From the sequence record MW384823.1: a stretch of 64,000 nt of DNA; one strand, 5' to 3'. Position numbers and translations under genes: made by a program. The notes beneath the pieces were generated by a model. It had not been told where the DNA came from. It did not search any database and saw only the letters and a program-made list of their open reading frames with translations. Below are positions 1 through 64,000 of the stretch, one piece after another. How positions within the stretch are numbered: position 1 is the stretch's first letter; the number at the start of each line of letters is the position of its first letter.

Positions 1-1098
1 TTTCTTCTTATCATTCTCAGGGCCAGCGATTGCGATAGCGTTGAGCGACTTATAAATGCTCGGCAGGTCAGAAACTTCCGTGGTCGGTAACGGGATAGTG
101 CCGTTATTTTTCTCAGCAGCGGTGAGCGCGCGCCATTCGCCGAATTTGGAAATGGCTTTTACTTGGAGATCATATGGGAACAGGGGCAAATATAATGCCG
201 CGACGTCTTCTTGGTTTGGAATCCCTCGGATAGACCAGCCAGGAATGATGGTGAATTTGGTGGTGGTGAAAATTTCCGGGAAGACCGGCACCCAATCCTT
301 ATTCCCATAATCCGAGTTCGCCAGAATGTAATCACGTAGTGCTTGTTTCTGACGAGTTGGGTTCAAACCTGCCCGACCGTAGATTATGAGGGTCATTGGA
401 ATGATCAATGTCGCCTCGTAGTCCTCGCGGTCGTGCCAGGTGTAGTTGTGCGTTAAACGCGCCGTAAATGGATAACCGTCAGCGAGCACGTTGACTTTAT
501 CATCGTGGTCGGGTAAGTTGAAAGATTCCATCGCTTTTGCGACAACCGTTTTGACAGCTTGGAAAGTGTCAACCGGCATGATGGGCATCTGCACTTCAAT
601 TTCCCAGCCAAGATAGTCTTGATCAAAATCAGCGTCTGAGAACCAAACCATAATTTGGTTATCAACATCGGATGGACTTTCTACTTTGTCCGCCGTGGTT
701 TCGAATTTCCAGCTCACCCAGCGTGGGAACCAGTTACCGTTTGCCTGAATCATGGCACCCGTCTGCACATTGCTGATTGTGGTTTGGAATTGTCCCACTA
801 ACAAACGCTGAAACTCTGACTCGTCATTTTTCGTATTGCCCAGGATCGCTTGGTTATAAATCCACTGGGTCAATCCGAGGACGTGGTCAGTAAAGAGTGC
901 CGGTACTTTTATCTTCGTGTTGTCGCGAAGATACGTGAACGCCACTAATTCAACCTGAAGGTTAGCCTTTGCGAATTTTTGTTTATTCTTCGCAAAAGAC
1001 CAACTTTGATCGGATAACTCACCTACTGGAGCAACTGCACCTTCAGGAGCGTTATCGATTAGTGCCGGTATTTCGATGAAGCCTTGTAAATTGAACAT
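1..1098 (-). CDS. Partial CDS running off the window start; probable virion structural protein
   Basis: Not in the ORF track. ATG at 1098 (MFNLQGFIEIPALIDNAPEGAVAPVGELS...). The segments I translated by hand are open and in frame with position 1 (...AGPENDKKK). Structural role is inferred from context only. Confidence 0.7.
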   Translation of the reverse strand, partial: MFNLQGFIEIPALIDNAPEGAVAPVGELSDQSWSFAKNKQKFAKANLQVELVAFTYLRDNTKIKVPALFTDHVLGLTQWIYNQAILGNTKNDESEFQRLLVGQFQTTISNVQTGAMIQANGNWFPRWVSWKFETTADKVESPSDVDNQIMVWFSDADFDQDYLGWEIEVQMPIMPVDTFQAVKTVVAKAMESFNLPDHDDKVNVLADGYPFTARLTHNYTWHDREDYEATLIIPMTLIIYGRAGLNPTRQKQALRDYILANSDYGNKDWVPVFPEIFTTTKFTIIPGWSIRGIPNQEDVAALYLPLFPYDLQVKAISKFGEWRALTAAEKNNGTIPLPTTEVSDLPSIYKSLNAIAIAGPENDKKK

Positions 1099-1120
1099 AA
1101 AAATAAACTCCGAGGTGAGC

Positions 1121-1609
1121 ATGATAGCTGCAATTATTAAACTGCTTCCTTTTCTCCAGTTGCTTTTAGAAGCATTCAAGCCGGGGGATGGAGAAAAGGT
1201 AACCCGAGCCAATAAAATCACAGCACTCGCAATCGTTTTACTTCTGACGTATTCACTCTTTGTGTCGTACGCCTACGTTGACCAGTTTCATAAATTGGTT
1301 CAGATTCGAGAACACGACCAGTACGTCGCTCGCCAGAACGAGGAGCGTGGAGAGACCATCAAAACGCAGGCGGATGAGTTAAGGACGCTCTACAGCCGCA
1401 TTTTCGAATGCTTGAGCAATCGACCATATGATGGCGCGAAGGGCGCAGCAAGTGTCCCTCCTCCTGCACCGGTAGCGGTACCTCAAACACCGGTTCACAC
1501 CGAAACCAAAACCACCGACAATAAGCGCGAAGCTGCGGCGAAGCCGGTAGGTGTAGTAGATATGAGTCAGTTCCGTCAAGAACTGCTCAGGAACCTAAAC
1601 GAGGAGTGA
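1121..1609 (+). CDS. Putative inner-membrane spanin (i-spanin, Rz-like)
   Basis: GAGGTG RBS before ATG 1121. One hydrophobic segment (ITALAIVLLLTYSLFVSYAYV), then a coiled-coil-like region and a Pro-rich linker. Directly upstream of a lipoprotein gene. Confidence 0.6.
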   Translation: MIAAIIKLLPFLQLLLEAFKPGDGEKVTRANKITALAIVLLLTYSLFVSYAYVDQFHKLVQIREHDQYVARQNEERGETIKTQADELRTLYSRIFECLSNRPYDGAKGAASVPPPAPVAVPQTPVHTETKTTDNKREAAAKPVGVVDMSQFRQELLRNLNEE

Positions 1610-1611
1610 AA

Positions 1612-2076
1612 ATGAGGGTCATGCTAATTTGCTTATCGCTGTTGCTAACAGCGTGTAGCAGCTGGGCACCCGTCAAGACGACCACTGCAAATACCGAGTG
1701 GTCGGTTCGTGAACTTGGACCACCCCCTGTTTATCCACAAGGGGTAGTAAGTCTGGATGACCCGCGATACCGTTCGTGGGTGGCAGATGTTAATGCGTAT
1801 GCGTACTACGTGTTCGTGTACGCCCGTAATCTTAATGATTACGCCAGAGTTCACGGGTGGCGGCCACCGCAGGTTGCGCCCATTTGTGAGAAGTTTGATT
1901 TGTGGGTGGTTCATCCCATTCCACAACGCATTACCTTGGACGAAAGTGCTCGCCGTCCTGAGGACATCTCACGCGATTTGGCAACGCAGCTCAAGCGCAT
2001 CCTACTGAACTACCGTGAAGATCGTAAGTCTTTCCAAAAAGCATACGAAGCCCACCTTAGCACATGCCTTAACTAA
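1612..2076 (+). CDS. Lipoprotein; putative outer-membrane spanin (o-spanin, Rz1-like)
   Basis: GAGGAG RBS. Signal peptide MRVMLICLSLLLTA-C with an LTAC lipobox, followed by Pro-rich segments (LGPPPVYP, WRPPQVAP). Confidence 0.65.
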   Translation: MRVMLICLSLLLTACSSWAPVKTTTANTEWSVRELGPPPVYPQGVVSLDDPRYRSWVADVNAYAYYVFVYARNLNDYARVHGWRPPQVAPICEKFDLWVVHPIPQRITLDESARRPEDISRDLATQLKRILLNYREDRKSFQKAYEAHLSTCLN

Positions 2077-2079
2077 ACA

Positions 2080-2119
2080 CGACACCTATTCCTTCGGGGG
2101 TAGGTGTCGCTTTATTTTT
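2080..2119 (+). terminator. Intrinsic terminator with UUCG loop
   Basis: CGACACCTATTCC-TTCG-GGGGTAGGTGTCG followed by CTTTATTTTT, directly after the o-spanin stop. Confidence 0.85.
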
Positions 2120-2163
2120 ACACAACCAACCCATCTAATGTATACCCACAGGAGAGTTTAATC

Positions 2164-2919
2164 ATGACCGAAGTCGCCCCAACTAAACGCACACCGAATA
2201 TCTTCGATGCGCCCGACATCCATATCCCAACTATCGTCATCGGTATTGACGTCGAGACCAAGTCAACCCGCGCTGATGCGTATCCGGTTGCTATCGGCGC
2301 AGGGGCATGGGACATCGCCACGATGCGTCTGATTGCAACCCACTACCAGACCATCGACCCAAACGATGAAAAGGCAAAGGCCATCTTCCACGAAGACCCG
2401 TACACGATGGCGTGGTGGCGTGGGGAAGGGGACAACCCCGACTATGCACCGTCGCGTGAAGCTTACGCCGAAGCGTTCTCTGGCACCATGGCAATGCCAG
2501 AAGCCTTGTGGGGAATGTACAACTTCCTTGAGAAGTTCAAATCTCATAAGGTTGCACTGACTATGCGTGGCCCAGAATTCGACCAACCGATTCTGATGAA
2601 CGCTTTTGCCCAGTGTGATGTTCCAACCAGCCTCCTGAAACGTTTCTCGATGCTGGATTCTGACCGGACGGCGGAGCGTATTATGTACGCGTTTAACCTG
2701 ACGCCGGACTACCGCGCGGAGTCACACAACTGGACACGCGGCAAAGACGCCTATTTACACCACGCCTGCTTTGATGCGGCGCGTGAAGGCTATGTTACTG
2801 CCCGTATTTATCACTTAGCACTGATTGCACGTCTGCACGGCTTTGACCGTATGCTGGAAGCGCACAATCAACTGATGACCGGTGAATATACGGCGATGGA
2901 TTATCTGAGAGAGGAATAA
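2164..2919 (+). CDS. DEDDh (DnaQ-like) 3'-5' exonuclease
   Basis: Exo I IGIDVET, Exo II RGPEFDQPIL, Exo III HHACFDA. Start moved to ATG 2164 (GGAGAG RBS) because the track start lies inside the terminator. Confidence 0.75.
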   Translation: MTEVAPTKRTPNIFDAPDIHIPTIVIGIDVETKSTRADAYPVAIGAGAWDIATMRLIATHYQTIDPNDEKAKAIFHEDPYTMAWWRGEGDNPDYAPSREAYAEAFSGTMAMPEALWGMYNFLEKFKSHKVALTMRGPEFDQPILMNAFAQCDVPTSLLKRFSMLDSDRTAERIMYAFNLTPDYRAESHNWTRGKDAYLHHACFDAAREGYVTARIYHLALIARLHGFDRMLEAHNQLMTGEYTAMDYLREE

Positions 2920-4439
2920 TGGACGTTAAAGAGTACGATCATGTCGTCGTCTATACGGACGGTAGTCGTGTAGGCCCTCCTAATGGTACGGGGGGCGGTA
3001 TCCATGGATACGCTTTCAACACTGGGGTGTTAAATGAAAATACCCCGTACAGCCTGCCGGACGTAGAGGAGTGTGTCACGACCAACGGGTACAAAAAGTT
3101 CCCGAAGGACATTAAGAAGCCCACGGTGCCTGAAACAGTTGATTTCTTCGACTGTGTAATTCCCGTTCCGGCGGAATTCTGGTCGGACGTGGCAGAACTG
3201 ATGGCATTTATCAGTCTCTTTGAAAACTCACCTATCCTTGCCAAGAACTACACCGTCTATATCGATGCGTCTTACGTAGTCAATGCGTGGAACGATTGGA
3301 TGGACGGTTGGCGCAAACGTGGTTGGACGAAGGCAGACGGTACCCCAATTGCCAACGTGAATCTCATCAAGAAGATTGATGAAATTAAAACTCGCCTGCG
3401 TCAGGAAGGACGTTCTATCCGCGTGATCAAAATCAAAGGTCACGCTGGGTTCTACGGCAATGAGCGTGCGGACATGATGGCGCGTAAAGCTTCGTCGATG
3501 GTCGCTGCTGGTCAAGGGGTTGAGTATCGTCCGTTGTGGAGTGTTTCCGGCGAGCTGCCTCCAGAACCCGAAGCTGAGGTGATGGGCAGTGACGGCAGTT
3601 TACTCAACATGCCGAAAATCACCAACACGAAATTCTGCTATCCGTTGGTGAACGAAGAACACCCGACCATGTCCATTAACGGTGAAAGCTGGAAGTACAT
3701 GTTCGGTGGGAACCACGCAAAGAACAAGGAAGACATCGTGTTCATCGGCAAGATGATTCCCGATGCGCAGTTTGCGGTGTTCCTGAGTAAAGAGGGTTGG
3801 GATAACGTTTACCAGTTGGTCAATAAGCACAACGAGCTGGCGTGGGATAATGTCCCGCCGATGAAACGTTACGACCCGATTGCCATTGTGTACAACACGA
3901 TGATTAAGCGCAAGAAGTTCCAAGATGCCGCCAAAGAAGGGTTGCCGGTTAACCTGATGAAATTCAGTGAAGATGGTAACCTGTGGTTGTACGAAGACCT
4001 TGCGATTACCCGTGTCGTGCGCCCTGCGCTGCTCTCTTACCGTGCGTTGGAAATCCGTGATGAACTGGCTGCCTTTTTACGCGACGGCGTAGAAGACCGC
4101 CCAAGCGTTGTGCTGAACGATATCACGCATCTGCTGTTTGATGAGAAAGACAAACCGGTGAAGACTTTTTACCGTAATGTCGACGTCAGCTTCAACGTGA
4201 AGGTCAACTACCCCGAAAGCGACAAGCAGATTCCGATTATCCTGACCCGTAATATCGACATGCCGGATCGTACCGACATGAACCGTATCATGGAGCCGGG
4301 CGGTAAATGGTACGTGGCTTGTCGTCGTCCCCAGAAACGTTGCGTGGAGTTTGCTGTGGTCTATATTGGTAAGGAATACCATGGGCTGTGGTGTGGCTAT
4401 TACGCCAACAAACGCATCTTGAAAGAAGAGGAAGTGTAA
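2919..4439 (+). CDS. rnhA: Ribonuclease HI with long C-terminal extension
   Basis: VYTDGS, VAELMA, VYIDASYV, WRKRGWTKADGTPIAN, KIKGHAGFYGNERADMMA: all RNase HI catalytic motifs are present. Confidence 0.92.
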   Translation: MDVKEYDHVVVYTDGSRVGPPNGTGGGIHGYAFNTGVLNENTPYSLPDVEECVTTNGYKKFPKDIKKPTVPETVDFFDCVIPVPAEFWSDVAELMAFISLFENSPILAKNYTVYIDASYVVNAWNDWMDGWRKRGWTKADGTPIANVNLIKKIDEIKTRLRQEGRSIRVIKIKGHAGFYGNERADMMARKASSMVAAGQGVEYRPLWSVSGELPPEPEAEVMGSDGSLLNMPKITNTKFCYPLVNEEHPTMSINGESWKYMFGGNHAKNKEDIVFIGKMIPDAQFAVFLSKEGWDNVYQLVNKHNELAWDNVPPMKRYDPIAIVYNTMIKRKKFQDAAKEGLPVNLMKFSEDGNLWLYEDLAITRVVRPALLSYRALEIRDELAAFLRDGVEDRPSVVLNDITHLLFDEKDKPVKTFYRNVDVSFNVKVNYPESDKQIPIILTRNIDMPDRTDMNRIMEPGGKWYVACRRPQKRCVEFAVVYIGKEYHGLWCGYYANKRILKEEEV

Positions 4440-5194
4440 TGCAGAAGCTTTACAGTGAAACGCTCGTCATGCACACCACACGGTTGGTTGAAGCGATGGC
4501 GGACTACGCCTATATGCTTTACGTCAAAGGACGGGCGGATTGCGGTATCGGCGATGCAATACCAAACTTCGACTGCGGAGAGGTTGGGAAGCAGGCCATG
4601 GCGGAAGTCGTGGCTGAACTTCTTCTCGATGCAATTATGGGGATTAACGCGGGCACCGGCTATAGCTATCGTACCGTGGTGAAGATGCCCGTTATTCACA
4701 CGGAGAAATACCAGAACTGGCGAGACTCGGGCAACTGTGGGATGTTCACCATCCAAGAGATGTTTGACGCCCATTGTCGTGAGTTGCCATTGGGGCCGTT
4801 GATTGAGGGGGCGATTCGTTGGTATACCCGTGAGTTTGTCAACGAAGTGCATAGCATCATCAACAACGAATGGTATTGCGATCGGGAAAATGAACTTGTT
4901 ATCTTCACAACCCGTGAAATGCTAGTTCGGCAAATACTGAACGGGACGGTGGTGTTAGCGTTGCTGTCACGGGAAGATTACGAATTTGCGGCCGAGGCAG
5001 ATTGTCTTGCTGATATCCGCGATGAGGTTTTCCAATACCCGTATTCGTTCGTTACCCAAAATGACATGAAGGTATTACACGAACGGATTCCGTCCTTCAT
5101 TCTCTCGCCGGAAGACCAAGACTCAGATGAAGACCCTGGGGTTGAACTCTTTGTCTTGAAGCCAGAAACGATTGATGGAATCAAAAAACTCTGA
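4439..5194 (+). CDS. Hypothetical protein
   Basis: TAATG overlap with the rnhA stop gives start 4439; 251 codons; acidic. Confidence 0.7.
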   Translation: MQKLYSETLVMHTTRLVEAMADYAYMLYVKGRADCGIGDAIPNFDCGEVGKQAMAEVVAELLLDAIMGINAGTGYSYRTVVKMPVIHTEKYQNWRDSGNCGMFTIQEMFDAHCRELPLGPLIEGAIRWYTREFVNEVHSIINNEWYCDRENELVIFTTREMLVRQILNGTVVLALLSREDYEFAAEADCLADIRDEVFQYPYSFVTQNDMKVLHERIPSFILSPEDQDSDEDPGVELFVLKPETIDGIKKL

Positions 5195-5197
5195 GAT

Positions 5198-5215
5198 AGA
5201 TATTATCTTGGTGAG
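5198..5215 (+). promoter_or_regulatory. Putative early (virion RNAP) promoter
   Basis: AGATATTATCTTGGTGAG. Near-identical intergenic copies at 13935, 46144 and 62107. Resembles the phiKZ early TATATTAC core. Confidence 0.65.
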
Positions 5216-5236
5216 TAGTCTATAAGGAGTATCAAC

Positions 5237-5971
5237 ATGCTTCGTGTCAACACCCCCGAACTCCTTCTCTTTAACCCCTCGCTTGTCGAGGGGTTGTTCG
5301 ACAAGATGTGGGAGCGGTACTTTAGAGAGGAGATGAATTCTGACCCATGGTGGTATCGCTATCGGGGTGACTTCTTTCTTGACTCGTCGCAGATTACGCT
5401 GGATGTGTTCAGCCGCTGTGTCGAGGAAGTGGTACAAGCTGCAAACTTGCGTCGTCCGCTGGACTTCAATTACGTCACGTTTGATTTTTCATGGTACATG
5501 GACAATTACAACTACGAATGTGATTTGGGGATAGACGACCAAGAGAAGATTGAAAACAAAATGTTTGACTTCTTCCACTTCGTGATTAATCAACTGGTTT
5601 CGCAGGAGTTCTTAGATGCGGCAACGAAACGCTTGACACCCACATGGGAAGCCTTAACGGAACTCGTGGGCCAGCGTGGGATTGTGGGCTTCTGGTACGA
5701 ACCCTGTCAAGGCCAGATGAAGATGGACTCCGGACGTGACCACGTCTGGGCGGTACAGGAAGGGGATTACGACGCTGAGCTGTATGCTGAGTGGCAAGGT
5801 GCTCGTGCGGGCACACTCTTTTACCACGCCACCGTTGGCGATGGTAATGAGTTTTATTTATTTAATGGGTCGCTTATCCAAGACGGGCAATCACTTGACC
5901 ATATCCCATACGGGGAAATGGTGACGCTGTGTCGCCTGACTGAAAAAGCACAAACTACAATTGACCTTTAA
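5237..5971 (+). CDS. Hypothetical acidic, aromatic-rich early protein
   Basis: TAAGGAG RBS; 244 aa ORF directly after the promoter motif. Confidence 0.75.
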   Translation: MLRVNTPELLLFNPSLVEGLFDKMWERYFREEMNSDPWWYRYRGDFFLDSSQITLDVFSRCVEEVVQAANLRRPLDFNYVTFDFSWYMDNYNYECDLGIDDQEKIENKMFDFFHFVINQLVSQEFLDAATKRLTPTWEALTELVGQRGIVGFWYEPCQGQMKMDSGRDHVWAVQEGDYDAELYAEWQGARAGTLFYHATVGDGNEFYLFNGSLIQDGQSLDHIPYGEMVTLCRLTEKAQTTIDL

Positions 5972-5983
5972 GGAGTATCTACC

Positions 5984-6352
5984 ATGAAACTTGATCAAGC
6001 TATCCAACAGTATGTTACCCAATTTAACCGTCACGGTCTGTTCCTGCTGCGCTTTACCAACGAAGCCCAGTTGTTGGAACACAACCCAAAAACGTTTGCT
6101 GTGGTGTATGAAAACGATAGCATCGGCGAGCCTGAGCGTGACACCCTGCGTAAGCTGCGCGAAGATGCTATCGTCGCCGAAGTCGTGCATGTTCAGTCTG
6201 TTATCTGTGCCGAAGGTTGGCCGGGGAAACTCGATACCGAAGCGGACGTGGTGTTAGAAGTCGTACAGGAAGGGGACACTCGCACTCTGGTGCCGGTGAA
6301 ATGGCGTGCAGTCGATACCCTGCCTGAACCGATTGAGTTCACGGAGCTGTAA
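5984..6352 (+). CDS. Hypothetical protein
   Basis: TAAGGAG RBS; 122 aa; in operon. Confidence 0.75.
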   Translation: MKLDQAIQQYVTQFNRHGLFLLRFTNEAQLLEHNPKTFAVVYENDSIGEPERDTLRKLREDAIVAEVVHVQSVICAEGWPGKLDTEADVVLEVVQEGDTRTLVPVKWRAVDTLPEPIEFTEL

Positions 6353-6354
6353 GT

Positions 6355-7092
6355 ATGGATATGCGTCCAGTCAGGCTATATCTCCTGACGGCGCTTCACG
6401 ATCATTTGATGCGTCTCGGTGAGGCGCGTCATATCGCGAAGACAGCATACCTGATGATTGCGCGAGAAATCGCGCGGTCTGACTTGCGCTGCCGTCACAA
6501 GTGGTTGTTAACGGACGTCTGCGAGCGTTTAAAGGCAAGCGTCTATTCGGACGGACTGACCCGTGCCCTTTCTTACGTCTGGGTCTACGATGATATCCGG
6601 GGTGAATCCTTTATCGACAACAGTGCGCGTGTGGTTAAGTTAATCGAGCGGGTAACCAACGATTATTACGCCACCACGGGCGGTCTCACCACCGAAGTGA
6701 ATATCCAAAGCACCATCTTGGATTCGCTTCGCGAAACGGCCAATCATCTCGACGCCCCCATTCTTTTTTCTACCGACTACGACCTGTTGCGTTTCCGCAT
6801 CTGGTTTACCGGGGAAATGGACGATGTCGATATGCACGAGCTGTGGTGTCACGATGTGCACAGCATGGATGAATGGACAACCCTCCTTACCACCTACCCG
6901 TCAGAGAAATATCTGTGGCGTCAAGATCACGAGCCGTTGATTCCGGAAAGACTGAATGATGAAGGTTACGACATCGAAGCGTTCTGGAAAAACATCTCGA
7001 TTCTCAGTTTGGACAAGCTCTACGTGATGGCGAAGGAGCGTCTGTGTTCCGAGGATGACGACCGATGCGAACTGTACACAGCTATGCACTGA
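6355..7092 (+). CDS. Hypothetical protein
   Basis: 245 aa; closely packed in operon. Confidence 0.7.
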   Translation: MDMRPVRLYLLTALHDHLMRLGEARHIAKTAYLMIAREIARSDLRCRHKWLLTDVCERLKASVYSDGLTRALSYVWVYDDIRGESFIDNSARVVKLIERVTNDYYATTGGLTTEVNIQSTILDSLRETANHLDAPILFSTDYDLLRFRIWFTGEMDDVDMHELWCHDVHSMDEWTTLLTTYPSEKYLWRQDHEPLIPERLNDEGYDIEAFWKNISILSLDKLYVMAKERLCSEDDDRCELYTAMH

Positions 7093-7481
7093 TGATGTTT
7101 CAAGCGTGGTGGCCCAAACTCACGGACGGGATTATCGGCATTTCTGGGTGGGAATATGTGCTCGTGACCTCGTACCTGATTGAGTGTGCGAAAAACGGGC
7201 TTATCCTGCCCAGTGAGCGCCGACAGGCGATACTGATGGAGAAACTCGATTCCATGTATCCTGCCGCAATGTTCCAACACCGCAAGCATTTGTTCCATGC
7301 GGCGCTGGTTGAGTTGGGCGATGAACGCACCGCGATTATCGTGAAGAAAATACGCGATGAGATGGTTAATGTGTCACGCGAACTTAATCTGGTTTGGGTC
7401 GGTGTGACCTACACACCGTTAGATGTTGTTCGTTGTCGCTACCAAGTTAATTTCGCATCCAAGTCCAGAGGTGTTGCATGA
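7092..7481 (+). CDS. Hypothetical protein
   Basis: TGATG overlap with the previous stop; ATGA overlap with the next gene. Confidence 0.65.
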   Translation: MMFQAWWPKLTDGIIGISGWEYVLVTSYLIECAKNGLILPSERRQAILMEKLDSMYPAAMFQHRKHLFHAALVELGDERTAIIVKKIRDEMVNVSRELNLVWVGVTYTPLDVVRCRYQVNFASKSRGVA

Positions 7482-8017
7482 AAGTATTATTAGACTTCTC
7501 GTTATCAGAGTCACGGGCAAAGCTCGATGCGATTCTGCTGACGATGAAGAAGTCGTTGGAGTTCGAAGTCCACAACGCGCTGGCCGAATATGAGCGTTCG
7601 TTAAAAGTGGAAACGGGCGATGTCTACTGTCTGGTCGATGCCGAGGGGATTGTCAAAACCACGGTCGATTCGATGATTGATAAAGTCCGTAACGTTCTCA
7701 GTACCCCGCTGCCGGTGATGGTGGCGCACTGGGACGATGGGGCCGATGTGCTTGACCTGATTCGTGATGCCTTTGAAAAGGGTGCCGCGAACATGGAAAG
7801 TATGGCGCTAGGCGATGCGACCGAAGTGTACGTGACCGTCCCCATGAAAGAGGGCGGGAACAACTTCGAGATGGTGTCGCTGCACGAGGTGCTGAACACG
7901 GCCAATTCGCAGGCGATTGATAAGATACTGGACGATGCGTGTGTGAAAGTGCGCGACGTCTGTATCAAAGAGATTGTCTATATTCAGGAAAAACTCTTGA
8001 AGGGAGCTACCTGGTGA
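7478..8017 (+). CDS. Hypothetical acidic helical protein (possible paralog family)
   Basis: GAGGTG RBS; 179 aa; N-terminus resembles those of the two following genes. Confidence 0.7.
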   Translation: MKVLLDFSLSESRAKLDAILLTMKKSLEFEVHNALAEYERSLKVETGDVYCLVDAEGIVKTTVDSMIDKVRNVLSTPLPVMVAHWDDGADVLDLIRDAFEKGAANMESMALGDATEVYVTVPMKEGGNNFEMVSLHEVLNTANSQAIDKILDDACVKVRDVCIKEIVYIQEKLLKGATW

Positions 8018-8616
8018 AACTCCACATTAACCTGACCCCCAGCAACTTTGAAAAGCACTGGCCGGAAATGATGATGCAAATCCGTGAGTCGATGGATGCG
8101 TTCATGCATGAGTTTACCGGCTTGGCGGTAGAAGACAACAAACTTCTCACACTGCCACTCTGGTCGGTTTTGTTTGATCCGATATCGCGGTTGTCTAACT
8201 CCATGCTGACGTTTGAATTTGACAAGTCAGACATCGAAGATAAACGTATTGAGAAGAACATCGAGATTATCACCCTCGATACGAAACTCGACAGCGTGCT
8301 GGAAGACATTCGCGATGCGGTGAACTATGAGTTGAATGAGTTCAAGACGCACACCACTGCGAATGAAGCACTCAACGGATGGTTAAAAGAGATGTCTGAC
8401 GAAACCCGTGGTAAGTTGCGGGATGAGTTGGTTGGGTTGGTTCATCGACACATCTCGACACTACTCGACATCCTGTTCGCACAATTGACAGCGGAAATCA
8501 TCGAAATCTCGTTCCGCTTTCGCCCGCGCCCTGTGATGGTTGCCACTGACGGCGGTAAGCAGATGGTTGGTCGAATCTCGGACATGATTCAGGATGTCCC
8601 TGACGAACCGGCTTAA
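8014..8616 (+). CDS. Hypothetical acidic helical protein (possible paralog family)
   Basis: GTGA overlap start at 8014 with a GGGAG RBS. Confidence 0.7.
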   Translation: MKLHINLTPSNFEKHWPEMMMQIRESMDAFMHEFTGLAVEDNKLLTLPLWSVLFDPISRLSNSMLTFEFDKSDIEDKRIEKNIEIITLDTKLDSVLEDIRDAVNYELNEFKTHTTANEALNGWLKEMSDETRGKLRDELVGLVHRHISTLLDILFAQLTAEIIEISFRFRPRPVMVATDGGKQMVGRISDMIQDVPDEPA

Positions 8617-8618
8617 CC

Positions 8619-9098
8619 ATGAACGTTTATTTCGATTACGACGATTCGCATATCCGGCAGTTGTGGGTGGATGCGTTTGATAGCATCCGTATCGAGTTAC
8701 AAGAGTACCTGCGAAATCAGATGCGCGAGTGTTCGCATACGGAATCGGTTGTTCTGGCGCAAACGTTGCTACAACCCACCTATCTGGTGTTCTACAAGCA
8801 ACATGACACTGTGTTTCGTACCATTGTCGAAAAGGATGATTTGGATTCGACAGAGTACACCTTTGAGATTGACGATGAAGCGTACCGGAAACTTATCAAT
8901 CAGTCCATCGAAGAGTCGGTTGCGGAAACGAAAAAGGCATGGAACGTCAGAACGTTACCGGTGTTATTCGACCGGGAAATCGTTTGCCGAAAAATCGAAG
9001 CCATCCTCTTTGAGCATCTGGATGAGTTTGTCATGGAGCTGATTGGGTACATGGAAGCCTTTGTCAATGAACTGATAGAGCAACGTCGAAATAAATAA
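8619..9098 (+). CDS. Hypothetical acidic helical protein (possible paralog family)
   Basis: 159 aa; last gene before the bidirectional terminator. Confidence 0.7.
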   Translation: MNVYFDYDDSHIRQLWVDAFDSIRIELQEYLRNQMRECSHTESVVLAQTLLQPTYLVFYKQHDTVFRTIVEKDDLDSTEYTFEIDDEAYRKLINQSIEESVAETKKAWNVRTLPVLFDREIVCRKIEAILFEHLDEFVMELIGYMEAFVNELIEQRRNK

Positions 9099-9145
9099 AA
9101 AGCCTACCTACTCCCGAAGGAGTAGGTAGCTTTATTTTTTTTATT
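9092..9145. terminator. Bidirectional intrinsic terminator (repeat family)
   Basis: A-tract, CTACCTACTCC-CGAA-GGAGTAGGTAG (9104-9129), then T-tract, between convergent genes. Identical copy at 25599. Confidence 0.9.
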
Positions 9146-9896
9146 TTGAATTGGCCTTTAAGGCTTTCAGTCTATCCCCGGTCTGGCTTAATGCTTGAAT
9201 CAGCTCGTTGTTCTGTTTCATGAACAGCCCGAACAGCTCAACCCAATCGGATGCCATATCCAGCATCTTGACGATTTCAGCCGCGCACTGTGGATGCACC
9301 GGCGTTTCGGCTAATTCATCGGTGCTGGCCCCAATGCTACCGATCAACTTATCAATGTTGCGCTTGAGCTTTTCGGTAATCTCTTTGCTCAGTGCTTTGC
9401 TGCGGTTGAACGCCACATCAATTTCACCGGCATTGTGGAAGACCTTTTCAATCGGACGTTGGTCGACCGATGTGGTGGTGTAAGACGCGGCCAATTTCTT
9501 GACGAGGTCTTTCGGGTCCACATTTTTGAGGGGATACTTCAAATCTTTGAAGCGGAACCCGACAGGAACAGTGAGCATTCCTTTGTCGTGGGTAAACGCG
9601 GCCAGTTGGCGGTTTACCGGTTCCAGCACGCCATCAACCAAATTGTCCAATACCGACCATACCGACTCCAGACGCTGGATATGGTCAATCATGTACACGT
9701 TCAGGCCCGGCGGTACGGTGACAAGCATCCCGGAGAAATGCAGGAACTTCTCTTGCTGCATCCATTTGGACATTGCCGACATGTCATCGTAGTTTGCCGG
9801 TTTGATTTCTTGTTCGCTTCCGTTGAACATTTTAGGAAGCACAGCCGACACTTTCGAGGCAAAAGTAGAAAGCGCGGCAATCGGGTTCAGGTTCAT
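9141..9896 (-). CDS. Probable virion structural (head) protein
   Basis: GAGGTG RBS and ATG 9896. Lies divergent from the uvsX operon, as recalled for phiKZ-like phages. Function inferred from synteny. Confidence 0.6.
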   Translation of the reverse strand: MNLNPIAALSTFASKVSAVLPKMFNGSEQEIKPANYDDMSAMSKWMQQEKFLHFSGMLVTVPPGLNVYMIDHIQRLESVWSVLDNLVDGVLEPVNRQLAAFTHDKGMLTVPVGFRFKDLKYPLKNVDPKDLVKKLAASYTTTSVDQRPIEKVFHNAGEIDVAFNRSKALSKEITEKLKRNIDKLIGSIGASTDELAETPVHPQCAAEIVKMLDMASDWVELFGLFMKQNNELIQALSQTGDRLKALKANSK

Positions 9897-9919
9897 TTTC
9901 ACCTCGGTGGAAGGGTAGG

Positions 9920-9962
9920 CTACATACTAAGTCTTTTTACGGTTAAGCCCTGTGTTATGTAG
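9920..9962. promoter_or_regulatory. Divergent pair of putative late (TATG) promoters
   Basis: TATGTAG on the minus strand at 9920-9926 and on the plus strand at 9956-9962, each upstream of a gene. phiKZ late promoters carry TATG at the start site. Confidence 0.5.
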
Positions 9963-9987
9963 ACGACTAACCCCTGAGGAATTGAAG

Positions 9988-10263
9988 ATGCAAATCAAAA
10001 TGTTTACGCGTGCCTTGTCCGCGAAATTCGAACCTGAAATCTATTTTACCCCCCTTCGTAAAGACAACGAAGGTAATCGCCTGATGGTTGGTCGCATCCT
10101 GAAATCTGAAACGCTGGCAGACGGCAAGCGTCAGCTGACTATCGAAATCGACGACCGTAACAAAAACCGTTTCAAAGACGCGGGCGAAGAAGCTTGGGTC
10201 GAGCAGTATTTCGAAATCAATAATAAGCGTCGTCTGATGCTGCCTACCAAAAAACGCGCTTAA
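9988..10263 (+). CDS. Small basic hypothetical protein
   Basis: GAGGA RBS before ATG 9988; strongly biased codons; upstream of uvsX. Confidence 0.7.
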   Translation: MQIKMFTRALSAKFEPEIYFTPLRKDNEGNRLMVGRILKSETLADGKRQLTIEIDDRNKNRFKDAGEEAWVEQYFEINNKRRLMLPTKKRA

Positions 10264-10275
10264 CGGAGTTACGAC

Positions 10276-11775
10276 ATGGCAGGTCCAGCAAAACAAGTCA
10301 TGGGCGAAGTGATTCGTCCACGCTTCAACGTCTACACCATTATGGATCATGCGCTCGGTACGTATGTGAAAGGTGAGGACGGTCTCTACTACCTGAACGG
10401 TGGTTTTGCCCACATCATGGGCTTTGCGGGTCGCGGTAACACCTTTAAGTCGACGTTGATGGATTTCTGCATTTTCCAGATGCTTATCCGTTATAGCGCT
10501 GCATGGGGGTCGAAGTTCGATACCGAAGTCTCCGCAGCCCTCGACCGACTGGAGCAGGGCTATATCTCTGCGCAGAAAGCCAACGGTATTGAGGACGGTA
10601 CGTCTGTACTGAGCCTCATCGAGGAAGGACGTTATAACCTCGTCGGTTCCGATGTGATGCCGGGCGAAGAGTATTACGCCAGCTACATCCGTGACGAAGT
10701 AGAAGGTCGCTTTAAAGCGTACATGGGTGGTAAGGGTGTGCGTGAAACGCCTTTCCCTGATCCGGTACGCAAACGCAATAAGACCATGAACGACCCATGG
10801 TATTATTCCATCGACTCCCTGTCCGAGTGGCACTCGTCTAAGATTGAAGACAAGCACTCTGAAACCAAAGTCGGTGATTCAGAGCAGAACGCCCTGAACA
10901 TGCGTGACTCGCTGGAGAAATCCAACATGATGTCCCGCTGGCCGTCAGCGCTGGCTCGTGGTGGCTTCTTCTTAGCCTTCGTGGCACAGCTGGCTGATGA
11001 CTCCGGTAAAGCAATGTCGCAGGGTGGCAAAGGTGCGAAACCTGCTAACGCCAAACTGCTGGATGATGCGGGTGATGACTTGAAGTTCGCGGGCATCCCA
11101 CGTCGTCAGATTTCCTTCTTAACCAACTCCCTGCTGGTAGCGACCAAGTCCGGTGAGCTGAAACACGATGGCAGCTACGACGCGAAGACCGGTGTCAACG
11201 AAGAGTTGTATCCGACCAAGCGTTCGAAGGCAATGAACGCCTCAGTGAACGACCTGAAAGAAATCGTCTTCACGCAGTATCGTGCGAAGGGCGGCCATAC
11301 TGGTGTGAAATTCCGTATGGTGTTCTCTCAGGAGATGGGTCTGCTGTATCACCTCTCCCTGTGGCATTACCTCGATAAGGTACTGAAAACCGAATACGGT
11401 TACACTAGTTCCGGTTCCGGTAGCGCCATTAAAGAGCTGCACATCCTGCCCGGTTTGAAGTTCCAGCGCACCACTGTCCGTGATATGTGTGATGAGAACT
11501 TGCGTCTGCGTCGTGCACTGGAAATTACCGCTGCGCTGGCGTACATGCAGAACAACTACCACCGTCTGGAAATGAAGTATCACATCTCTCCTCAGGAATT
11601 GTATGAGAAGATCAACGAAAAGTGGGACTGGAACGAGATTCTGGATAACACCGTTGAGTATTGGATGTTCAAAGACCAGGAAGTCAAAGGTGGTAAACGC
11701 ACACTGACAGCAATGAGTCTGCTGGCAATGGCGGTGGATGGTCTGGAACCGAAGTTCTTAACCAAGAAAAAGTAA
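10276..11775 (+). CDS. uvsX: RecA/UvsX-like recombinase ATPase
   Basis: Walker A GFAGRGNTFKST followed by FDTE (RecA-like hhDxE), Walker B-like YSIDSLS and hhhhNQ-like FLAFVAQL. Size and position match the phiKZ-like UvsX. Confidence 0.8.
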   Translation: MAGPAKQVMGEVIRPRFNVYTIMDHALGTYVKGEDGLYYLNGGFAHIMGFAGRGNTFKSTLMDFCIFQMLIRYSAAWGSKFDTEVSAALDRLEQGYISAQKANGIEDGTSVLSLIEEGRYNLVGSDVMPGEEYYASYIRDEVEGRFKAYMGGKGVRETPFPDPVRKRNKTMNDPWYYSIDSLSEWHSSKIEDKHSETKVGDSEQNALNMRDSLEKSNMMSRWPSALARGGFFLAFVAQLADDSGKAMSQGGKGAKPANAKLLDDAGDDLKFAGIPRRQISFLTNSLLVATKSGELKHDGSYDAKTGVNEELYPTKRSKAMNASVNDLKEIVFTQYRAKGGHTGVKFRMVFSQEMGLLYHLSLWHYLDKVLKTEYGYTSSGSGSAIKELHILPGLKFQRTTVRDMCDENLRLRRALEITAALAYMQNNYHRLEMKYHISPQELYEKINEKWDWNEILDNTVEYWMFKDQEVKGGKRTLTAMSLLAMAVDGLEPKFLTKKK

Positions 11776-11781
11776 TCTGTT

Positions 11782-11801
11782 GTGGCGGGGCAACCCGCCA
11801 C
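11782..11801 (+). other. GC-rich GNRA hairpin without U-tract
   Basis: GTGGCGGG-GCAA-CCCGCCAC, perfect 8 bp stem between the uvsX stop and the next RBS. Confidence 0.7.
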
Positions 11802-11815
11802 TTGAGGAGCAACCC

Positions 11816-12097
11816 ATGCGTTATCAAAATGATATTGTCGAGCGGTTGCGTCAAGGTATTGCAGCAGTAAATCGTGAGGTGAGTGATCAGCTGGTTGTTG
11901 AGCTGAGTAAACCCCACCACAACCTCTCCGATTTTGCACAGTGTACGAATCAATTCTACACCAAGCTGCTCGGTACGAATGGCGCTAACCAACACGCGTT
12001 CAGTATTCCTGAGAATACGGATGCTATCCCGTTCTGGATTGAAGATCTGGAATCCGCAGTCTTGCCTGTCCTGCGTGTCGCGGGGGCAATGCAATGA
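11816..12097 (+). CDS. Hypothetical protein
   Basis: GAGGAG RBS before ATG 11816; ATGA overlap with the next gene. Confidence 0.7.
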   Translation: MRYQNDIVERLRQGIAAVNREVSDQLVVELSKPHHNLSDFAQCTNQFYTKLLGTNGANQHAFSIPENTDAIPFWIEDLESAVLPVLRVAGAMQ

Positions 12098-12762
12098 AAT
12101 TAGATCCTGCACGCCGTAAGAAGGCCGAAGCGTTTATCTATCAGCTGTTAACACTCATCGACCCATCAGGGATTAACACCGAAGCTGCGAAAGCATCGAT
12201 TCCGGGGTTAAGCGACGAAGACTTTAACAAGCTACGCCACGGCATTCCGATTTATAACCCGGCGGGCAGTAAGGTGCAAATCGACCACATGCGCAACGTA
12301 GAAATTTGTCGTGCGTTGGGGTTAGAGTTGTGCCAGCGTCTGTACTTTACGGAACCGAAGACGGGCTTAGTGCACCGGACTCGTTGGCCGCATATTGTCG
12401 TACCCTTACCGGTACGCCGACAGACGCAGATGCGAGAAAAGAAAATTGCTGTTGCGAAGAACGACCGTGTTCGCGACAAACTCTCTGGCCAAGTGGTCGG
12501 CCCATCCAAAGCGTCCGGGGTTTCGTTCCCTGAATCGTACATTATGTTCTCGGATGGTCTGGACAACAGCTTGGAAGAGTTCTTGCATGCGCGTGGAGGG
12601 AATGAAGCACTGCAACGTGCGTTCTACCAATCCATCCGACAAACTGGCCAAGGCCGTATCAAGATACCCGGTGCCGAACGCACCTCCAGTAAAGCCACTC
12701 GTACGTGGAGTGCCTATTACAAAGCCATGGGTATCGGTAACAACATGGGTTCCCCGCAATGA
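12094..12762 (+). CDS. Virion RNA polymerase beta subunit, C-terminal fragment
   Basis: RDKLSGQVVGPSKASGVSFPE aligns to the RpoB switch-3/clamp region ([22 protein letters not shown]). Position next to uvsX matches phiKZ gp149 / SPN3US gp218 as recalled. Confidence 0.75.
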   Translation: MKLDPARRKKAEAFIYQLLTLIDPSGINTEAAKASIPGLSDEDFNKLRHGIPIYNPAGSKVQIDHMRNVEICRALGLELCQRLYFTEPKTGLVHRTRWPHIVVPLPVRRQTQMREKKIAVAKNDRVRDKLSGQVVGPSKASGVSFPESYIMFSDGLDNSLEEFLHARGGNEALQRAFYQSIRQTGQGRIKIPGAERTSSKATRTWSAYYKAMGIGNNMGSPQ

Positions 12763-13487
12763 GAACAGGACGTCGCTATCTGGTAGATATAGATACACTT
12801 TTCGACACCCGCTTAGGTTGGGCGAAGGTCATTGCACCTGAGGCGTTGGAGAAGCTCGAATTAGATGCTTTCCGTAAACGTCACACCGATATCTGGGCAG
12901 AAGCGATTGGTATCCAAAACTGGTCTGAACAACTCAAACAACGTGACAAACGCGCGTTGTTCATGTCAGACCCGACAGAGTTTCTGTTGGGTTTGAAGAA
13001 TCAGGTGCTCGTTGACTTGACCACATTAGTAATGTCGTCGCCTATTGACCGACCGACTGTTACGATTAACATGTGGCCTTACACCGACCTCACGGCTGAA
13101 CAATCGGATGCGTTCTTGCAGAACTTCCGTCAGTTGTACAACGAGGTTAAGGTGGACATGGTCTATATCGATCACAAAGATCTTTCTCCCGGACGTCTCG
13201 ACAGCATGTGGGACATCTGGTACATGTTCGACTGGTTTAATTGGGTCACTGTCCATGCGGGAAATTTTGCGAAAAAAATACCCCAGTTTAAAATCCACCC
13301 GCCAGCGTTGCTGACGGACGGACTTACGACTGAGGCGATTGAAGCGATAGAGCGTGATGGGGTTAACCCGTTTAGCGCCCTGACACGGTTCATGGAAGAA
13401 CTGGTCACTATCGATCCGGTGGATGTCCGGCTGTATTCTATTCTTCGTCCGCTGAACCCCCAGGACGAGCAAACGCCACAGCCATAA
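12759..13487 (+). CDS. Hypothetical protein with HAD-like DxD motif
   Basis: N-terminal YLVDIDTLFDTR; other HAD motifs are not clear. Confidence 0.65.
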   Translation: MRTGRRYLVDIDTLFDTRLGWAKVIAPEALEKLELDAFRKRHTDIWAEAIGIQNWSEQLKQRDKRALFMSDPTEFLLGLKNQVLVDLTTLVMSSPIDRPTVTINMWPYTDLTAEQSDAFLQNFRQLYNEVKVDMVYIDHKDLSPGRLDSMWDIWYMFDWFNWVTVHAGNFAKKIPQFKIHPPALLTDGLTTEAIEAIERDGVNPFSALTRFMEELVTIDPVDVRLYSILRPLNPQDEQTPQP

Positions 13488-13902
13488 TGGCATTCACGTC
13501 AATCTTTTCGCCAACGGGTGCCAGCTCGCCTTCTTTGTGTTCCTGTTTAGGAACGTTAGGAAGCGCGGGTTGGTACCCGGTGTTTTCTTCGCTGTTATCG
13601 TCGTGACGTTGGATGCGTACACCCGGACGACCAAGCACGACCGAGTTCAGTGCATTGGCCACGTCTTGTGCAGCACCTGCGGTTTTCTGTGCCGCTTCGG
13701 CACGACGCTTACCGAGGATTTGCCTGTCGACACCCGACAGCATTTTCTCAAGGGAGTTGACGAGGTCTTTGTCTTTGTGGACATTGTCGTCTTCCATGAT
13801 GAGGTTAGCCACGCGAATACGGGCTTGGCGGGTTTGGCGGAGAAGCGACTCTTCGTCATCAACATCTCCGTCGAAGGCTTGGTACTTCACTTCTTCGCTC
13901 AT
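13438..13902 (-). CDS. Hypothetical coiled-coil protein
   Basis: AAAGAGGA RBS; 154 aa with natural composition; converges on and overlaps the previous gene by 50 bp. Confidence 0.65.
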   Translation of the reverse strand: MSEEVKYQAFDGDVDDEESLLRQTRQARIRVANLIMEDDNVHKDKDLVNSLEKMLSGVDRQILGKRRAEAAQKTAGAAQDVANALNSVVLGRPGVRIQRHDDNSEENTGYQPALPNVPKQEHKEGELAPVGEKIDVNAIMAVAFARPGGSADEE

Positions 13903-13934
13903 GGGTATTCCTCTTTTTAAAAAAGAACTCAGAC

Positions 13935-13952
13935 AGATATTATCTTGATGAG
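13935..13952 (+). promoter_or_regulatory. Putative early promoter
   Basis: AGATATTATCTTGATGAG, one mismatch to the copy at 5198. Confidence 0.65.
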
Positions 13953-13976
13953 ATTATCTCAACTAAGGATCAACTT

Positions 13977-14510
13977 ATGTTGTTCGAATGGCTCACGTTT
14001 CCTTTAAAGCGATACGCCCATAAGCGGCGTAGAAGCTATTTAGAGGCCGAGTTCCATAAGAATACCCAGAATACTTATCAGAGGGTCCTAATAGGCTTAG
14101 CGTTGCTTACAGAACCTCTGGAGTATAACGGTAATACTTACCGTGGTATTGACCTGATGGGTAATCTGGAACTCCGGTGTAAAAGCTTCGATATTGTTCA
14201 TCAGCGGTTTGCGTTTCTGCTGCGTGAATACGATCGGGTGCTGAACACCACTGGACGCAATCCAGACTGGAGTCCCTATCCTGCGGTGATTGACCCGCAG
14301 CAGGATAAACCGATGCTGCGCTGGTTCGATGAGTATTTCGGAACAAGCAGCAAGGATGTCGTACGGCAGAAGTTACGTCGAACGTACGAATTGTTAGAGA
14401 CTTATCGAGACGTATACAGCAGTAAAACCAACCCAGAACAGGATGTGCTGTTTAACTTGACACGCCATCTCGTTCGTGAGTTAGAGACCATAGTGGAACA
14501 CTACCTCTGA
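13977..14510 (+). CDS. Hypothetical protein
   Basis: TAAGGA RBS; 177 aa. Confidence 0.7.
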   Translation: MLFEWLTFPLKRYAHKRRRSYLEAEFHKNTQNTYQRVLIGLALLTEPLEYNGNTYRGIDLMGNLELRCKSFDIVHQRFAFLLREYDRVLNTTGRNPDWSPYPAVIDPQQDKPMLRWFDEYFGTSSKDVVRQKLRRTYELLETYRDVYSSKTNPEQDVLFNLTRHLVRELETIVEHYL

Positions 14511-14541
14511 CTCGTTCATCTCCTTGGAACAAGGGCGAACT

Positions 14542-15384
14542 ATGAGTAAGAAAAATAGCAAGTTGAAAAAGTTGCTGGCAGAAGGCGTCCCGGACGATAC
14601 CCCAATTGGGATATACCTTCGTACAGCGTACTGGAATCTCGTGAAACACGAAATGCGTTTAGCTCCGGTGGACTGGATGGTGTTGTTGAAAGCGTACGTG
14701 GCGGATGAGCGCTTCGTGGGTCGTTCAACAGCAGAGCCAAAGGAGCGTGAAAGTCGACTGATTAACGCCTTAACCGGTGGTTCGGTAAGGGGTGTCAGTG
14801 TTGACTTCACTTGGGTGCGGTTCATTGAAAGTTTGGTGATGTTGCGCATCGAAACGTTAACGTTAACTGCGAAAGCAACCCGTGGGAAGTTTGGGGCAGA
14901 GAAGGTTGTACACGGCTCTTGCAGTCCCAAACAGGATTTACTGCGGATTGTCAACGGAGAGGCGGACGAAGATCTGAAAGGGTCGGCGAGTCAAACGTTA
15001 AACGCGTTCTTCAAAGACCGGCAGCGCACTGCGTCGCAGGTCATGGAGCACATCTTACTCAAGGTCTTATGGGGTTTCTTTGTTGAATACAACATCGACT
15101 CTGAGATGTGGCGCAAACTGTCAACGGCCTATGTTAATAACCCGAAGAACTGTCCGGCACTGTCTAACCGACGCAACGACAAGCGGCACAATCTACAATC
15201 AGCGATTCGTTACACGAAGAAGATTTCGTGGAAGAAGTTCCTTGAGGCGCTGAAAGCGATTGATGTTCGTGAGTTTCGTTGCGCGTTCTTGTGTACCAAC
15301 GACAAGAACCAGTCCTTCGAGACAGAAATCGTCGTTGACCTAACCCAACTCGTTTTCTGGAGTAACCGCAATGAGTCTGAATAA
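14542..15384 (+). CDS. Hypothetical protein with an internal two-domain duplication
   Basis: The pattern W..L..AYV ... L..A ... W..F.E.L occurs in both halves. Confidence 0.7.
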   Translation: MSKKNSKLKKLLAEGVPDDTPIGIYLRTAYWNLVKHEMRLAPVDWMVLLKAYVADERFVGRSTAEPKERESRLINALTGGSVRGVSVDFTWVRFIESLVMLRIETLTLTAKATRGKFGAEKVVHGSCSPKQDLLRIVNGEADEDLKGSASQTLNAFFKDRQRTASQVMEHILLKVLWGFFVEYNIDSEMWRKLSTAYVNNPKNCPALSNRRNDKRHNLQSAIRYTKKISWKKFLEALKAIDVREFRCAFLCTNDKNQSFETEIVVDLTQLVFWSNRNESE

Positions 15385-16699
15385 ACTGAGCGGGTTTTCT
15401 AGCTCGCTTGAAAGCAAAGCGAGTGGTGCGATCGACCGGGTCAATAATGTCCAAAACGCGGCGGTGAATACGGTCAATAATGTACAGAACGGGGTGAACA
15501 ACGCCGTTAACCGTGTGCAGGATACCGTAGACGGTGTGGAGCGGGGCGTGCAGACGGCCCAGAACCTCTACAACGACACCGTGGACAAAGCCGGGAAAGC
15601 CTACGACAGCCTGACCAACGGGGCCAGCAGTATTAAGGATAAACTGGGCAACCTGTTTGGGGGCAGCGACTTAGCCACCTCCAATGCAGTCAAGGCACCG
15701 GGGTCTGCGGAGTCAGGCACTTCACCCGGTAGCCGTATCGCAGGCTTTTCAACCGATCCGAAAGAAACACTCCCGAGCATCAACCCGTTAAACCGTGAAG
15801 TGGCCGAACCGTTCAAACCCAAGAACGAAGCTGCTAACGGGGTGCTCGATTATCTGAAACCCGGCAAGGCAGGCAGTCTGCTGTCGCAAGGGTTCAGTAA
15901 GCTTACCGCGTTGCGTGACAGTGCGCTGGGTGCGATTGGTACCGACTATGCTTCTGTTAAGAAGCGCATTGAGTCGACCATGCAAGTCGCAGGCCAGTTA
16001 GCCCGTCTGCCGGGCGAGGTGCAGCAAGAGATTAACTCGTATGTCTCTGCCGTTAACCAAGCCCGTAATGAAATCACCGCGGTGATTGATGGGGCAACCC
16101 AAACCTTCAAGTCCTTCAAAGACTTCGATGATTATCTGGCGATTGACAGTTTCATTGAAAGCTTCAAGGGCAGCAACAGTCTGGCCAATTTTGACATTGG
16201 CACAACCTCTGGTCTCATCTACGGTTTATCCAGCAAACTGTCTGAGTACGGTCTGCCGGAGAAAACTGTGTCCATGGTCGATGCCATCACTGACCCGGTT
16301 GCCAAACGCGCCATGTACGGCGAGTTACTGGTACAGGCAGCCAGTGTCGGGAACATCGACACCGTGGAGTTCTATCTGACCAAACTCGAACCCGGTCAAG
16401 GGTTGGAGCTGGCCAACGATGTTATCCAGAAATTGTTCGGGAGCCTGCAAGTCGACACCGGCGTAGGGTTAAAATCTTACGGCACGCGCTTGCTGAGCAT
16501 CTGTAATTCACTCGACCCGAATTGGGATAAGACGAAAGTCGCCCCGGTACGTACTGAGTTGCTGAATTACACGTACTGCAATATCAATGCATTGCAGGCA
16601 CTGTTAACGACTGACAAACGCAAATATGTGTGCGCGGCAGGTAGCCGTCGCTTGCAACGTGCGGATGTGTTAGTCAATCAGTTCTTCCCGGCAGCCTGA
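15371..16699 (+). CDS. Probable virion structural protein
   Basis: 442 aa with N/V/Q-rich N-terminal repeats (NNVQNAAVNTVNNVQNGVNNAVNRVQ). Function is inference. Confidence 0.6.
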   Translation: MSLNKLSGFSSSLESKASGAIDRVNNVQNAAVNTVNNVQNGVNNAVNRVQDTVDGVERGVQTAQNLYNDTVDKAGKAYDSLTNGASSIKDKLGNLFGGSDLATSNAVKAPGSAESGTSPGSRIAGFSTDPKETLPSINPLNREVAEPFKPKNEAANGVLDYLKPGKAGSLLSQGFSKLTALRDSALGAIGTDYASVKKRIESTMQVAGQLARLPGEVQQEINSYVSAVNQARNEITAVIDGATQTFKSFKDFDDYLAIDSFIESFKGSNSLANFDIGTTSGLIYGLSSKLSEYGLPEKTVSMVDAITDPVAKRAMYGELLVQAASVGNIDTVEFYLTKLEPGQGLELANDVIQKLFGSLQVDTGVGLKSYGTRLLSICNSLDPNWDKTKVAPVRTELLNYTYCNINALQALLTTDKRKYVCAAGSRRLQRADVLVNQFFPAA

Positions 16700-16711
16700 A
16701 GGTAAAAGATT

Positions 16712-17746
16712 ATGACAAACGTTGAAATGAGAGAACTGCGTGACCTGATTGCACTGGTGCGCAGTTCAGACTGGGAACCCGAAGTACGCGATCGCATTGT
16801 GGCGCGGTTAATACTGGCTCAACTCCAAGGGCCGAACTGGACACATGCGTTCAATAAATCACTGCCACTCGAAGAACGGGTGATGGGGTTTAATTCAACC
16901 GCAATGGACAGAACCTTAGCGAGTAGACTGGCGACATCGCTGGGCTTATCGTTGGTCGAGAAAATCGGCCAGTTCGACCCACTCTGGTTTGATGGGGAAC
17001 TTTCCTACTTGTCTGTGAACCCACAGTTCCGGGAGAAGATTGTGCGTCGTTTGCGCTCGGTCGGTTATCGGAGCTTGGCCACAGACGCGATACCGTCGAC
17101 CGACGGTCTCAACCATTACAACATTTATTCGCAGTCTCGCAACCCGGTAGGGCAATTGGCAAGTAACTTTGCCTCCAGTCCAGACGGGTCGTACTTTGAT
17201 ACCCCACATGGCCCGTATCGTACGCTGGAAGGTTACTACCATGTTCTGCGTGTGCTGGATTACTTTCTGCACATTGATGCCGAGGAGGAAATCTCTGATT
17301 ACCCCCTCCATCAGTTCAATGGTGATCCTGTCGAACGTGACCTGTTTATCCTTGAATGCTTCAGCATGAAGTTTCCTGAGATTGACAGAATGCGTGAGGT
17401 CGACGGGGCAGAAGGGATACGGGCAGGTCGGCTGTTGAAGAAAGCGGTTTACGGTGGGTCACGTTACCGTCCGGGTGCATTCTCTGAGCATGTCGAGCGC
17501 TGTTTTATGAAGGCGGTCGTGCACAAGTTGCATAAACTTAAACTGGATGGCGTGTGTCTTGGGAATATCATGGCGGAGATTCATCAGCAAGGTATTCCGT
17601 TTGAGCACTACTACGTGATGAACGGGAAGATTCACATTCCAAACCATGCGGACTGGTTACCCGGTCTGTACACGCGGATTGTGGAAAACATCGACCCGTA
17701 TGCCGTGGACTTCGACCCAGAGGACGTCATCAAACAACTGGGGTAA
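16712..17746 (+). CDS. NADAR-superfamily (T4 gp30.3-like) domain protein
   Basis: LASNFASSP...GPYRTLEGYYH...DRMREVDGAEGIRAGR parallels T4 30.3 as recalled (ALSNFAQWP...LEGFLQ...RIFGLSGLAAQQAGR). Confidence 0.6.
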   Translation: MTNVEMRELRDLIALVRSSDWEPEVRDRIVARLILAQLQGPNWTHAFNKSLPLEERVMGFNSTAMDRTLASRLATSLGLSLVEKIGQFDPLWFDGELSYLSVNPQFREKIVRRLRSVGYRSLATDAIPSTDGLNHYNIYSQSRNPVGQLASNFASSPDGSYFDTPHGPYRTLEGYYHVLRVLDYFLHIDAEEEISDYPLHQFNGDPVERDLFILECFSMKFPEIDRMREVDGAEGIRAGRLLKKAVYGGSRYRPGAFSEHVERCFMKAVVHKLHKLKLDGVCLGNIMAEIHQQGIPFEHYYVMNGKIHIPNHADWLPGLYTRIVENIDPYAVDFDPEDVIKQLG

Positions 17747-17752
17747 ATCGAT

Positions 17753-18412
17753 ATGTCATTTCTTGACACCATTGATGAACTGGAACGGGGTGAAGAAGAA
17801 GGTGTCATGAAAGTGGCACGGGAATCTATCTCGACCGAAACTGAGAAAGAGTATTGTCTTTGGGTGAAGCCAACCGAAGAAGGTTGGAACTGGTTACGTG
17901 AGCAACAGGGTTCGATGTACGTTGATACCCTGATGCCCATCAACCGGGGCAAGCGTCGCGTGCGCTTAACCGAAGACCATAAAGCCGTGCTGACCGTGAA
18001 GCGTTTTGCTGACGAAGGGTGTGTCGAAGAAAACTCCGATATTGGGTTTGATACGGCACTCACCTTCTATCAGGACGACTTCGTGTCGCATTTGGTCAAA
18101 CGCATCCATCTACCCGCGGGTGAGTTAGAAGCCAAAGGCGGTAAGCATTGGGACATTGATGTGTTCTACCGTGCCGGTGGCCATCCACAGCTGCTGAACA
18201 CAGACGACTACGACGCACTGCTTAACACCATGAAGCAGGGCAGCTCGTACGGCGAGTGGGTGAAGGTCGAGTTGGAAGTTGATCGGTTTGAGATGGAATC
18301 GATTCGCGAACATATCCCGTTTGCGGTCGAAGATGTCATCCCGTCGCGCCCAACCAAGCCTGAAGACCAGGAGTTCATTCGTAACTACTGGGACGTGGAC
18401 ACACGTCTGTAA
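17753..18412 (+). CDS. CYTH / triphosphate tunnel metalloenzyme family protein
   Basis: N-terminal ExExE (ETEKEY), RVR..LTVK, WDIDVF and VELEV match the CYTH motif order. Confidence 0.7.
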   Translation: MSFLDTIDELERGEEEGVMKVARESISTETEKEYCLWVKPTEEGWNWLREQQGSMYVDTLMPINRGKRRVRLTEDHKAVLTVKRFADEGCVEENSDIGFDTALTFYQDDFVSHLVKRIHLPAGELEAKGGKHWDIDVFYRAGGHPQLLNTDDYDALLNTMKQGSSYGEWVKVELEVDRFEMESIREHIPFAVEDVIPSRPTKPEDQEFIRNYWDVDTRL

Positions 18413-18418
18413 CAGATG

Positions 18419-18450
18419 ACCACTCCTTCGGGAGTGGTTTTCTTTTTTCT
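18419..18450 (+). terminator. Intrinsic terminator
   Basis: ACCACTCC-TTCG-GGAGTGGT followed by TTTCTTTTTT. Confidence 0.9.
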
Positions 18451-18471
18451 TTTTACGCCATGATGGCTAAC

Positions 18472-18478
18472 TATGTAG
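18472..18478 (+). promoter_or_regulatory. Putative TATG-type promoter
   Basis: TATGTAG, the same heptamer as at 9920 and 9956, between the terminator and the TAAGGA RBS. Confidence 0.45.
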
Positions 18479-18499
18479 AAATCCTAAGGAATAACTAAA

Positions 18500-18928
18500 A
18501 TGAATACACTGTCTTTCGAAGCGGGTAAAGGGTTAAGCGTCAACGGACATCTGGTGCCGGACACCAACAACCACCATTTTGAGAAGCTCTATCGCCGTAT
18601 CGGTGTGGGGCGTAAGGTCAACCTGAAAGTCACCAACGAGATTGCCCTCAATGGCAACGTGGCGGCTTTAGGCCCGATGTATGGCTTCCGCCCAAGTCAA
18701 GATGCCGCGGCTGCTCTGTTGCAGCACGGCGAGTTTAGCAGTGGTGTGTACGCGTTCCGTTTACTCGGTTCGCTCCGTCGTGTGTCAAACAAACACGTCG
18801 GTCAGGGCATGACACCAACCGTTTTACAATCCGGCGAAATTATCGTCCTCGTACATTCCAATCACGAACACGCTTCGGGCTTGGATTTCATGATTAGCTA
18901 TTCCGAAGTGGAGAGTGCAGATGTCTGA
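18500..18928 (+). CDS. Hypothetical protein
   Basis: TAAGGA RBS; 142 aa. Confidence 0.7.
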   Translation: MNTLSFEAGKGLSVNGHLVPDTNNHHFEKLYRRIGVGRKVNLKVTNEIALNGNVAALGPMYGFRPSQDAAAALLQHGEFSSGVYAFRLLGSLRRVSNKHVGQGMTPTVLQSGEIIVLVHSNHEHASGLDFMISYSEVESADV

Positions 18929-19805
18929 CAGAATTTACCCCGTCTTAAAGAACTTTGAACGTGTCGATACGTGGAACACCGAATCCGACATTTATCGTCA
19001 CGGTAATGTACATCAGCAGTCACTGAAAATGTACCGCCATCTCGGTGAGCTGTGTGAAGGCGTCCAGAAGATGAAGCAGCTGGAAGTGGCTTCGGCGATG
19101 GGCAAGTTTGTGGTGGCGCTGGTCGGGGTGGCTTCGTTTGCAGGAGTCGATGCACAGGAGCTGGATGAGCTTTACAGCTACGCGGGCAGAAAGGCTACGC
19201 CATGCACCCCAGCGCAAGCTGCGTGCAATCTGGTGCGTTCTACGACCTCTATGGTCAACGATATCAACCAGTGGTTGTCTCCGGCCGGGACGCAAATGGC
19301 ACGGGCCATTGCGACGTCCTCTATCTGTGAAGTTTTCTGCCTGCTCAAGCAGAACGCTTCCCTGAATGCGGTGGTGTTAGACCGCACGATTGAGAACGCC
19401 ACAAACGTACTCTGTGCGAAGAAAGGCAAGATGGATGAGTTCGGTCTGTTTCACGCGGAAGAAACTACCATTGCCACCTCCAGAACCGGTTTTGTCCATC
19501 GTGGTGTGGGCGAGTGGATTAAATTGGCTATCAACCGAGATTTGGAAGGCCGCTTCGCAGAGCTGACCTCGCAGTTGCAGTTCGAATCGAACACCGATGA
19601 AGTCAGACTGCGGGTTGAGGAGACGATGAACAGCCATCTTGAGTTTTCTTTGACCAAACACGTTCGCATGAAGCCTGCCGTTAAGCACATTCTTAATGGC
19701 CTTACCCCGGCGGTCGTAGTTTCGCAAGAAGGCAACCGTCTCGAAGTTACGTCTAACAGCGATCTGCAAACGTTGTTCACTGAATTGGAAAAGGTAACCG
19801 AATAA
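18921..19805 (+). CDS. Degenerate MazG-like (NTP pyrophosphatase fold) protein with extra C-terminal domain
   Basis: Aligns along ~165 aa to 22954..23787, but EExGE is RHLGE and DGIGD is SAMGK. Confidence 0.65.
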
Positions 19806-20872
19806 TGAAACAGTATTTAGAACTGATACACACTGTGTTGAATGATGGTCATGAAAAAGCTGACCGTACCGGCACAGGCACCATCTCTATTTTCGGTCAC
19901 CAGATGCGCTTTGACCTGCGCAAAGGTTTCCCGCTAGTCACCACCAAAAAGTTGCATCTGCGTTCTATCATTCACGAACTGCTGTGGTTCCTGAACGGCG
20001 ACACCAACATCCAGTATCTGAAAGACAATAATGTCAGTATCTGGGATGAGTGGGCGGATGAAAACGGCGACCTTGGTCCTGTTTACGGCAAGCAGTGGCG
20101 TGAATGGAACGCCGACAAAATGGTGTCCATCGACGACATGAACCTTCGTCAGCATTTGGAAGACGAAGGGTATATCGAGCGTGACATGATGTCTATCGAA
20201 GGGGAGCACTATTTCCTCTACAGTAAGACCATCGATCAGATCCAGACCATCATCGACCAGCTGCGTAACGACCCTGACAGCCGTCGCATCATCGTCAGTG
20301 CATGGAATGTGGGGGAGCTTGACCAGATGGCGTTAGCGCCGTGCCATTCCTTCTTCCAGTTCTATTCTCGTTCGATGATGGGTAAAGAATTGGATGCGTA
20401 TCTGGCTGAGTACCTTAAAACCGATACGCGGTTGGCTGAGAAATACGCCGAGCAGGTTGCCCTTTGTGAAGCAGACCCCGATGGCGATCACGTCAGCTCA
20501 CACATGTTCTGCCTGACCAACGATATACCGACCCGCGTCCTGTCCTGTCAGTTGTACCAGCGTAGTGCAGATGTATTTCTCGGTGTGCCGTTTAACATCG
20601 CGTCTTACGCGCTTCTTACCCACTTGGTCGCGCACCACGTTGGCATGGTGGCGGGTGATTTCATTTGGACAGGCGGTGATACTCATCTGTACACTAATCA
20701 CCTCGAGCAGGCCACTTTGCAGCTGACTCGCGTACCGCACCCGCTACCAAAACTGCGAATCGTTAATACAAACGGCGTACTTCCTAAAACGATCTTTAAT
20801 CACGCTTTCGAAGATTTCGTGATTGAGGACTACGAAAGCCACCCCGCAATTAAGGCACCGGTTGCCATCTAA
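19805..20872 (+). CDS. thyA: Thymidylate synthase with two insertions
   Basis: [78 protein letters not shown]. Confidence 0.98.
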
Positions 20873-20881
20873 GGAACATGT

Positions 20882-21382
20882 ATGGCCGACAACGTACTGA
20901 AGTTTCCCGGTAAACCGAACGCTCACCCGGTCGTTGTCGCGCCTCGTGAGTATCGCGCACACTTTCCTATTCAGACCCGCGATGGGAAAGTGGATTCGTT
21001 TACAGTACCGGCGGGTGATATGTATTGGTGGGCGGCGATTTACGAACAAGTTGCTGCGACCAACCCGTTTTTTGAAAACGTCTTTTACTTTTACTCCGAA
21101 CCTTACGGCTGGCAGAATCAATCCTTTGCGAAACGTAAAACATCGTGTGAATTGACGATTGACCGCCGAACCCAGATGGAAATATTGAAAGCGGTGTCTT
21201 ATACGCACGTTCTGTCTTTTGATAGCCTTCTGAACGACGACGATTACCATCTTGTCCATGATAACGCCATGATGGTGTTGACTGACGATTTGGAAATCGA
21301 TTATGCAATGGGGATATTCATGTCCCCGACAACGAACCCCGACCGGTTCATCATTAATTTCGTGGAATGCCATAATGACTGA
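20882..21382 (+). CDS. Hypothetical protein
   Basis: TAAGGA RBS; 166 aa. Confidence 0.7.
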   Translation: MADNVLKFPGKPNAHPVVVAPREYRAHFPIQTRDGKVDSFTVPAGDMYWWAAIYEQVAATNPFFENVFYFYSEPYGWQNQSFAKRKTSCELTIDRRTQMEILKAVSYTHVLSFDSLLNDDDYHLVHDNAMMVLTDDLEIDYAMGIFMSPTTNPDRFIINFVECHND

Positions 21383-22250
21383 CAAACTCAATAACCTGTA
21401 TTTCTTCTCTGACCGTTTCTACACCATGCCGGGTGACAGCTACTCCTTCGGTGTTGTTGCTGCGAAAGACACGGCCGAAGCCAAACTGATGCTGGGTACC
21501 GAACTGGTTGATGGTCTGCCACTGGGCACCACGAACGCATCCGGCCAGATTCTGTGTGCGGAAGAAATTCGCCACATCGAACCGCGTGCCGACAGCGTAG
21601 CGAAAACCGTGGTTGCTGAGCTGTGGAAACTGAACGATGGCGTGGATGTTTCCGAGCGTGTGAAGTACCTGCGCGAAACCATTTCGAAAATGCAGGGTAT
21701 TGACTGTAGCAATCTGGAAGTGGACTTCACGCGTTGCCTGCGTATTCCGGGCGGTTGTACCAGCACCGGCAGTGACCTGTGGCGCATCATGGTGAAACAC
21801 CCGGACTTCCCAAACACTGTACCGATCATGCTGTCTGCGCAGGGCGACGGTTCAATCACCGGTAACGACGATGTGAACTTCACCAAACTTGGTGAAACCG
21901 AAGAGTACACCTACCACGAAAACGTGGATCGTGTGCTGACGCCTGAGTGGCTCATGCTGGACTTGTTGGAACAACACGGCCTGACCCCAGAAGACTGGTA
22001 CGTTATCGCCGGTACGGCGCGTGCAGCAGCCTATAGCGCTGCTCCGGTGGACGGCTGGGAAGAGGTGGCTGAGGTATACGGCCAGAATGAAAGCGCGCAC
22101 GTTATCCGCTTCTGGCTGAACCCAGACTGGCAGAATCTGATTGTGGCGGCTGTGGCGAAAGTGGTTGAGTCCATGCCAAAAGAGCCGTTGCCAGAAAACC
22201 TCGCCGACGAGCTGGCGGGTTCCGAATCTGCGGACGAAACCGCAGAGTAA
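21375..22250 (+). CDS. Hypothetical protein
   Basis: ATG 21375 overlaps the end of the previous gene; strong high-expression codon bias (CTG, GAA, ACC, AAC). Confidence 0.75.
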   Translation: MTDKLNNLYFFSDRFYTMPGDSYSFGVVAAKDTAEAKLMLGTELVDGLPLGTTNASGQILCAEEIRHIEPRADSVAKTVVAELWKLNDGVDVSERVKYLRETISKMQGIDCSNLEVDFTRCLRIPGGCTSTGSDLWRIMVKHPDFPNTVPIMLSAQGDGSITGNDDVNFTKLGETEEYTYHENVDRVLTPEWLMLDLLEQHGLTPEDWYVIAGTARAAAYSAAPVDGWEEVAEVYGQNESAHVIRFWLNPDWQNLIVAAVAKVVESMPKEPLPENLADELAGSESADETAE

Positions 22251-22272
22251 CTTAACTGAAAAGGTGAATAAA

Positions 22273-22725
22273 GTGTCTAAGACTCTAATCAATTACGATT
22301 TAGTAGTGCAAGAACTTTCCAAAGGCTTGATTGCTCTCGACAGTGAAACGGCGTTGCGTTGCAATATGCTTCCCCATATCGCGCTAAGTGAGTTCCGCAC
22401 GATTCGTTATGGTGCCGGTCGCCAAAAAGGCGTCACCGAATACATTTCGAAGTTAGCCGCGGGGCACAATGGACCGGTATTGGTTCTGACGCATGCCGTG
22501 GCGCTACGGGACGAATTCATGTTCCGTGTCGAAGGTAACTTTCCGGGTAAAGACAACATCACATCGTTATGTGGCTACTTCCCCGACAATTGGCGAGTTG
22601 AAAAGTTCAGCCTCGTTATTGTTGATGAAGCCGGTTTCTTCTTTAAGAAGTTTGGCTACGATAAAATCTATCGCAGTCTGGCAACACAAACGACTGATGA
22701 TGTAGTGATTCACCTGATTAACTGA
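22273..22725 (+). CDS. Small stand-alone P-loop/ASCE-like protein (terminase/SF2 ATPase-like, degenerate Walker A)
   Basis: IRYGAGRQKGVT (cf. GRQxGKT), VLVLTH strand and Walker B LVIVDEA. Start is GTG 22273 or 22264. Confidence 0.55.
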   Translation: MSKTLINYDLVVQELSKGLIALDSETALRCNMLPHIALSEFRTIRYGAGRQKGVTEYISKLAAGHNGPVLVLTHAVALRDEFMFRVEGNFPGKDNITSLCGYFPDNWRVEKFSLVIVDEAGFFFKKFGYDKIYRSLATQTTDDVVIHLIN

Positions 22726-22733
22726 GGTTTGTA

Positions 22734-22898
22734 ATGTCCCAAGTAGAGAAAGAAGTCATCGCACAAGCAGATAACGCTTCACTGGACGATTTGTTCGGTG
22801 GTGATATTCCGGGTGTGGACGAGAACGCAGTGGTTGAAGGCGGTGTTGATGCTGGCGCTGAAGACGACAACTGCGCAGGCGGTGCCTGCAAAATTTAA
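22734..22898 (+). CDS. 54-aa acidic peptide ending in an NrdA-like CxxxxC tail
   Basis: Missing from the ORF track. GAGGT RBS, ATG 22734, TAA 22898. Translation MSQVEKEVIAQADNASLDDLFGGDIPGVDENAVVEGGVDAGAEDDNCAGGACKI. Followed by a hairpin. Confidence 0.8.
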   Translation: MSQVEKEVIAQADNASLDDLFGGDIPGVDENAVVEGGVDAGAEDDNCAGGACKI

Positions 22899-22905
22899 CA
22901 AGAGC

Positions 22906-22925
22906 GGGTGTCCTTATGGACACCC
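22906..22925 (+). terminator. Hairpin / weak intrinsic terminator
   Basis: GGGTGTCC-TTAT-GGACACCC followed by CTATTTCATTTTTT. Confidence 0.65.
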
Positions 22926-22953
22926 CTATTTCATTTTTTAAGGACTATCAGAA

Positions 22954-23787
22954 ATGCAACAGACTTTTGAGTTACCGATTGAACACAAAGCCGTCATCCT
23001 GAACAGTGCCATCTTAGATTTCGTCATGCCTCAGTTGGCGGCGGCCGGTAAACGGATGTCTCGCATTACGCGTCTGGCAATCAGTAGTGAAGGCCCACAG
23101 ACGCTGGTTAACGGTTTTACCTTCGAAGGTGAACCGGCAGAATTCCACGCAATGCTGCGCTATCACACCGGTCTCGAGTTCCACAAAGAGCCGGTCTACC
23201 ATAACCGCATCGTCCCGCTGTACCGTGTGTCGCAGTGTGTGGCTAAAGTCATCGGCTGGTCAACTGACCGCGGTATTCTGGAAAACGGCCGTTGGGACTC
23301 ACAGGGTACCAAGCTGTATGAAGAAGACGGCGAAGCAGCAACCGGCGTGGGTAAAAACAAAAAGCGTCTGATCATCGACGGCATCGGTGATGCACTGGTT
23401 GTACTGGTCAACGTACTGGAACTGACCAGCATCGATGCGGCAGAAATTGCCCACATTTATCAGTTGGTGCGTGACACCAGAACTGTGGTGGACAACCCGC
23501 ACTACCATTTCCACAAAATGCGCAAGAACCTGACCGAAGTGGTCGATGTGGTTTACGAATGTGAAGCCATTGACTCACCGAAGAAAGTGGAAATCGGCCG
23601 CTTAACGCACGACGAACGTCAGCAGATGCTGGGTCATGCACAACAGGCTATCCATCACGCTAACCAGTTGGCGCGCCACTACGACTACTCGCTGGACGAG
23701 TGCTTCTCTCTGGCGTGGGATGAAATCAAAGACCGTAAAGGTTTCCTGAGCGCTGACGGCGTGTTCATCAAAGAAGCCGACGCTTAA
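22954..23787 (+). CDS. MazG-like nucleotide pyrophosphohydrolase
   Basis: W..DRGI...Q..KLYEEDGE...IIDGIGDALVVL...DECF..AWDEIKDRKG..DGVFIKE, the phage MazG-like signature with acidic ligands intact. Confidence 0.85.
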   Translation: MQQTFELPIEHKAVILNSAILDFVMPQLAAAGKRMSRITRLAISSEGPQTLVNGFTFEGEPAEFHAMLRYHTGLEFHKEPVYHNRIVPLYRVSQCVAKVIGWSTDRGILENGRWDSQGTKLYEEDGEAATGVGKNKKRLIIDGIGDALVVLVNVLELTSIDAAEIAHIYQLVRDTRTVVDNPHYHFHKMRKNLTEVVDVVYECEAIDSPKKVEIGRLTHDERQQMLGHAQQAIHHANQLARHYDYSLDECFSLAWDEIKDRKGFLSADGVFIKEADA

Positions 23788-23819
23788 TTCACGTCCACTA
23801 ACAATGCAGGAGTAGGACA

Positions 23820-24674
23820 ATGGAATACCAATTATTTCTCATCACGAACGACTTTACCAAATCCCATGTGGATGAGTCGTTTCATGCCACGGTAGTCGCA
23901 CCGACAGAAGCGGCTGCTCGTTGGATTGTTGCCCAGCAATGCACAAACCTCGCCATGCGCGAAGTGCAGGCTGCGGTAGCTTTTGCAGTGGGTAAGATTG
24001 ACGCCCCTGCTGAGGGAATAATTTCGTTCGAGTATGGACGGCGTAATCGCTTCCCGGTACTCAGCCTCGATGAGTATAAGCTCCAAGATGTGTTTATTGA
24101 GGTTGAGCTGCACGGTGGTATTCAGCCGACGCACAGTATCCACCCGCCGGTGCCGGGTGCTGTTGTCAGATGCTTCGCCAGCAAAGAACACCCACGCATC
24201 GTACTGATTCGCAGCACGCTCAAGACCACCGTTCCAACGGTCGTTGAGGAAGTGGGTGTAACTAACGAAGCGACGTCGATTCAACTCTACACCGTTCACT
24301 CACCGTCGGCTTACACCGAAGTTCCGAAAGGTGAAGTCTTCACCACCGAATACATTAACCTGTTTGGGCGTGAAGATGTGTTGTTGTTCCGTTCGCTGAT
24401 TATCCGTAATACGGAATTGGCCTACCAGAACAAGCGCACGGAAGAACTGCTGCATGAGCTGCAATCTTTCTTCGCCGAAGGTGGTGACCGCAACAGCATG
24501 GACGCGGGTATCAGTTACTATCCGGGTCAAAAGCTGACCATTGCCGATCCCAGCAAGTTGGTGCTGTGGGTGATGTCGTTGCCGCAGGTTATTACGCTTG
24601 ACCGTATCATTACGGAAGAAAGCCTCAAGCCGATTGCAGGCACTAACTGCCAGACCCTGAATACGGGAGAGTAG
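23820..24674 (+). CDS. Hypothetical protein
   Basis: AGGAG RBS; 284 aa. Confidence 0.7.
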   Translation: MEYQLFLITNDFTKSHVDESFHATVVAPTEAAARWIVAQQCTNLAMREVQAAVAFAVGKIDAPAEGIISFEYGRRNRFPVLSLDEYKLQDVFIEVELHGGIQPTHSIHPPVPGAVVRCFASKEHPRIVLIRSTLKTTVPTVVEEVGVTNEATSIQLYTVHSPSAYTEVPKGEVFTTEYINLFGREDVLLFRSLIIRNTELAYQNKRTEELLHELQSFFAEGGDRNSMDAGISYYPGQKLTIADPSKLVLWVMSLPQVITLDRIITEESLKPIAGTNCQTLNTGE

Positions 24675-24675
24675 C

Positions 24676-25182
24676 ATGTTTGATGTGAACGTCGTCCCCC
24701 GGTTGGACGAGTTCGTCGTGCAGATAAACAACGAAGTTATCTGTGTCTGCGACGAACAACGGGCCAACTTCTGGCGCTGTTGTATGGGTGCGGATAAGGT
24801 CTTCGTCAGTTGTGATGTCGGTGTGTCGTTTGGTGAAGAACCGCTGCGCCTCTGCAAGTTCCGTATCAGTGAAGCGGAGATGCGCACGTTACTCAGTCAG
24901 GTGGTGTATACCTTCGACCACCTTGATAATGAAAACCGCGTGGGTTGGGCAGAGATTGACCCGTCGATTACACGGATGCTGCGTCAAGGGGCTGAGGAGA
25001 TTGTTGAGTCACAAAGCATGTGGCTTGATGAAGATGATGTGTACCCGAAAGGTGTACCGTTTATCCTTATCCATCCTGACCGCAATACCCGCACGGGTGA
25101 AGCCTTCATCGAACTGATGTTCATCGAAATGCCGGAGAACCATGATGTCGAAGAAAAAGAATCAGCTGACCTTCAATGCTGA
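24676..25182 (+). CDS. Hypothetical protein
   Basis: GGGAG RBS; 168 aa. Confidence 0.65.
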   Translation: MFDVNVVPRLDEFVVQINNEVICVCDEQRANFWRCCMGADKVFVSCDVGVSFGEEPLRLCKFRISEAEMRTLLSQVVYTFDHLDNENRVGWAEIDPSITRMLRQGAEEIVESQSMWLDEDDVYPKGVPFILIHPDRNTRTGEAFIELMFIEMPENHDVEEKESADLQC

Positions 25183-25588
25183 TAGTCAGACCATCAGTGT
25201 AAACGGGAAGAACTGGGGGAACCTCGGGTTGGCAGCATGGGTGCTGGAACGTCTGGCGAACCGCTCTACCCGTTTTGGGGGTCTTGACTTCGTTATTATC
25301 GACGAACCGCTCAAGTACGAACCGTGGCAGAACTTCCATGCCATTGAAATGTACAGCGCGATTCCGAACATGATAATCACAAAAGTGTTGGCAGAGCAGA
25401 ACTACCGTGGTGGATTTACCAACCACCACTTCGCCCTGACCTCCAGTCAGAAGTACGGCGTTGAAGTGCCATTGCTGAATAAAGTCCCAACGGACATCGG
25501 TGAAGATGCGTTGGTCTTCTTCTTCTCGTACGACCATGCGGAACCCAACAGCGAGTTCCAGTGGACGATGCTCCATCAGATGCGTTAA
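25142..25588 (+). CDS. Hypothetical protein
   Basis: GGAG RBS; contains the Walker-B-like GLDFVIIDE; ends at a terminator. Confidence 0.6.
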   Translation: MMSKKKNQLTFNADSQTISVNGKNWGNLGLAAWVLERLANRSTRFGGLDFVIIDEPLKYEPWQNFHAIEMYSAIPNMIITKVLAEQNYRGGFTNHHFALTSSQKYGVEVPLLNKVPTDIGEDALVFFFSYDHAEPNSEFQWTMLHQMR

Positions 25589-25638
25589 ATAAAAAAGACT
25601 ACCTACTCCCGAAGGAGTAGGTAGCTTTATTTTTTTTG
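25589..25638. terminator. Bidirectional intrinsic terminator (repeat family)
   Basis: CTACCTACTCC-CGAA-GGAGTAGGTAG at 25599-25624, identical to 9104-9129, with A- and T-tracts. Confidence 0.9.
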
Positions 25639-25639
25639 C

Positions 25640-27829
25640 TTACAGGTCACCACGGGCCGTACCGGTGAACGCCGTGAAGACGTTCGCCACCATACGGGCA
25701 GGCGGGAGGTCGAAGAACTTGTTCATTATCGCACCCTGCGAGAAGGCAGACTTCCATGACTGGAACTGCACGTTCGCATTCTGCGTGGCTTTCGCCCAAC
25801 CACTGGTACGTTGGTGTAAGGTTGCGGAACCCAGCACCGCCATGAAGTCGGAGAACTTGTTATCGTCATCCCATACGCCAGTATCGGTTACGATAGGCAT
25901 GTACATGGTACGCGACATGTCGCGGATAGTGACGTTAATGTCGCAAGACAAAGGCACACCGTCCGTACGCCATCCCAGACCACCGACACCGAAGTTCAGA
26001 CTCACGTTCGTCACCATGGCGTTACGCATCGAGTAGCGACCTCGAGAGTAGGCTTCCAGATAGAACGGGTGTGTGAACGACTGTTTACCAGTGGCTAATG
26101 GGCAGACTGCGGCTAACCAGAAGGCCACAGGGAGAATCAGGTCTTGGAAGACGTCCAAGTCCCCACCCGACCAACAGCGGCACGGGATGGTAAAGGAGAT
26201 GTCATCGCCGGATGTATCGGATGAATCCCACACTTCGGGGAAGTCAATCACTGATGAGTTGTACAGTGACATAATCCCTGAGAGATGAAGGAAGTCCAGT
26301 GCCCCTGCAAAGGCTGACTTCAATCCAGTAATTAACCCATCCACACCATCAATACCGGTTTTACCACCCGCCAGACTCACCTCGAGCGAGCGAGCTTTCT
26401 GGGTAGCGGAGTTCACCGTACCGGAAATCTCTGGCTCTTTGGTGGAGTTGCTGAACGTACGGGTAGTGGTGTCACGGCCGTTAATCTTCCACGTCACCCA
26501 CTGCGAACCGTTACTGAGTTCATCACCGGCTTGCTGCACAATCCCATCGGTAATCTTCGAGAATTCCCCGAACATCGTTCCGAAGGTACTCTTCTCCCCT
26601 TCGCGCATCCAGTTCTCAATTTTACCGGTGTCTTTTGCCAACGCTTCGCCGTTATCGTCCGCCCCATTGTTGTTCGCCATGGTTTGGGCTTGGAGTTGCT
26701 GTTGGGCAACGTCTGCCGATTTGAGGAACTGTTGCTCGCCCCCACCTGCACTGTCCGCGTCTGCGAACTTCGCGGTCATGTTATCCAACACTTGGTCTTC
26801 AGTCATGTCCGGGTTCTCAACGCCTTTATAACCGGCACTGGTGCGCGCAAGTTGTTCAAGGGTTGACAGCGAGACTTCAAACGAAGCAGCCTTGTCCAGA
26901 TACTGGCGACTGTACGTCATGGTCTTGTAGAACGACTGTATCTTCGTGGCCATCTCTGCTTCGGTGTTTGAGGTGGCTTTGATTTCGGCAATCGTCTTCG
27001 CTTGGAAGTTGGCAAGGGTTTGATAGCGGTTAATCATTCGATAGATATCGAATTCCCCGTTAGACTTCCAGATGTCCGGCAGTCCGGCGTAGATGTCTTC
27101 CTTGTTCGCGTTGAAATTTTTGTTTTTGTCCTCATCGTTCTTGGCGAGCCCAAATGAGGCAAGAATCCCCGTGGGTACCAAACGACGATAAAGCAACTGC
27201 GTGTTGACGATGTTCTGCACGGCACGGAGGTACAGGTGCATGGTCGGTTTCACGTAGTAATACTTCGAAGACTGTTTGTCGAGCACGGCTTTCATGATTC
27301 GTGGGGTAATCAGGATAAGCGCGAACGCAACCGTACCCACAGTCGCCCAGATAGCAGCGGCGGCGGTGTACGAGGCCAGTGAACGAATGACGCCCGGATA
27401 GTCACCCGTACGGGCGAGGTATGCGAGTTTCGAGTCGTACATGTTGGCAAAGAACGCGGCAACGCCGAGATAGCGCGGCTTGCCGAAACGACAGTGCAGA
27501 TAGAAGGCGTTCTGCTCAATGGATTCGTAGTAATACGCGCCTAAGCGGTACGACCCTTGGGCAGAGAACGACTCAAACCACCGGCGGTTGCTCTGCGGTC
27601 CGGGGGCTTCTTTGGGTACCGCTAACGCACCGGTAATCGGTGGGTCAGCAAAGAACGTAAATTGGGGTGGTGCGTTTAACGCAGCGTTACCGCCCACGGT
27701 GGTGTCACTGAATGACAGCAGCGCGTCGGAGTACGTGCGTGTGTTGTAGAAACGGGTATCCCGTGGCAACTTCATACTGCCAAACAATCCGTTCACCCAC
27801 GTTGTGTCGTTGAGCGATCGTGTATCCAC
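25640..27829 (-). CDS. Virion tail/baseplate structural protein (phiKZ gp182-like position)
   Basis: 729 aa; GTG start with GAGG RBS; directly downstream of the tape-measure gene. Call rests on synteny. Confidence 0.65.
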   Translation of the reverse strand: MDTRSLNDTTWVNGLFGSMKLPRDTRFYNTRTYSDALLSFSDTTVGGNAALNAPPQFTFFADPPITGALAVPKEAPGPQSNRRWFESFSAQGSYRLGAYYYESIEQNAFYLHCRFGKPRYLGVAAFFANMYDSKLAYLARTGDYPGVIRSLASYTAAAAIWATVGTVAFALILITPRIMKAVLDKQSSKYYYVKPTMHLYLRAVQNIVNTQLLYRRLVPTGILASFGLAKNDEDKNKNFNANKEDIYAGLPDIWKSNGEFDIYRMINRYQTLANFQAKTIAEIKATSNTEAEMATKIQSFYKTMTYSRQYLDKAASFEVSLSTLEQLARTSAGYKGVENPDMTEDQVLDNMTAKFADADSAGGGEQQFLKSADVAQQQLQAQTMANNNGADDNGEALAKDTGKIENWMREGEKSTFGTMFGEFSKITDGIVQQAGDELSNGSQWVTWKINGRDTTTRTFSNSTKEPEISGTVNSATQKARSLEVSLAGGKTGIDGVDGLITGLKSAFAGALDFLHLSGIMSLYNSSVIDFPEVWDSSDTSGDDISFTIPCRCWSGGDLDVFQDLILPVAFWLAAVCPLATGKQSFTHPFYLEAYSRGRYSMRNAMVTNVSLNFGVGGLGWRTDGVPLSCDINVTIRDMSRTMYMPIVTDTGVWDDDNKFSDFMAVLGSATLHQRTSGWAKATQNANVQFQSWKSAFSQGAIMNKFFDLPPARMVANVFTAFTGTARGDL

Positions 27830-27850
27830 GTTAACCTCACTTATGGAAAT

Positions 27851-27870
27851 GGGGGAGGTTTCCCTCCCCC
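27851..27870 (-). other. GC-rich GNRA hairpin between tail genes
   Basis: Minus strand GGGGGAGG-GAAA-CCTCCCCC, perfect 8 bp stem, no clear U-tract. Confidence 0.7.
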
Positions 27871-27874
27871 GTTG

Positions 27875-30800
27875 TTAGCCCGTCTTACGTGAGACGTTCA
27901 GACTTGGGGCTGGTTGTGGGTATGTCTGCGTTGATTTCGGTGCCGGTCCACTCGGTGGGCTGGACGGCCCCATCGGTGTACCCGTCTGCATCAGTTTCCG
28001 CATGTCCTCCAGAATCGCTTTGATATCTTTCGTGACTTGCAGTTGCTGATCGGCAACCGTGGCGTTAGAGAACCCACCTGCGGCTGGCGACATATCCGAA
28101 GACAACGGTGCTTGACCCCCGCCTCCGGCTTGTGCAGTGCGTTGTGCTGCCCCCGCTTTGACCTTCTCCACATCCTTCGGAGAGAGGCCATCGGCGGCTG
28201 CCTGTTTCGCAACCTCATCGGCAACGTTCGACATATCGGAACTGCCTGACGCCGTACCACCCGGTAGCGCAGGGCCATTTGACATGGTAGCGACTGCATT
28301 GTCTGCGGCCATTGCCCCTTTTGTCTCCATAGCCCCGTCTCGGCGGTTTTCGTTATCGGCGGGCAGGTTTTGGCCTGCACCGGCCGCGGTACCTTCCATG
28401 GACGGGTCGTTTGCAGCAGCACCCGAGGACACCGCAGGACTTGATGACGTCGGCGCATTCGGAGACAATCCACTGATAGCTTGTTTTGTCTTCGACGGGT
28501 CAGCCGTCATTTCGCTCGCGGTGACCGAACCCATACGGCCATTCAGTTCACGAATGACCTCATCCAGCGTACGAAGTCTTCCTTGTTTGGTGTAGAACAC
28601 ACTCTGGTTGCCTGCCAACACTTTCCGGGTAACCGGTGGTGCCGCAGTTGCCGGTGCGTTCGGATTCTTCGCCCATGCTTGCATGAACTGACGTCCACCA
28701 CCCGGACCTAAGAAGTGGTAGAGGTATGCCACCGCAGGCGGTGGTGCCTTACCACCCAAGTCTTTCTGGGCTTTCATGATGTTATCACGAATGAACTGCA
28801 CACCCAGAATGGTGTTCGCATGTGGGTCGAATTGCCCCCCGGAACTTGCCATCAGCTGTCCCGGAATACCAAACTGTCGTCCATATTGCCCCAGTTGTGA
28901 ATCCCAAGTGGAGTTAATGAACTGGAAGAGACCAGCGGCAGACGCATACGGGTTTTTCGCCTTGTAGTTAAACTTCGACTCGGCGTACGCCATCCCCAAT
29001 GCCACACTCGGTGGTACCCCCATGGAACGCGCAACATCAGAGATCATCTGCTTGATACGCTCCTCACTGTTCAGTGAGCCAATCGGGTACTTCTCTGCCA
29101 ACTGCTTGTAACTACCCGGTTCCACATCCCCGAGCTTAATACCAACACTGCCCGTGGAGATAGCCGCGTAGTTCTTCGCACCCCCCATCGCATCCACAGC
29201 TTGGTTAATGTCCGTTGGTGTGCCAGTAAAGGTACCACCACCGAAGTTCCCTGCTGCTTTTGCGGCCTTCTGGTCTTCTGCCGTGAAGAACGTTGACTCA
29301 CCATCGTCCTTGGTCTGGTAGAAGCTCGTGTTGGTGTTCTTGTCCGCCCACTTCGCACGCTTGCCCATCGGCTTTTTGTCGTTGAGTAAGTTGCGCACCG
29401 CAAGGTCAGCCTCTTTCGAGAGCACCTTCAAGGTTTCCAGTTCTTTCGAGACAGAACTCGGGTCCATGTTGGGGTCTTGACCAAACGGGTTAATTGCCAC
29501 TTCCCAGACAGACTGACGAATATCCGCTTTCATGTTGTAAGCACGGCTGGTTAATAAGCCCAGCTCAAACAGATACCCACCTGTCAGCTTCAGGTTTAAC
29601 GGATCGCCCGTTGGGACGAATCGATGGAAACCACAGACGTAGAACATAAAGGTTGGCAGGAAACGACTGGTGAACCACAGGCGCAGTTTTTCGCTACGGT
29701 GTGGGTCTTTCCATCCTTGAGGTTCGATAACATCCATCGCCTCTGTCCATTTCCCTTTGTACGACGCATTTTTAATGTCGATGTTCGGCAACACGAAGCG
29801 TTCCAGCATTTTCAGCTGGCCCACAATCGCAGGGTCGAGTTCCTTCAAACCGTACGTTTTGAAACGCAGAGATTCAAGGGCATCCACATCTTTCTGATTC
29901 AAGACCGCAAAGTTATCGACCTGAATCTGAATTTGCTCCGTACCGTCCTCCCACCCGTTTGGACGTGGGGCGTTCTCACGGTTTTCTTTGTCGCTGGTTG
30001 CCAGTGCGCTAAAGGCTTCTTTTACACCAGACTCTTCAATACCACGGGCTTCCATTGCGCCTTTGTTGAATTTCCGGTTCTTCTTGTCTTCCATACGGCG
30101 GTTAATGCCACGGAGCACATCTTCCTGAATGTCCATGACATCGTCGGCGTCGAGTAAGTCAGGTGAGGTGAAGGTCACCGCATCCTTGAACTTCTGCCAC
30201 AAACTCCGGTCAATGTTACGAGGGTCAGTCAGCGCACGCAGATGTGGGGCATCTTTGGTGAGCTGGACTTTGTTGAAGATGGACTTCATCTCGGACTTAC
30301 TGACTTTGTTTGCGTTCCCGACATCCGCTAACTGGATATCGCGCTCTTGGGCATAGAGCGCTGACAACCAACGCAGATAAATCGGGATAAAGCGCTGGAG
30401 CATCATCGCTTGGAAGGCGAGCATCCCGGACTTGTCATCCTCGGCCACACCGAACCCAACGGCTAACTCCTGCACCTCTTTCCCGCCTAAACCACGACAA
30501 GTGGCTTGTCCCGTTTCATTGAAGCTCACGTATTGCTTCAACTGTTTCTCAAGGTAACGTGCTTTGGCACCGTCGTCCGACGACCACTTATCGTAGTCTT
30601 GGAAACCGTACTGTGCCAGACGTAGGGTGTCGAGGTATTCGGTGTAGGTCGTGGTCGCAATCTTAAAGGCTGCCCATGTCAGGCCAACCACTGCACCCAC
30701 GGCCAGAATCACCGGCCAACCGACCGCCGTGACTACCGCACCCGCTGCTGTCGCAACCGGCATGATAAGTCCACGCATCGCAGCGCCCCCGAGCATACGG

Positions 30801-33800
30801 GCACCCCCTTTCGCTAACCACCACGCACCTTGGCCTAACAGCTTCGCTGGTTTCAGGATACCCCATTTCGCAATGGTGCCCATGACCGACGCAACCGTAC
30901 CCAGAATGCTCACCAATGGCCCAATGACCGGGATGGACTTGAACATGTCCATAATCCCTTTGGCCTTTCCACCGGAGCGACCACCGGAACCCGCAGAGGT
31001 CCCTTCGTGATCAGCCCGCTTACGGCGGAACCATTGGAGGTAGTCGCGTTTCTCACCCCCCTCTTTGAACTTCATGCGACGCGAGAACTTGGCATACATG
31101 CCACGGATGAACCCTTCTTGGGCCCCGCTCTCTTCCAGCGACGAACGCATGGTGTTGAACCAACTGACTTCTTGCAGGTTCACCATCCGGTTCATACGGT
31201 CTAAGAGTTTTGACCCGATAGACTGGGCTTTCCCTTTGGCCGCATTGAGCGCTTCGGAACCGGCTTCACCGGCTGCCGCGATATCGTCGTGGATCGCATC
31301 TTTGAACTTGTTCCGGCTGAACTTGCCTTTACGGTGCAGACGACTGCGATAGAAATCGGCAGTCTCGTCGTCACGACCCGCTAATCGGCGTTCTACTTCA
31401 TAGCGGGTACCGATGTCATGTTCCGACTCACGCATGGAATCACTGAAGTTGTTAAAGCGGTCACGCACCCCGCCTGCCCAACCCATGAACCCATCACGTT
31501 TACCCCGGAACCAATCGGACACACTGGCACGCCCGTTACGGAAACGACGGCCCCAACGGCGGTTCAGACGGGCTTTCACCCCGCGACCGAATCGTTGTGC
31601 GGATTTGAATGCATCTTTCACACCCGCTCCGCCCCCGGTGCCTTTCTCCATTTCCTCTGTCCAACCTTCATCCTCCGGTTCCCCCGGCATACGGCGGTTC
31701 AGGAGTTTGTAGATGCGGATAAGGATATGGTTGGTTTTCTTGCCGGTGGTGTTCAGGCCACCAAACAGGGAGTTGTTGCTGAAGAAGTCACCTCCTCCTT
31801 TCCCTTTAAACCAATTGGCAATCGGGTTGTTGGTTGCCAGATGTTTGAGCTTCCCGGCCCCTTTGCGGAGCATATCCGGGATACCCATCACAATGTCTTT
31901 GCCGCGAGACAACAGACTGCCGACACGTCCGATGATACGCTGGAGTGGTGACTTGATATCACGCCCCCATTTGTCCACCAGTTTGAAGTCCGGGTTCTGC
32001 ATCTCTTGCGCGGTAATAATGTCGTTACCGGCATCGTCCACGATTGGCCCGGTGATGTCCTTCACAGAGAAAACCGGGGTCTTCGTGGCTTTCAGCAGGT
32101 ACTTGCCTTGACGCATCAGCATGGACGTCATGCGTGGGAAGGTTTCCCCTTTCACGTAGATGTCCGGTGCCGTGGTAAACCACTCTTTGATGCTCTTGGC
32201 TTTCGGGGACAGGCGATCGAGTACCTTCTTCGGTGCGCCGATGACTTTTCGCAGGAAGCTACCGGATTTGTGGGACATCGCTTTGAACAGCGACTGGAGT
32301 TTCCCGCCTTTGTAGTAACTGAGTTTCCCCGCTGCTGCTAAATCGGCCGCAGAGAGAATCACATTACCGGCGTTGTCAAGGATGTCCATCCCCAACTGAA
32401 TCTCGTCCAACGTTTTCGGGTTGTGGAGGTGGTTGCCGTCTTCGCTCAGTTGCCAGTATTCCCCGGCTTCTAAACGTTTGCCTTGCAGCACCACCTTGCC
32501 CCGCTCGTCGTACACATCGCGCACCCCAAGCAGACCTTTCCCGAATTCCAGTGCCGAACCAAAGGCACCCGAAATACTGCCGGTGGTTAAGCCTTTGAGT
32601 TTGGAGAAGATACTCGGACCGTCGCCCGCGGCAAACTTGCCCCTTGCCCAACTGCCAAACTTCCCTAAGCGGTCTTTGGCACCCAAGACACCGCGTTTGG
32701 CCAGATTGAACCCGCCACTCGCCGTATCAAACAGAATACCGCCCCAACGACGCAATAGGCCGGACTCACCGAGGACGATACGACGACGGCGTGGACCACC
32801 CCCGCGTGGGGCAGGACCATCCCCATCACCACCACCGGTGCCAGCTTCATCAGGGCCACTTCCGCCTTCCAGAGACGCCAACAAGACACCTTGCTCATCC
32901 ATGTTCTTCACATGTTTGAGAATCTCTTGGACGTAGGTCGTTACGTTCGTGGCACGGATAGCCTCTATAAGCCTGTCAGTCTCGCCTGACGCGTTTTTAC
33001 GGTCTTGACCACCTAAGAGGTCGACTAAGTTCGTCTCGGTCTCTCCGTAGAGCACACGCGCCATTTGACGGGCTGTAATACCACCGCCATAACGCCCCTT
33101 ACCTCCGGCCACATCGTTCAGTGCTGAACCGGCGGATAGCGTGTCTTCTATTCCACCGTCTTCACCAAACTTACGACGGATGTAATCCGCTGTCGCAGAA
33201 CCGTTTTGCAGTTTGCGTTGCAGTTCTTGCTCACGGGTCAATGCACGACCGGAACGGGTCTTGCCCATGCGGGTGTCATTGAACATCGTGTACGGGTCAA
33301 CGAAATCTTTATCCACGCCAAAGACATTGTTCTTCTTGTCGTAGTTAAAGATACCGGCATCACGGAGGATACGTTCCCCGTAGATGGTCGCGGCTTGGTC
33401 GACGGCTTCCTGACGGCGTTTGTAGTGCACCTGTACCGACGAGATACGATCGTGCAACTCGTTCGACACTCCCCAGTTCTCGCCCGCGGTTCCCGCCGCC
33501 ACATGTTTCAGGGCATCGACGACCTTACGGGCTGTGGTGCCTCCCATGTAACGGTGGAGCTGCGATTGGTCTTTGATGATGGCATCGACATCCATGGACT
33601 TGCCGGTCGCAGCACGCGACTCGATGTAGTCCGCCAGTTGTTGGCGCTCTTTCGGTTCAAGCGTTTTCTTCTGGTCGATGTAATCAACGACGCTATTGAT
33701 GGACTCCTGTGTCCTCTGCCGCCCTTTATCGTCTGCTAACCCTTTACGGACACGGTCGGCTAAATCGCGACGACTGGTGATACCACGGGTGGTCATGTCG

Positions 33801-35263
33801 TATTCAACATCGGCGTGTTCGCCGTAACCACGACGAATCGATTTGTTGATTTCAGACAGCAACGCCGGAAGCGATTCGACCACGGTGAGATAGAACTTGC
33901 GGTCAAACTTCGCTGACCGGTTCAGGTTCTCGACATTACGCTCATCGAGGAACACGTTCTCCCGTTTCAGGGGATCGACGACACCGAGGGTGTTCCCCAT
34001 GCGGAACAGGTTCGCTAAGAACCCTTCGCTTTCTCCCGCAATCGCGGAGTTGGCAATCGTCCCGTCAGTGGCACCCCGCGCCAAGAACTTCGCGCGCTCA
34101 ATTGCGGACATCGCCTGCGGGTTATCTTCTAACCACGCTTTGGATTTCCCTTGGCCCTTTTCAACCAGTGGCCCCAACAGTTTCTTAGCAAGGAACTTGG
34201 TGGCCCAGCCGGTGGCTTTGTCACGACCGTTCTTCTTACGGGCATCCGGCGACAGGGAGGAACTGTCTTCCATCCCAAAGTCGTCTTCAACACCCATCCC
34301 CATTATCGTCTCAAGAATCCCACGACCGTCAGAGAAAGCACCCGAGATTTTCTTCGTGGCTTTCTGACGAATGGAGTCCATGAACCCTTCGGCGTATTTC
34401 AGGGGGTTCATCCACTCAGCGGCTTGACGACGAACGTGTGCCCAGCGAACTTCTGAGAAATCCTCTTTGGCATAGTCCGGCAATGCGGTGTTTTTGACAA
34501 TGGCTTCAAGCGCCGGGGTATTACGGTCAAACTCGGTTTGCTTGAGTTTGGATAAATCTTGCAACGCAAACAGGGTGCGGTACTGGAGTTCCAGTTGCTT
34601 ACGTTCAACGTTCAGCAACACCCCGCGGGTTAGCGCAGCCGTGGAGTTCGTATCACGGGCAATACTCAGTACAGCATTGAGCATCGCATCGGACTTCATG
34701 TCCTTCACGCCATCACGAATACGATCTTCGGTGGCCTGTTGCTGCGCATCGCGTTGTTCTTGCGCGGTCATCGGGGCCTCACCGCCGCCACCCTGACCGT
34801 TAAAGACTTCCGCCATCATGCGGTCTAAACCAGCCTGTTCAGGATCGTATTTGCCGCCCTGAATCTCGTCACTGCGTGCCCACTTATCTACTCGACGTGT
34901 AATCGCATCGGGTAAATATTTCTTCATTGTTGGGCCAAGCTGACGGGCTTGGTTCTTAATTACACGCTCAGTCTTGACCAGCTCGTCTTTGGTATGAGCG
35001 TAAACATCTTTTGCGACCGATTTGGCGTCTTGATAGCCCTTGTACGCATCGGTGGCAGAATCGGGCATACCTTTTAAAATGACCTGGTCGCGTTTGCCTT
35101 CTGGCCAAATTGCTGACAGTGCGGAACGCTTAATCGTGCGACCGGTCTCCAAGATTGGGTTACGTTTTTTGTCTTTGTTCCGAGGCGGCTCGTCAAAGTC
35201 ATTCCAATCAAGATCAAGGTTGTCGAAGTTAAAATCGTCGACACCATTTTTCTTTTTTGCCAT
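27875..35263 (-). CDS. Tail tape-measure protein with lytic transglycosylase (SLT) domain (phiKZ gp181-like)
   Basis: ~2460 aa and mostly helical. SLT motifs ALGMAYAESKF, AAGLFQFINSTW, DPHANTILG and AYLYHFLGPG at ~28700-29047. Divergent from the vRNAP genes. Confidence 0.88.
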   Translation of the reverse strand: MAKKKNGVDDFNFDNLDLDWNDFDEPPRNKDKKRNPILETGRTIKRSALSAIWPEGKRDQVILKGMPDSATDAYKGYQDAKSVAKDVYAHTKDELVKTERVIKNQARQLGPTMKKYLPDAITRRVDKWARSDEIQGGKYDPEQAGLDRMMAEVFNGQGGGGEAPMTAQEQRDAQQQATEDRIRDGVKDMKSDAMLNAVLSIARDTNSTAALTRGVLLNVERKQLELQYRTLFALQDLSKLKQTEFDRNTPALEAIVKNTALPDYAKEDFSEVRWAHVRRQAAEWMNPLKYAEGFMDSIRQKATKKISGAFSDGRGILETIMGMGVEDDFGMEDSSSLSPDARKKNGRDKATGWATKFLAKKLLGPLVEKGQGKSKAWLEDNPQAMSAIERAKFLARGATDGTIANSAIAGESEGFLANLFRMGNTLGVVDPLKRENVFLDERNVENLNRSAKFDRKFYLTVVESLPALLSEINKSIRRGYGEHADVEYDMTTRGITSRRDLADRVRKGLADDKGRQRTQESINSVVDYIDQKKTLEPKERQQLADYIESRAATGKSMDVDAIIKDQSQLHRYMGGTTARKVVDALKHVAAGTAGENWGVSNELHDRISSVQVHYKRRQEAVDQAATIYGERILRDAGIFNYDKKNNVFGVDKDFVDPYTMFNDTRMGKTRSGRALTREQELQRKLQNGSATADYIRRKFGEDGGIEDTLSAGSALNDVAGGKGRYGGGITARQMARVLYGETETNLVDLLGGQDRKNASGETDRLIEAIRATNVTTYVQEILKHVKNMDEQGVLLASLEGGSGPDEAGTGGGDGDGPAPRGGGPRRRRIVLGESGLLRRWGGILFDTASGGFNLAKRGVLGAKDRLGKFGSWARGKFAAGDGPSIFSKLKGLTTGSISGAFGSALEFGKGLLGVRDVYDERGKVVLQGKRLEAGEYWQLSEDGNHLHNPKTLDEIQLGMDILDNAGNVILSAADLAAAGKLSYYKGGKLQSLFKAMSHKSGSFLRKVIGAPKKVLDRLSPKAKSIKEWFTTAPDIYVKGETFPRMTSMLMRQGKYLLKATKTPVFSVKDITGPIVDDAGNDIITAQEMQNPDFKLVDKWGRDIKSPLQRIIGRVGSLLSRGKDIVMGIPDMLRKGAGKLKHLATNNPIANWFKGKGGGDFFSNNSLFGGLNTTGKKTNHILIRIYKLLNRRMPGEPEDEGWTEEMEKGTGGGAGVKDAFKSAQRFGRGVKARLNRRWGRRFRNGRASVSDWFRGKRDGFMGWAGGVRDRFNNFSDSMRESEHDIGTRYEVERRLAGRDDETADFYRSRLHRKGKFSRNKFKDAIHDDIAAAGEAGSEALNAAKGKAQSIGSKLLDRMNRMVNLQEVSWFNTMRSSLEESGAQEGFIRGMYAKFSRRMKFKEGGEKRDYLQWFRRKRADHEGTSAGSGGRSGGKAKGIMDMFKSIPVIGPLVSILGTVASVMGTIAKWGILKPAKLLGQGAWWLAKGGARMLGGAAMRGLIMPVATAAGAVVTAVGWPVILAVGAVVGLTWAAFKIATTTYTEYLDTLRLAQYGFQDYDKWSSDDGAKARYLEKQLKQYVSFNETGQATCRGLGGKEVQELAVGFGVAEDDKSGMLAFQAMMLQRFIPIYLRWLSALYAQERDIQLADVGNANKVSKSEMKSIFNKVQLTKDAPHLRALTDPRNIDRSLWQKFKDAVTFTSPDLLDADDVMDIQEDVLRGINRRMEDKKNRKFNKGAMEARGIEESGVKEAFSALATSDKENRENAPRPNGWEDGTEQIQIQVDNFAVLNQKDVDALESLRFKTYGLKELDPAIVGQLKMLERFVLPNIDIKNASYKGKWTEAMDVIEPQGWKDPHRSEKLRLWFTSRFLPTFMFYVCGFHRFVPTGDPLNLKLTGGYLFELGLLTSRAYNMKADIRQSVWEVAINPFGQDPNMDPSSVSKELETLKVLSKEADLAVRNLLNDKKPMGKRAKWADKNTNTSFYQTKDDGESTFFTAEDQKAAKAAGNFGGGTFTGTPTDINQAVDAMGGAKNYAAISTGSVGIKLGDVEPGSYKQLAEKYPIGSLNSEERIKQMISDVARSMGVPPSVALGMAYAESKFNYKAKNPYASAAGLFQFINSTWDSQLGQYGRQFGIPGQLMASSGGQFDPHANTILGVQFIRDNIMKAQKDLGGKAPPPAVAYLYHFLGPGGGRQFMQAWAKNPNAPATAAPPVTRKVLAGNQSVFYTKQGRLRTLDEVIRELNGRMGSVTASEMTADPSKTKQAISGLSPNAPTSSSPAVSSGAAANDPSMEGTAAGAGQNLPADNENRRDGAMETKGAMAADNAVATMSNGPALPGGTASGSSDMSNVADEVAKQAAADGLSPKDVEKVKAGAAQRTAQAGGGGQAPLSSDMSPAAGGFSNATVADQQLQVTKDIKAILEDMRKLMQTGTPMGPSSPPSGPAPKSTQTYPQPAPSLNVSRKTG

Positions 35264-35292
35264 TGTATTTACTTCCAATTCAGGAGCTTAAC

Positions 35293-36906
35293 GTGAAGAA
35301 GCTAAACTGGGTTGACATTTACTTGTTAAACGTCAACAAGTCCCTGGTGTCTCAGCTAAGACAAATTACTACTACCGACACGTTCCAAGGTATGACGAAA
35401 AACTTCCACCCGGAAGGACTTTACTCAACCGAAATCTTCGGCCTGACAGGTAGCGAGCAACGTGACGCAAGCTGGGCATACATCGATGTTAAATTAGACA
35501 TCATTTCTCCAACGGTTTGCTTAGGGCTGTTTGGCCTAAAGAAACTCTATGAGGACATTTGCGCAGGCAAACGCTTTGCGGTGTGGAATGAGAAAGAAAA
35601 AGATTTTGAACCGGCCCTGCCCAGTGATAAAGGCGCAGACACCGGTTATAATTTCTTCTTGTCCCATTACAAGGAACTGGCCCCCGCCCGTAACGACTCG
35701 TTACGCCGTGACGACTCACTCGACTTCTTCTTCAAATTCCGCGACGTCAGCCTCAGCCGCTATGTGCTGGTTCTGCCCGCAGGTCTGCGTGACCTGATCG
35801 TGCGCGAAGACGGCCGTGACCAAGAAGAAGAAATTGGGGGGATGTATCGCCGACTCATTTCGTTGGCGCGTGCAGTGCCTGACCGCAACGTCCGTACCGA
35901 ATTGACTGACCCGGTTCGCTGGAAACTCCAGCAAGCCTACAACGACATCTGGATGTACTTCTTTAACATCCTCGATGGGAAAGGCGGCTTTGCACGACGC
36001 AAGGTCACCTCTCGTAAGTTGCAGAACGGCACACGTAACGTGTTGTCCTCGTTCTCGACCGGGTCGAAGGTCATGGGTCGTGAAGACCAAGTGCGTGCCA
36101 CAGACACCCGTATCGGTCTGTACCAAGGTTTGAAATCACTCTTGCCGGTGGCGCAGTATAACATTCGCGAACGTTATCTGTCCCAAATCCGTGCCGGTGA
36201 TGGCAACCTGTATGGTATCAACACCAAAACGCTCAAACGCGAACTCCTCGAAGTACGCGGGAAGGTCTATGACCTGTTTACCACCGATGACGGTATTGAG
36301 CGGTTGATTAACCGACTGGAAGTGACTGAGGCTCGCCACCAACCGTTGATGATTGACAAAGACCACTATGTTGCGCTGATTTATCAGGACAACAAACATT
36401 TCAAAGTGTTCTTCGACATCGACGATTTGCCAGAAGCCTTCGACCGTAAAAACGTTCGGGGCATCAGTTTAGGTGAACTGCTATACCTGTCAGGGTATGA
36501 CCTCTGGAATGACTACTTCATGTTCGTGACGCGCTATCCGATTATCGGGCGCGGTTCGACGTACTCCTCGACCATAAGATTGGAGACCACCATCTCTTCC
36601 CTCTATATTCACGAGCTGGAAGATGACTGGTTAACGCCCAAGAAGAAAGGGGCAATCTCCTTCCCCGACAACCGCGTTGCGACGTGGGTCGAATCTATGG
36701 CACCGCACCCTTCACGACTGAAAGGGTTGAACGGGGACTACGACGGCGATATGGGTTCAGGCAACGTGCCGTTCTCAATTGAAGCATTAGAGGAAAACCG
36801 TCGTTGGGTAAACTCCAAGAACTACTGGTTCTCGACGGATGGCAGTTTCAAAGTGCAGCCTATAAATGACGTGATAGAACGGTCGATTAACGCGCTGTTA
36901 TTGTAA
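35293..36906 (+). CDS. Virion RNA polymerase beta' subunit fragment carrying the catalytic loop
   Basis: GLYSTEIFG at the N-terminus, RYP motif and LNGDYDGD (variant of NADFDGD). GTG 35293 with AGGAG RBS. Confidence 0.9.
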   Translation: MKKLNWVDIYLLNVNKSLVSQLRQITTTDTFQGMTKNFHPEGLYSTEIFGLTGSEQRDASWAYIDVKLDIISPTVCLGLFGLKKLYEDICAGKRFAVWNEKEKDFEPALPSDKGADTGYNFFLSHYKELAPARNDSLRRDDSLDFFFKFRDVSLSRYVLVLPAGLRDLIVREDGRDQEEEIGGMYRRLISLARAVPDRNVRTELTDPVRWKLQQAYNDIWMYFFNILDGKGGFARRKVTSRKLQNGTRNVLSSFSTGSKVMGREDQVRATDTRIGLYQGLKSLLPVAQYNIRERYLSQIRAGDGNLYGINTKTLKRELLEVRGKVYDLFTTDDGIERLINRLEVTEARHQPLMIDKDHYVALIYQDNKHFKVFFDIDDLPEAFDRKNVRGISLGELLYLSGYDLWNDYFMFVTRYPIIGRGSTYSSTIRLETTISSLYIHELEDDWLTPKKKGAISFPDNRVATWVESMAPHPSRLKGLNGDYDGDMGSGNVPFSIEALEENRRWVNSKNYWFSTDGSFKVQPINDVIERSINALLL

Positions 36907-36926
36907 CGTCTCTTTAAGGACTACCA

Positions 36927-39900
36927 ATGCTTCTCATCAAACAATTCAACCAGCGTTTCTCTGTGCGCCGCACGGATGAGTTCGGGAAACCGCGCATCAT
37001 CCCGCTTGAGAAACTCCAGATCCCGCGTGGGTCTGTTTTCCACACGGTCGACCTTGACCAAGTGGTGCTGGCTCCGCCGGTGACCACACCGTATTTCCAA
37101 GAGCTGGAGAAGCCCGCTCAAATTCGCCACCACTATCGTCTGCCGGAAGATGGGATTTCCGGTAAGCCGATTCCGGTACCGGTACAAGGTCAGGAACGTC
37201 AGATTCTGGCCTACCACCGTGCGAACCGTCGCTTCCGTCGCCTGACGGACGACACCTTAGTTCGCCGCGATCCGAAAGTGCTGCTCATCGAGAACTACAC
37301 CCCGATGCTGCCGCACTACCGTTATCCCGACACCCTGATGTCGTGGTACGATCGTCTGCGTAACATTCAGGTGTTAATCGCGAACCAGTTTAAATACGAT
37401 ACCGCCGAGTATCTGCGTCAGAACTACATCATTGTTAACCTCGGCTCCACCCTGCCGTCGTTTGATAAGTTCAAAACCACCTACAACAACCGTATCAAGA
37501 ACAAACTGGAGCACTTCCAGTCCATCGAGCTGCTGTGGCTGCTCGATCTGTTCGGTTGGGCGCGTGGTGACCAGAAAGATACTTTGTTCGCAGGCATGGA
37601 CATGACTCAACTGTCCCGCATGAACTTTATCTTCACCCACAACAGCGGCTTTACGTCGATGAACATGGGTGTAGTGGAGCGTATGCGTAAATCTGCCGGT
37701 GGTCGTTTAACAGATGATGTCATGTCGCGTCACTTTTATCGTACTCTGATTCAAGTGATGACCACCCAACCGTCTGATAAATTCGAAACTGAGTTTGTCA
37801 CGCCGGAAGGGGAAGAACAGACTGTCATGCACGATGTTGAGAACGACGACATCGTTGAAGGTTCTGATGACATCACCGATGAAGATATCATCAACGAAGA
37901 ACCGGTTGTGGATGATGATGTCGTGGACTTTGACACCAATGAAGACTTGGTGATTGAAGCGCCGAAAGAAGACATCAAGCCGACCACCATCGTCGTTGAG
38001 AAAACCATTGATCACGCGGCAGTGATTAAGCAAGAAGTCGAGAAGTTGGCCGAAGCCGGGCGTGTCACTGCGAAAGCATACAAGTTCCTGAACGAATCCA
38101 ACCAACGCTTCAACCAATTACCGAACCCGTACAATCCAAAAGAGACGTACGAGCAAGCGTTAACCTATTCGGTGAAAGACATTGAAGTCAAGCCGAAGAA
38201 AACGCTGGTTAAACCCCTTGTCACAACCGAAGACTGGACGCAGTCAACTGTTGATGCCATGGACAAGCAGTACAACAGCGTCGTGTTGCCGAAAGACATC
38301 CTGTCTGCTGTTGCGTCATCCCAGCGTTTGGGGATGGCGATTCATGACCACAAAGTGGAGAAAGAGATTTCCGTTACCGGGAATATCGAACACCACACGA
38401 TTCGTCTTCAACCAATCGGCGGGGAGCCAGTAACGGTCCGTTTCCAGACTCCTGCATTGACCGAAGATGGAACGTGGATGGCAAATGGTACTGAATACAC
38501 CATGCGCCGACAGCGTGTTGATTTACCGATTCGTAAAGTCGATTTCGACACGGTCGCTTTAACCACTGCCTACGGTAAAAATTTTGTAAGGCGTAGCGAT
38601 AAGGTAGCGAACGATTACGGTCGTTGGTTAACGAACGCGATTATCGTACAGGCGGTTGACCCGAAGAACACCAGCGTCACGGATGCGAAACTCGCAAACG
38701 TGTTCGACCCGCTCAATACGCTACCACGGCAATACACCATGGTAGCGCGGCGTGTATCCGGCTTTAACGCAATGGGTTATCAGTGGAACTTTGATTCGAA
38801 GAAACTCAACGAGTTCTTCGGTGAAGAGGGCGTGAAGAACCTTGAGGCGAAAGAGCTGTTACCAGTCGCGAAGATGCGTGGGAACAAGTTCATCGGGATG
38901 GATGAAAACTCGCAGCTCTATAAAGTCGACGGTGACAAGATGGAACCACAGGGTGACCTGGCCGACTTCTTAGGGGTGGATGCGTCGAAGTCTCCACGCG
39001 AGATGACCGAGTTGTCGCTGATGGGAACATCGCTGACATTGGGCTTCATTTTCTCCTACTACCTCGGTCTTACCGGTATGCTCAAACACTTCGGGATTCG
39101 TTACGAGGTACTGCCGCCGGGTAACCGCATCGATAAAACGCTGTACGATTCTGTTATTCGTTTAGCAGACTCGAAGATTGTAGTGATTTGTGACAATGAC
39201 AAACAAAGGATGATTGTCAACGGTCTGGATAAGTATCTGAAACTCCTGACCACCTACACGGAATCGGAAGTTGATCGTGAAGACATTTACCTGAACTTGA
39301 TTCGGGATGCAGATGGCCTGACACCACGGTACATCAATGAGCTTCGGTTAATGCGGACCGCATTCGTCGATGACATGCACGCTCGTATCCTCAGGAAGAT
39401 GGGGGAACCGGAAACCTTTATCGGGTTGTTGGAACGCGCTAACGAAATGTTGCTGAACGACTACACGAAACCGGAAATCAACGGCGATGAAATGATGTTC
39501 ATCGGCAACCAACGTATTGCGTACCACGTCTATACGGCGATGGTGAGAGCAATGCGTAACTATCAAAACGCACCGGGCAGTAACCGTCGCTTTGAATTGA
39601 GTCAGGATATGGTGTGGGGCGCTATTAACTCTGACCCAAGTGTGCTGCTGGCACCGGGTGCAAACCCGATTCAGTGCACCAAAGAAAAAGACGTCGTTAC
39701 CATGGGCGGGACGGGTGGTCGTAACCGTAAGACGATGGTGTACCATACGCGTGAGTTCCAGGAATCAGATCTGGGCATTGTGTCGGGTAACACGGTCGAT
39801 AACGGGGACGTGGGCATAACCGCCTTCCTGACCAACAACCCACGTTTTGATACGGTTGATGGCACCACCTTCACTCGCAGTAAAGAAGGTGAGGATCACA

Positions 39901-41114
39901 AGCCGGGCGAAGTGCTGTCGTTTATCGACGGTCTTGTACCGGACACGCTGATGGATGATGCGAAGCGTCAAAACTTCGTGGGTATCCAATATGGTTCGAC
40001 CACAACGGTCGTGGGGGCAATGGTACCACCTTATCGAACTGAACAGGAGAAAGCGGCTGCACATCGTACGTCTGTGAAGCACGCCCGTGGTATCGATAAA
40101 CCAGGTAAAATCGTGATGAAGACGGATGAGTTCATCCGTATCAAGTACGATGACGGCGAAGAAGAGACCTTCGAACTGGGTCGCTGGTATGGCGCACACG
40201 AGGGGACGTATTACCCACACACCGTTATCAGTAAATGGAAGCAGGGTGACAAACTGCCTGCGGGGTCTATCATCACCTTTAACGGTGATCACTTTGAACC
40301 GGATCTCTACGATCCGACACAGGTTTGCTTGAAAGAATCCATTCTGGCTAATGTCGCGTTGATTGAAGCGGAAGAGGTTATTGAAGACTCGAATGCAATT
40401 AGTGAGCGGTTCGCTGCGAAAGCACAGTCTGATGTGACCAAAATCAAAGAAGTCACGATTGGCTTTAACCAGAACATGTTGGAAATGGTGAAGGAAGGCG
40501 ACCATGTAGATGTGGAGTCAATTCTATGCACCTTCAGCGACAACCTGAACGACGATATGAGCGGTTTCAGTAAAGAAGCTGCCCAAACCCTGTACGAACT
40601 GAGTTCGTTCTCACCGCAAGCCGGTGTGCGGGGACACGTCGATAAAATCGAAGTGGTTTACCATGGTGACCCAGAAGACCTGACTCCATCGCTGAAAACG
40701 TTGGTGAATGGGAAAGACCGTCAACGTCGTAAACTGGCTAACGCACTGGGCAAAGACATTCCAACGTCCGGCAGCGTGAATGGGGATTACCGTGTAGACG
40801 GCGTGCCGTTAGCGTACAACACGTTGTGTGTGAAGTTCTATATCACGCACCGTGTGGACATGGCGGCGGCTGACAAAATGGTTATCGCTAACCAGTTGAA
40901 AACCACGGTACAAGAATTGATGCGCGGCGAAAACTACACTGAACGTGGAGAGGAGCTGGACATCATCTTCGGCCGTAACTCGGTGGATGCCCGTATCGTA
41001 GGTTCACTGATGCGTATCGGAACATGTAACGCCGCCGGTTTCCACGGCGGTCTTTGTGTCGGGAAGATTTTAGACGGTGAGGCCGTTCCTGAACTACCTG
41101 CTAAAATCAAATAA
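36927..41114 (+). CDS. Virion RNA polymerase beta subunit, N-terminal/main fragment
   Basis: RpoB-like motifs DDAKRQNF (cf. DDANRALM), WYGAHEGT, EDSNAISERF, GDHVDVESIL and DKMVIANQLKTTV...ELDIIFGRNSVDAR. Confidence 0.9.
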   Translation: MLLIKQFNQRFSVRRTDEFGKPRIIPLEKLQIPRGSVFHTVDLDQVVLAPPVTTPYFQELEKPAQIRHHYRLPEDGISGKPIPVPVQGQERQILAYHRANRRFRRLTDDTLVRRDPKVLLIENYTPMLPHYRYPDTLMSWYDRLRNIQVLIANQFKYDTAEYLRQNYIIVNLGSTLPSFDKFKTTYNNRIKNKLEHFQSIELLWLLDLFGWARGDQKDTLFAGMDMTQLSRMNFIFTHNSGFTSMNMGVVERMRKSAGGRLTDDVMSRHFYRTLIQVMTTQPSDKFETEFVTPEGEEQTVMHDVENDDIVEGSDDITDEDIINEEPVVDDDVVDFDTNEDLVIEAPKEDIKPTTIVVEKTIDHAAVIKQEVEKLAEAGRVTAKAYKFLNESNQRFNQLPNPYNPKETYEQALTYSVKDIEVKPKKTLVKPLVTTEDWTQSTVDAMDKQYNSVVLPKDILSAVASSQRLGMAIHDHKVEKEISVTGNIEHHTIRLQPIGGEPVTVRFQTPALTEDGTWMANGTEYTMRRQRVDLPIRKVDFDTVALTTAYGKNFVRRSDKVANDYGRWLTNAIIVQAVDPKNTSVTDAKLANVFDPLNTLPRQYTMVARRVSGFNAMGYQWNFDSKKLNEFFGEEGVKNLEAKELLPVAKMRGNKFIGMDENSQLYKVDGDKMEPQGDLADFLGVDASKSPREMTELSLMGTSLTLGFIFSYYLGLTGMLKHFGIRYEVLPPGNRIDKTLYDSVIRLADSKIVVICDNDKQRMIVNGLDKYLKLLTTYTESEVDREDIYLNLIRDADGLTPRYINELRLMRTAFVDDMHARILRKMGEPETFIGLLERANEMLLNDYTKPEINGDEMMFIGNQRIAYHVYTAMVRAMRNYQNAPGSNRRFELSQDMVWGAINSDPSVLLAPGANPIQCTKEKDVVTMGGTGGRNRKTMVYHTREFQESDLGIVSGNTVDNGDVGITAFLTNNPRFDTVDGTTFTRSKEGEDHKPGEVLSFIDGLVPDTLMDDAKRQNFVGIQYGSTTTVVGAMVPPYRTEQEKAAAHRTSVKHARGIDKPGKIVMKTDEFIRIKYDDGEEETFELGRWYGAHEGTYYPHTVISKWKQGDKLPAGSIITFNGDHFEPDLYDPTQVCLKESILANVALIEAEEVIEDSNAISERFAAKAQSDVTKIKEVTIGFNQNMLEMVKEGDHVDVESILCTFSDNLNDDMSGFSKEAAQTLYELSSFSPQAGVRGHVDKIEVVYHGDPEDLTPSLKTLVNGKDRQRRKLANALGKDIPTSGSVNGDYRVDGVPLAYNTLCVKFYITHRVDMAAADKMVIANQLKTTVQELMRGENYTERGEELDIIFGRNSVDARIVGSLMRIGTCNAAGFHGGLCVGKILDGEAVPELPAKIK

Positions 41115-41118
41115 CACT

Positions 41119-41141
41119 CTGGGCGGGTCGCTACCGCCCAG
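41119..41141 (+). other. GC-rich hairpin without U-tract
   Basis: CTGGGCGG-GTCGCTA-CCGCCCAG, after the vRNAP beta stop. Confidence 0.65.
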
Positions 41142-41160
41142 TCAAACTCCGGAGTAAGGT

Positions 41161-41454
41161 ATGTCAATTTTAGAACAAATCCGTATGCGCCACAATTTGC
41201 CGGTCTCCGACAATGTGCAGTCGCAAGAGACGGACAGTTTTTCACCGGTGCAGCGCATGAATGCGATTACACTGGCGAATGCCGTGGAACTGACCACGGA
41301 AGTTATCCACGGGTTAATGCGTGGGAATAACGGCCTCGATGGTCACATGGGCGAACAGCGTTTGCTCAAGCGTGATATCGCCGACATGGTCGGCGGTCGT
41401 CTGGCAGGTCGTGTGCAGGATGTTATCAGCACCGTGAAGGGGAACAACCAATGA
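41161..41454 (+). CDS. Small probable head protein
   Basis: GGAG/TAAGGT RBS; 97 aa; lies between the vRNAP beta and head genes. Call rests on synteny. Confidence 0.6.
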   Translation: MSILEQIRMRHNLPVSDNVQSQETDSFSPVQRMNAITLANAVELTTEVIHGLMRGNNGLDGHMGEQRLLKRDIADMVGGRLAGRVQDVISTVKGNNQ

Positions 41455-42914
41455 TCAATCTGTACTCTGTTAACGCAACCACCAACGCCATGCGTTTGCT
41501 GAAACAAGCAAACCTGCGTTTAAGTGCGGATGAAGGTTCACCGATTGCGCTGCTGAACAAAGCCACGAACCAAGGGTCGGTGTTTGACTCTGCCATCACT
41601 GATGAGCAGTTCTTCCAAACCCTGCCACAAATCACGGCACTGCGTCAGCCTGCCCACGGTACCGGCGAAGACAACGTGGTCGTTGATACGGCTGCCGGTG
41701 CGGAGTCTATTCGTGTGGAAGACCACGAACCGACCCTGTATGAGCTGAAGCGCATGATCAGCCAACGTTGTGCGGGGATGCTGGACTTCTCCCGTAACGT
41801 GATTCAGCCGTTCGTGCAGGACGTGTTGAAAAACAACCAGATTGCACCGGTGCAGGAAGTCAAAGAAGACTGGCAACTGGTGCCGGTTGATACCGACCCG
41901 TGCATCAACGAACCGATTGTGCAGGCGCTGATTAACAAACTCGACAACCCGACCGGCATGGGCTTCTCGCACGACGCGCTGGACGTGAGCGTGCCGGATG
42001 TGATTGACGTACCAGAAACGGGTCGTAAGACCTTTGACCAGTTGGTGGGCAAACTCCTGACTGAGCTGGGTCTGTCCATGTCCGAAGCGATGCGTACGCT
42101 GTGTGCCGGTAACGCGGTTGTGCCGAACTCTGCACAGGCTCCGCACTACATGAAGCAGAATGTGCTGTTCCTGCTGCTCAGTGCGTACTTCCTGGAAAAC
42201 CCGTGGGCAAACTCTGGCGTCAGCGTTGACCGCTGGAAAGCCCAGTTCACCAAAGCCCACTACAGCTACTGTGGTTGGGTGTATCTGTACGCCGAAGCGG
42301 TTGTGGTGCGCACCAAACTCGGTAACATCGTCTATTCCTACGATGCCAACGACAAGAAAGTGTACATCTGTCAGGAAGCGCTGGACAGTTACCTGAACGA
42401 TAACGGCACGGTGGAAGCCCTGCTGGGTGCACTCTACCTGCTGGACGACGGTGACACCACGGCGTCAACCAACAAGCAATCGCTGTTGGACAAACAGGAT
42501 GCGTATGTGGCCGCGTGGGATCGTCGCAGCTCCATTCGCCGTATGGCGGCCGACACCGATTGGCTGACCAGCAACCGTCAGGCGTTGAAGACCGCGTTTA
42601 ATCTGTCTATCGATACCCTCGATCCGGATTACCTGTCCTCTATCGGCGAAAACAAAAAGCTGACCCCGCAGGAGGCGAAGCTGGCCTGTGCGTCATCTAT
42701 CGACCACTTGTTCAATCGCAGCACCACTGACATCACTGCATTCATTATTCGTACTGCGTGCTGTGAAGTGTTCGGCGAGTATGAGCTGTCCAATCTGATG
42801 CTTTCGATTCATGAAGGCATGATTGAAGGTCAGAAGCCGGATGCGGTTGCCTCAACGTGGATTACTAACTACGTTCTGGATTGGCTGTTGCAGGGTGTGC
42901 TGATCGAAGAATAA
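41451..42914 (+). CDS. Probable abundant internal head protein
   Basis: 487 aa with strong codon bias and a candidate protease site AAGAE-S near aa 84. Synteny resembles SPN3US gp243. Confidence 0.65.
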   Translation: MINLYSVNATTNAMRLLKQANLRLSADEGSPIALLNKATNQGSVFDSAITDEQFFQTLPQITALRQPAHGTGEDNVVVDTAAGAESIRVEDHEPTLYELKRMISQRCAGMLDFSRNVIQPFVQDVLKNNQIAPVQEVKEDWQLVPVDTDPCINEPIVQALINKLDNPTGMGFSHDALDVSVPDVIDVPETGRKTFDQLVGKLLTELGLSMSEAMRTLCAGNAVVPNSAQAPHYMKQNVLFLLLSAYFLENPWANSGVSVDRWKAQFTKAHYSYCGWVYLYAEAVVVRTKLGNIVYSYDANDKKVYICQEALDSYLNDNGTVEALLGALYLLDDGDTTASTNKQSLLDKQDAYVAAWDRRSSIRRMAADTDWLTSNRQALKTAFNLSIDTLDPDYLSSIGENKKLTPQEAKLACASSIDHLFNRSTTDITAFIIRTACCEVFGEYELSNLMLSIHEGMIEGQKPDAVASTWITNYVLDWLLQGVLIEE

Positions 42915-42927
42915 CGGAGGGTGTGGC

Positions 42928-43650
42928 ATGAGTGCCATTGAAACCGCACGCCGCGATCCGCGAAAGATCCATGCTGACTTGGTCGACGAGGGCACTGCCA
43001 CTATTACCAAAGGGGGGTGTTATCTTTACATCCCCGTTGGGTATACCTCGAAAGAATTGGCGTTCATTTCCTCGACGATTGAAATCGTGGGGATGTTCGC
43101 CATTTCGACTGACCGTAAGACGTACGGTGTCTCGAACGTCACGACGTTTATTGAGATTACGCCGTCTTCGTTTGAAGAAGTGGATGTTGCAGGTGAACCT
43201 TACTACGAGTTCCGCTTTGACCCCGGTACGGTTGTCTTTCCGAACCGTATGTTGCAAGTGGTTTCCAACCCGGTGTATAACATCGCCTCCTACGTGTACG
43301 ACTTTGGTAACCGTCCGTTTTGGTTCACTATCGTAGACGATGCTGAGCTGTTGTCCGATGCACCGCTGTGGAATGGTTTTCGGGTCTTTGCTGACCAGAT
43401 TACCGCAGACTGTTACGCGGCACACACCCAACGCAAGAAAGGTGACCCGCGTACGTTCTTCCGTTACACGCTGAAAAAAGACAGCGATATGTTTGGTCCC
43501 GTCCAGTACATCCCGCTTCGAGATGGTTCGCTTAACAAAACCTCTCGACTGGCGAAGCTTGCTGACGTTGAACTGAAACGCGGGATTCGTTCCGCGCTCA
43601 GTGTCGATCCGGTGCGAGCTGAACCGCTTGAGGATCTCTTCATGAGATGA
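42928..43650 (+). CDS. Virion RNA polymerase beta' C-terminal fragment
   Basis: 240 aa ending PLEDL. Position directly before the prohead protease matches the fifth vRNAP subunit (SPN3US gp244 / phiKZ gp176) as recalled. Confidence 0.65.
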   Translation: MSAIETARRDPRKIHADLVDEGTATITKGGCYLYIPVGYTSKELAFISSTIEIVGMFAISTDRKTYGVSNVTTFIEITPSSFEEVDVAGEPYYEFRFDPGTVVFPNRMLQVVSNPVYNIASYVYDFGNRPFWFTIVDDAELLSDAPLWNGFRVFADQITADCYAAHTQRKKGDPRTFFRYTLKKDSDMFGPVQYIPLRDGSLNKTSRLAKLADVELKRGIRSALSVDPVRAEPLEDLFMR

Positions 43651-43707
43651 TGGGTAACGGCATCTTCGCCGGTGCCGTTATTCACCGACAATTAACTGGG
43701 GTAAACA

Positions 43708-44514
43708 ATGGATTCGAATTTAACCATGCGTTACAACTGCGTAGCGCTTGCGGGGGTAAACAAAGGGCAGACGCTCCAGAAGGACGCGGACGGGTATTAC
43801 TACGTTCTGCTGGGTGCGTTGAACATTTTCAACTCGGAAGGTATCTTCTACGCGTTTAACGAATCGAAGCACGTCTTTGACCGTTCAAGCGTGTTCATGC
43901 GCAAGGTACAAGCCGGTAACCTGTTTGGGGAAGAAGACCACCCGCCGTTTGAGCCGGGGATGTCAGAAGCCCAATGGATTGAACGCAACGAGTGGATTGA
44001 AACCAAAAACGTTGCCATGCACATTCGTGAAGTCGAATTAAAACCGACTGACCAAGTGTGTAACGGTATGCCGGTGGTGGAAATCTGGGGCTGGATTAAA
44101 CCGAACCGCGATCGTGGTCCGTATCTGGCCGAGGCATTAGAGAACCCGCACCAGAACGTGTGCTTCTCTCTGCGTGCCATCGTTCGCGAAGGTCGTATCG
44201 GTGGTACCCTGTGTCGTCGTATTGACCGTATGGTCACCTTCGACTGGGTTATCGAAGACGGCCTGCAAATCTGCAACAAATACTCCGCCATTGAACGCGG
44301 CAGTAAAGTTGCCCGTGAAAGTACCCGTACGTTTGTCGACCGTCCTATCCATCGTCGTACGCTGGAAGAGATGGCCTTCAACCCGCATGCGACGTCTAAG
44401 ATTGCGACAGAGTCCCGTCGTGGTGCTGCACGTCAGATTGCACGCGAGTACCTGAACTATTCCGAGGCCCGTCCTCATACGCGTGTTGTGGGGTTAGGGA
44501 AGGGGAGCTGGTAA
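43708..44514 (+). CDS. Prohead core protease (phiKZ gp175 / T4 gp21-like)
   Basis: GEEDHP (catalytic His), CFSLRA (catalytic Ser) and VTFDWV. C-terminal A-X-E self-cleavage candidates ARE-S and ATE-S. Confidence 0.88.
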   Translation: MDSNLTMRYNCVALAGVNKGQTLQKDADGYYYVLLGALNIFNSEGIFYAFNESKHVFDRSSVFMRKVQAGNLFGEEDHPPFEPGMSEAQWIERNEWIETKNVAMHIREVELKPTDQVCNGMPVVEIWGWIKPNRDRGPYLAEALENPHQNVCFSLRAIVREGRIGGTLCRRIDRMVTFDWVIEDGLQICNKYSAIERGSKVARESTRTFVDRPIHRRTLEEMAFNPHATSKIATESRRGAARQIAREYLNYSEARPHTRVVGLGKGSW

Positions 44515-45129
44515 ATGGCTGAACATGATGCTTCCTTGGATAAGTGGTTTGAAAACCAGCTACCTCGTGTTGCGAAGAAACTCGCGATAAAAGGGATAGA
44601 GACACCACCCCTACACATCGGTGGCAAGGTGCGTGTCTTTACGCCGCGGTTGCCTAACAACCCGGCACCTGGGGAAGATCAGACCATTCCACGCGTTTGC
44701 TGCTCGTTAACAATCAAGAACTGTTGTGTGGGTGCTCGCCACAACTTTCAGTTCGCAAACGAGAACCCACGGTTGTACATTTACGCGTTCGATGAACGCA
44801 GTGTTGTGCAGCCGTCCGTTGAGGTCACAAAGGAACCGAACCGGGCAGGGGAAGTTTGGATTGTTCCACACCGTATGGCTAACTGGGAAATCAAGCCTCG
44901 TGTGATTGGTGAGATGCGCCTGGCCAATATGGCGAAGGACTACACTGAATTGGACTATGTCCTGATGGTGTCCGAACCCACGGTGTGGGAGAATGGTACA
45001 ATGTTGAAACCCGACACGGCCTATCACTTCAAAGTGACATGGTCGCCAGAGTTTCGCTTCACGGAACCTAAAGCGGTGCCTGTGGATGTCTATCACGATG
45101 CCCTGAATGCGTATACCGTCACCCGTTAA
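44515..45129 (+). CDS. Probable virion protein; candidate ADP-ribosyltransferase-like fold
   Basis: LHIG...FTPRLP...EDQTIPRVCCS...LYIY...GEVW. Fold call is inference. Confidence 0.5.
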   Translation: MAEHDASLDKWFENQLPRVAKKLAIKGIETPPLHIGGKVRVFTPRLPNNPAPGEDQTIPRVCCSLTIKNCCVGARHNFQFANENPRLYIYAFDERSVVQPSVEVTKEPNRAGEVWIVPHRMANWEIKPRVIGEMRLANMAKDYTELDYVLMVSEPTVWENGTMLKPDTAYHFKVTWSPEFRFTEPKAVPVDVYHDALNAYTVTR

Positions 45130-45177
45130 GTAAGTTCGTGGTCTGCAAATCACACTTACTACACTGGAGGCAGTAAC

Positions 45178-45474
45178 ATGAAAGCGGTAAACATTGTGAT
45201 ACCTCCTAGCCTTAACATGTTTTCCCCAGAGGAGCTGAGGGCTGTTGCCCTTCATGCGATTCAGGGAAGGGTGGGTAAAAACGTCTTAGCCGAAGTGTTG
45301 TCTGTACGGTTGGATACGAAGCGGAAGATCAATAATGTCATCGCGGCGATTCCACAGCAAGACCTCACGAATTTCTATCTCGACCTGCAAACAGCCGGTG
45401 CGACGATCGACTATAGCCGGACGTTCTTTTTACATACCGAGCTATACCGCCGTATTGTTACTGTGAAGCAGTAA
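45178..45474 (+). CDS. Hypothetical protein
   Basis: GGAGG RBS; 98 aa. Confidence 0.65.
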   Translation: MKAVNIVIPPSLNMFSPEELRAVALHAIQGRVGKNVLAEVLSVRLDTKRKINNVIAAIPQQDLTNFYLDLQTAGATIDYSRTFFLHTELYRRIVTVKQ

Positions 45475-45530
45475 TAAAAAAATACAGCATTACATGTTTT
45501 TGTGCGGGGACTTTTTAAGGATAACAAAAA

Positions 45531-46088
45531 ATGATTTATTTGGATAGCGATGGCGTGTTCGCCGGTTGGCGCTTGTACGCACTGCCCAAATACTTTCCGA
45601 CGATGACTTCACACGAGTTTAACAAACTACCAGAACTGAAGCGCCGTGGGTTGATGCGTGACATGTATCAACAGGAGCCTAACCTCTTCTATAACCTTCC
45701 ACCAAACAAAGCAATGATTCAAGTTCTTGAATTCATTGAGAAATCATGTTTACCGTGGTCTATTCTTACCTCCGGGTCAGAAGATCATTTCGACCATGAT
45801 TTGGTGGTGGATTGCAAAGAGCGCTGGTTTGATAAACACTTTGGTGTTCCAGCAGACAAAATCATCGTAACTGAAAACTCAGGGGCGAAGGCGGCGTATG
45901 CGGGACGAGGGAAACTGCTTGTTGACGATTACGGACGCAATTGTCGCGAGTGGGCACTCAAAGGTGGAACCGCCTATTGGGTTCACACAGATGAACCGAA
46001 TGTGCGGGATCTCATTCGCCACATTGGTGCTTTTGCAGAAGATCCTAACATGCTCTGTGGGTCCATCCTACAGATACAAGCCGGTTAG
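45531..46088 (+). CDS. HAD-family 5'(3')-deoxyribonucleotidase-like phosphatase
   Basis: Motif I IYLDSDGV, motif II ILTS, motif III Lys in AKAAY and motif IV LLVDD...NCREW..KGG. Confidence 0.85.
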   Translation: MIYLDSDGVFAGWRLYALPKYFPTMTSHEFNKLPELKRRGLMRDMYQQEPNLFYNLPPNKAMIQVLEFIEKSCLPWSILTSGSEDHFDHDLVVDCKERWFDKHFGVPADKIIVTENSGAKAAYAGRGKLLVDDYGRNCREWALKGGTAYWVHTDEPNVRDLIRHIGAFAEDPNMLCGSILQIQAG

Positions 46089-46096
46089 GTGTTAAG

Positions 46097-46140
46097 GTGG
46101 CCATCCCTCAAAAGGTGGCCACGTATTCTATATTTTTTTG
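46097..46140 (+). terminator. Intrinsic terminator
   Basis: GTGGCCA...TGGCCAC stem (46097-46122) with a T-rich tail. Confidence 0.6.
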
Positions 46141-46160
46141 GATATATATTACCTAGGTGA
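46141..46160 (+). promoter_or_regulatory. Putative early promoter (TATATTAC core)
   Basis: GATATATATTACCTAGGTGA, identical over 20 bp to 62104-62123. Contains the phiKZ early motif TATATTAC. Confidence 0.8.
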
Positions 46161-46204
46161 ACTTACAACATTAAGTTTTTCAATCGACTATCAAGGGGTA
46201 CATC

Positions 46205-46396
46205 ATGAGTGAATTATTACGCAGCTTTTTGAAACTGCACGACGGTTCTAAAGACGCCTGCAAAGCATTCGAAGCACAGTCCACGATGGATGTGCGTGCG
46301 GTACTGGTCAGGAAACTGGCTATCGCTGTAAACGATAAAGATACCGTACGTGAAGCTGAAATCCGTAAACAACTTTTTGGGACTGTGAACAAATGA
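46205..46396 (+). CDS. Small hypothetical early protein
   Basis: AAGGGG RBS; 63 aa; first gene after the early promoter. Confidence 0.65.
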   Translation: MSELLRSFLKLHDGSKDACKAFEAQSTMDVRAVLVRKLAIAVNDKDTVREAEIRKQLFGTVNK

Positions 46397-47070
46397 ATCC
46401 ACAAGACGTACGTAAACTGACTGAGCAAGTTATCCGCCACTTCTACGACTTCTATCGTTATACAGACAGTGCGCACCGCATCGACCATATCCGTTCGGTT
46501 ATCAGCAACGTGATTCGTATCTGTTACACCAACGGTTGGCAAGAGCATCTCAAGCTGGCGATTATTGCAGCGGGCGCGCACGACATCTTCTCTACCAAAG
46601 AGCTGAGGGCAGAACACCACATCAAAGGTTTTACGTGGGTACTGGACAACAAACCTCTGCTGATGCGTAAATACAAACTTACCTCCGACGAGTGCTACAC
46701 CATCGCGTATGCGGTGATGGAACACCGTGGCAGTTTTAAAGGGAACTACAACAGCATCGTCTCCGAGATTGTGGCGGCAGCTGACCGTGGGATTCCATCT
46801 AAGGATGATGTGACTAACTACATCAGTCGCAGCTACTTGTATGCTCGCGACAACTTAGAGAAAAGTATTTCGAATGCGAAGTTCCACGCGGTGGCTCACA
46901 TTCAGGATAAGTTTGGACGCAACGCATATGCGAAAGTTCCAGACTGGTACCACGATATGTTCGCCAGAGAACTGGCTGAACGTCGTGACATTATCGACAT
47001 GCTCGATATCGACTTCTTTACACCAGACTTGGTGGAAGATTTAGAACGTAAACTCAATAACAACCCGTAA
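46393..47070 (+). CDS. HD-domain metal-dependent phosphohydrolase
   Basis: AHRIDH, AHD, EHH, EHR and AADRG give the H...HD...D metal-ligand pattern. Confidence 0.85.
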   Translation: MNPQDVRKLTEQVIRHFYDFYRYTDSAHRIDHIRSVISNVIRICYTNGWQEHLKLAIIAAGAHDIFSTKELRAEHHIKGFTWVLDNKPLLMRKYKLTSDECYTIAYAVMEHRGSFKGNYNSIVSEIVAAADRGIPSKDDVTNYISRSYLYARDNLEKSISNAKFHAVAHIQDKFGRNAYAKVPDWYHDMFARELAERRDIIDMLDIDFFTPDLVEDLERKLNNNP

Positions 47071-47082
47071 GGATTATCAAAG

Positions 47083-47586
47083 ATGGCTAAGATGACTTCT
47101 GTTAAAGACCTGATCGCAGACCTGAACGCTGGCGCTAAAACTGAGCTGGTAGAGCGTCGCCTGACCGAAGAGTCCGTTACCAATCTGGTACGTGGCTTCG
47201 AAGAAGGTACACCGACTATCAAAGTCACCCCGAACGAAAAGGGTGAACACAAATTGACTATCGCGGACATGGATACCATGGATCAGTATCGCGCTAACTT
47301 CCATGAAGCGTTCGGTAGCATCACCAAAGACCTGATTGGTGAAGAAGCGCGTAAAGACCCAGAGCTGGGTGCGATGGAAGTGACGCTGGATATCGGCAAG
47401 ACCACCTTCTCGACTGCGTTCGCCCGCCCAACCGGCGATGCGCCTTCGCAGAAAGAATGGGCTGCCGCCATCGGCTTCGGCTACAGCACCATCAAGAACA
47501 AAGCGCTCGAAGGCGCGCTGCGTCGTGACTTCGCCAAAGGCTTCCTCGAAGTAGAAGAAGGTGAGGACGAAGAAGACGAAGAGTAA
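47083..47586 (+). CDS. Hypothetical protein with acidic C-terminal tail
   Basis: TAAGGA RBS; strong codon bias; ends EVEEGEDEEDEE. Confidence 0.8.
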   Translation: MAKMTSVKDLIADLNAGAKTELVERRLTEESVTNLVRGFEEGTPTIKVTPNEKGEHKLTIADMDTMDQYRANFHEAFGSITKDLIGEEARKDPELGAMEVTLDIGKTTFSTAFARPTGDAPSQKEWAAAIGFGYSTIKNKALEGALRRDFAKGFLEVEEGEDEEDEE

Positions 47587-47759
47587 TGGTTAAGATAATC
47601 ATCGACCATCACCCTGACGTTATTCCGTTCACGGCAATCCGTAAAGACGGCACGATTGCATCACCCGACGAAGTGGGTGTAACAGTCCGCGTTGTCAAGT
47701 CGCCAACACCAAAGCCGTTGGATGGCGTAGCAAAACTCTATCGCCGGAAACGACGGTAG
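47586..47759 (+). CDS. 57-aa peptide with basic C-terminus
   Basis: Missing from the ORF track. TAATG coupling to the previous gene. MVKIIIDHHPDVIPF...VAKLYRRKRR. Confidence 0.5.
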   Translation: MVKIIIDHHPDVIPFTAIRKDGTIASPDEVGVTVRVVKSPTPKPLDGVAKLYRRKRR

Positions 47760-47819
47760 GGTTACAAGAGAGAGCTGTCTTATGACAGCTTTCTTTTTTT
47801 TGATCTTGAGAGAAACTTT

Positions 47820-48356
47820 ATGAACGAAATGATGAGTCCCATTACCAATGGGGCGCTGCCCTGCACATTGTCCCGTGAAGAAATCATTACCCGTGTTGGT
47901 TTGCTGGCTGAAATCCACATTCGTGGTTTGCTCTCTTCGCTGACCTTACCGGAATTCACTGAGATTGCTGAGTACCCGGTTGAAATCATGACCTGTACCG
48001 CCAACGGCTATCAGCGATTCTTATCTGAAACTACCGCGACGATCATTCAGAAAACCGCCGGGTTTATCCTGCGTTATAAATCAGCACTGGTTTATGAGTT
48101 GGGTGAAAGTGTGATGAATGTTCTCGAGAAGGAACACATCAAGCTGAATGGTTCCGACTTAAACAAACTTGAAGGTGGCGACAAGAACCTCCTGACATTG
48201 TGGTCAGTTGCCAACCCAACCTTGGTGGATGTCGCGCCATCCTCACGTTATGACGTCTTCGCCACCTTCTTGTTTATCAGCCACGTTAAATGGTTGGTCA
48301 TCCGCTTAGAAGCGGAAGGTGAGAAACCGCCTGCTGTGTCTGAACCAAAAAAATAA
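47820..48356 (+). CDS. Hypothetical protein
   Basis: 178 aa; ends at a bidirectional terminator. Confidence 0.7.
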   Translation: MNEMMSPITNGALPCTLSREEIITRVGLLAEIHIRGLLSSLTLPEFTEIAEYPVEIMTCTANGYQRFLSETTATIIQKTAGFILRYKSALVYELGESVMNVLEKEHIKLNGSDLNKLEGGDKNLLTLWSVANPTLVDVAPSSRYDVFATFLFISHVKWLVIRLEAEGEKPPAVSEPKK

Positions 48357-48402
48357 AAAAGCCACCCACTCCCGAAGGAGTGGGTAAGCTTATCTTTTTT
48401 TG
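48354..48402. terminator. Bidirectional intrinsic terminator (repeat family variant)
   Basis: ACCCACTCC-CGAA-GGAGTGGGT (48364-48385) with A- and T-tracts, between convergent genes. Confidence 0.88.
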
Positions 48403-48404
48403 CC

Positions 48405-49280
48405 TTAGGCCAGCTGGTTCGCTTTCTGTTCTTCGGAAACAGAGTTGAAACCACCCGCAGTCGCTTGGACATCCGGGTTGATACCATCGTACTGCTGAGA
48501 CGGAGTCAGCCACAGCTTACGCGTCATAGGACGCAGGCCGTAGAGCTTCATACGTTCCAGTTCAGACTGAGCGGCCTGCATCGGACCCCAACCCGTCCAT
48601 TGCTGGCTGGTGAAGGTGATGGACAGTTCGTTCGTCTGAGGACCGGCGTTCGGATCACGCTCACCGGTATCCTGACCCGCAGTTTCAGGGATCATGTTGG
48701 TCAGCCACCAAGCGTTCTGCGCTTTACGCTGATACGCATCCGGCTCAATGTACAGCACAGTGAGACTATACATATCCGGCAGGTGGTCTGGCACGTTCGG
48801 GTTGATTGCCACAATACCCGGATGACCGGTTTGTGGGTCACAGATCCCGTAGACCAGCCACGCAGCCAGCATGTTCTGGAACACTTTACCGTACTTATCA
48901 GGACTGGTGTGGGTCACAGAGGACTGTGCTTCCGTTACCAGACCGGCTTCGTACTGAATACGGTTGTTACGACCCTGTTGGGTCTGAACCGCTTCGTGGC
49001 TCAGTGTTTTATCCAGACCGGTGATGGTGGTGTGGACTTCGATGAAGGACTTAATAGCCTGACGCCACAGGGACGGGTTCGGCATGTAGTCCACCCAGCG
49101 CGGGAATTCCATGACGCGCGCGATAACATTACGACGCAGGCGGTGGGCGTTCGTGACGAACTTACCGACCTGTCCGACCGGGCCGTTCTGGCCCGATGCG
49201 AATGGGTTAACCATGTCGTAAGTACCACCGTCAAAGTGGAACCCCTGGTTGGGTTGAATCAAACGATCTTTGATAGCCAT
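48405..49280 (-). CDS. Major tail tube protein (phiKZ gp30-like)
   Basis: 291 aa directly downstream of the sheath gene; NELSITFT...W strand typical of tube proteins. Confidence 0.8.
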   Translation of the reverse strand: MAIKDRLIQPNQGFHFDGGTYDMVNPFASGQNGPVGQVGKFVTNAHRLRRNVIARVMEFPRWVDYMPNPSLWRQAIKSFIEVHTTITGLDKTLSHEAVQTQQGRNNRIQYEAGLVTEAQSSVTHTSPDKYGKVFQNMLAAWLVYGICDPQTGHPGIVAINPNVPDHLPDMYSLTVLYIEPDAYQRKAQNAWWLTNMIPETAGQDTGERDPNAGPQTNELSITFTSQQWTGWGPMQAAQSELERMKLYGLRPMTRKLWLTPSQQYDGINPDVQATAGGFNSVSEEQKANQLA

Positions 49281-49283
49281 TTA

Positions 49284-51326
49284 TCAGCTCTCCCGACGGT
49301 AGACTTTGATAGTGGTGTTGACCTGAGTCAGCAGCACGCCACCGTAAGCAAGCAGATCCAGCGTTACAGAGTAACCGTTCGATTTGTCTTCTGCGGTGAA
49401 GTACGCTTTCGGTACAATATCCGCGATACCGTCCAGACGACCTTCCAACGCTTCGATGATCTTATCTTCCAGCATCTTCGCGCGTTCCGCATCGGTCATG
49501 CGGTCTTCACCGGACATTGCCGCCCACACACGGTCAGAGACACGGTAGACGTAAGCCATGATGAAGTTGAACATCGCGTTGTTCAGGACAGATCGTTCTT
49601 CGTTGTAGATGGACTGAATCGCCGGGATGAAGTCACGGTAGTAGTCGTAGCTACGCGCAGTGATCAGGGACACGTCCCAGTCAGAAGCGTACACGTCCAT
49701 ACCTTTCCACGGCATACTCAGGTCGGTCAGGTCGGTGATAATGGTGAGTTCGCCACGACCGAAACGTTTCTCCGGTTTAGCGTAACCATTGCCTGCACCC
49801 AGATACTGCGAGAACATGTTCGCCAGGGTGTAGTTCATCGGCACCGGCTTCTTGTAAGAGGAGCCGCGGATGAATGCAGATTGACCGGTGACCATACCAC
49901 GCGCTGCTGGGGTACCGTATTTCACGGACTCCGGCACGGAGGTGATCATCTCAATCAGGGCCACCTTCGCACTCTCCTCCGTTTGGAGGTCGTTGCGGCC
50001 TTCGTTATAAACGTGGGTCGCCAGAGTGAGGAAGGTATTGCGTGACTTACCGATAAAGTTCACACAAGCCGATTTGGTGTCGAAGCTGAAACCGGAGTCC
50101 CAGAAACAACCCAGTGAGTATTTCAGTTCGTTGTCATAACGAACTTGGCCACGGTCGGGGAACAGCAGCATTTCACGACGAACGAGTTCATCGTACGCAT
50201 CGTTACCCATCGTGCCATCGGAACCGCCTTGCAGGAAGTGAATGTTGCTGCTGCCGAAGACCGCTTTACCGGTTTCCGTGGCAGGGTTCACTTGCAGACC
50301 GTCGTACGGCTGGCCAATCAGATCCAGACCACCGAAGATATCAATGAGATATTTATCGGTAGGTGCGTTCGTCATGCTACCCGCAGCCAGGTCAAGCACC
50401 GCTTCAAGTTGGTCATGATAAACGTGGAACGTTTTGAACGGACCGTAATTTGGCAGCTCGCCAACATCCGGGCTAACCTTACGGTAAGCATCGGCAACAA
50501 CCACTTCGAAGTCCAGCTGCGTTCTCATCGGCTGATAGTATGCGTCAGGTAAGAAACTGAAGTTCACACTTGACATACTGTTCAGGGTCTTCCAGATGAC
50601 CGCAGACGAGACTCCCGCCAGTGTTTCAAACCACTGGAGGTTGTAAACACGTCCACCGACTTTCGTCTGGTAGGCCGAACCCAGCGCCGGAGAGGATTTC
50701 TCACTCAACGGTACCAGTTTGAAACCGAAGCCGTTCGCATCAGCACCCGCGTAAGGCGCTTCAATATCGAACAGTGGGTACATCTTCGACTTCGCGCCGC
50801 CTTCACCGGTCAGTGTACCGTCGATAGGTACCGCAGCGCCGATGGCAGGACTGTTGCTGTCGATAACCACGCTGCGCAGTACGATGAGCAGGCCATCAAC
50901 CTGAGCTTCGACTTTCGCTTTACCGGTGTTATCGTACTGCACGGTGCCGCCCGCATCACGCACGTACTTCGGCACTTTCGTGGCGATTACGTCAGCGTAG
51001 AAACGGATGGTGGCCGTTTTCGCATCATCAGGGATAAGACGCTGATACATCCCCTCGTTGGCGTTGGCATTGAACATCGCTTGGTACGGTGTGTTGAACG
51101 TCGCGTATGGGCCGCGGAGATCGAAGATGCCTCGGCCCATTAAGTCGAGGGCATTGTCGCCACTCAACGGGAACGCTTCGTCACCAACGCCGCGTGCGCC
51201 AAAGGTGAAGATCAGCGGCTTATGAATCGGGTCACCCGTAGGTGCCCTCACAAGGGCGGGTACGGAAATGTCTTCCATCCCTTCCTTGTAGTTCACGGGC
51301 GCGCCGTTACGTGGAATATAGCTCAT
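49284..51326 (-). CDS. Major tail sheath protein (phiKZ gp29-like)
   Basis: 680 aa with FLQGGSDG, FWDSGF and a C-terminal sheath-like domain; precedes the tube gene. Confidence 0.88.
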   Translation of the reverse strand: MSYIPRNGAPVNYKEGMEDISVPALVRAPTGDPIHKPLIFTFGARGVGDEAFPLSGDNALDLMGRGIFDLRGPYATFNTPYQAMFNANANEGMYQRLIPDDAKTATIRFYADVIATKVPKYVRDAGGTVQYDNTGKAKVEAQVDGLLIVLRSVVIDSNSPAIGAAVPIDGTLTGEGGAKSKMYPLFDIEAPYAGADANGFGFKLVPLSEKSSPALGSAYQTKVGGRVYNLQWFETLAGVSSAVIWKTLNSMSSVNFSFLPDAYYQPMRTQLDFEVVVADAYRKVSPDVGELPNYGPFKTFHVYHDQLEAVLDLAAGSMTNAPTDKYLIDIFGGLDLIGQPYDGLQVNPATETGKAVFGSSNIHFLQGGSDGTMGNDAYDELVRREMLLFPDRGQVRYDNELKYSLGCFWDSGFSFDTKSACVNFIGKSRNTFLTLATHVYNEGRNDLQTEESAKVALIEMITSVPESVKYGTPAARGMVTGQSAFIRGSSYKKPVPMNYTLANMFSQYLGAGNGYAKPEKRFGRGELTIITDLTDLSMPWKGMDVYASDWDVSLITARSYDYYRDFIPAIQSIYNEERSVLNNAMFNFIMAYVYRVSDRVWAAMSGEDRMTDAERAKMLEDKIIEALEGRLDGIADIVPKAYFTAEDKSNGYSVTLDLLAYGGVLLTQVNTTIKVYRRES

Positions 51327-51384
51327 GGAACATCTCCATAAATTCGTCTTTTAAGACCAAACGGTCATACTAAGGTATCAACTC

Positions 51385-52293
51385 ATGGCACTTGAAAACG
51401 CTTACACAGGCAACGTCTTCCGTAGCTTTGACCTGAATTCACTCGCGGCCAGCATTGAACTGGCACGTAAACTCAACCAAACTGTCGCGCAATCTGACGA
51501 GGTTCACTACGTTGTTGAGACAGCCGATGTAAAATCGTTTCCTTTACCGATTGTTATCGGCGACGACGTGTATGTAGATGCACGCACGTTTACCTCATTG
51601 GACAGAAACAATGAGCTAAAAATTCGAAACCCAATCGAACACGCATTGCGTCTCGATCAGGCTCGTTGGGAATTAGTGTGGAAACGAAACAATAGTCGGC
51701 TCGGTGCTTTGATGGCACAGCTTCCATACCACCATGAGATTTATAGCAAATGGGTAGGCGATGCGATTACGCATGCTTACGCACTCACTCCATATCAAAG
51801 CGGGCAAATCCGTGCGGCGGCTGCTTTGTTCTCTGTGGGCCAGTTCTACAACAACTTCGAAGACGAGATGAAGATGCTGCGTTTGCAGCAGGAATTGTCC
51901 CGTCAACTCGGCACGCCGTTTGAGATGTTCGAAGCGATTACCGGCCACACCGACTACCTCTTCCCACGTAATGTCGAAGAGTTCGTTGAGATGGTGAAAC
52001 TGGCCGACATCACACCGCGTCTGAACGACTTTAGCGTGTTGGCGTTGCAGCAAATGCTGAACACCAGTTTCTTCGGGGTTAGCTATGAGAAGCAGTTGTG
52101 TACCAGTGCGCTGGAATACCCGCCTTCTCTGCTGGTCATGACGCGTGCTGCCCTTGAGAACAACATGTTCAACCGTTCTCGTCTGGGTGGCACGATTAAG
52201 AAGTCTGACACCGCGAAGAAGAAAGACAAGTTCTTGTTCACGTACGAACTCATCATGAACCAGAACACCAAACCCACTAACATCAAAGGTTAA
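51385..52293 (+). CDS. Probable virion structural protein (phiKZ gp28-like position)
   Basis: 302 aa; divergent from the sheath gene; synteny. Confidence 0.6.
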   Translation: MALENAYTGNVFRSFDLNSLAASIELARKLNQTVAQSDEVHYVVETADVKSFPLPIVIGDDVYVDARTFTSLDRNNELKIRNPIEHALRLDQARWELVWKRNNSRLGALMAQLPYHHEIYSKWVGDAITHAYALTPYQSGQIRAAAALFSVGQFYNNFEDEMKMLRLQQELSRQLGTPFEMFEAITGHTDYLFPRNVEEFVEMVKLADITPRLNDFSVLALQQMLNTSFFGVSYEKQLCTSALEYPPSLLVMTRAALENNMFNRSRLGGTIKKSDTAKKKDKFLFTYELIMNQNTKPTNIKG

Positions 52294-52304
52294 GAGGTTC
52301 CATT

Positions 52305-54830
52305 ATGGAGAACTGGCTGGTCGCCCACGCGGTTGACAACGCTTGGCAGCGTCCGAACCTTGATCGGGCACTGATTATTGAACCGTATCGTATCACGCCA
52401 AAAACCGGCGCGACCGGCTTTGTCCGTAACGGGCCTGTGTCTGTATCTTTACCTGACACAGGTTGGTGGCACGCATACGTGGTGGATAAACTCCACATGA
52501 ACTGGGGGAACCTCAACATTCCCCCGAACCGTTGGAAACGGGTATCCGCTTGCGTGAATGCGTTCAGTACCTTCATGCAGCTGTACAATGAGAACGGCAG
52601 AACGTTCCCGGTAACAAACGCCTTTGTAATGCGACGCGATACCGGGGAGATCCTGCTGGCGATTCCGCAGACTGACCGCTACAAGTGGTTGGACACCGAC
52701 GACATTTATTGGCGCATCTTCCCCGGCTACACCGGGACGATTGTCGCGAATCAGGTGCACCCGACATTTGTCGAGTTCTTTGAAACGCCCAATGCCAACA
52801 AAATCAAAGATGCGGTAGACCGCTATAACACACTGGTCGGGCAGAACAACGGCTACGTGAGTTTCTGGGTCAACGGTTCGTTGGTTATCAACCCAACTCC
52901 GGCGGACATTTCGACATGGGACGATGTCGAGATTGTGGTAGATGGGCGGGGGATTCGTGTGGTCGATTTCCGTTGTGGGGATTTGCCGACCTTCCAGTCA
53001 ACGCTGGATGGGAAACGTAAATACCTGCTGCACTTCCCGAAAACAGCGGACATGGTGTGGATCTTCAACAACGACGTTGAGATTCAAATCCTGAATGGTC
53101 GTGAGGGGCGTTACTACCACCGTCATCGTCATCTGGCAATTCGTCAGGTGACCTTCAACGACATCAGCATCCCAACGGATCGGTTAAGCCAACTGCGTAA
53201 CGCGTTCAGTAAGCCGATTACCGATTTGGATGATGTGGTTATCCGTGTGGTTATCCGTGAGGACTACCTTGCGATGGCTCCGTTGTTCAATGCCAGTCAC
53301 ATTCACGACCTGTACAAGATGCCCGACAACGACATCATTGCAGCGATGGTGGGTGCGAACGCTACTGTGCCGGAGTGGACGGCGAAGGTGTTGGAAGATG
53401 CCGCCTTCAATAAGGTTGCCGCAGCGAAGATGTCCAACATCACCCGCGATTTGGCCACCGCGGCGTACGGGTACAATGCGGTAACGCGCTATGCCGCCGA
53501 CACGCCACAGAAGTTGGTATTGGACAATGGGAAATGGACAACCACGTTACCCGACCTGTTGGCCACACGTTCAGCGGTGTATGAATACGACGCGACTGGA
53601 CAACTGCTCGGCTGTTATCCGAACCGCAACGCAGCAGTCTACACGGCGAAGAACGCTACCGCACGCTACATCGAGGGGATTGCCGGTGATGTCGATACGG
53701 CGATGAACATCACGGACAACGCGCCCGATTTCTCAATTGCAGAAGGAGAAAACGTTGCACTGTGGATTCGTAAGGTGGTCAGTGGTGTCGGTACCAACGA
53801 GTACACCGAAGCCGTAGAAGGGACGGACTACAAACGGGAAGGCAACGCCATTCGTTGGAACGTTGACCGGACACGTCGTTGGCCAACCGTGGTGCGCGAT
53901 GACCGCCACCTGTTCTTCAGCCAGACCGTGAAGGTCAAAGAAGGGCAACTGCGTATCCCGATTCTGGGACGTTCAAACAGTGAGGCGATTCGCACGCTGT
54001 GGACACCGATGGAAACGGTGGAAGTTTGGTTAAACAAACGCCCACTGGTCTTTGGGATTGACTATGTCGTTGTCTGGCCAGAGATCGTGATTGTTTGTAA
54101 GGTCTGGGCCAGTGATACCGACGAGAACGTGGTGGATGTTCGTGCGCGTGGCGTGACCGGTAAACTGCATGTGCCGAAGACCGGGTTTGTCTCCAGCGGA
54201 TTGCTGTCTAACAACAGTCACTTCGACGTGCGTGATGACAAAGTCATTCGCATCGTGGCCGGGGGTCGCATCCTGACCCGCAACGAAGTGGTCTTCCGTG
54301 AAGACAACACGGTGGGTACCGATATCGTGCCGGACGGCTTCCCCTTCTCAGTGGATGACCCGACTGTACCTCTGCGGACACTCATCTCTGGGGACACGTA
54401 CGCGTTACGTGACGTATCACGCGACATCGATGCACGTACAGAGGATTATCTGTCGGCTTGGTATCCAACCCCGCCACCGGTCAATCCGGTACCGTTGAAA
54501 AGCTGGTATCATCTCTACAGCCCACTGTTGAACAAAGTGCTGTGGGATTACAAGCAAGGGTACCTCCATTTGGTAGAAGACGATCCTGAATATCGGATTT
54601 CGACTTCACAGCTGGACATCGTCATGGAGGGTTATCTTGACCTGCTGAACTTTGACCCGGCATTCATTGGCTACGATAAAGCCTTTGTGCGTGTGCACCC
54701 GCATTCGCAATACCAGGTTGTAGAGGTTGATGAATTGGGCTTTGCTTTCATGGACCGTGTGAATCAACGGTATCTGAAAGGTGAGGTGCAACTTAACCAG
54801 TATCTGAAAATCAAAGGTTCTAAAGCATGA
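52305..54830 (+). CDS. Virion structural protein (phiKZ gp27-like position)
   Basis: 841 aa; begins MENWLVAHAVDNAWQRP; synteny with the sheath and terminase genes. Confidence 0.7.
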   Translation: MENWLVAHAVDNAWQRPNLDRALIIEPYRITPKTGATGFVRNGPVSVSLPDTGWWHAYVVDKLHMNWGNLNIPPNRWKRVSACVNAFSTFMQLYNENGRTFPVTNAFVMRRDTGEILLAIPQTDRYKWLDTDDIYWRIFPGYTGTIVANQVHPTFVEFFETPNANKIKDAVDRYNTLVGQNNGYVSFWVNGSLVINPTPADISTWDDVEIVVDGRGIRVVDFRCGDLPTFQSTLDGKRKYLLHFPKTADMVWIFNNDVEIQILNGREGRYYHRHRHLAIRQVTFNDISIPTDRLSQLRNAFSKPITDLDDVVIRVVIREDYLAMAPLFNASHIHDLYKMPDNDIIAAMVGANATVPEWTAKVLEDAAFNKVAAAKMSNITRDLATAAYGYNAVTRYAADTPQKLVLDNGKWTTTLPDLLATRSAVYEYDATGQLLGCYPNRNAAVYTAKNATARYIEGIAGDVDTAMNITDNAPDFSIAEGENVALWIRKVVSGVGTNEYTEAVEGTDYKREGNAIRWNVDRTRRWPTVVRDDRHLFFSQTVKVKEGQLRIPILGRSNSEAIRTLWTPMETVEVWLNKRPLVFGIDYVVVWPEIVIVCKVWASDTDENVVDVRARGVTGKLHVPKTGFVSSGLLSNNSHFDVRDDKVIRIVAGGRILTRNEVVFREDNTVGTDIVPDGFPFSVDDPTVPLRTLISGDTYALRDVSRDIDARTEDYLSAWYPTPPPVNPVPLKSWYHLYSPLLNKVLWDYKQGYLHLVEDDPEYRISTSQLDIVMEGYLDLLNFDPAFIGYDKAFVRVHPHSQYQVVEVDELGFAFMDRVNQRYLKGEVQLNQYLKIKGSKA

Positions 54831-56467
54831 CCACTTTATTGACTGATCTTATCGACAAAGACCGCGGCTTTCGCGTCTGGGGAGAAAACGACCTCTACGA
54901 CGAAAAGACTGGCACCGGTTTTGTCCCCAATCCGAAAGACTGGATTGTGCACGACGACAACATTGTTGAGCGTGTCTTAACAGTGAACTACGCAACCCCG
55001 TCCTGGACGGTGGAAGTGATCAACGCCATTCCGGTGAAGAACACGGACAAGATTAACGGTGGACATTACCCCCTCCGTTCTGACAAGTACCGCATCTACT
55101 TCGACACCACGAAGAACCCTGCGACCATGGTGGTGGATAACAACATCACGTTCAACGGGCCAGATGTGGACGGGATTCGTATCTTCCGTGGGACGGACAT
55201 TTCGGACAACGGGGAGATTCTGTCGGGTTTCTACAAAAACGGACGCCTTGACAAGAACTACCTGCCGATGCAGACCATCTCCAAAGACGGTGTGGACACC
55301 GTGGTCAAATCACCGTTACCGGGAAGTTTGTTAGCACCGGTAGAACACGGTGAGTCGTTCAGCTACGTCGTCTATGCTGACTCCGGGGACATCATCGAAA
55401 TCGGTACCGGGTACTTCATCAAGACCAACCTCGTCATGCCGCAAGACACGGCGAGTCGTCAGGTGCTCGATATCAAACTGGTCTCGCCGTTCATCGTGGA
55501 TGACAACGGTACGGTACTGACGTTGCCGATTAACATCCCGCTGGACTCTATCCCGCTGTCGGTTGTGGTGAAATACTCCGACGGTGAGAAGAAGATGAAC
55601 ATCGACGGTTCCCGTGTCATCCTGAACGGGATTCGTAACGCCGGTTCCCACGACACCTATTACCTCTCCACCAACGCCGGTAACGAGCTGCCACTGACGC
55701 TCAGCTACCTGTTGGCCAAGGGGGAAACGTACCTTGGGGAAAACCTCATCAACGGGACAATCTTCAAAGATTACACCGCGGTGACGGAAACGGTGGACGG
55801 GGCGTACTCGATGAAACTGTTTGTGGTGCCGAAGTGGCTCAATGCCAACCAAGGTTACCGCCTCCAGTATTACCTGTACAACTTGACCCGTGGTCAGGTT
55901 TACGACGCGACGGCTGCGTGTACGTTGACGGGCGGTCAGGCGTTTGACCCAATGCTGTACGGGGTTAAGCAACGTCTGAATGTCCAGTGTGATATTTCCA
56001 AAGTGGATGCGAAGTTCCGTGCGTTTATTCAGGCACAGTCCTTCTCCATCACGCTGGTCAATCCGGGTACAGAACTGAACACCAACTACTTCCTCGAGTA
56101 TCTGCCCGATGGGCTGAAATACGGTGAAGGGATTTGGGCTACGTTCAAATACTCGAACGTCAACTACTCGGAAATCGATGTGCGTTGTGGTAAGGCGACG
56201 AAAGCCGAATGGCTGGCGGCGCTCTACGACCCATCGTACCCGCTGTACGATCGCCGTAACGAGTCCGGGCCACTGGAGCCGACCCACTTCGAAATCCACG
56301 TCGGTGGTCAAGTGGTGACCGCAGCGGTGGACGACTGGATGAGTGCCAAGGTGGTGAACTACAAAGTGGGGCTTGACGATACGCTGGTGATTCGCTGGTT
56401 ACGCCGTACTCCAACGGACACCCTGCAACTCGCTTGCTCACCGATGTTGGCACACAACATCAGCTAA
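54827..56467 (+). CDS. Virion structural protein (phiKZ gp26-like position)
   Basis: 546 aa; beta-rich; ATGA overlap; directly before the terminase gene. Confidence 0.7.
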   Translation: MTTLLTDLIDKDRGFRVWGENDLYDEKTGTGFVPNPKDWIVHDDNIVERVLTVNYATPSWTVEVINAIPVKNTDKINGGHYPLRSDKYRIYFDTTKNPATMVVDNNITFNGPDVDGIRIFRGTDISDNGEILSGFYKNGRLDKNYLPMQTISKDGVDTVVKSPLPGSLLAPVEHGESFSYVVYADSGDIIEIGTGYFIKTNLVMPQDTASRQVLDIKLVSPFIVDDNGTVLTLPINIPLDSIPLSVVVKYSDGEKKMNIDGSRVILNGIRNAGSHDTYYLSTNAGNELPLTLSYLLAKGETYLGENLINGTIFKDYTAVTETVDGAYSMKLFVVPKWLNANQGYRLQYYLYNLTRGQVYDATAACTLTGGQAFDPMLYGVKQRLNVQCDISKVDAKFRAFIQAQSFSITLVNPGTELNTNYFLEYLPDGLKYGEGIWATFKYSNVNYSEIDVRCGKATKAEWLAALYDPSYPLYDRRNESGPLEPTHFEIHVGGQVVTAAVDDWMSAKVVNYKVGLDDTLVIRWLRRTPTDTLQLACSPMLAHNIS

Positions 56468-56473
56468 CACCTT

Positions 56474-56497
56474 CCTCCTCCCCGCTTGGGGAGGAGG
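56474..56497 (+). other. GC-rich hairpin directly before the terL RBS
   Basis: CCTCCTCCCC-GCTT-GGGGAGGAGG, perfect 10 bp stem, no U-tract. Confidence 0.75.
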
Positions 56498-56509
56498 CTA
56501 GGAGGAACC

Positions 56510-58621
56510 ATGATATTACGTGAACGTGATTGGGGTTTCTATCCGGGCGCTTTGGCGGATGATACCACCAAGAACAAACACTTTATGTATTTCGCCGATA
56601 CCTTAAAAGGGCTCGGTGTAAAGCACTGGTATTTGCATCTTGCACTTCTCGACCCGGAACTGCAAGGTGTTGATCCGCACGATCCACACCTGACTGTTGA
56701 ACAACAGGCGCGTGTGATTGCAGAATGTGCACGTAACCCATGGTACTATATCCGTGAATGCCTGCGCGTTCCTGCGGATGGTACTGACGGCGTACCCTTT
56801 AAGATTGACCGCGGTAACTTTGCGATGTTTTGGATCTTCTTCAACAACATCGACGTGGCCATCGAATTCCTTCGTCAGCACGGTAAGACCGTAGGGATGT
56901 GTTCGCTCCTGAGTTGGCTGCTGCGTTTCCTTGAGAAGTCGCGTACGATTCTGGTCACCAAAGGGCCAGTCCTGCGTGAGGAAACTATCACCAAACTGAA
57001 AGAGCTGCGCAACTGCCTGCCGAAATACCTGTGGCCTATCCACCCGGATGACCCTGACAACAAAGAAGCCTTTGCGTGTATGGCGCAAGGTAACAAACTG
57101 ATTACTGCGATTGGTCAGAACGATGAGCAATCCGCAAACGGTGTGGGTCGTGGTTTAACCGCCGGTCGTCTGTTCTCGGATGAGGGCCCCTTCACCAACA
57201 ACATCCACATCATTCTTCCGGCCGCACTGGCATCCGGTACGGCTGCCCGTAACATCAACGAAGAATCCGGTGTGCCTTACGGTAACGTGTTCGCAACAAC
57301 GCCTGGCGATCTGGCGACCCCAGAAGGTCAGTACATGTACGACCTGATGACCTCTGGGATTAACTGGGATGAGCGTTACATCGACATCCCAACCCGTCAG
57401 CAGCTGATTGACCTGATTCGACACAACTCCACGTCGAAGATGCCACGTATCATGTTTTACGCGAAGTTCAACCACCGTCAACTGGGTACCTCCGATGCGA
57501 AGCTCGCAGACATGATTGCGAACGCCACGGGTAGCCCAGACCAAATCCGCCGTGACTTCGGTGGTGAATGGACAACCGGTGGTTTCAACAAACCGTTCTC
57601 CGGTGACGATGCCCGTCGCATGAACGGCTCGCGTATGCGTGCCACGTACAAAGACATCAGTCCGGCCAACTACATCACCGATTGGTATTACAGCGAAATG
57701 GAGATGGCGACGAAACTCCACGACCGCCACATCATCGGGCTGGATACGTCGGAGGCGGTAGGTCGAGATGCGATTGCGATGTCGATTGTCAACTCGGTCA
57801 CTGCGGAGTATGCCGGGAAGATGACCGTGAACGAAACCAACGTTATCGGTTTTGCCATTCACTTGGCAGACTTCATGGAACGCTTCCCGAACACGGTACT
57901 TATCCTAGAACGTAAGTCCACGGGTTCGTCGGTTGCCGATGCCATTATCCTGCAACTGCAATCGCGTGTGCGTGACTTGCACCGTCGTCTGTATGTCAGG
58001 ATAACGGATACCAACAGCCGTAACGACGATTTGTATAAGGAGTATGCTCGCGGACCGGCAGGTGGTAACGCTGAACGGTTCTGGGACAAATTCCGTAAAT
58101 ACATTGGCTTCACTACGGACGGTGATAAGCGTCGGAAATTATATGGTGAGGTCTTCACCATGGCTCTCCGTTTATCAGCACACTTGTTACGCAGTGGCGA
58201 ACTCATTGACCAAATCCTTGGTCTGGTAGAACGCAGTGGACGTATTGACCACCAGAAATCCGGTCACGATGACTTGGTCATCTCTTGGTTACTGGCAATG
58301 TGGCTGCTTTTGTTCGGTAAGAACCTGAACCACTATGGGATTACCAACAACCGGCTAATGATTCGAAATCGCAATATCCTTGTAGGTGGAGATGTTACTG
58401 GAGACGAGGACGCGATGGTTGAAGAGGAGGAGAAGCAACAGCAACTGATGGGTGAGATTGAAGAAGTGATGAAGCAAAGTGTGGGCGTGACGTGTCCTGT
58501 TCGCCAAATGACCTTGCGTAATCGCCTCCAGTCCCTTATCGCTCAACTTAACACTGATATGCGCAACGTCGCATCGATGGAAAGCTTGAAAGAGCTTATC
58601 CAACGCCAGAGGATGAAGTAA
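56510..58621 (+). CDS. terL: Terminase large subunit
   Basis: Walker A LRQHGKT, Walker B LFSDEG, coupling motif ATTP, and nuclease motifs IIGLDTSEAVGRD and GHDDLV. Confidence 0.93.
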   Translation: MILRERDWGFYPGALADDTTKNKHFMYFADTLKGLGVKHWYLHLALLDPELQGVDPHDPHLTVEQQARVIAECARNPWYYIRECLRVPADGTDGVPFKIDRGNFAMFWIFFNNIDVAIEFLRQHGKTVGMCSLLSWLLRFLEKSRTILVTKGPVLREETITKLKELRNCLPKYLWPIHPDDPDNKEAFACMAQGNKLITAIGQNDEQSANGVGRGLTAGRLFSDEGPFTNNIHIILPAALASGTAARNINEESGVPYGNVFATTPGDLATPEGQYMYDLMTSGINWDERYIDIPTRQQLIDLIRHNSTSKMPRIMFYAKFNHRQLGTSDAKLADMIANATGSPDQIRRDFGGEWTTGGFNKPFSGDDARRMNGSRMRATYKDISPANYITDWYYSEMEMATKLHDRHIIGLDTSEAVGRDAIAMSIVNSVTAEYAGKMTVNETNVIGFAIHLADFMERFPNTVLILERKSTGSSVADAIILQLQSRVRDLHRRLYVRITDTNSRNDDLYKEYARGPAGGNAERFWDKFRKYIGFTTDGDKRRKLYGEVFTMALRLSAHLLRSGELIDQILGLVERSGRIDHQKSGHDDLVISWLLAMWLLLFGKNLNHYGITNNRLMIRNRNILVGGDVTGDEDAMVEEEEKQQQLMGEIEEVMKQSVGVTCPVRQMTLRNRLQSLIAQLNTDMRNVASMESLKELIQRQRMK

Positions 58622-58848
58622 TGACTCAACTCTTTTATTTAGCGGTAGCAATCGTTTGGATCGCCATGTTTGTGTCCATACACCACATTCATGGCGTTGT
58701 TAAACAACATGCCATTCAGAACAATCTCTCCACGATGGTCTTGCTTCGATCGCAAGCCTTTGCGATTACCGGGATGATTGTACTGGGTGCCATCGCGACA
58801 TCAGGGATGCATTACGTTTATACACTACACCAACTCTCGGTTCTGTAA
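58621..58848 (+). CDS. Small membrane protein (2 predicted TM helices)
   Basis: TAATG coupling to terL; two hydrophobic stretches in 75 aa. Confidence 0.6.
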   Translation: MTQLFYLAVAIVWIAMFVSIHHIHGVVKQHAIQNNLSTMVLLRSQAFAITGMIVLGAIATSGMHYVYTLHQLSVL

Positions 58849-58865
58849 GTCCGTCTGCTGGCAAG

Positions 58866-58925
58866 ATAAAAAAGAATAGGCACCTACCCCCAAAAGGAGT
58901 AGGTGCCGTTCTTTTATTTTTTTTT
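58866..58925. terminator. Bidirectional intrinsic terminator (repeat family variant)
   Basis: GGCACCTAC...GTAGGTGCC (58879-58907) with A- and T-tracts, between convergent genes. Confidence 0.82.
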
Positions 58926-60303
58926 AGCTTGCGATAGCCCGCACGAGGAAATAGAGCAACAACGCGTTACGCACCGCCGCCAGTGCCGCGGTGTGTGTCA
59001 GGTGTGTCTCTTTCTTCACCAGTTTCTCTAAGCGGTCACGTAACGACAAGACGTATTCGTTGGTGGACTTCGAGGATTGGTAGAGGGCCCGCATTCGGTT
59101 CAACAGGAAGGCCACGTCTTTGAAGTTGATGCGGTTAGTCACAATCAAATCAAAGGCATGGGCCAATGCGTCGTTCATGATGCTCTCGACTTCACTGCGT
59201 TGTTTACCGAGCGGCAAAGAGGCGATGTAGAACAGCACAGTCTTCATGGCCACCGGGGAGGCTTTCGGTACCATCTCAAGGGCTACACGCGCCAACTCTT
59301 CTTTGTAGAAGTTGTTGATGTCGTACGACGAATCAATTAGCGTTTGTTTCGCGGTGTTCAGGGCAGTGACCTTGTCGCGGATAATCGACTCCCCGTCCAA
59401 ATCGATGCGGGATGATTGACTGAGCACACGCGCATTAGACCGGCGTACCGCATCCAGTACCGCGTAGTAGTCCTTCACCGTTTGTTTGGTACGGGTGTTC
59501 AAGTCGGTGATAAACCGGATGAGTAGATCGGGGTGGTTAAACGCTTTGACTTCGTTGTAATGCGGACACTCCTTAGACACGAAGTATTCCGCACGATCGG
59601 TCATGTGCAGGCCCCAGTTCCCCATGCGACGAATGTCGAACTTCAACGACAGCATGGAGTAGGCCGCTTCGGCCGCAGGCAGGTCAACCGGTTTCGGGAA
59701 GAAGTGGTAATAGATACTCGAGTAGAATTTGAACTGGAGCAGCTTCACCAAATCCACGGCGGCTCCGTAAATCTCTTTGTCGGAGAATTTCGGGTACATA
59801 GCATGTATCATGTACGCAATGGTCAGGTTGAAGGTGTTACCCGCCACGGCCCAATCCGCATTGATGGTTTTGGTTTGGGCAATCTCGGCTTCCAGCAAGT
59901 CCTCGTCCACTTCGAGCACTTCATCGAACAGGCGATTACGGTCACTGTCGTAGAAACGGATGGTGTGCACTCCAAGAAGGTTGGAGCCGAACCACTCGAC
60001 ATTACCTTCGCGGTTGAACACGCCGGAAACGTACAGGCGAATTTTGGTGGCCAGACGTCGGTCAATGGTCACATTCTTAAAGACGCCGTCGAACGCCTTA
60101 CGAAGGGCTTCGGTCTTGACAGCCTCAGAGGCCACAAGCTGGCCAGCAGGGATATACCCGCCTAAACCGTAGTCGTAAATCAACCCGTTATCCAGAGGAA
60201 TGTCCCACTCATCTGGAATGCGATTACGAGACGATTCGCCGACCGCTAACTCTTTTCCGTCACGATAACAACCCGTCGTGAAGTCAAAAATAAGTTCGGA
60301 CAT
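58924..60303 (-). CDS. Conserved jumbo-phage protein, probable processed head protein
   Basis: AGAGGA RBS; 459 aa; candidate A-X-E site LVASE-A ends a ~60-aa N-terminal segment. Function is inference. Confidence 0.65.
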   Translation of the reverse strand: MSELIFDFTTGCYRDGKELAVGESSRNRIPDEWDIPLDNGLIYDYGLGGYIPAGQLVASEAVKTEALRKAFDGVFKNVTIDRRLATKIRLYVSGVFNREGNVEWFGSNLLGVHTIRFYDSDRNRLFDEVLEVDEDLLEAEIAQTKTINADWAVAGNTFNLTIAYMIHAMYPKFSDKEIYGAAVDLVKLLQFKFYSSIYYHFFPKPVDLPAAEAAYSMLSLKFDIRRMGNWGLHMTDRAEYFVSKECPHYNEVKAFNHPDLLIRFITDLNTRTKQTVKDYYAVLDAVRRSNARVLSQSSRIDLDGESIIRDKVTALNTAKQTLIDSSYDINNFYKEELARVALEMVPKASPVAMKTVLFYIASLPLGKQRSEVESIMNDALAHAFDLIVTNRINFKDVAFLLNRMRALYQSSKSTNEYVLSLRDRLEKLVKKETHLTHTAALAAVRNALLLYFLVRAIAS

Positions 60304-60329
60304 AACGATTCCTCTAAATTTTTACGGAT

Positions 60330-60346
60330 AGATATTATCATTTTGA
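60330..60346 (+). promoter_or_regulatory. Early-promoter-like variant
   Basis: AGATATTATCATTTTGA shares its first 10 nt with the copies at 5198 and 13935. Confidence 0.45.
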
Positions 60347-60371
60347 TAATACCATAAGGAGTTTTTAAACC

Positions 60372-61502
60372 ATGAAGAAATTACTCAGAAAACAAGACTG
60401 GAATCAAAAGTACCATTCCCCAGCGTTCGACAAATCCACCCCAGTGGTTGTCTGGAAACTCGACCACGGTTGCCTGTGCACACTGCGCAACGTGGGCGGA
60501 ATGGTCGTGATTGAAAATGGCACCTATTCTGCCGCCAACACCTTACTGGCTCGCTTGCTGTCCGAAGCGGGTATTACCGGCGACATCACTATTCATACCA
60601 CAGCACTGATTCCACAAAACGTGTCTCGTTGGTTGACGTGGTGGTTGTCAACAGAGCCGGAAGAGGATGACCCGCATCTGCGGACTCTCACTGTTTCAAC
60701 AATGGGGCAGATTCCGAAAAAGAAATTGCCCTTCCAAGTAAACGTAATTAAACCTGCGACAATGGAAGCATGCGAAGTCCTTGACTACGTACGCCAAAGT
60801 TCTCGCAACCCTTCTGTCTCCCAATTTCTTGTGGAGCACGAGGGACAGGTATACCGTCTGGAACCAGAACGTCGGACGGAGGCAAAGATTGTCGACTGTA
60901 CGTCACGCGGATATGTTTTACGTACCCAGTCCAATCACGTCTTCTTAACGAATATGGTCTCGAGACGGATACAGGCGCAACTCAAGGCTAAGAACTTGAG
61001 GCCCGAAAACCTCATCGGTGCCACCGTGAGGGTAGAGTACACAATGTTTACTGACGGGAACCGTCTGTGTAACTATAAGTCACCCATTGTGTATCGCTGT
61101 ACCGATTTGGACACATTGTGTCCAGATGCCATCCCCCCATACGATGGTCCCTTCATGTTCATTAGTAACCAGCCATCCAACAACGCGCTGTTGACAGCCA
61201 CTCGATGTGGACGGGCGAGGATTACGCAAAACGGGGATTCTATCATTGGGTGCGATGGGGAGTCCGATCTGCAACTGTTCCGCTTCACCAGGGGCGTTGA
61301 GGATGGCTGCTATGCAGCTACCCTCGAACGACAAGGGCAGTCGGAGGATTGGCGTTTTGAATCTGATTTGGCTACAGACGCACTCGATCCGGATGCGTTC
61401 GTACGTTGTGTGGAAAACCACCTTTACCACACGACAGGGTATCGCCTACAGGGAATCAGACTCAAATACGTTGATAGGACAAACACCCCAACGATGACAT
61501 AG
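60372..61502 (+). CDS. Divergent ATP-dependent DNA-ligase-like protein (NTase + OB remnants)
   Basis: WKLDHG (cf. KxDG), ITGDI (cf. LDGEL), TEAKIVD, and LIGATVRVEYTMFTDG..KSP..YR (OB-like). Several catalytic motifs are absent. Confidence 0.5.
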   Translation: MKKLLRKQDWNQKYHSPAFDKSTPVVVWKLDHGCLCTLRNVGGMVVIENGTYSAANTLLARLLSEAGITGDITIHTTALIPQNVSRWLTWWLSTEPEEDDPHLRTLTVSTMGQIPKKKLPFQVNVIKPATMEACEVLDYVRQSSRNPSVSQFLVEHEGQVYRLEPERRTEAKIVDCTSRGYVLRTQSNHVFLTNMVSRRIQAQLKAKNLRPENLIGATVRVEYTMFTDGNRLCNYKSPIVYRCTDLDTLCPDAIPPYDGPFMFISNQPSNNALLTATRCGRARITQNGDSIIGCDGESDLQLFRFTRGVEDGCYAATLERQGQSEDWRFESDLATDALDPDAFVRCVENHLYHTTGYRLQGIRLKYVDRTNTPTMT

Positions 61503-61513
61503 GAGTAAACGCT

Positions 61514-62035
61514 ATGCTTGCTACACCTACCTGTACTGCCCAAAACGTAAACGGTCTGCGTGTAGTTTGCCAGGATAACCGACTGGCAAATCTGTGTGAT
61601 GAGGGTATCATCACCGCCATGATTAACTATAACCCATTGGGTGACTATGGTCGTCGCAACCCCACCGAACTGCTAACTATCGCAGCGGTACTCAAGCGCA
61701 TCTTCGGTAGCCTCACGGTTGCGGAATTTAGTCGCTTCATCGACAGCCGAGAAGATATCTCGGTCGGTTTCTTAGCCCTGCTGCAAGACGGTGCAGCCTC
61801 ATTCGAAATGGGCTTAGGTAACTTCCTTGACTTTGAGTCAGGATTCGAAAACGGGGTGTTCTTCGTAAGTCGAGACCGCTACAATGGCGTTTGGGATTTT
61901 CTGGCTAGATCAGGCGTTAACGTACCGCCGAGTATCCGCAATATGCAGCTGTATGATATCAACCTCTTCGGGGAGCCGGGGCTGTGGATTAAACCTGTGT
62001 ATCTAGGAACTGACGGTTCGAGTATCCGTTCTTAA
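61514..62035 (+). CDS. Hypothetical protein
   Basis: TAGGAG RBS; 173 aa. Confidence 0.7.
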   Translation: MLATPTCTAQNVNGLRVVCQDNRLANLCDEGIITAMINYNPLGDYGRRNPTELLTIAAVLKRIFGSLTVAEFSRFIDSREDISVGFLALLQDGAASFEMGLGNFLDFESGFENGVFFVSRDRYNGVWDFLARSGVNVPPSIRNMQLYDINLFGEPGLWIKPVYLGTDGSSIRS

Positions 62036-62040
62036 CGGCT

Positions 62041-62078
62041 GACTGTGCTGCCTTCGGGTGGCACAGTCTATTTTTTTT
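62041..62078 (+). terminator. Intrinsic terminator
   Basis: GACTGTGCTGCC-TTCG-GGTGGCACAGTC followed by TATTTTTTTT. Confidence 0.9.
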
Positions 62079-62103
62079 GTTTGTTTGAATAAAAAAGATT
62101 TCA

Positions 62104-62123
62104 GATATATATTACCTAGGTGA
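62104..62123 (+). promoter_or_regulatory. Putative early promoter (TATATTAC core)
   Basis: GATATATATTACCTAGGTGA, identical to 46141-46160. Confidence 0.8.
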
Positions 62124-62173
62124 GATTGGCCTATCAATCTTAACTCAACCTATTGACTATCGAGGAAAACTTC

Positions 62174-62818
62174 ATGACTAACTTCACCCGCGTTGAATCC
62201 CTGAAAGCTGTACTGCCGTCTGATTTCGAGTCAGCGTTCTTAGAAGCCATTGACCGCGTCGAAAACGTGGCCAGCGATTCGGTCATTCTCACCCGTTGGG
62301 TGTTGATGAACGAAGGGCGTCCTGAGAAGGTCGCTATGGCGCTTCAGGAAGGCAACAACGTAACGTTCCCCTTCTTCCTAGGGGTTACCCTTCCTGAGAT
62401 GGAAGACATCGCCAAAGCGGCTTACAGCGACGTTAAACATGTGGTCGTCTTTACCAAAGACCAACTGCCGAATGCGGAAGGCTGGCAGATGCTCACTTGC
62501 AACTACACCCCGCTGAAGAAGTTCACCACAGACCAACCGTACACCGTCACGAAGAAAGAGGGTGGTGCGCTGGCTGAGGTTACTACCGCGGCAGGTGGCG
62601 CACTGATGGTAATAGCACCGGGATGCAGTGCACTGGTATTGGGTGACGAGCAGCCGACTGACCAAGTCTGGGCGTTGGTTGAAGAACTCGCGGCGGTTTC
62701 AAATGCAGAAGGTCTGGAGTTCTCGGTGCAAGCCATGAGCCCGCAGTGGTCAATGCTGTTGGATGAGCATCCTGACTATGACCTGAACAATGTCACCTTG
62801 GCAAAAACCATCCACTAA
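62174..62818 (+). CDS. Hypothetical early protein
   Basis: GAGGA RBS before ATG 62174; monocistronic between a promoter and a terminator. Confidence 0.75.
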   Translation: MTNFTRVESLKAVLPSDFESAFLEAIDRVENVASDSVILTRWVLMNEGRPEKVAMALQEGNNVTFPFFLGVTLPEMEDIAKAAYSDVKHVVVFTKDQLPNAEGWQMLTCNYTPLKKFTTDQPYTVTKKEGGALAEVTTAAGGALMVIAPGCSALVLGDEQPTDQVWALVEELAAVSNAEGLEFSVQAMSPQWSMLLDEHPDYDLNNVTLAKTIH

Positions 62819-62824
62819 AAAACG

Positions 62825-62850
62825 GGGAGCTTCGGCTCCCTATTTTTTTT
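62825..62850 (+). terminator. Intrinsic terminator
   Basis: GGGAGC-TTCG-GCTCCC followed by TATTTTTTTT. Confidence 0.9.
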
Positions 62851-63071
62851 TGTTTTTTTGTTAACTGACGGCAATGTCCAGTTGAGAATTGTACACTTTT
62901 TAACCATGGGTCAAATTCGCTCTAAAAACGGTTCTGAGATGGTCGACCTCCTACCCAGTACACTTGGGTTCCTGATACCCCATTCGTGCAGCAGAGAATC
63001 GCACAGCGCGAAATTGGGCCGGTTGCAAATCGGTTTCCGGGGCAGGGGTCGGCTGCGCGACCGCCGATGCC

Positions 63072-63491
63072 GATCAAACGTTGGGGTGCGCTTGCGCGTT
63101 TTCAGGATCAAATTCAGGAATTCAGGGCAAACGAATCTTCGTGAGTTTGGCTGAATTTGGTTGTTTTTTAACCGCTTACTCTCCCCGGCCTTTAGCCGGG
63201 ATCGAGATCCGCTTAATTTAAAAATTTTTATTTTAAAAACAAAGACTTAGTTAGGATTATCCCCCCGATCCTGAACCCCCTCTGGGGTTCAGTTAAAAAG
63301 TCCTTTCATTATACGCGTGCACGCGCACGCCATTTCCTACAGGATCTTTTAAAAGAATTAATAATATTATTAAATATATATATCCCGTAGGGATAATATT
63401 AATAATTTAAATATATATATAAACCCTACGGGTTTTAAATAACTAACGCGCGTGATCCTTATTACGAGATCTAATCCGGGAAACGGGGATC
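63072..63491. other. Non-coding, GATC-rich, palindromic AT-rich element (candidate replication origin or cis-acting site)
   Basis: 9 GATC in 420 bp, several perfect palindromes and a duplicated TAAATATATATAT+hairpin module. Confidence 0.45.
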
Positions 63492-63524
63492 GGGGGAAAG
63501 TCGAATTACAAGTTTTCCCAGTTC

Positions 63525-63952
63525 TATGCACGACGAACCAAACGCTTGCCCGAATCATCCTCGGGCCTTTTTCGAGAATCCACGATGCGGGTTCTGGACA
63601 AAGCCAGCGGGACAGCCTAACACTTCCCAACGCGTTTCAGGTTCTGGTCAGAGACTCGGTGGTCGCCACCGACGAGACCGGTACCGTGGTAGCCCCACGG
63701 GAGACTCACCGCTTTCGGGCCGTCACCCGATACGTCATCGACGAACTTACCGTCGGTCTGCTGTGAACTCTCCCTGGGGTGTGACCAGATTTCGAATTCG
63801 GCTTGCGGCCGATAACCGTACACGGTTTAGCCCCGTGTACACCGGAGAAGTCTCCAACGGAGGATGATCCAACCATCTTGGCGGCTCGGAAAGACGAGAG
63901 GGGGGTGCCCCCACGCTGCGAAGCGCTAGGGTGTCGCTGAATGTGATTTTTT
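63525..63952 (+). ncRNA. Candidate structured non-coding RNA (~430 nt)
   Basis: TATG at 63525, about a dozen consecutive hairpins, a terminal T6 and no credible ORF. The strand is inferred. Confidence 0.45.
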
Positions 63953-64000
63953 ACAAACTTGGGTGTTCCTGTGTTCAAACCACAGCACCGGAGATAAACC

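Follow-up and report, generated by a model that had tools for sequence, protein, structure and literature searches.

The last 64 kb of the genome of Erwinia phage pEa_SNUABM_43 (Machinavirus), the whole stretch analysed here and called the window below, finishes in a gene-free end. An initial annotation listed twelve hairpins there and proposed a large noncoding RNA between 63525 and 63952. Is this segment a structured RNA, and on what would such an RNA act? Many-helix noncoding RNAs of large size are, to our knowledge, rare, and a line of research has grown out of every class found so far (OLE, GOLLD, ROOL, HEARO and others). Comparison with relatives answers the first question: the segment is a large, many-helix noncoding RNA, conserved throughout the SPN3US-like nucleus-forming jumbo phages and belonging to an uncatalogued family.

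The inverted repeats listed are all there, and the stretch is GC-richer as described, with 0.56–0.59 vs 0.38–0.39 in the AT-rich block immediately upstream. The folding z-score suggested as a check is modest on the + strand (MFE −170.8 kcal/mol, z = −2.55, with 2/100 shuffles equally good), and the − strand reaches z = −3.10 against shuffles. Because the lone sequence beats its shuffles only modestly, comparative evidence has to decide. Relatives share ancestry, which inflates shuffle-based significance, and controls with slid pairing partners are the fairer yardstick.

Extent and distribution of the element

The window carries the minimal form of the RNA, bounded as follows.

63506..63528, + strand: promoter-like TTAC-N15-TATG(C), with the same spacing upstream of the element in all clades
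63525..63940, + strand: whole structured RNA in its minimal form, ~415 nt with ~14 helices
63936..63940, + strand: GCUGA, final conserved block, at which the family ends on its 3′ side, GCUG being invariant

The element spans from the conserved TTAC-N15-TATGC (63506–63528) to GCUGA (63936–63940), and what lies 3′ of GCUGA differs among phages, a gene in some and the next promoter-like motif in others. By conservation the 3′ edge falls at 63940 instead of 63952, where it had been placed at a run of six T. This T6 is part of the next promoter-like motif and is not conserved as an end; it adjoins the element because a 381-bp gene, present there in relatives, has been lost from pEa_SNUABM_43. The proposed start at TATG is plausible, given the conserved TTAC-N15-TATGC.

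Versions in relatives are longer (590–800 nt), with additional 5′ modules and inserted domains. Over its final 1.2 kb the window is identical to MW384823.1. The element is co-located in Machinavirus, Seoulvirus (SPN3US), Erskinevirus and metagenomic or uncultured relatives, in ~24 distinct versions, and occurs at the same position in 49 phage records as well as in IMG/VR and metagenome contigs. Conservation of the RNA thus extends over three or more genera of nucleus-forming jumbo phages, and among its carriers are SPN3US, a genetic model, and phages of Erwinia amylovora that are of interest in the biocontrol of fire blight. No further distant members turned up when GTDB genomes were scanned with an exact pattern. 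A covariance model of the 3′ domain, run against 80 viral loci with an HslV-like neighbour, a search that took in other contigs >100 kb, returned known members only; two extra matches of ~15 bits lay on the wrong strand and were taken as chance. Literature searches did not find a description of the RNA, and at the family level it is a new large phage RNA.

Conserved helices and covariation

Covariation across the orthologous regions is strong in all three domains. In three sub-alignments, 88–92% of cells are paired vs 32–59% with slid partners, and 32/69 pairs are altered on both sides. P2 (sub-alignment A5) has 89.1% of cells paired vs at most 59% slid and both-side changes in 7/15 pairs, and moving the structure by one column lowers pairing to 41%. 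The centre gives 87.8% vs at most 55% slid, with both-side changes in 11/16 pairs. The 3′ domain gives 91.7% vs 35–47% slid, and both-side changes at 14/38 pairs vs 2–6 slid; its model-based alignment (21 sequences) gives 92.5% and 16/37. The fold is therefore under selection, and the element is very probably a functional structured RNA. In P9 the window-type copies came out one column off in the MAFFT and the covariance-model alignments alike, and MAFFT repeated this shift in P1 and P3; hence these three helices were judged by per-sequence folds.

The helices from the 5′ side up to the centre are:

63548..63566, + strand: P1, GC-rich hairpin GCCCGA/UCGGGC directly 5′ of a U-run, resembling an intrinsic terminator
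63566..63604, + strand: P2, long irregular hairpin pairing CUUUUUCGAGAAUCC (63567–81) with GGGUUCUGGACAAAG (63589–603)
63607..63633, + strand: P3, conserved 12-nt loop CAGCCUAACACU (63613–24) on the stem GCGGGA/UCCC..GC
63636..63642, + strand: junction UUCAGGU, present in all clades immediately 5′ of P5
63644..63681, + strand: P5, closing helix CUGGUC/GACCGG enclosing a variable insert

P1, P3 and P5 keep their stems with clade-specific sequences. At the P1 site a 6–10 bp stem forms in 15/15 tested homologs from at least 8 distinct stem sequences, and the Huxley version, GCCCAG/CUGGGC, differs by two compensated pairs. P3 retains a YAACAC loop on a closing stem that is different in each clade. 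The P5 closing helices of 6–7 bp differ in sequence across five clades, with ACUCAGU/ACUGAGU, ACUCGGU/ACCGAGU, AUCUGGC/GCCGGGU and CCUGUC/GACAGG elsewhere; in the Caitlin group the helix is interrupted. The P5 insert ranges from 27 to 104 nt and in the window holds UCGGUGG/CCACCGA (63656–72), the one hairpin of the initial annotation that is specific to the window's group. No partner was found for UUCAGGU. The versions mg31 and mg35 have a mosaic make-up, with whole stems inherited as units.

The centre comprises:

63684..63690, + strand: junction strand CCGUGGU, of which GGU (63688–90) pairs with ACC (63784–86)
63693..63779, + strand: central multi-branch domain with P6, P6a, P6b and P7
within 63693..63779, + strand: P6, CCCCA.GGGAGA/UCUCCC UGGGG
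within 63693..63779, + strand: P6a, UCACCGC/GCUGUGA, a by-eye reading only
63715..63730, + strand: P6b, with loop CCGUCA
63738..63756, + strand: P7, with the conserved loop AACUUAC (63744–50)

The GGY/RCC pairing occupies 100% of cells, its third pair being CG (n=9), UA (n=7) or UG (n=1). The preceding CCGU (63684–87) may pair with GCGG (63881–84) and so link the centre to the 3′ domain; this tentative pairing, predicted by RNAalifold, is nearly invariant (UG 11, CG 3, UC 2), with U-A in mg28. P6 has 92% of cells paired and both-side changes in 6/7 pairs, P7 has both-side changes in 4/6, and in P6b a G-C pair becomes A-U in ChrisDB, pEa9 and uv14.

The 3′ domain contains:

63798..63812, + strand: P8, hairpin UCGGC-UUGCG-GCCGA
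63818..63840, + strand: P9, hairpin GUACACGG-UUUAGCC-CCGUGUAC
63844..63855, + strand: P10, GGAG-AAGU-CUCC
63859..63874, + strand: Shine-Dalgarno (SD)-like tract GGAGGaUGAUCCAACC (GGAGGUGAUCC-like), complementary to the 16S rRNA 3′ tail
63885..63898, + strand: P12, hairpin CUCG-GAAAGA-CGAG, invariant and preceded by an invariant UCUUGGCGG
63901..63938, + strand: P13, long stem pairing 63901–11 with 63928–38 and enclosing P14
63914..63925, + strand: P14, CGCU-GCGA-AGCG with a GNRA loop

P8 is paired in 100% of cells and varies on one side only (G.U to G-C). P9 shows both-side changes in 4/7 pairs and has the loop UGUAGAAC in other clades; its window-type rows (n=5) score as unpaired through misregister only, their own stem having 8 perfect pairs. 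P10 is paired in 89% of cells. The P12 stem is identical in 21/21 sequences, with insertions of 1–2 nt in the loop only, and P13/P14 reach 96–97% of cells paired with both-side changes in 9/14 pairs. For a kissing interaction among the CUAACAC, AACUUAC and UGUAGAAC loops no consistent register was found.

Eight of the twelve hairpins first listed fit this fold, most of them with compensatory change among ~20 relatives: GCCCGA/TCGGGC (63548–66), TCGGG/CCCGA (63715–30), CGACG/CGTCG (63739–55), TCGGC/GCCGA (63798–812), GTACACGG/CCGTGTAC (63818–40), the GNRA hairpin (63914–25), CTCG/CGAG (63885–98), whose invariance makes covariation impossible, and the more weakly conserved AGGATG/CATCTT (63861–79). 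Three others give way to different pairings. CTGG/CCAG (63594–607) is superseded by the long P2 hairpin, in which the U-run 63568–72 pairs with AAA at 63600–02; the bases of CCGTGG/CCACGG (63684–700) are engaged in long-range pairs; and the G-run/C-run hairpin (63901–12) is replaced by the 10-pair stem of P13.

Folded strand and the adjacent AT-rich block

G.U cells number 145 vs 25 for A.C, and this asymmetry identifies the + strand as the folded RNA. It bears directly on a different reading, also offered initially as a structured single-stranded DNA element, in which the element is origin-linked, either as a primer or R-loop transcript of the neighbouring block or as a single-stranded DNA structure in replication or packaging. 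The element indeed lies directly 3′ of a conserved AT-rich block (63340–63440) with the palindrome TCTTTTAAAAGA and the inverted repeats CCCGTAGGG and CCCTACGGG, the sole part that is BLAST-conserved out to SPN3US and Erskinevirus; moreover, GATC sites are frequent around the element and many deposited records were opened at its region. In being a structured transcript of several hundred nucleotides beside an AT-rich, origin-like block, the element also resembles ColE1 RNA II and the T4/T7 origin transcripts, which prime replication. However, the G.U excess means that one strand alone makes a good fold, and DNA helices tolerate G.T poorly. The GNRA tetraloop, the RNA-type conservation of junctions and the flanking promoter-like motifs likewise argue for RNA. 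Transcription in the direction suggested by the motifs would lead away from the AT-rich block, unlike in ColE1 RNA II and T4/T7, and RNase H-type or primer features were not identified in the phage RNA. We therefore regard an origin-linked element as very unlikely. Nothing in the results favours the functions suggested in packaging and in the phage nucleus; a role as a protein sponge is possible.

Tests for known families, introns and coding sequence

A search of window positions 62700–64000 against Rfam 15 (4227 models, including group I/II introns, tmRNA, RNase P, 6S, T-box, riboswitches and large ornate RNAs) with E up to 10 gave nothing relevant within 63525–63940; the best score within the element was for a eukaryotic lncRNA model, 16 bits vs a threshold of 55. 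Five relatives searched with E up to 0.5 matched only at downstream tRNAs, and a tRNA/tmRNA scan found none at the locus. The element thus matches no Rfam family. Together with covariation, the G.U asymmetry and the broken reading frames described below, this bears out the initial description of a multi-domain structured RNA of an unrecognised family.

Might the element be the remnant or host site of a mobile self-splicing intron, or another ribozyme? GNRA loops and a multi-branch core, both present here, are typical of ribozymes. In addition, in loci L016 and L026 the RNA is split by a homing endonuclease gene, a 169-aa HNH_3-type ORF (E = 2e-5) immediately 5′ of the SD-like tract, with a degenerate partial copy of the 3′ domain on its left flank. 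Free-standing HNH genes, however, commonly insert in phage intergenic DNA, and such an insertion does not by itself make an intron. Neither the window (E up to 10) nor the five relatives (E up to 0.5) matched a group I/II model, and exon context is absent, with neither a coding gene nor a tRNA flanking the element. Such an origin is highly improbable. The split also indicates that an uninterrupted molecule is not strictly needed in these two loci. Two short resemblances, GGUACCGCGG to a T-box sequence and UCAGAGACU to a group I 'R' element, are not conserved, have no model match and were set aside as chance.

Deposited annotations read the locus as protein-coding, with Huxley gp278 (137 aa, + strand) and pEaSNUABM43_00280 (68 aa, − strand) placed over the element. 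Only Huxley and pSal04 keep open the frame that begins at the ATG within TATG and ends with the TGA within GCTGA. The window has 113 codons before the stop, mg31 and mg35 have 55, and several stops interrupt the frame in Caitlin, ChrisDB, pEa9 and uv14. The frame is broken in 7/9 Machinavirus-type copies; indels of 1–2 nt shift it between copies that are 91% identical. Substitutions are compensating pairs and not third codon positions, and there is no Pfam match. In accordance with the initial statement that no credible ORF exists, the element is not protein-coding, and the deposited reading is almost certainly wrong. Several deposited genomes hence carry spurious 'hypothetical proteins' over the RNA.

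Promoter-like motifs and relation to downstream genes

The RNA lies at the head of the early gene region, beside a block that is origin-like or rich in promoters. From its conserved sequence and spacing, TTAC-N15-TATGC may act as its promoter, and the RNA presumably starts at or near the G of TATG (63528). In phiKZ, T(-3)ATG(+1) marks the late promoters, and an AT-rich motif at −24 the middle ones (PMC7598289). As a genome-wide promoter TTAC-N15-TRTG was rejected: it is not enriched in the 64-kb window (6 vs 3.4 expected, not significant). All 6 sites are on the + strand, and TTTTTTAC occurs just once. This single copy belongs to the next motif.

63947..63973, + strand: promoter-like TTTTTTAC-N15-TGTG, outside the RNA

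It is followed by a ribosome-binding site GGAGA (63990–94) and then the record's first gene, and the same motif stands before downstream genes in all relatives, exclusively on the + strand.

This arrangement raises the question of whether the element serves only in cis, as the 5′ leader of the early operon downstream, and works there as an attenuator or a translational switch. Its parts would be the terminator-like hairpin of P1 with the U-run and a three-part GGGG / CUCC / GGAG arrangement. P1 is flagged by a terminator scan, P1 plus the U-run (63548–63572) has terminator shape in the window and in 15/15 homologs, as in attenuators with a GC hairpin followed by U5, and relatives carry two or three more hairpin-plus-U-run modules upstream of the core. 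For the CUCC strand of P10 there are two possible partners, one upstream and, downstream, the GGAG of the SD-like tract (both are possible in uv14, with GGGA/UCCC/GGGG, and in Huxley); in SD-masking leaders such as RNA thermometers and riboswitch platforms, a GGAGG may similarly be sequestered by an upstream CUCC, which here has the further-upstream GGGG/GGAG as its alternative partner. Moreover, Huxley, pSal04, pEa9, pEa29 and SPAsTU have a gene with its own SD 20–35 nt past GCUGA and no promoter-like motif in between, and the terminator scan found no canonical terminator after the element.

Other observations weigh against a leader. The RNA is kept where the gp279-like gene is lost (the window, Caitlin, ChrisDB, uv14, the SPN3US type, Erskinevirus and the uv17 clade), so it is independent of the next gene, and in most phages a promoter-like motif separates the two. 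The U5 run (63568–72) is base-paired within P2: the U-tract after P1 is also the 5′ strand of this covarying helix, and the conserved RNA runs on for 370 nt. No conserved ORF follows the SD-like tract. In size the element surpasses such leaders five- to tenfold, and 400–800 nt, ~14 helices and many conserved junction bases exceed what an attenuator needs; we know of no attenuator that requires them. A purely cis-acting leader is therefore rather unlikely, although the likeness of P1 and its U-run to a terminator right behind the presumed start also counts against our preferred explanation, the noncoding RNA discussed next.

The SD-like tract and a possible link to ribosomes

The 16S rRNA 3′ tail ends in ..GGUUGGAUCACCUCCUUA-3′. 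In 21/21 homologs the best duplex with the 13-nt tail forms at the homologous spot, with dG from −15.1 to −21.3 kcal/mol, and A/G variation in the tract preserves G.U opposite U residues of 16S rRNA. On each strand, a site of −15 kcal/mol or below is met by chance about every 7 kb, which makes the match unexceptional within one genome. Predicted accessibility of the tract is average, and its conservation could come from structural or protein-binding causes unrelated to ribosomes.

The tract does not look like a functional SD site, as no start codon opening a conserved ORF lies 5–10 nt downstream. The sole conserved start-like codon, UUG (63878–80), is 10–14 nt away and its frame is not conserved. 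A 20-codon UUG..GCUGA peptide was rejected: +1/+2 insertions in the GAAAGA loop and GCUGU variants break it, the frame being lost in SPN3US, uv22, SPAsTU and uv14. An SD/anti-SD-like hairpin is found in Huxley, mg31, mg35, uv14, SPAsTU, Asesino and uv22; roughly half of the clades are predicted to form the helix, and the partner strand is absent in uv17, uv27 and uv26.

These features suggest a mechanism. The RNA would be transcribed rightward from the TTAC-N15-TATGC motif, either as a free stable RNA or as the 5′ part of an early transcript that would run on into the gp280-like, HslV-like and tRNA-Trp genes. Its GGAGGUGAUCC-like tract may then target the translation machinery in one of two ways: by pairing with the 16S rRNA 3′ tail, which would dock or sequester 30S subunits, or by folding on its own anti-SD-like strand into an SD/anti-SD mimic that could bind a platform protein such as bS21, for which OLE RNA is the precedent. 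Taken as a whole, a conserved noncoding RNA with rightward transcription that acts on translation through its SD-like tract is the best explanation, and we consider it probable. A ribosome-directed function, judged by itself, is doubtful but possible.

In nucleus-forming phages transcription is separated from translation. How RNAs of such phages reach or commandeer ribosomes would become testable if an abundant phage RNA contacted the 30S platform. If the proposal is true, the RNA would give a nucleus-forming jumbo phage a means to re-programme host ribosomes, or to sequester them, already in the first minutes of an infection.

Comparison with other large RNAs

OLE is a ~600-nt 'ornate, large, extremophilic' RNA of Bacillota. 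The phage RNA resembles it as a large, many-helix noncoding RNA with highly conserved junction nucleotides and, in some clades, a hairpin that sets an SD-like strand opposite an anti-SD-like one. The P6 region of OLE mimics an SD/anti-SD duplex and binds bS21 (PMC12054373). In the Rfam searches the two share no sequence or model similarity; OLE is chromosomal in Bacillota, whereas the present RNA is phage-borne in Enterobacteria, and its conserved strand is the SD-like one, the anti-SD-like partner being degenerate or absent in some clades. That it founds a class of large ornate phage RNAs engaging the small subunit, through 16S 3′-tail pairing or capture of bS21 or other platform proteins, we hold to be unlikely.

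GOLLD and ROOL are large ornate RNAs, often found in prophages or phages and often beside tRNA genes. There is no model match to either, and host range and architecture differ. Common to them are a length of 400–800 nt, structural complexity, phage encoding and tRNA genes nearby: a tRNA-Trp gene lies 0.6–1.2 kb downstream in relatives of the window, and in uv22 a cluster of 9 tRNA matches follows the element.

A structured RNA in the gene-free end of the genome

MW384823.1 is a circular record of 241,904 bp, and window position 64000 is its final base. Beyond the last clear gene, which ends at 62818, the final 1.15 kb of the window is gene-free, passing from a conserved GC-moderate stretch through an AT-rich palindromic block to the GC-rich stretch flagged as a candidate RNA in the initial annotation. 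Features are listed below with coordinates derived from the window sequence and alignments; P1–P14 are helices of the RNA.

Features of the gene-free region
62822-62850, reads on both strands: strong terminator-like hairpin, GGGGAGC-TTCG-GCTCCC between A and T runs, closing the last gene
63340-63440 (63302-63423 by BLAST): AT-rich block, immediately 5′ of the promoter-like motif
63345-56: perfect palindrome TCTTTTAAAAGA, in AT-rich block
63384-92: inverted repeat CCCGTAGGG, in AT-rich block
63424-32: inverted repeat CCCTACGGG, in AT-rich block
63506-28, +: promoter-like motif TTAC-N15-TATG
63548-66, +: P1 hairpin
63566-604, +: P2 long hairpin, U5 run 63568-72 paired with A63600-02
63607-33, +: P3, closing conserved loop CAGCCUAACACU
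63636-42, +: junction UUCAGGU
63644-81, +: P5, containing a variable insert
63684-90, +: junction strand CCGUGGU; GGU pairs with ACC 63784-86 (third pair CG 9, UA 7, UG 1)
63693-704 with 63769-79, +: P6, surrounding P6a, P6b and P7
63715-30, +: P6b, inside P6
63738-56, +: P7, loop AACUUAC
63798-812, +: P8 hairpin
63818-40, +: P9 hairpin
63844-55, +: P10 hairpin
63859-74, +: Shine–Dalgarno (SD)-like tract
63877-98, +: invariant block, UCUUGGCGG then CUCG-GAAAGA-CGAG
63901-11 with 63928-38, +: P13, long stem around P14
63914-25, +: P14 GNRA hairpin
63936-40, +: 3′ edge, GCUGA

CCGU of the junction strand may also pair with GCGG at 63881-84, a pairing unproven because it is almost invariant.

Covariation among relatives

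Folding of 428 nt as a single sequence gave −170.8 kcal/mol versus −153.3 ± 6.8 for dinucleotide shuffles (z = −2.55; 2/100 shuffles equally good), and the reverse strand gave z = −3.10. This check, which the initial annotation had named, was suggestive only, so the question was settled by comparing relatives. Because the sequences are related by descent, shuffle controls overstate significance, and we relied on slid controls, in which partner strands are displaced along the alignment and relatedness is preserved.

Three sub-alignments were scored against explicitly stated structures, and in all three covariation was found, with 88-92% of cells paired, above slid controls. For the 3′ domain (A4, 19 sequences), 91.7% of cells were paired versus 35-47% slid, both-sides changes occurred in 14/38 pairs versus 2-6, and the covariation score was 0.332 versus ≤0.129; realignment of 21 sequences to a covariance model gave 92.5% and 16/37. 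For P2 (A5, 17 sequences), 89.1% were paired versus ≤59%, with both-sides changes in 7/15, and displacement of the structure by one column left 41% paired. Corresponding values for the central domain (A6, 17 sequences) were 87.8%, ≤55% and 11/16. P1, P3 and P5 retain 6-10-bp stems whose sequences differ clade by clade. Every inverted repeat initially listed is found in the sequence, and eight of the twelve proposed hairpins are right; that at 63656-72 is window-specific, and CTGG/CCAG, CCGTGG/CCACGG and G-run/C-run are replaced by other pairings.

Tested pairs included G.U in 145 cells and A.C in 25, so that the reverse strand would carry ~145 mismatches and the folded molecule is the plus strand, which is the sense of all flanking genes. 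An origin-linked primer or single-stranded DNA structure fits poorly with this asymmetry and with the presumed direction of transcription, and we regard it as improbable. 63525-63940 very likely encodes a functional structured RNA belonging to a new family.

Distribution and variation of the RNA

BLAST matched 49 phage records. Ten cover most of the region, with pEa_SNUABM_42/43 identical to the window and the other eight (including Huxley, Machina, Parshik, pSal-SNUABM-04, pEa_SNUABM_10 and _6) at ~90-92%; Caitlin, ChrisDB and pEa_SNUABM_9 show ~70% identity. In Seoulvirus (pEa_SNUABM_29, SPAsTU, SPFM phages, SPN3US) and Erskinevirus (Asesino, Stratton, phiEaH2), BLAST matches are limited to the AT-rich block and short anchors, and reading of these loci gave the identical block set and order in the gene-free 1-1.7 kb of each. 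Only the AT-rich block is BLAST-conserved out to Erskinevirus and SPN3US (record positions 61-185); it may represent an early-promoter cluster or an origin. GGCTCGG-N3-5-GACGAGAGGGG, the best-conserved block, was used for an exact-pattern scan, which brought in contigs from IMG/VR and metagenomes, among them a divergent clade (uv17, uv27, uv26, uv22), and matched no bacterial genome in GTDB. Among 80 viral loci picked for an HslV-like neighbour, including other contigs >100 kb, the 3′-domain covariance model recovered known members only. Within the reach of these searches, no member falls outside the SPN3US-like group.

About 24 distinct versions were collected. The core, from first hairpin to GCUGA, spans 389-525 nt, with the window's copy among the shortest; relatives have larger P3 and P5 inserts and 60-400 extra nt separating the TATGC motif from the core, as additional hairpin-plus-U-run modules. 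Two or three such GC hairpin and U5-8 modules (L004:2200-2440, L010:288-620, L011:2220-2560), some preceded by conserved CUGCUGUGUG, lie ahead of the core, after promoter-like motifs of the TATGC or TGTG type, are lost from the window, and may be separate small RNAs or attenuators.

Two metagenomic copies (L031:1735-2139, L035:1400-1804) are mosaics of window-type and Huxley-type segments, with switch points between stems and both strands of each stem co-inherited, which indicates recombination among co-circulating Machinaviruses. Elsewhere an ORF for an HNH_3-type homing endonuclease (169 aa; Pfam E = 2e-5) is inserted within the RNA (L026:12464-12973; same in L016/L029), just 5′ of the SD-like tract, its left flank being a degenerate partial duplicate of the 3′ domain with a hairpin then U8. 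Since sister contigs L017 and L027 are without this ORF, the arrangement is a natural split variant of the RNA. The insertion in L016 and L026 is the sole observation favouring an intron or ribozyme remnant, and with exon context absent and no intron model matched, such an origin is very unlikely.

Ends of the unit and coding potential

TTAC-N15-TATGC lies upstream of the RNA in every clade with identical spacing. According to PMC7598289, phiKZ late promoters read T(−3)ATG(+1) and those of the middle class have an AT-rich element around −24; on this basis transcription can reasonably be inferred to begin at G63528. A related motif, (A/T)TTTAC-N15-T(A/G)TG, occurs after the RNA and ahead of the first downstream genes, always on the plus strand; the promoter-like motif is not enriched across the window.

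The RNA had been proposed to end at T6 (63947-52); however, these residues belong to the next promoter-like motif, beside a gene deletion. In Huxley, pSal04 and pEa9, a 125-126-aa gene (gp279; no Pfam match for Huxley's) begins ~20 nt past GCUGA, between the RNA and that motif, and a weakly related gene begins likewise in pEa29 and SPAsTU. Compared with the Huxley locus (L002:4120-4540), window 63941-63953 lacks this 381-bp gene (126 aa). The RNA is kept but a gp279-type gene is absent in the window, Caitlin, ChrisDB, uv14, SPN3US-type phages, Erskinevirus and the uv17 clade. This persistence, together with a size far larger than leaders of such type, makes a purely cis-regulatory leader or attenuator of an early operon doubtful.

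The absence of a credible ORF was confirmed. Six indels, each of 1-2 nt, separate the window from Huxley or pSal04 (91% identical), and substitutions group as compensating pairs (GCCCGA/TCGGGC to GCCCAG/CTGGGC; TCGACG/CGTCGG to CCATGG/CCGTGG). The ORF from the ATG of TATG to the TGA of GCTGA is open in Huxley and pSal04 only, where it is annotated gp278. In the window it is stopped after 113 codons; two metagenomic copies have 55 codons open, and the Caitlin group has several stops. Frame shifts make predicted peptides differ even between near-identical DNAs, and Pfam gave no match for ORFs over the RNA or the 68-aa minus-strand CDS of pEa43. A protein-coding gene over the RNA was therefore rejected and retains practically no credence. 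Deposited 'hypothetical protein' CDSs over the non-coding region (pEaSNUABM43_00280, 63617-63823, −; Huxley gp277 and gp278, L002:3126-3326 and 3706-4119, +) look spurious, at least those overlying the RNA. In many copies a UUG 10-14 nt past the SD-like tract opens a 20-codon frame to GCUGA; GAAAGA-loop insertions of 1-2 nt and GCUGU variants break it in SPN3US, uv22, SPAsTU and uv14, so the frame does not represent a conserved peptide.

Novelty and possible ribosome-directed role

The initial annotation had not recognised the family, and Rfam 15 gave no family match for the window at E up to 10 and tRNAs only for five relatives at E up to 0.5; a tRNA/tmRNA scan found none, and no description was found in the literature searched. 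With membership failing for every catalogued family, the RNA is new at family level, although its general kind is already known: it belongs with large ornate non-coding RNAs of unknown function, some phage-borne.

Of the conserved blocks that look single-stranded, GGAGG(N0-1)UGAUCC stands out most. The 3′ tail of enterobacterial 16S rRNA reads ..GGAUCACCUCCUUA-3′, to which this block is complementary, and the window match reaches CCAACC. The best whole-RNA duplex with the 13-nt tail falls at the tract in 21/21 homologs (ΔG −15.1 to −21.3 kcal/mol). Variation in the tract consists of A-to-G changes at two sites facing 16S U residues and of a bulge of 0-1 nt separating the two halves, and is compatible with pairing to an invariant partner. 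This complementarity should not be overstated, because each strand of this genome has roughly one site of ≤−15 kcal/mol per 7 kb and the tract is predicted to be of average accessibility.

In many homologs the tract is predicted to fold against an upstream degenerate anti-SD-like strand (mg35, GGA.GUAAUCUCC / GGAGGUUG.AUCC; Asesino, GGGUUACUCC / GGA.G.GUGAUCC), resembling P6 of OLE RNA, an SD/anti-SD duplex mimic reported to bind ribosomal protein bS21 (PMC12054373). Upstream GGGG/GGAG can compete for pairing with the same CUCC, which would allow alternative conformations. We tentatively suggest a ribosome-directed role through the SD-like tract, by which the RNA might dock or sequester 30S subunits or might instead mimic an SD/anti-SD helix. 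This RNA is kept in jumbo phages that serve as models or matter for biocontrol and in which transcription is separated from translation; that conservation, with the ribosome-related signature, deserves experimental follow-up.

Neighbourhood

Upstream of the AT-rich block, 62858-63300 is a further 440 nt of conserved non-coding DNA (~91% identity to Huxley, ~70% to Caitlin) with numerous GATC sites and hairpins of its own such as CCCCGGCC-TTTA-GCCGGG (around 63185-63203) and CTGAACCCC-CTCT-GGGGTTCAG (around 63273-63294). Genes for a small gp280-like protein, an HslV-like peptidase homolog and tRNA-Trp are conserved downstream, the tRNA gene following the HslV-like gene at L006:3752-3827, L007:3638-3713, L008:3492-3567 and L010:1775-1847. 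Nine Rfam tRNA matches lie downstream of the RNA in uv22 (L022:44-1372), and tRNA genes near the RNA in relatives recall the tRNA neighbourhood of other large phage RNAs.
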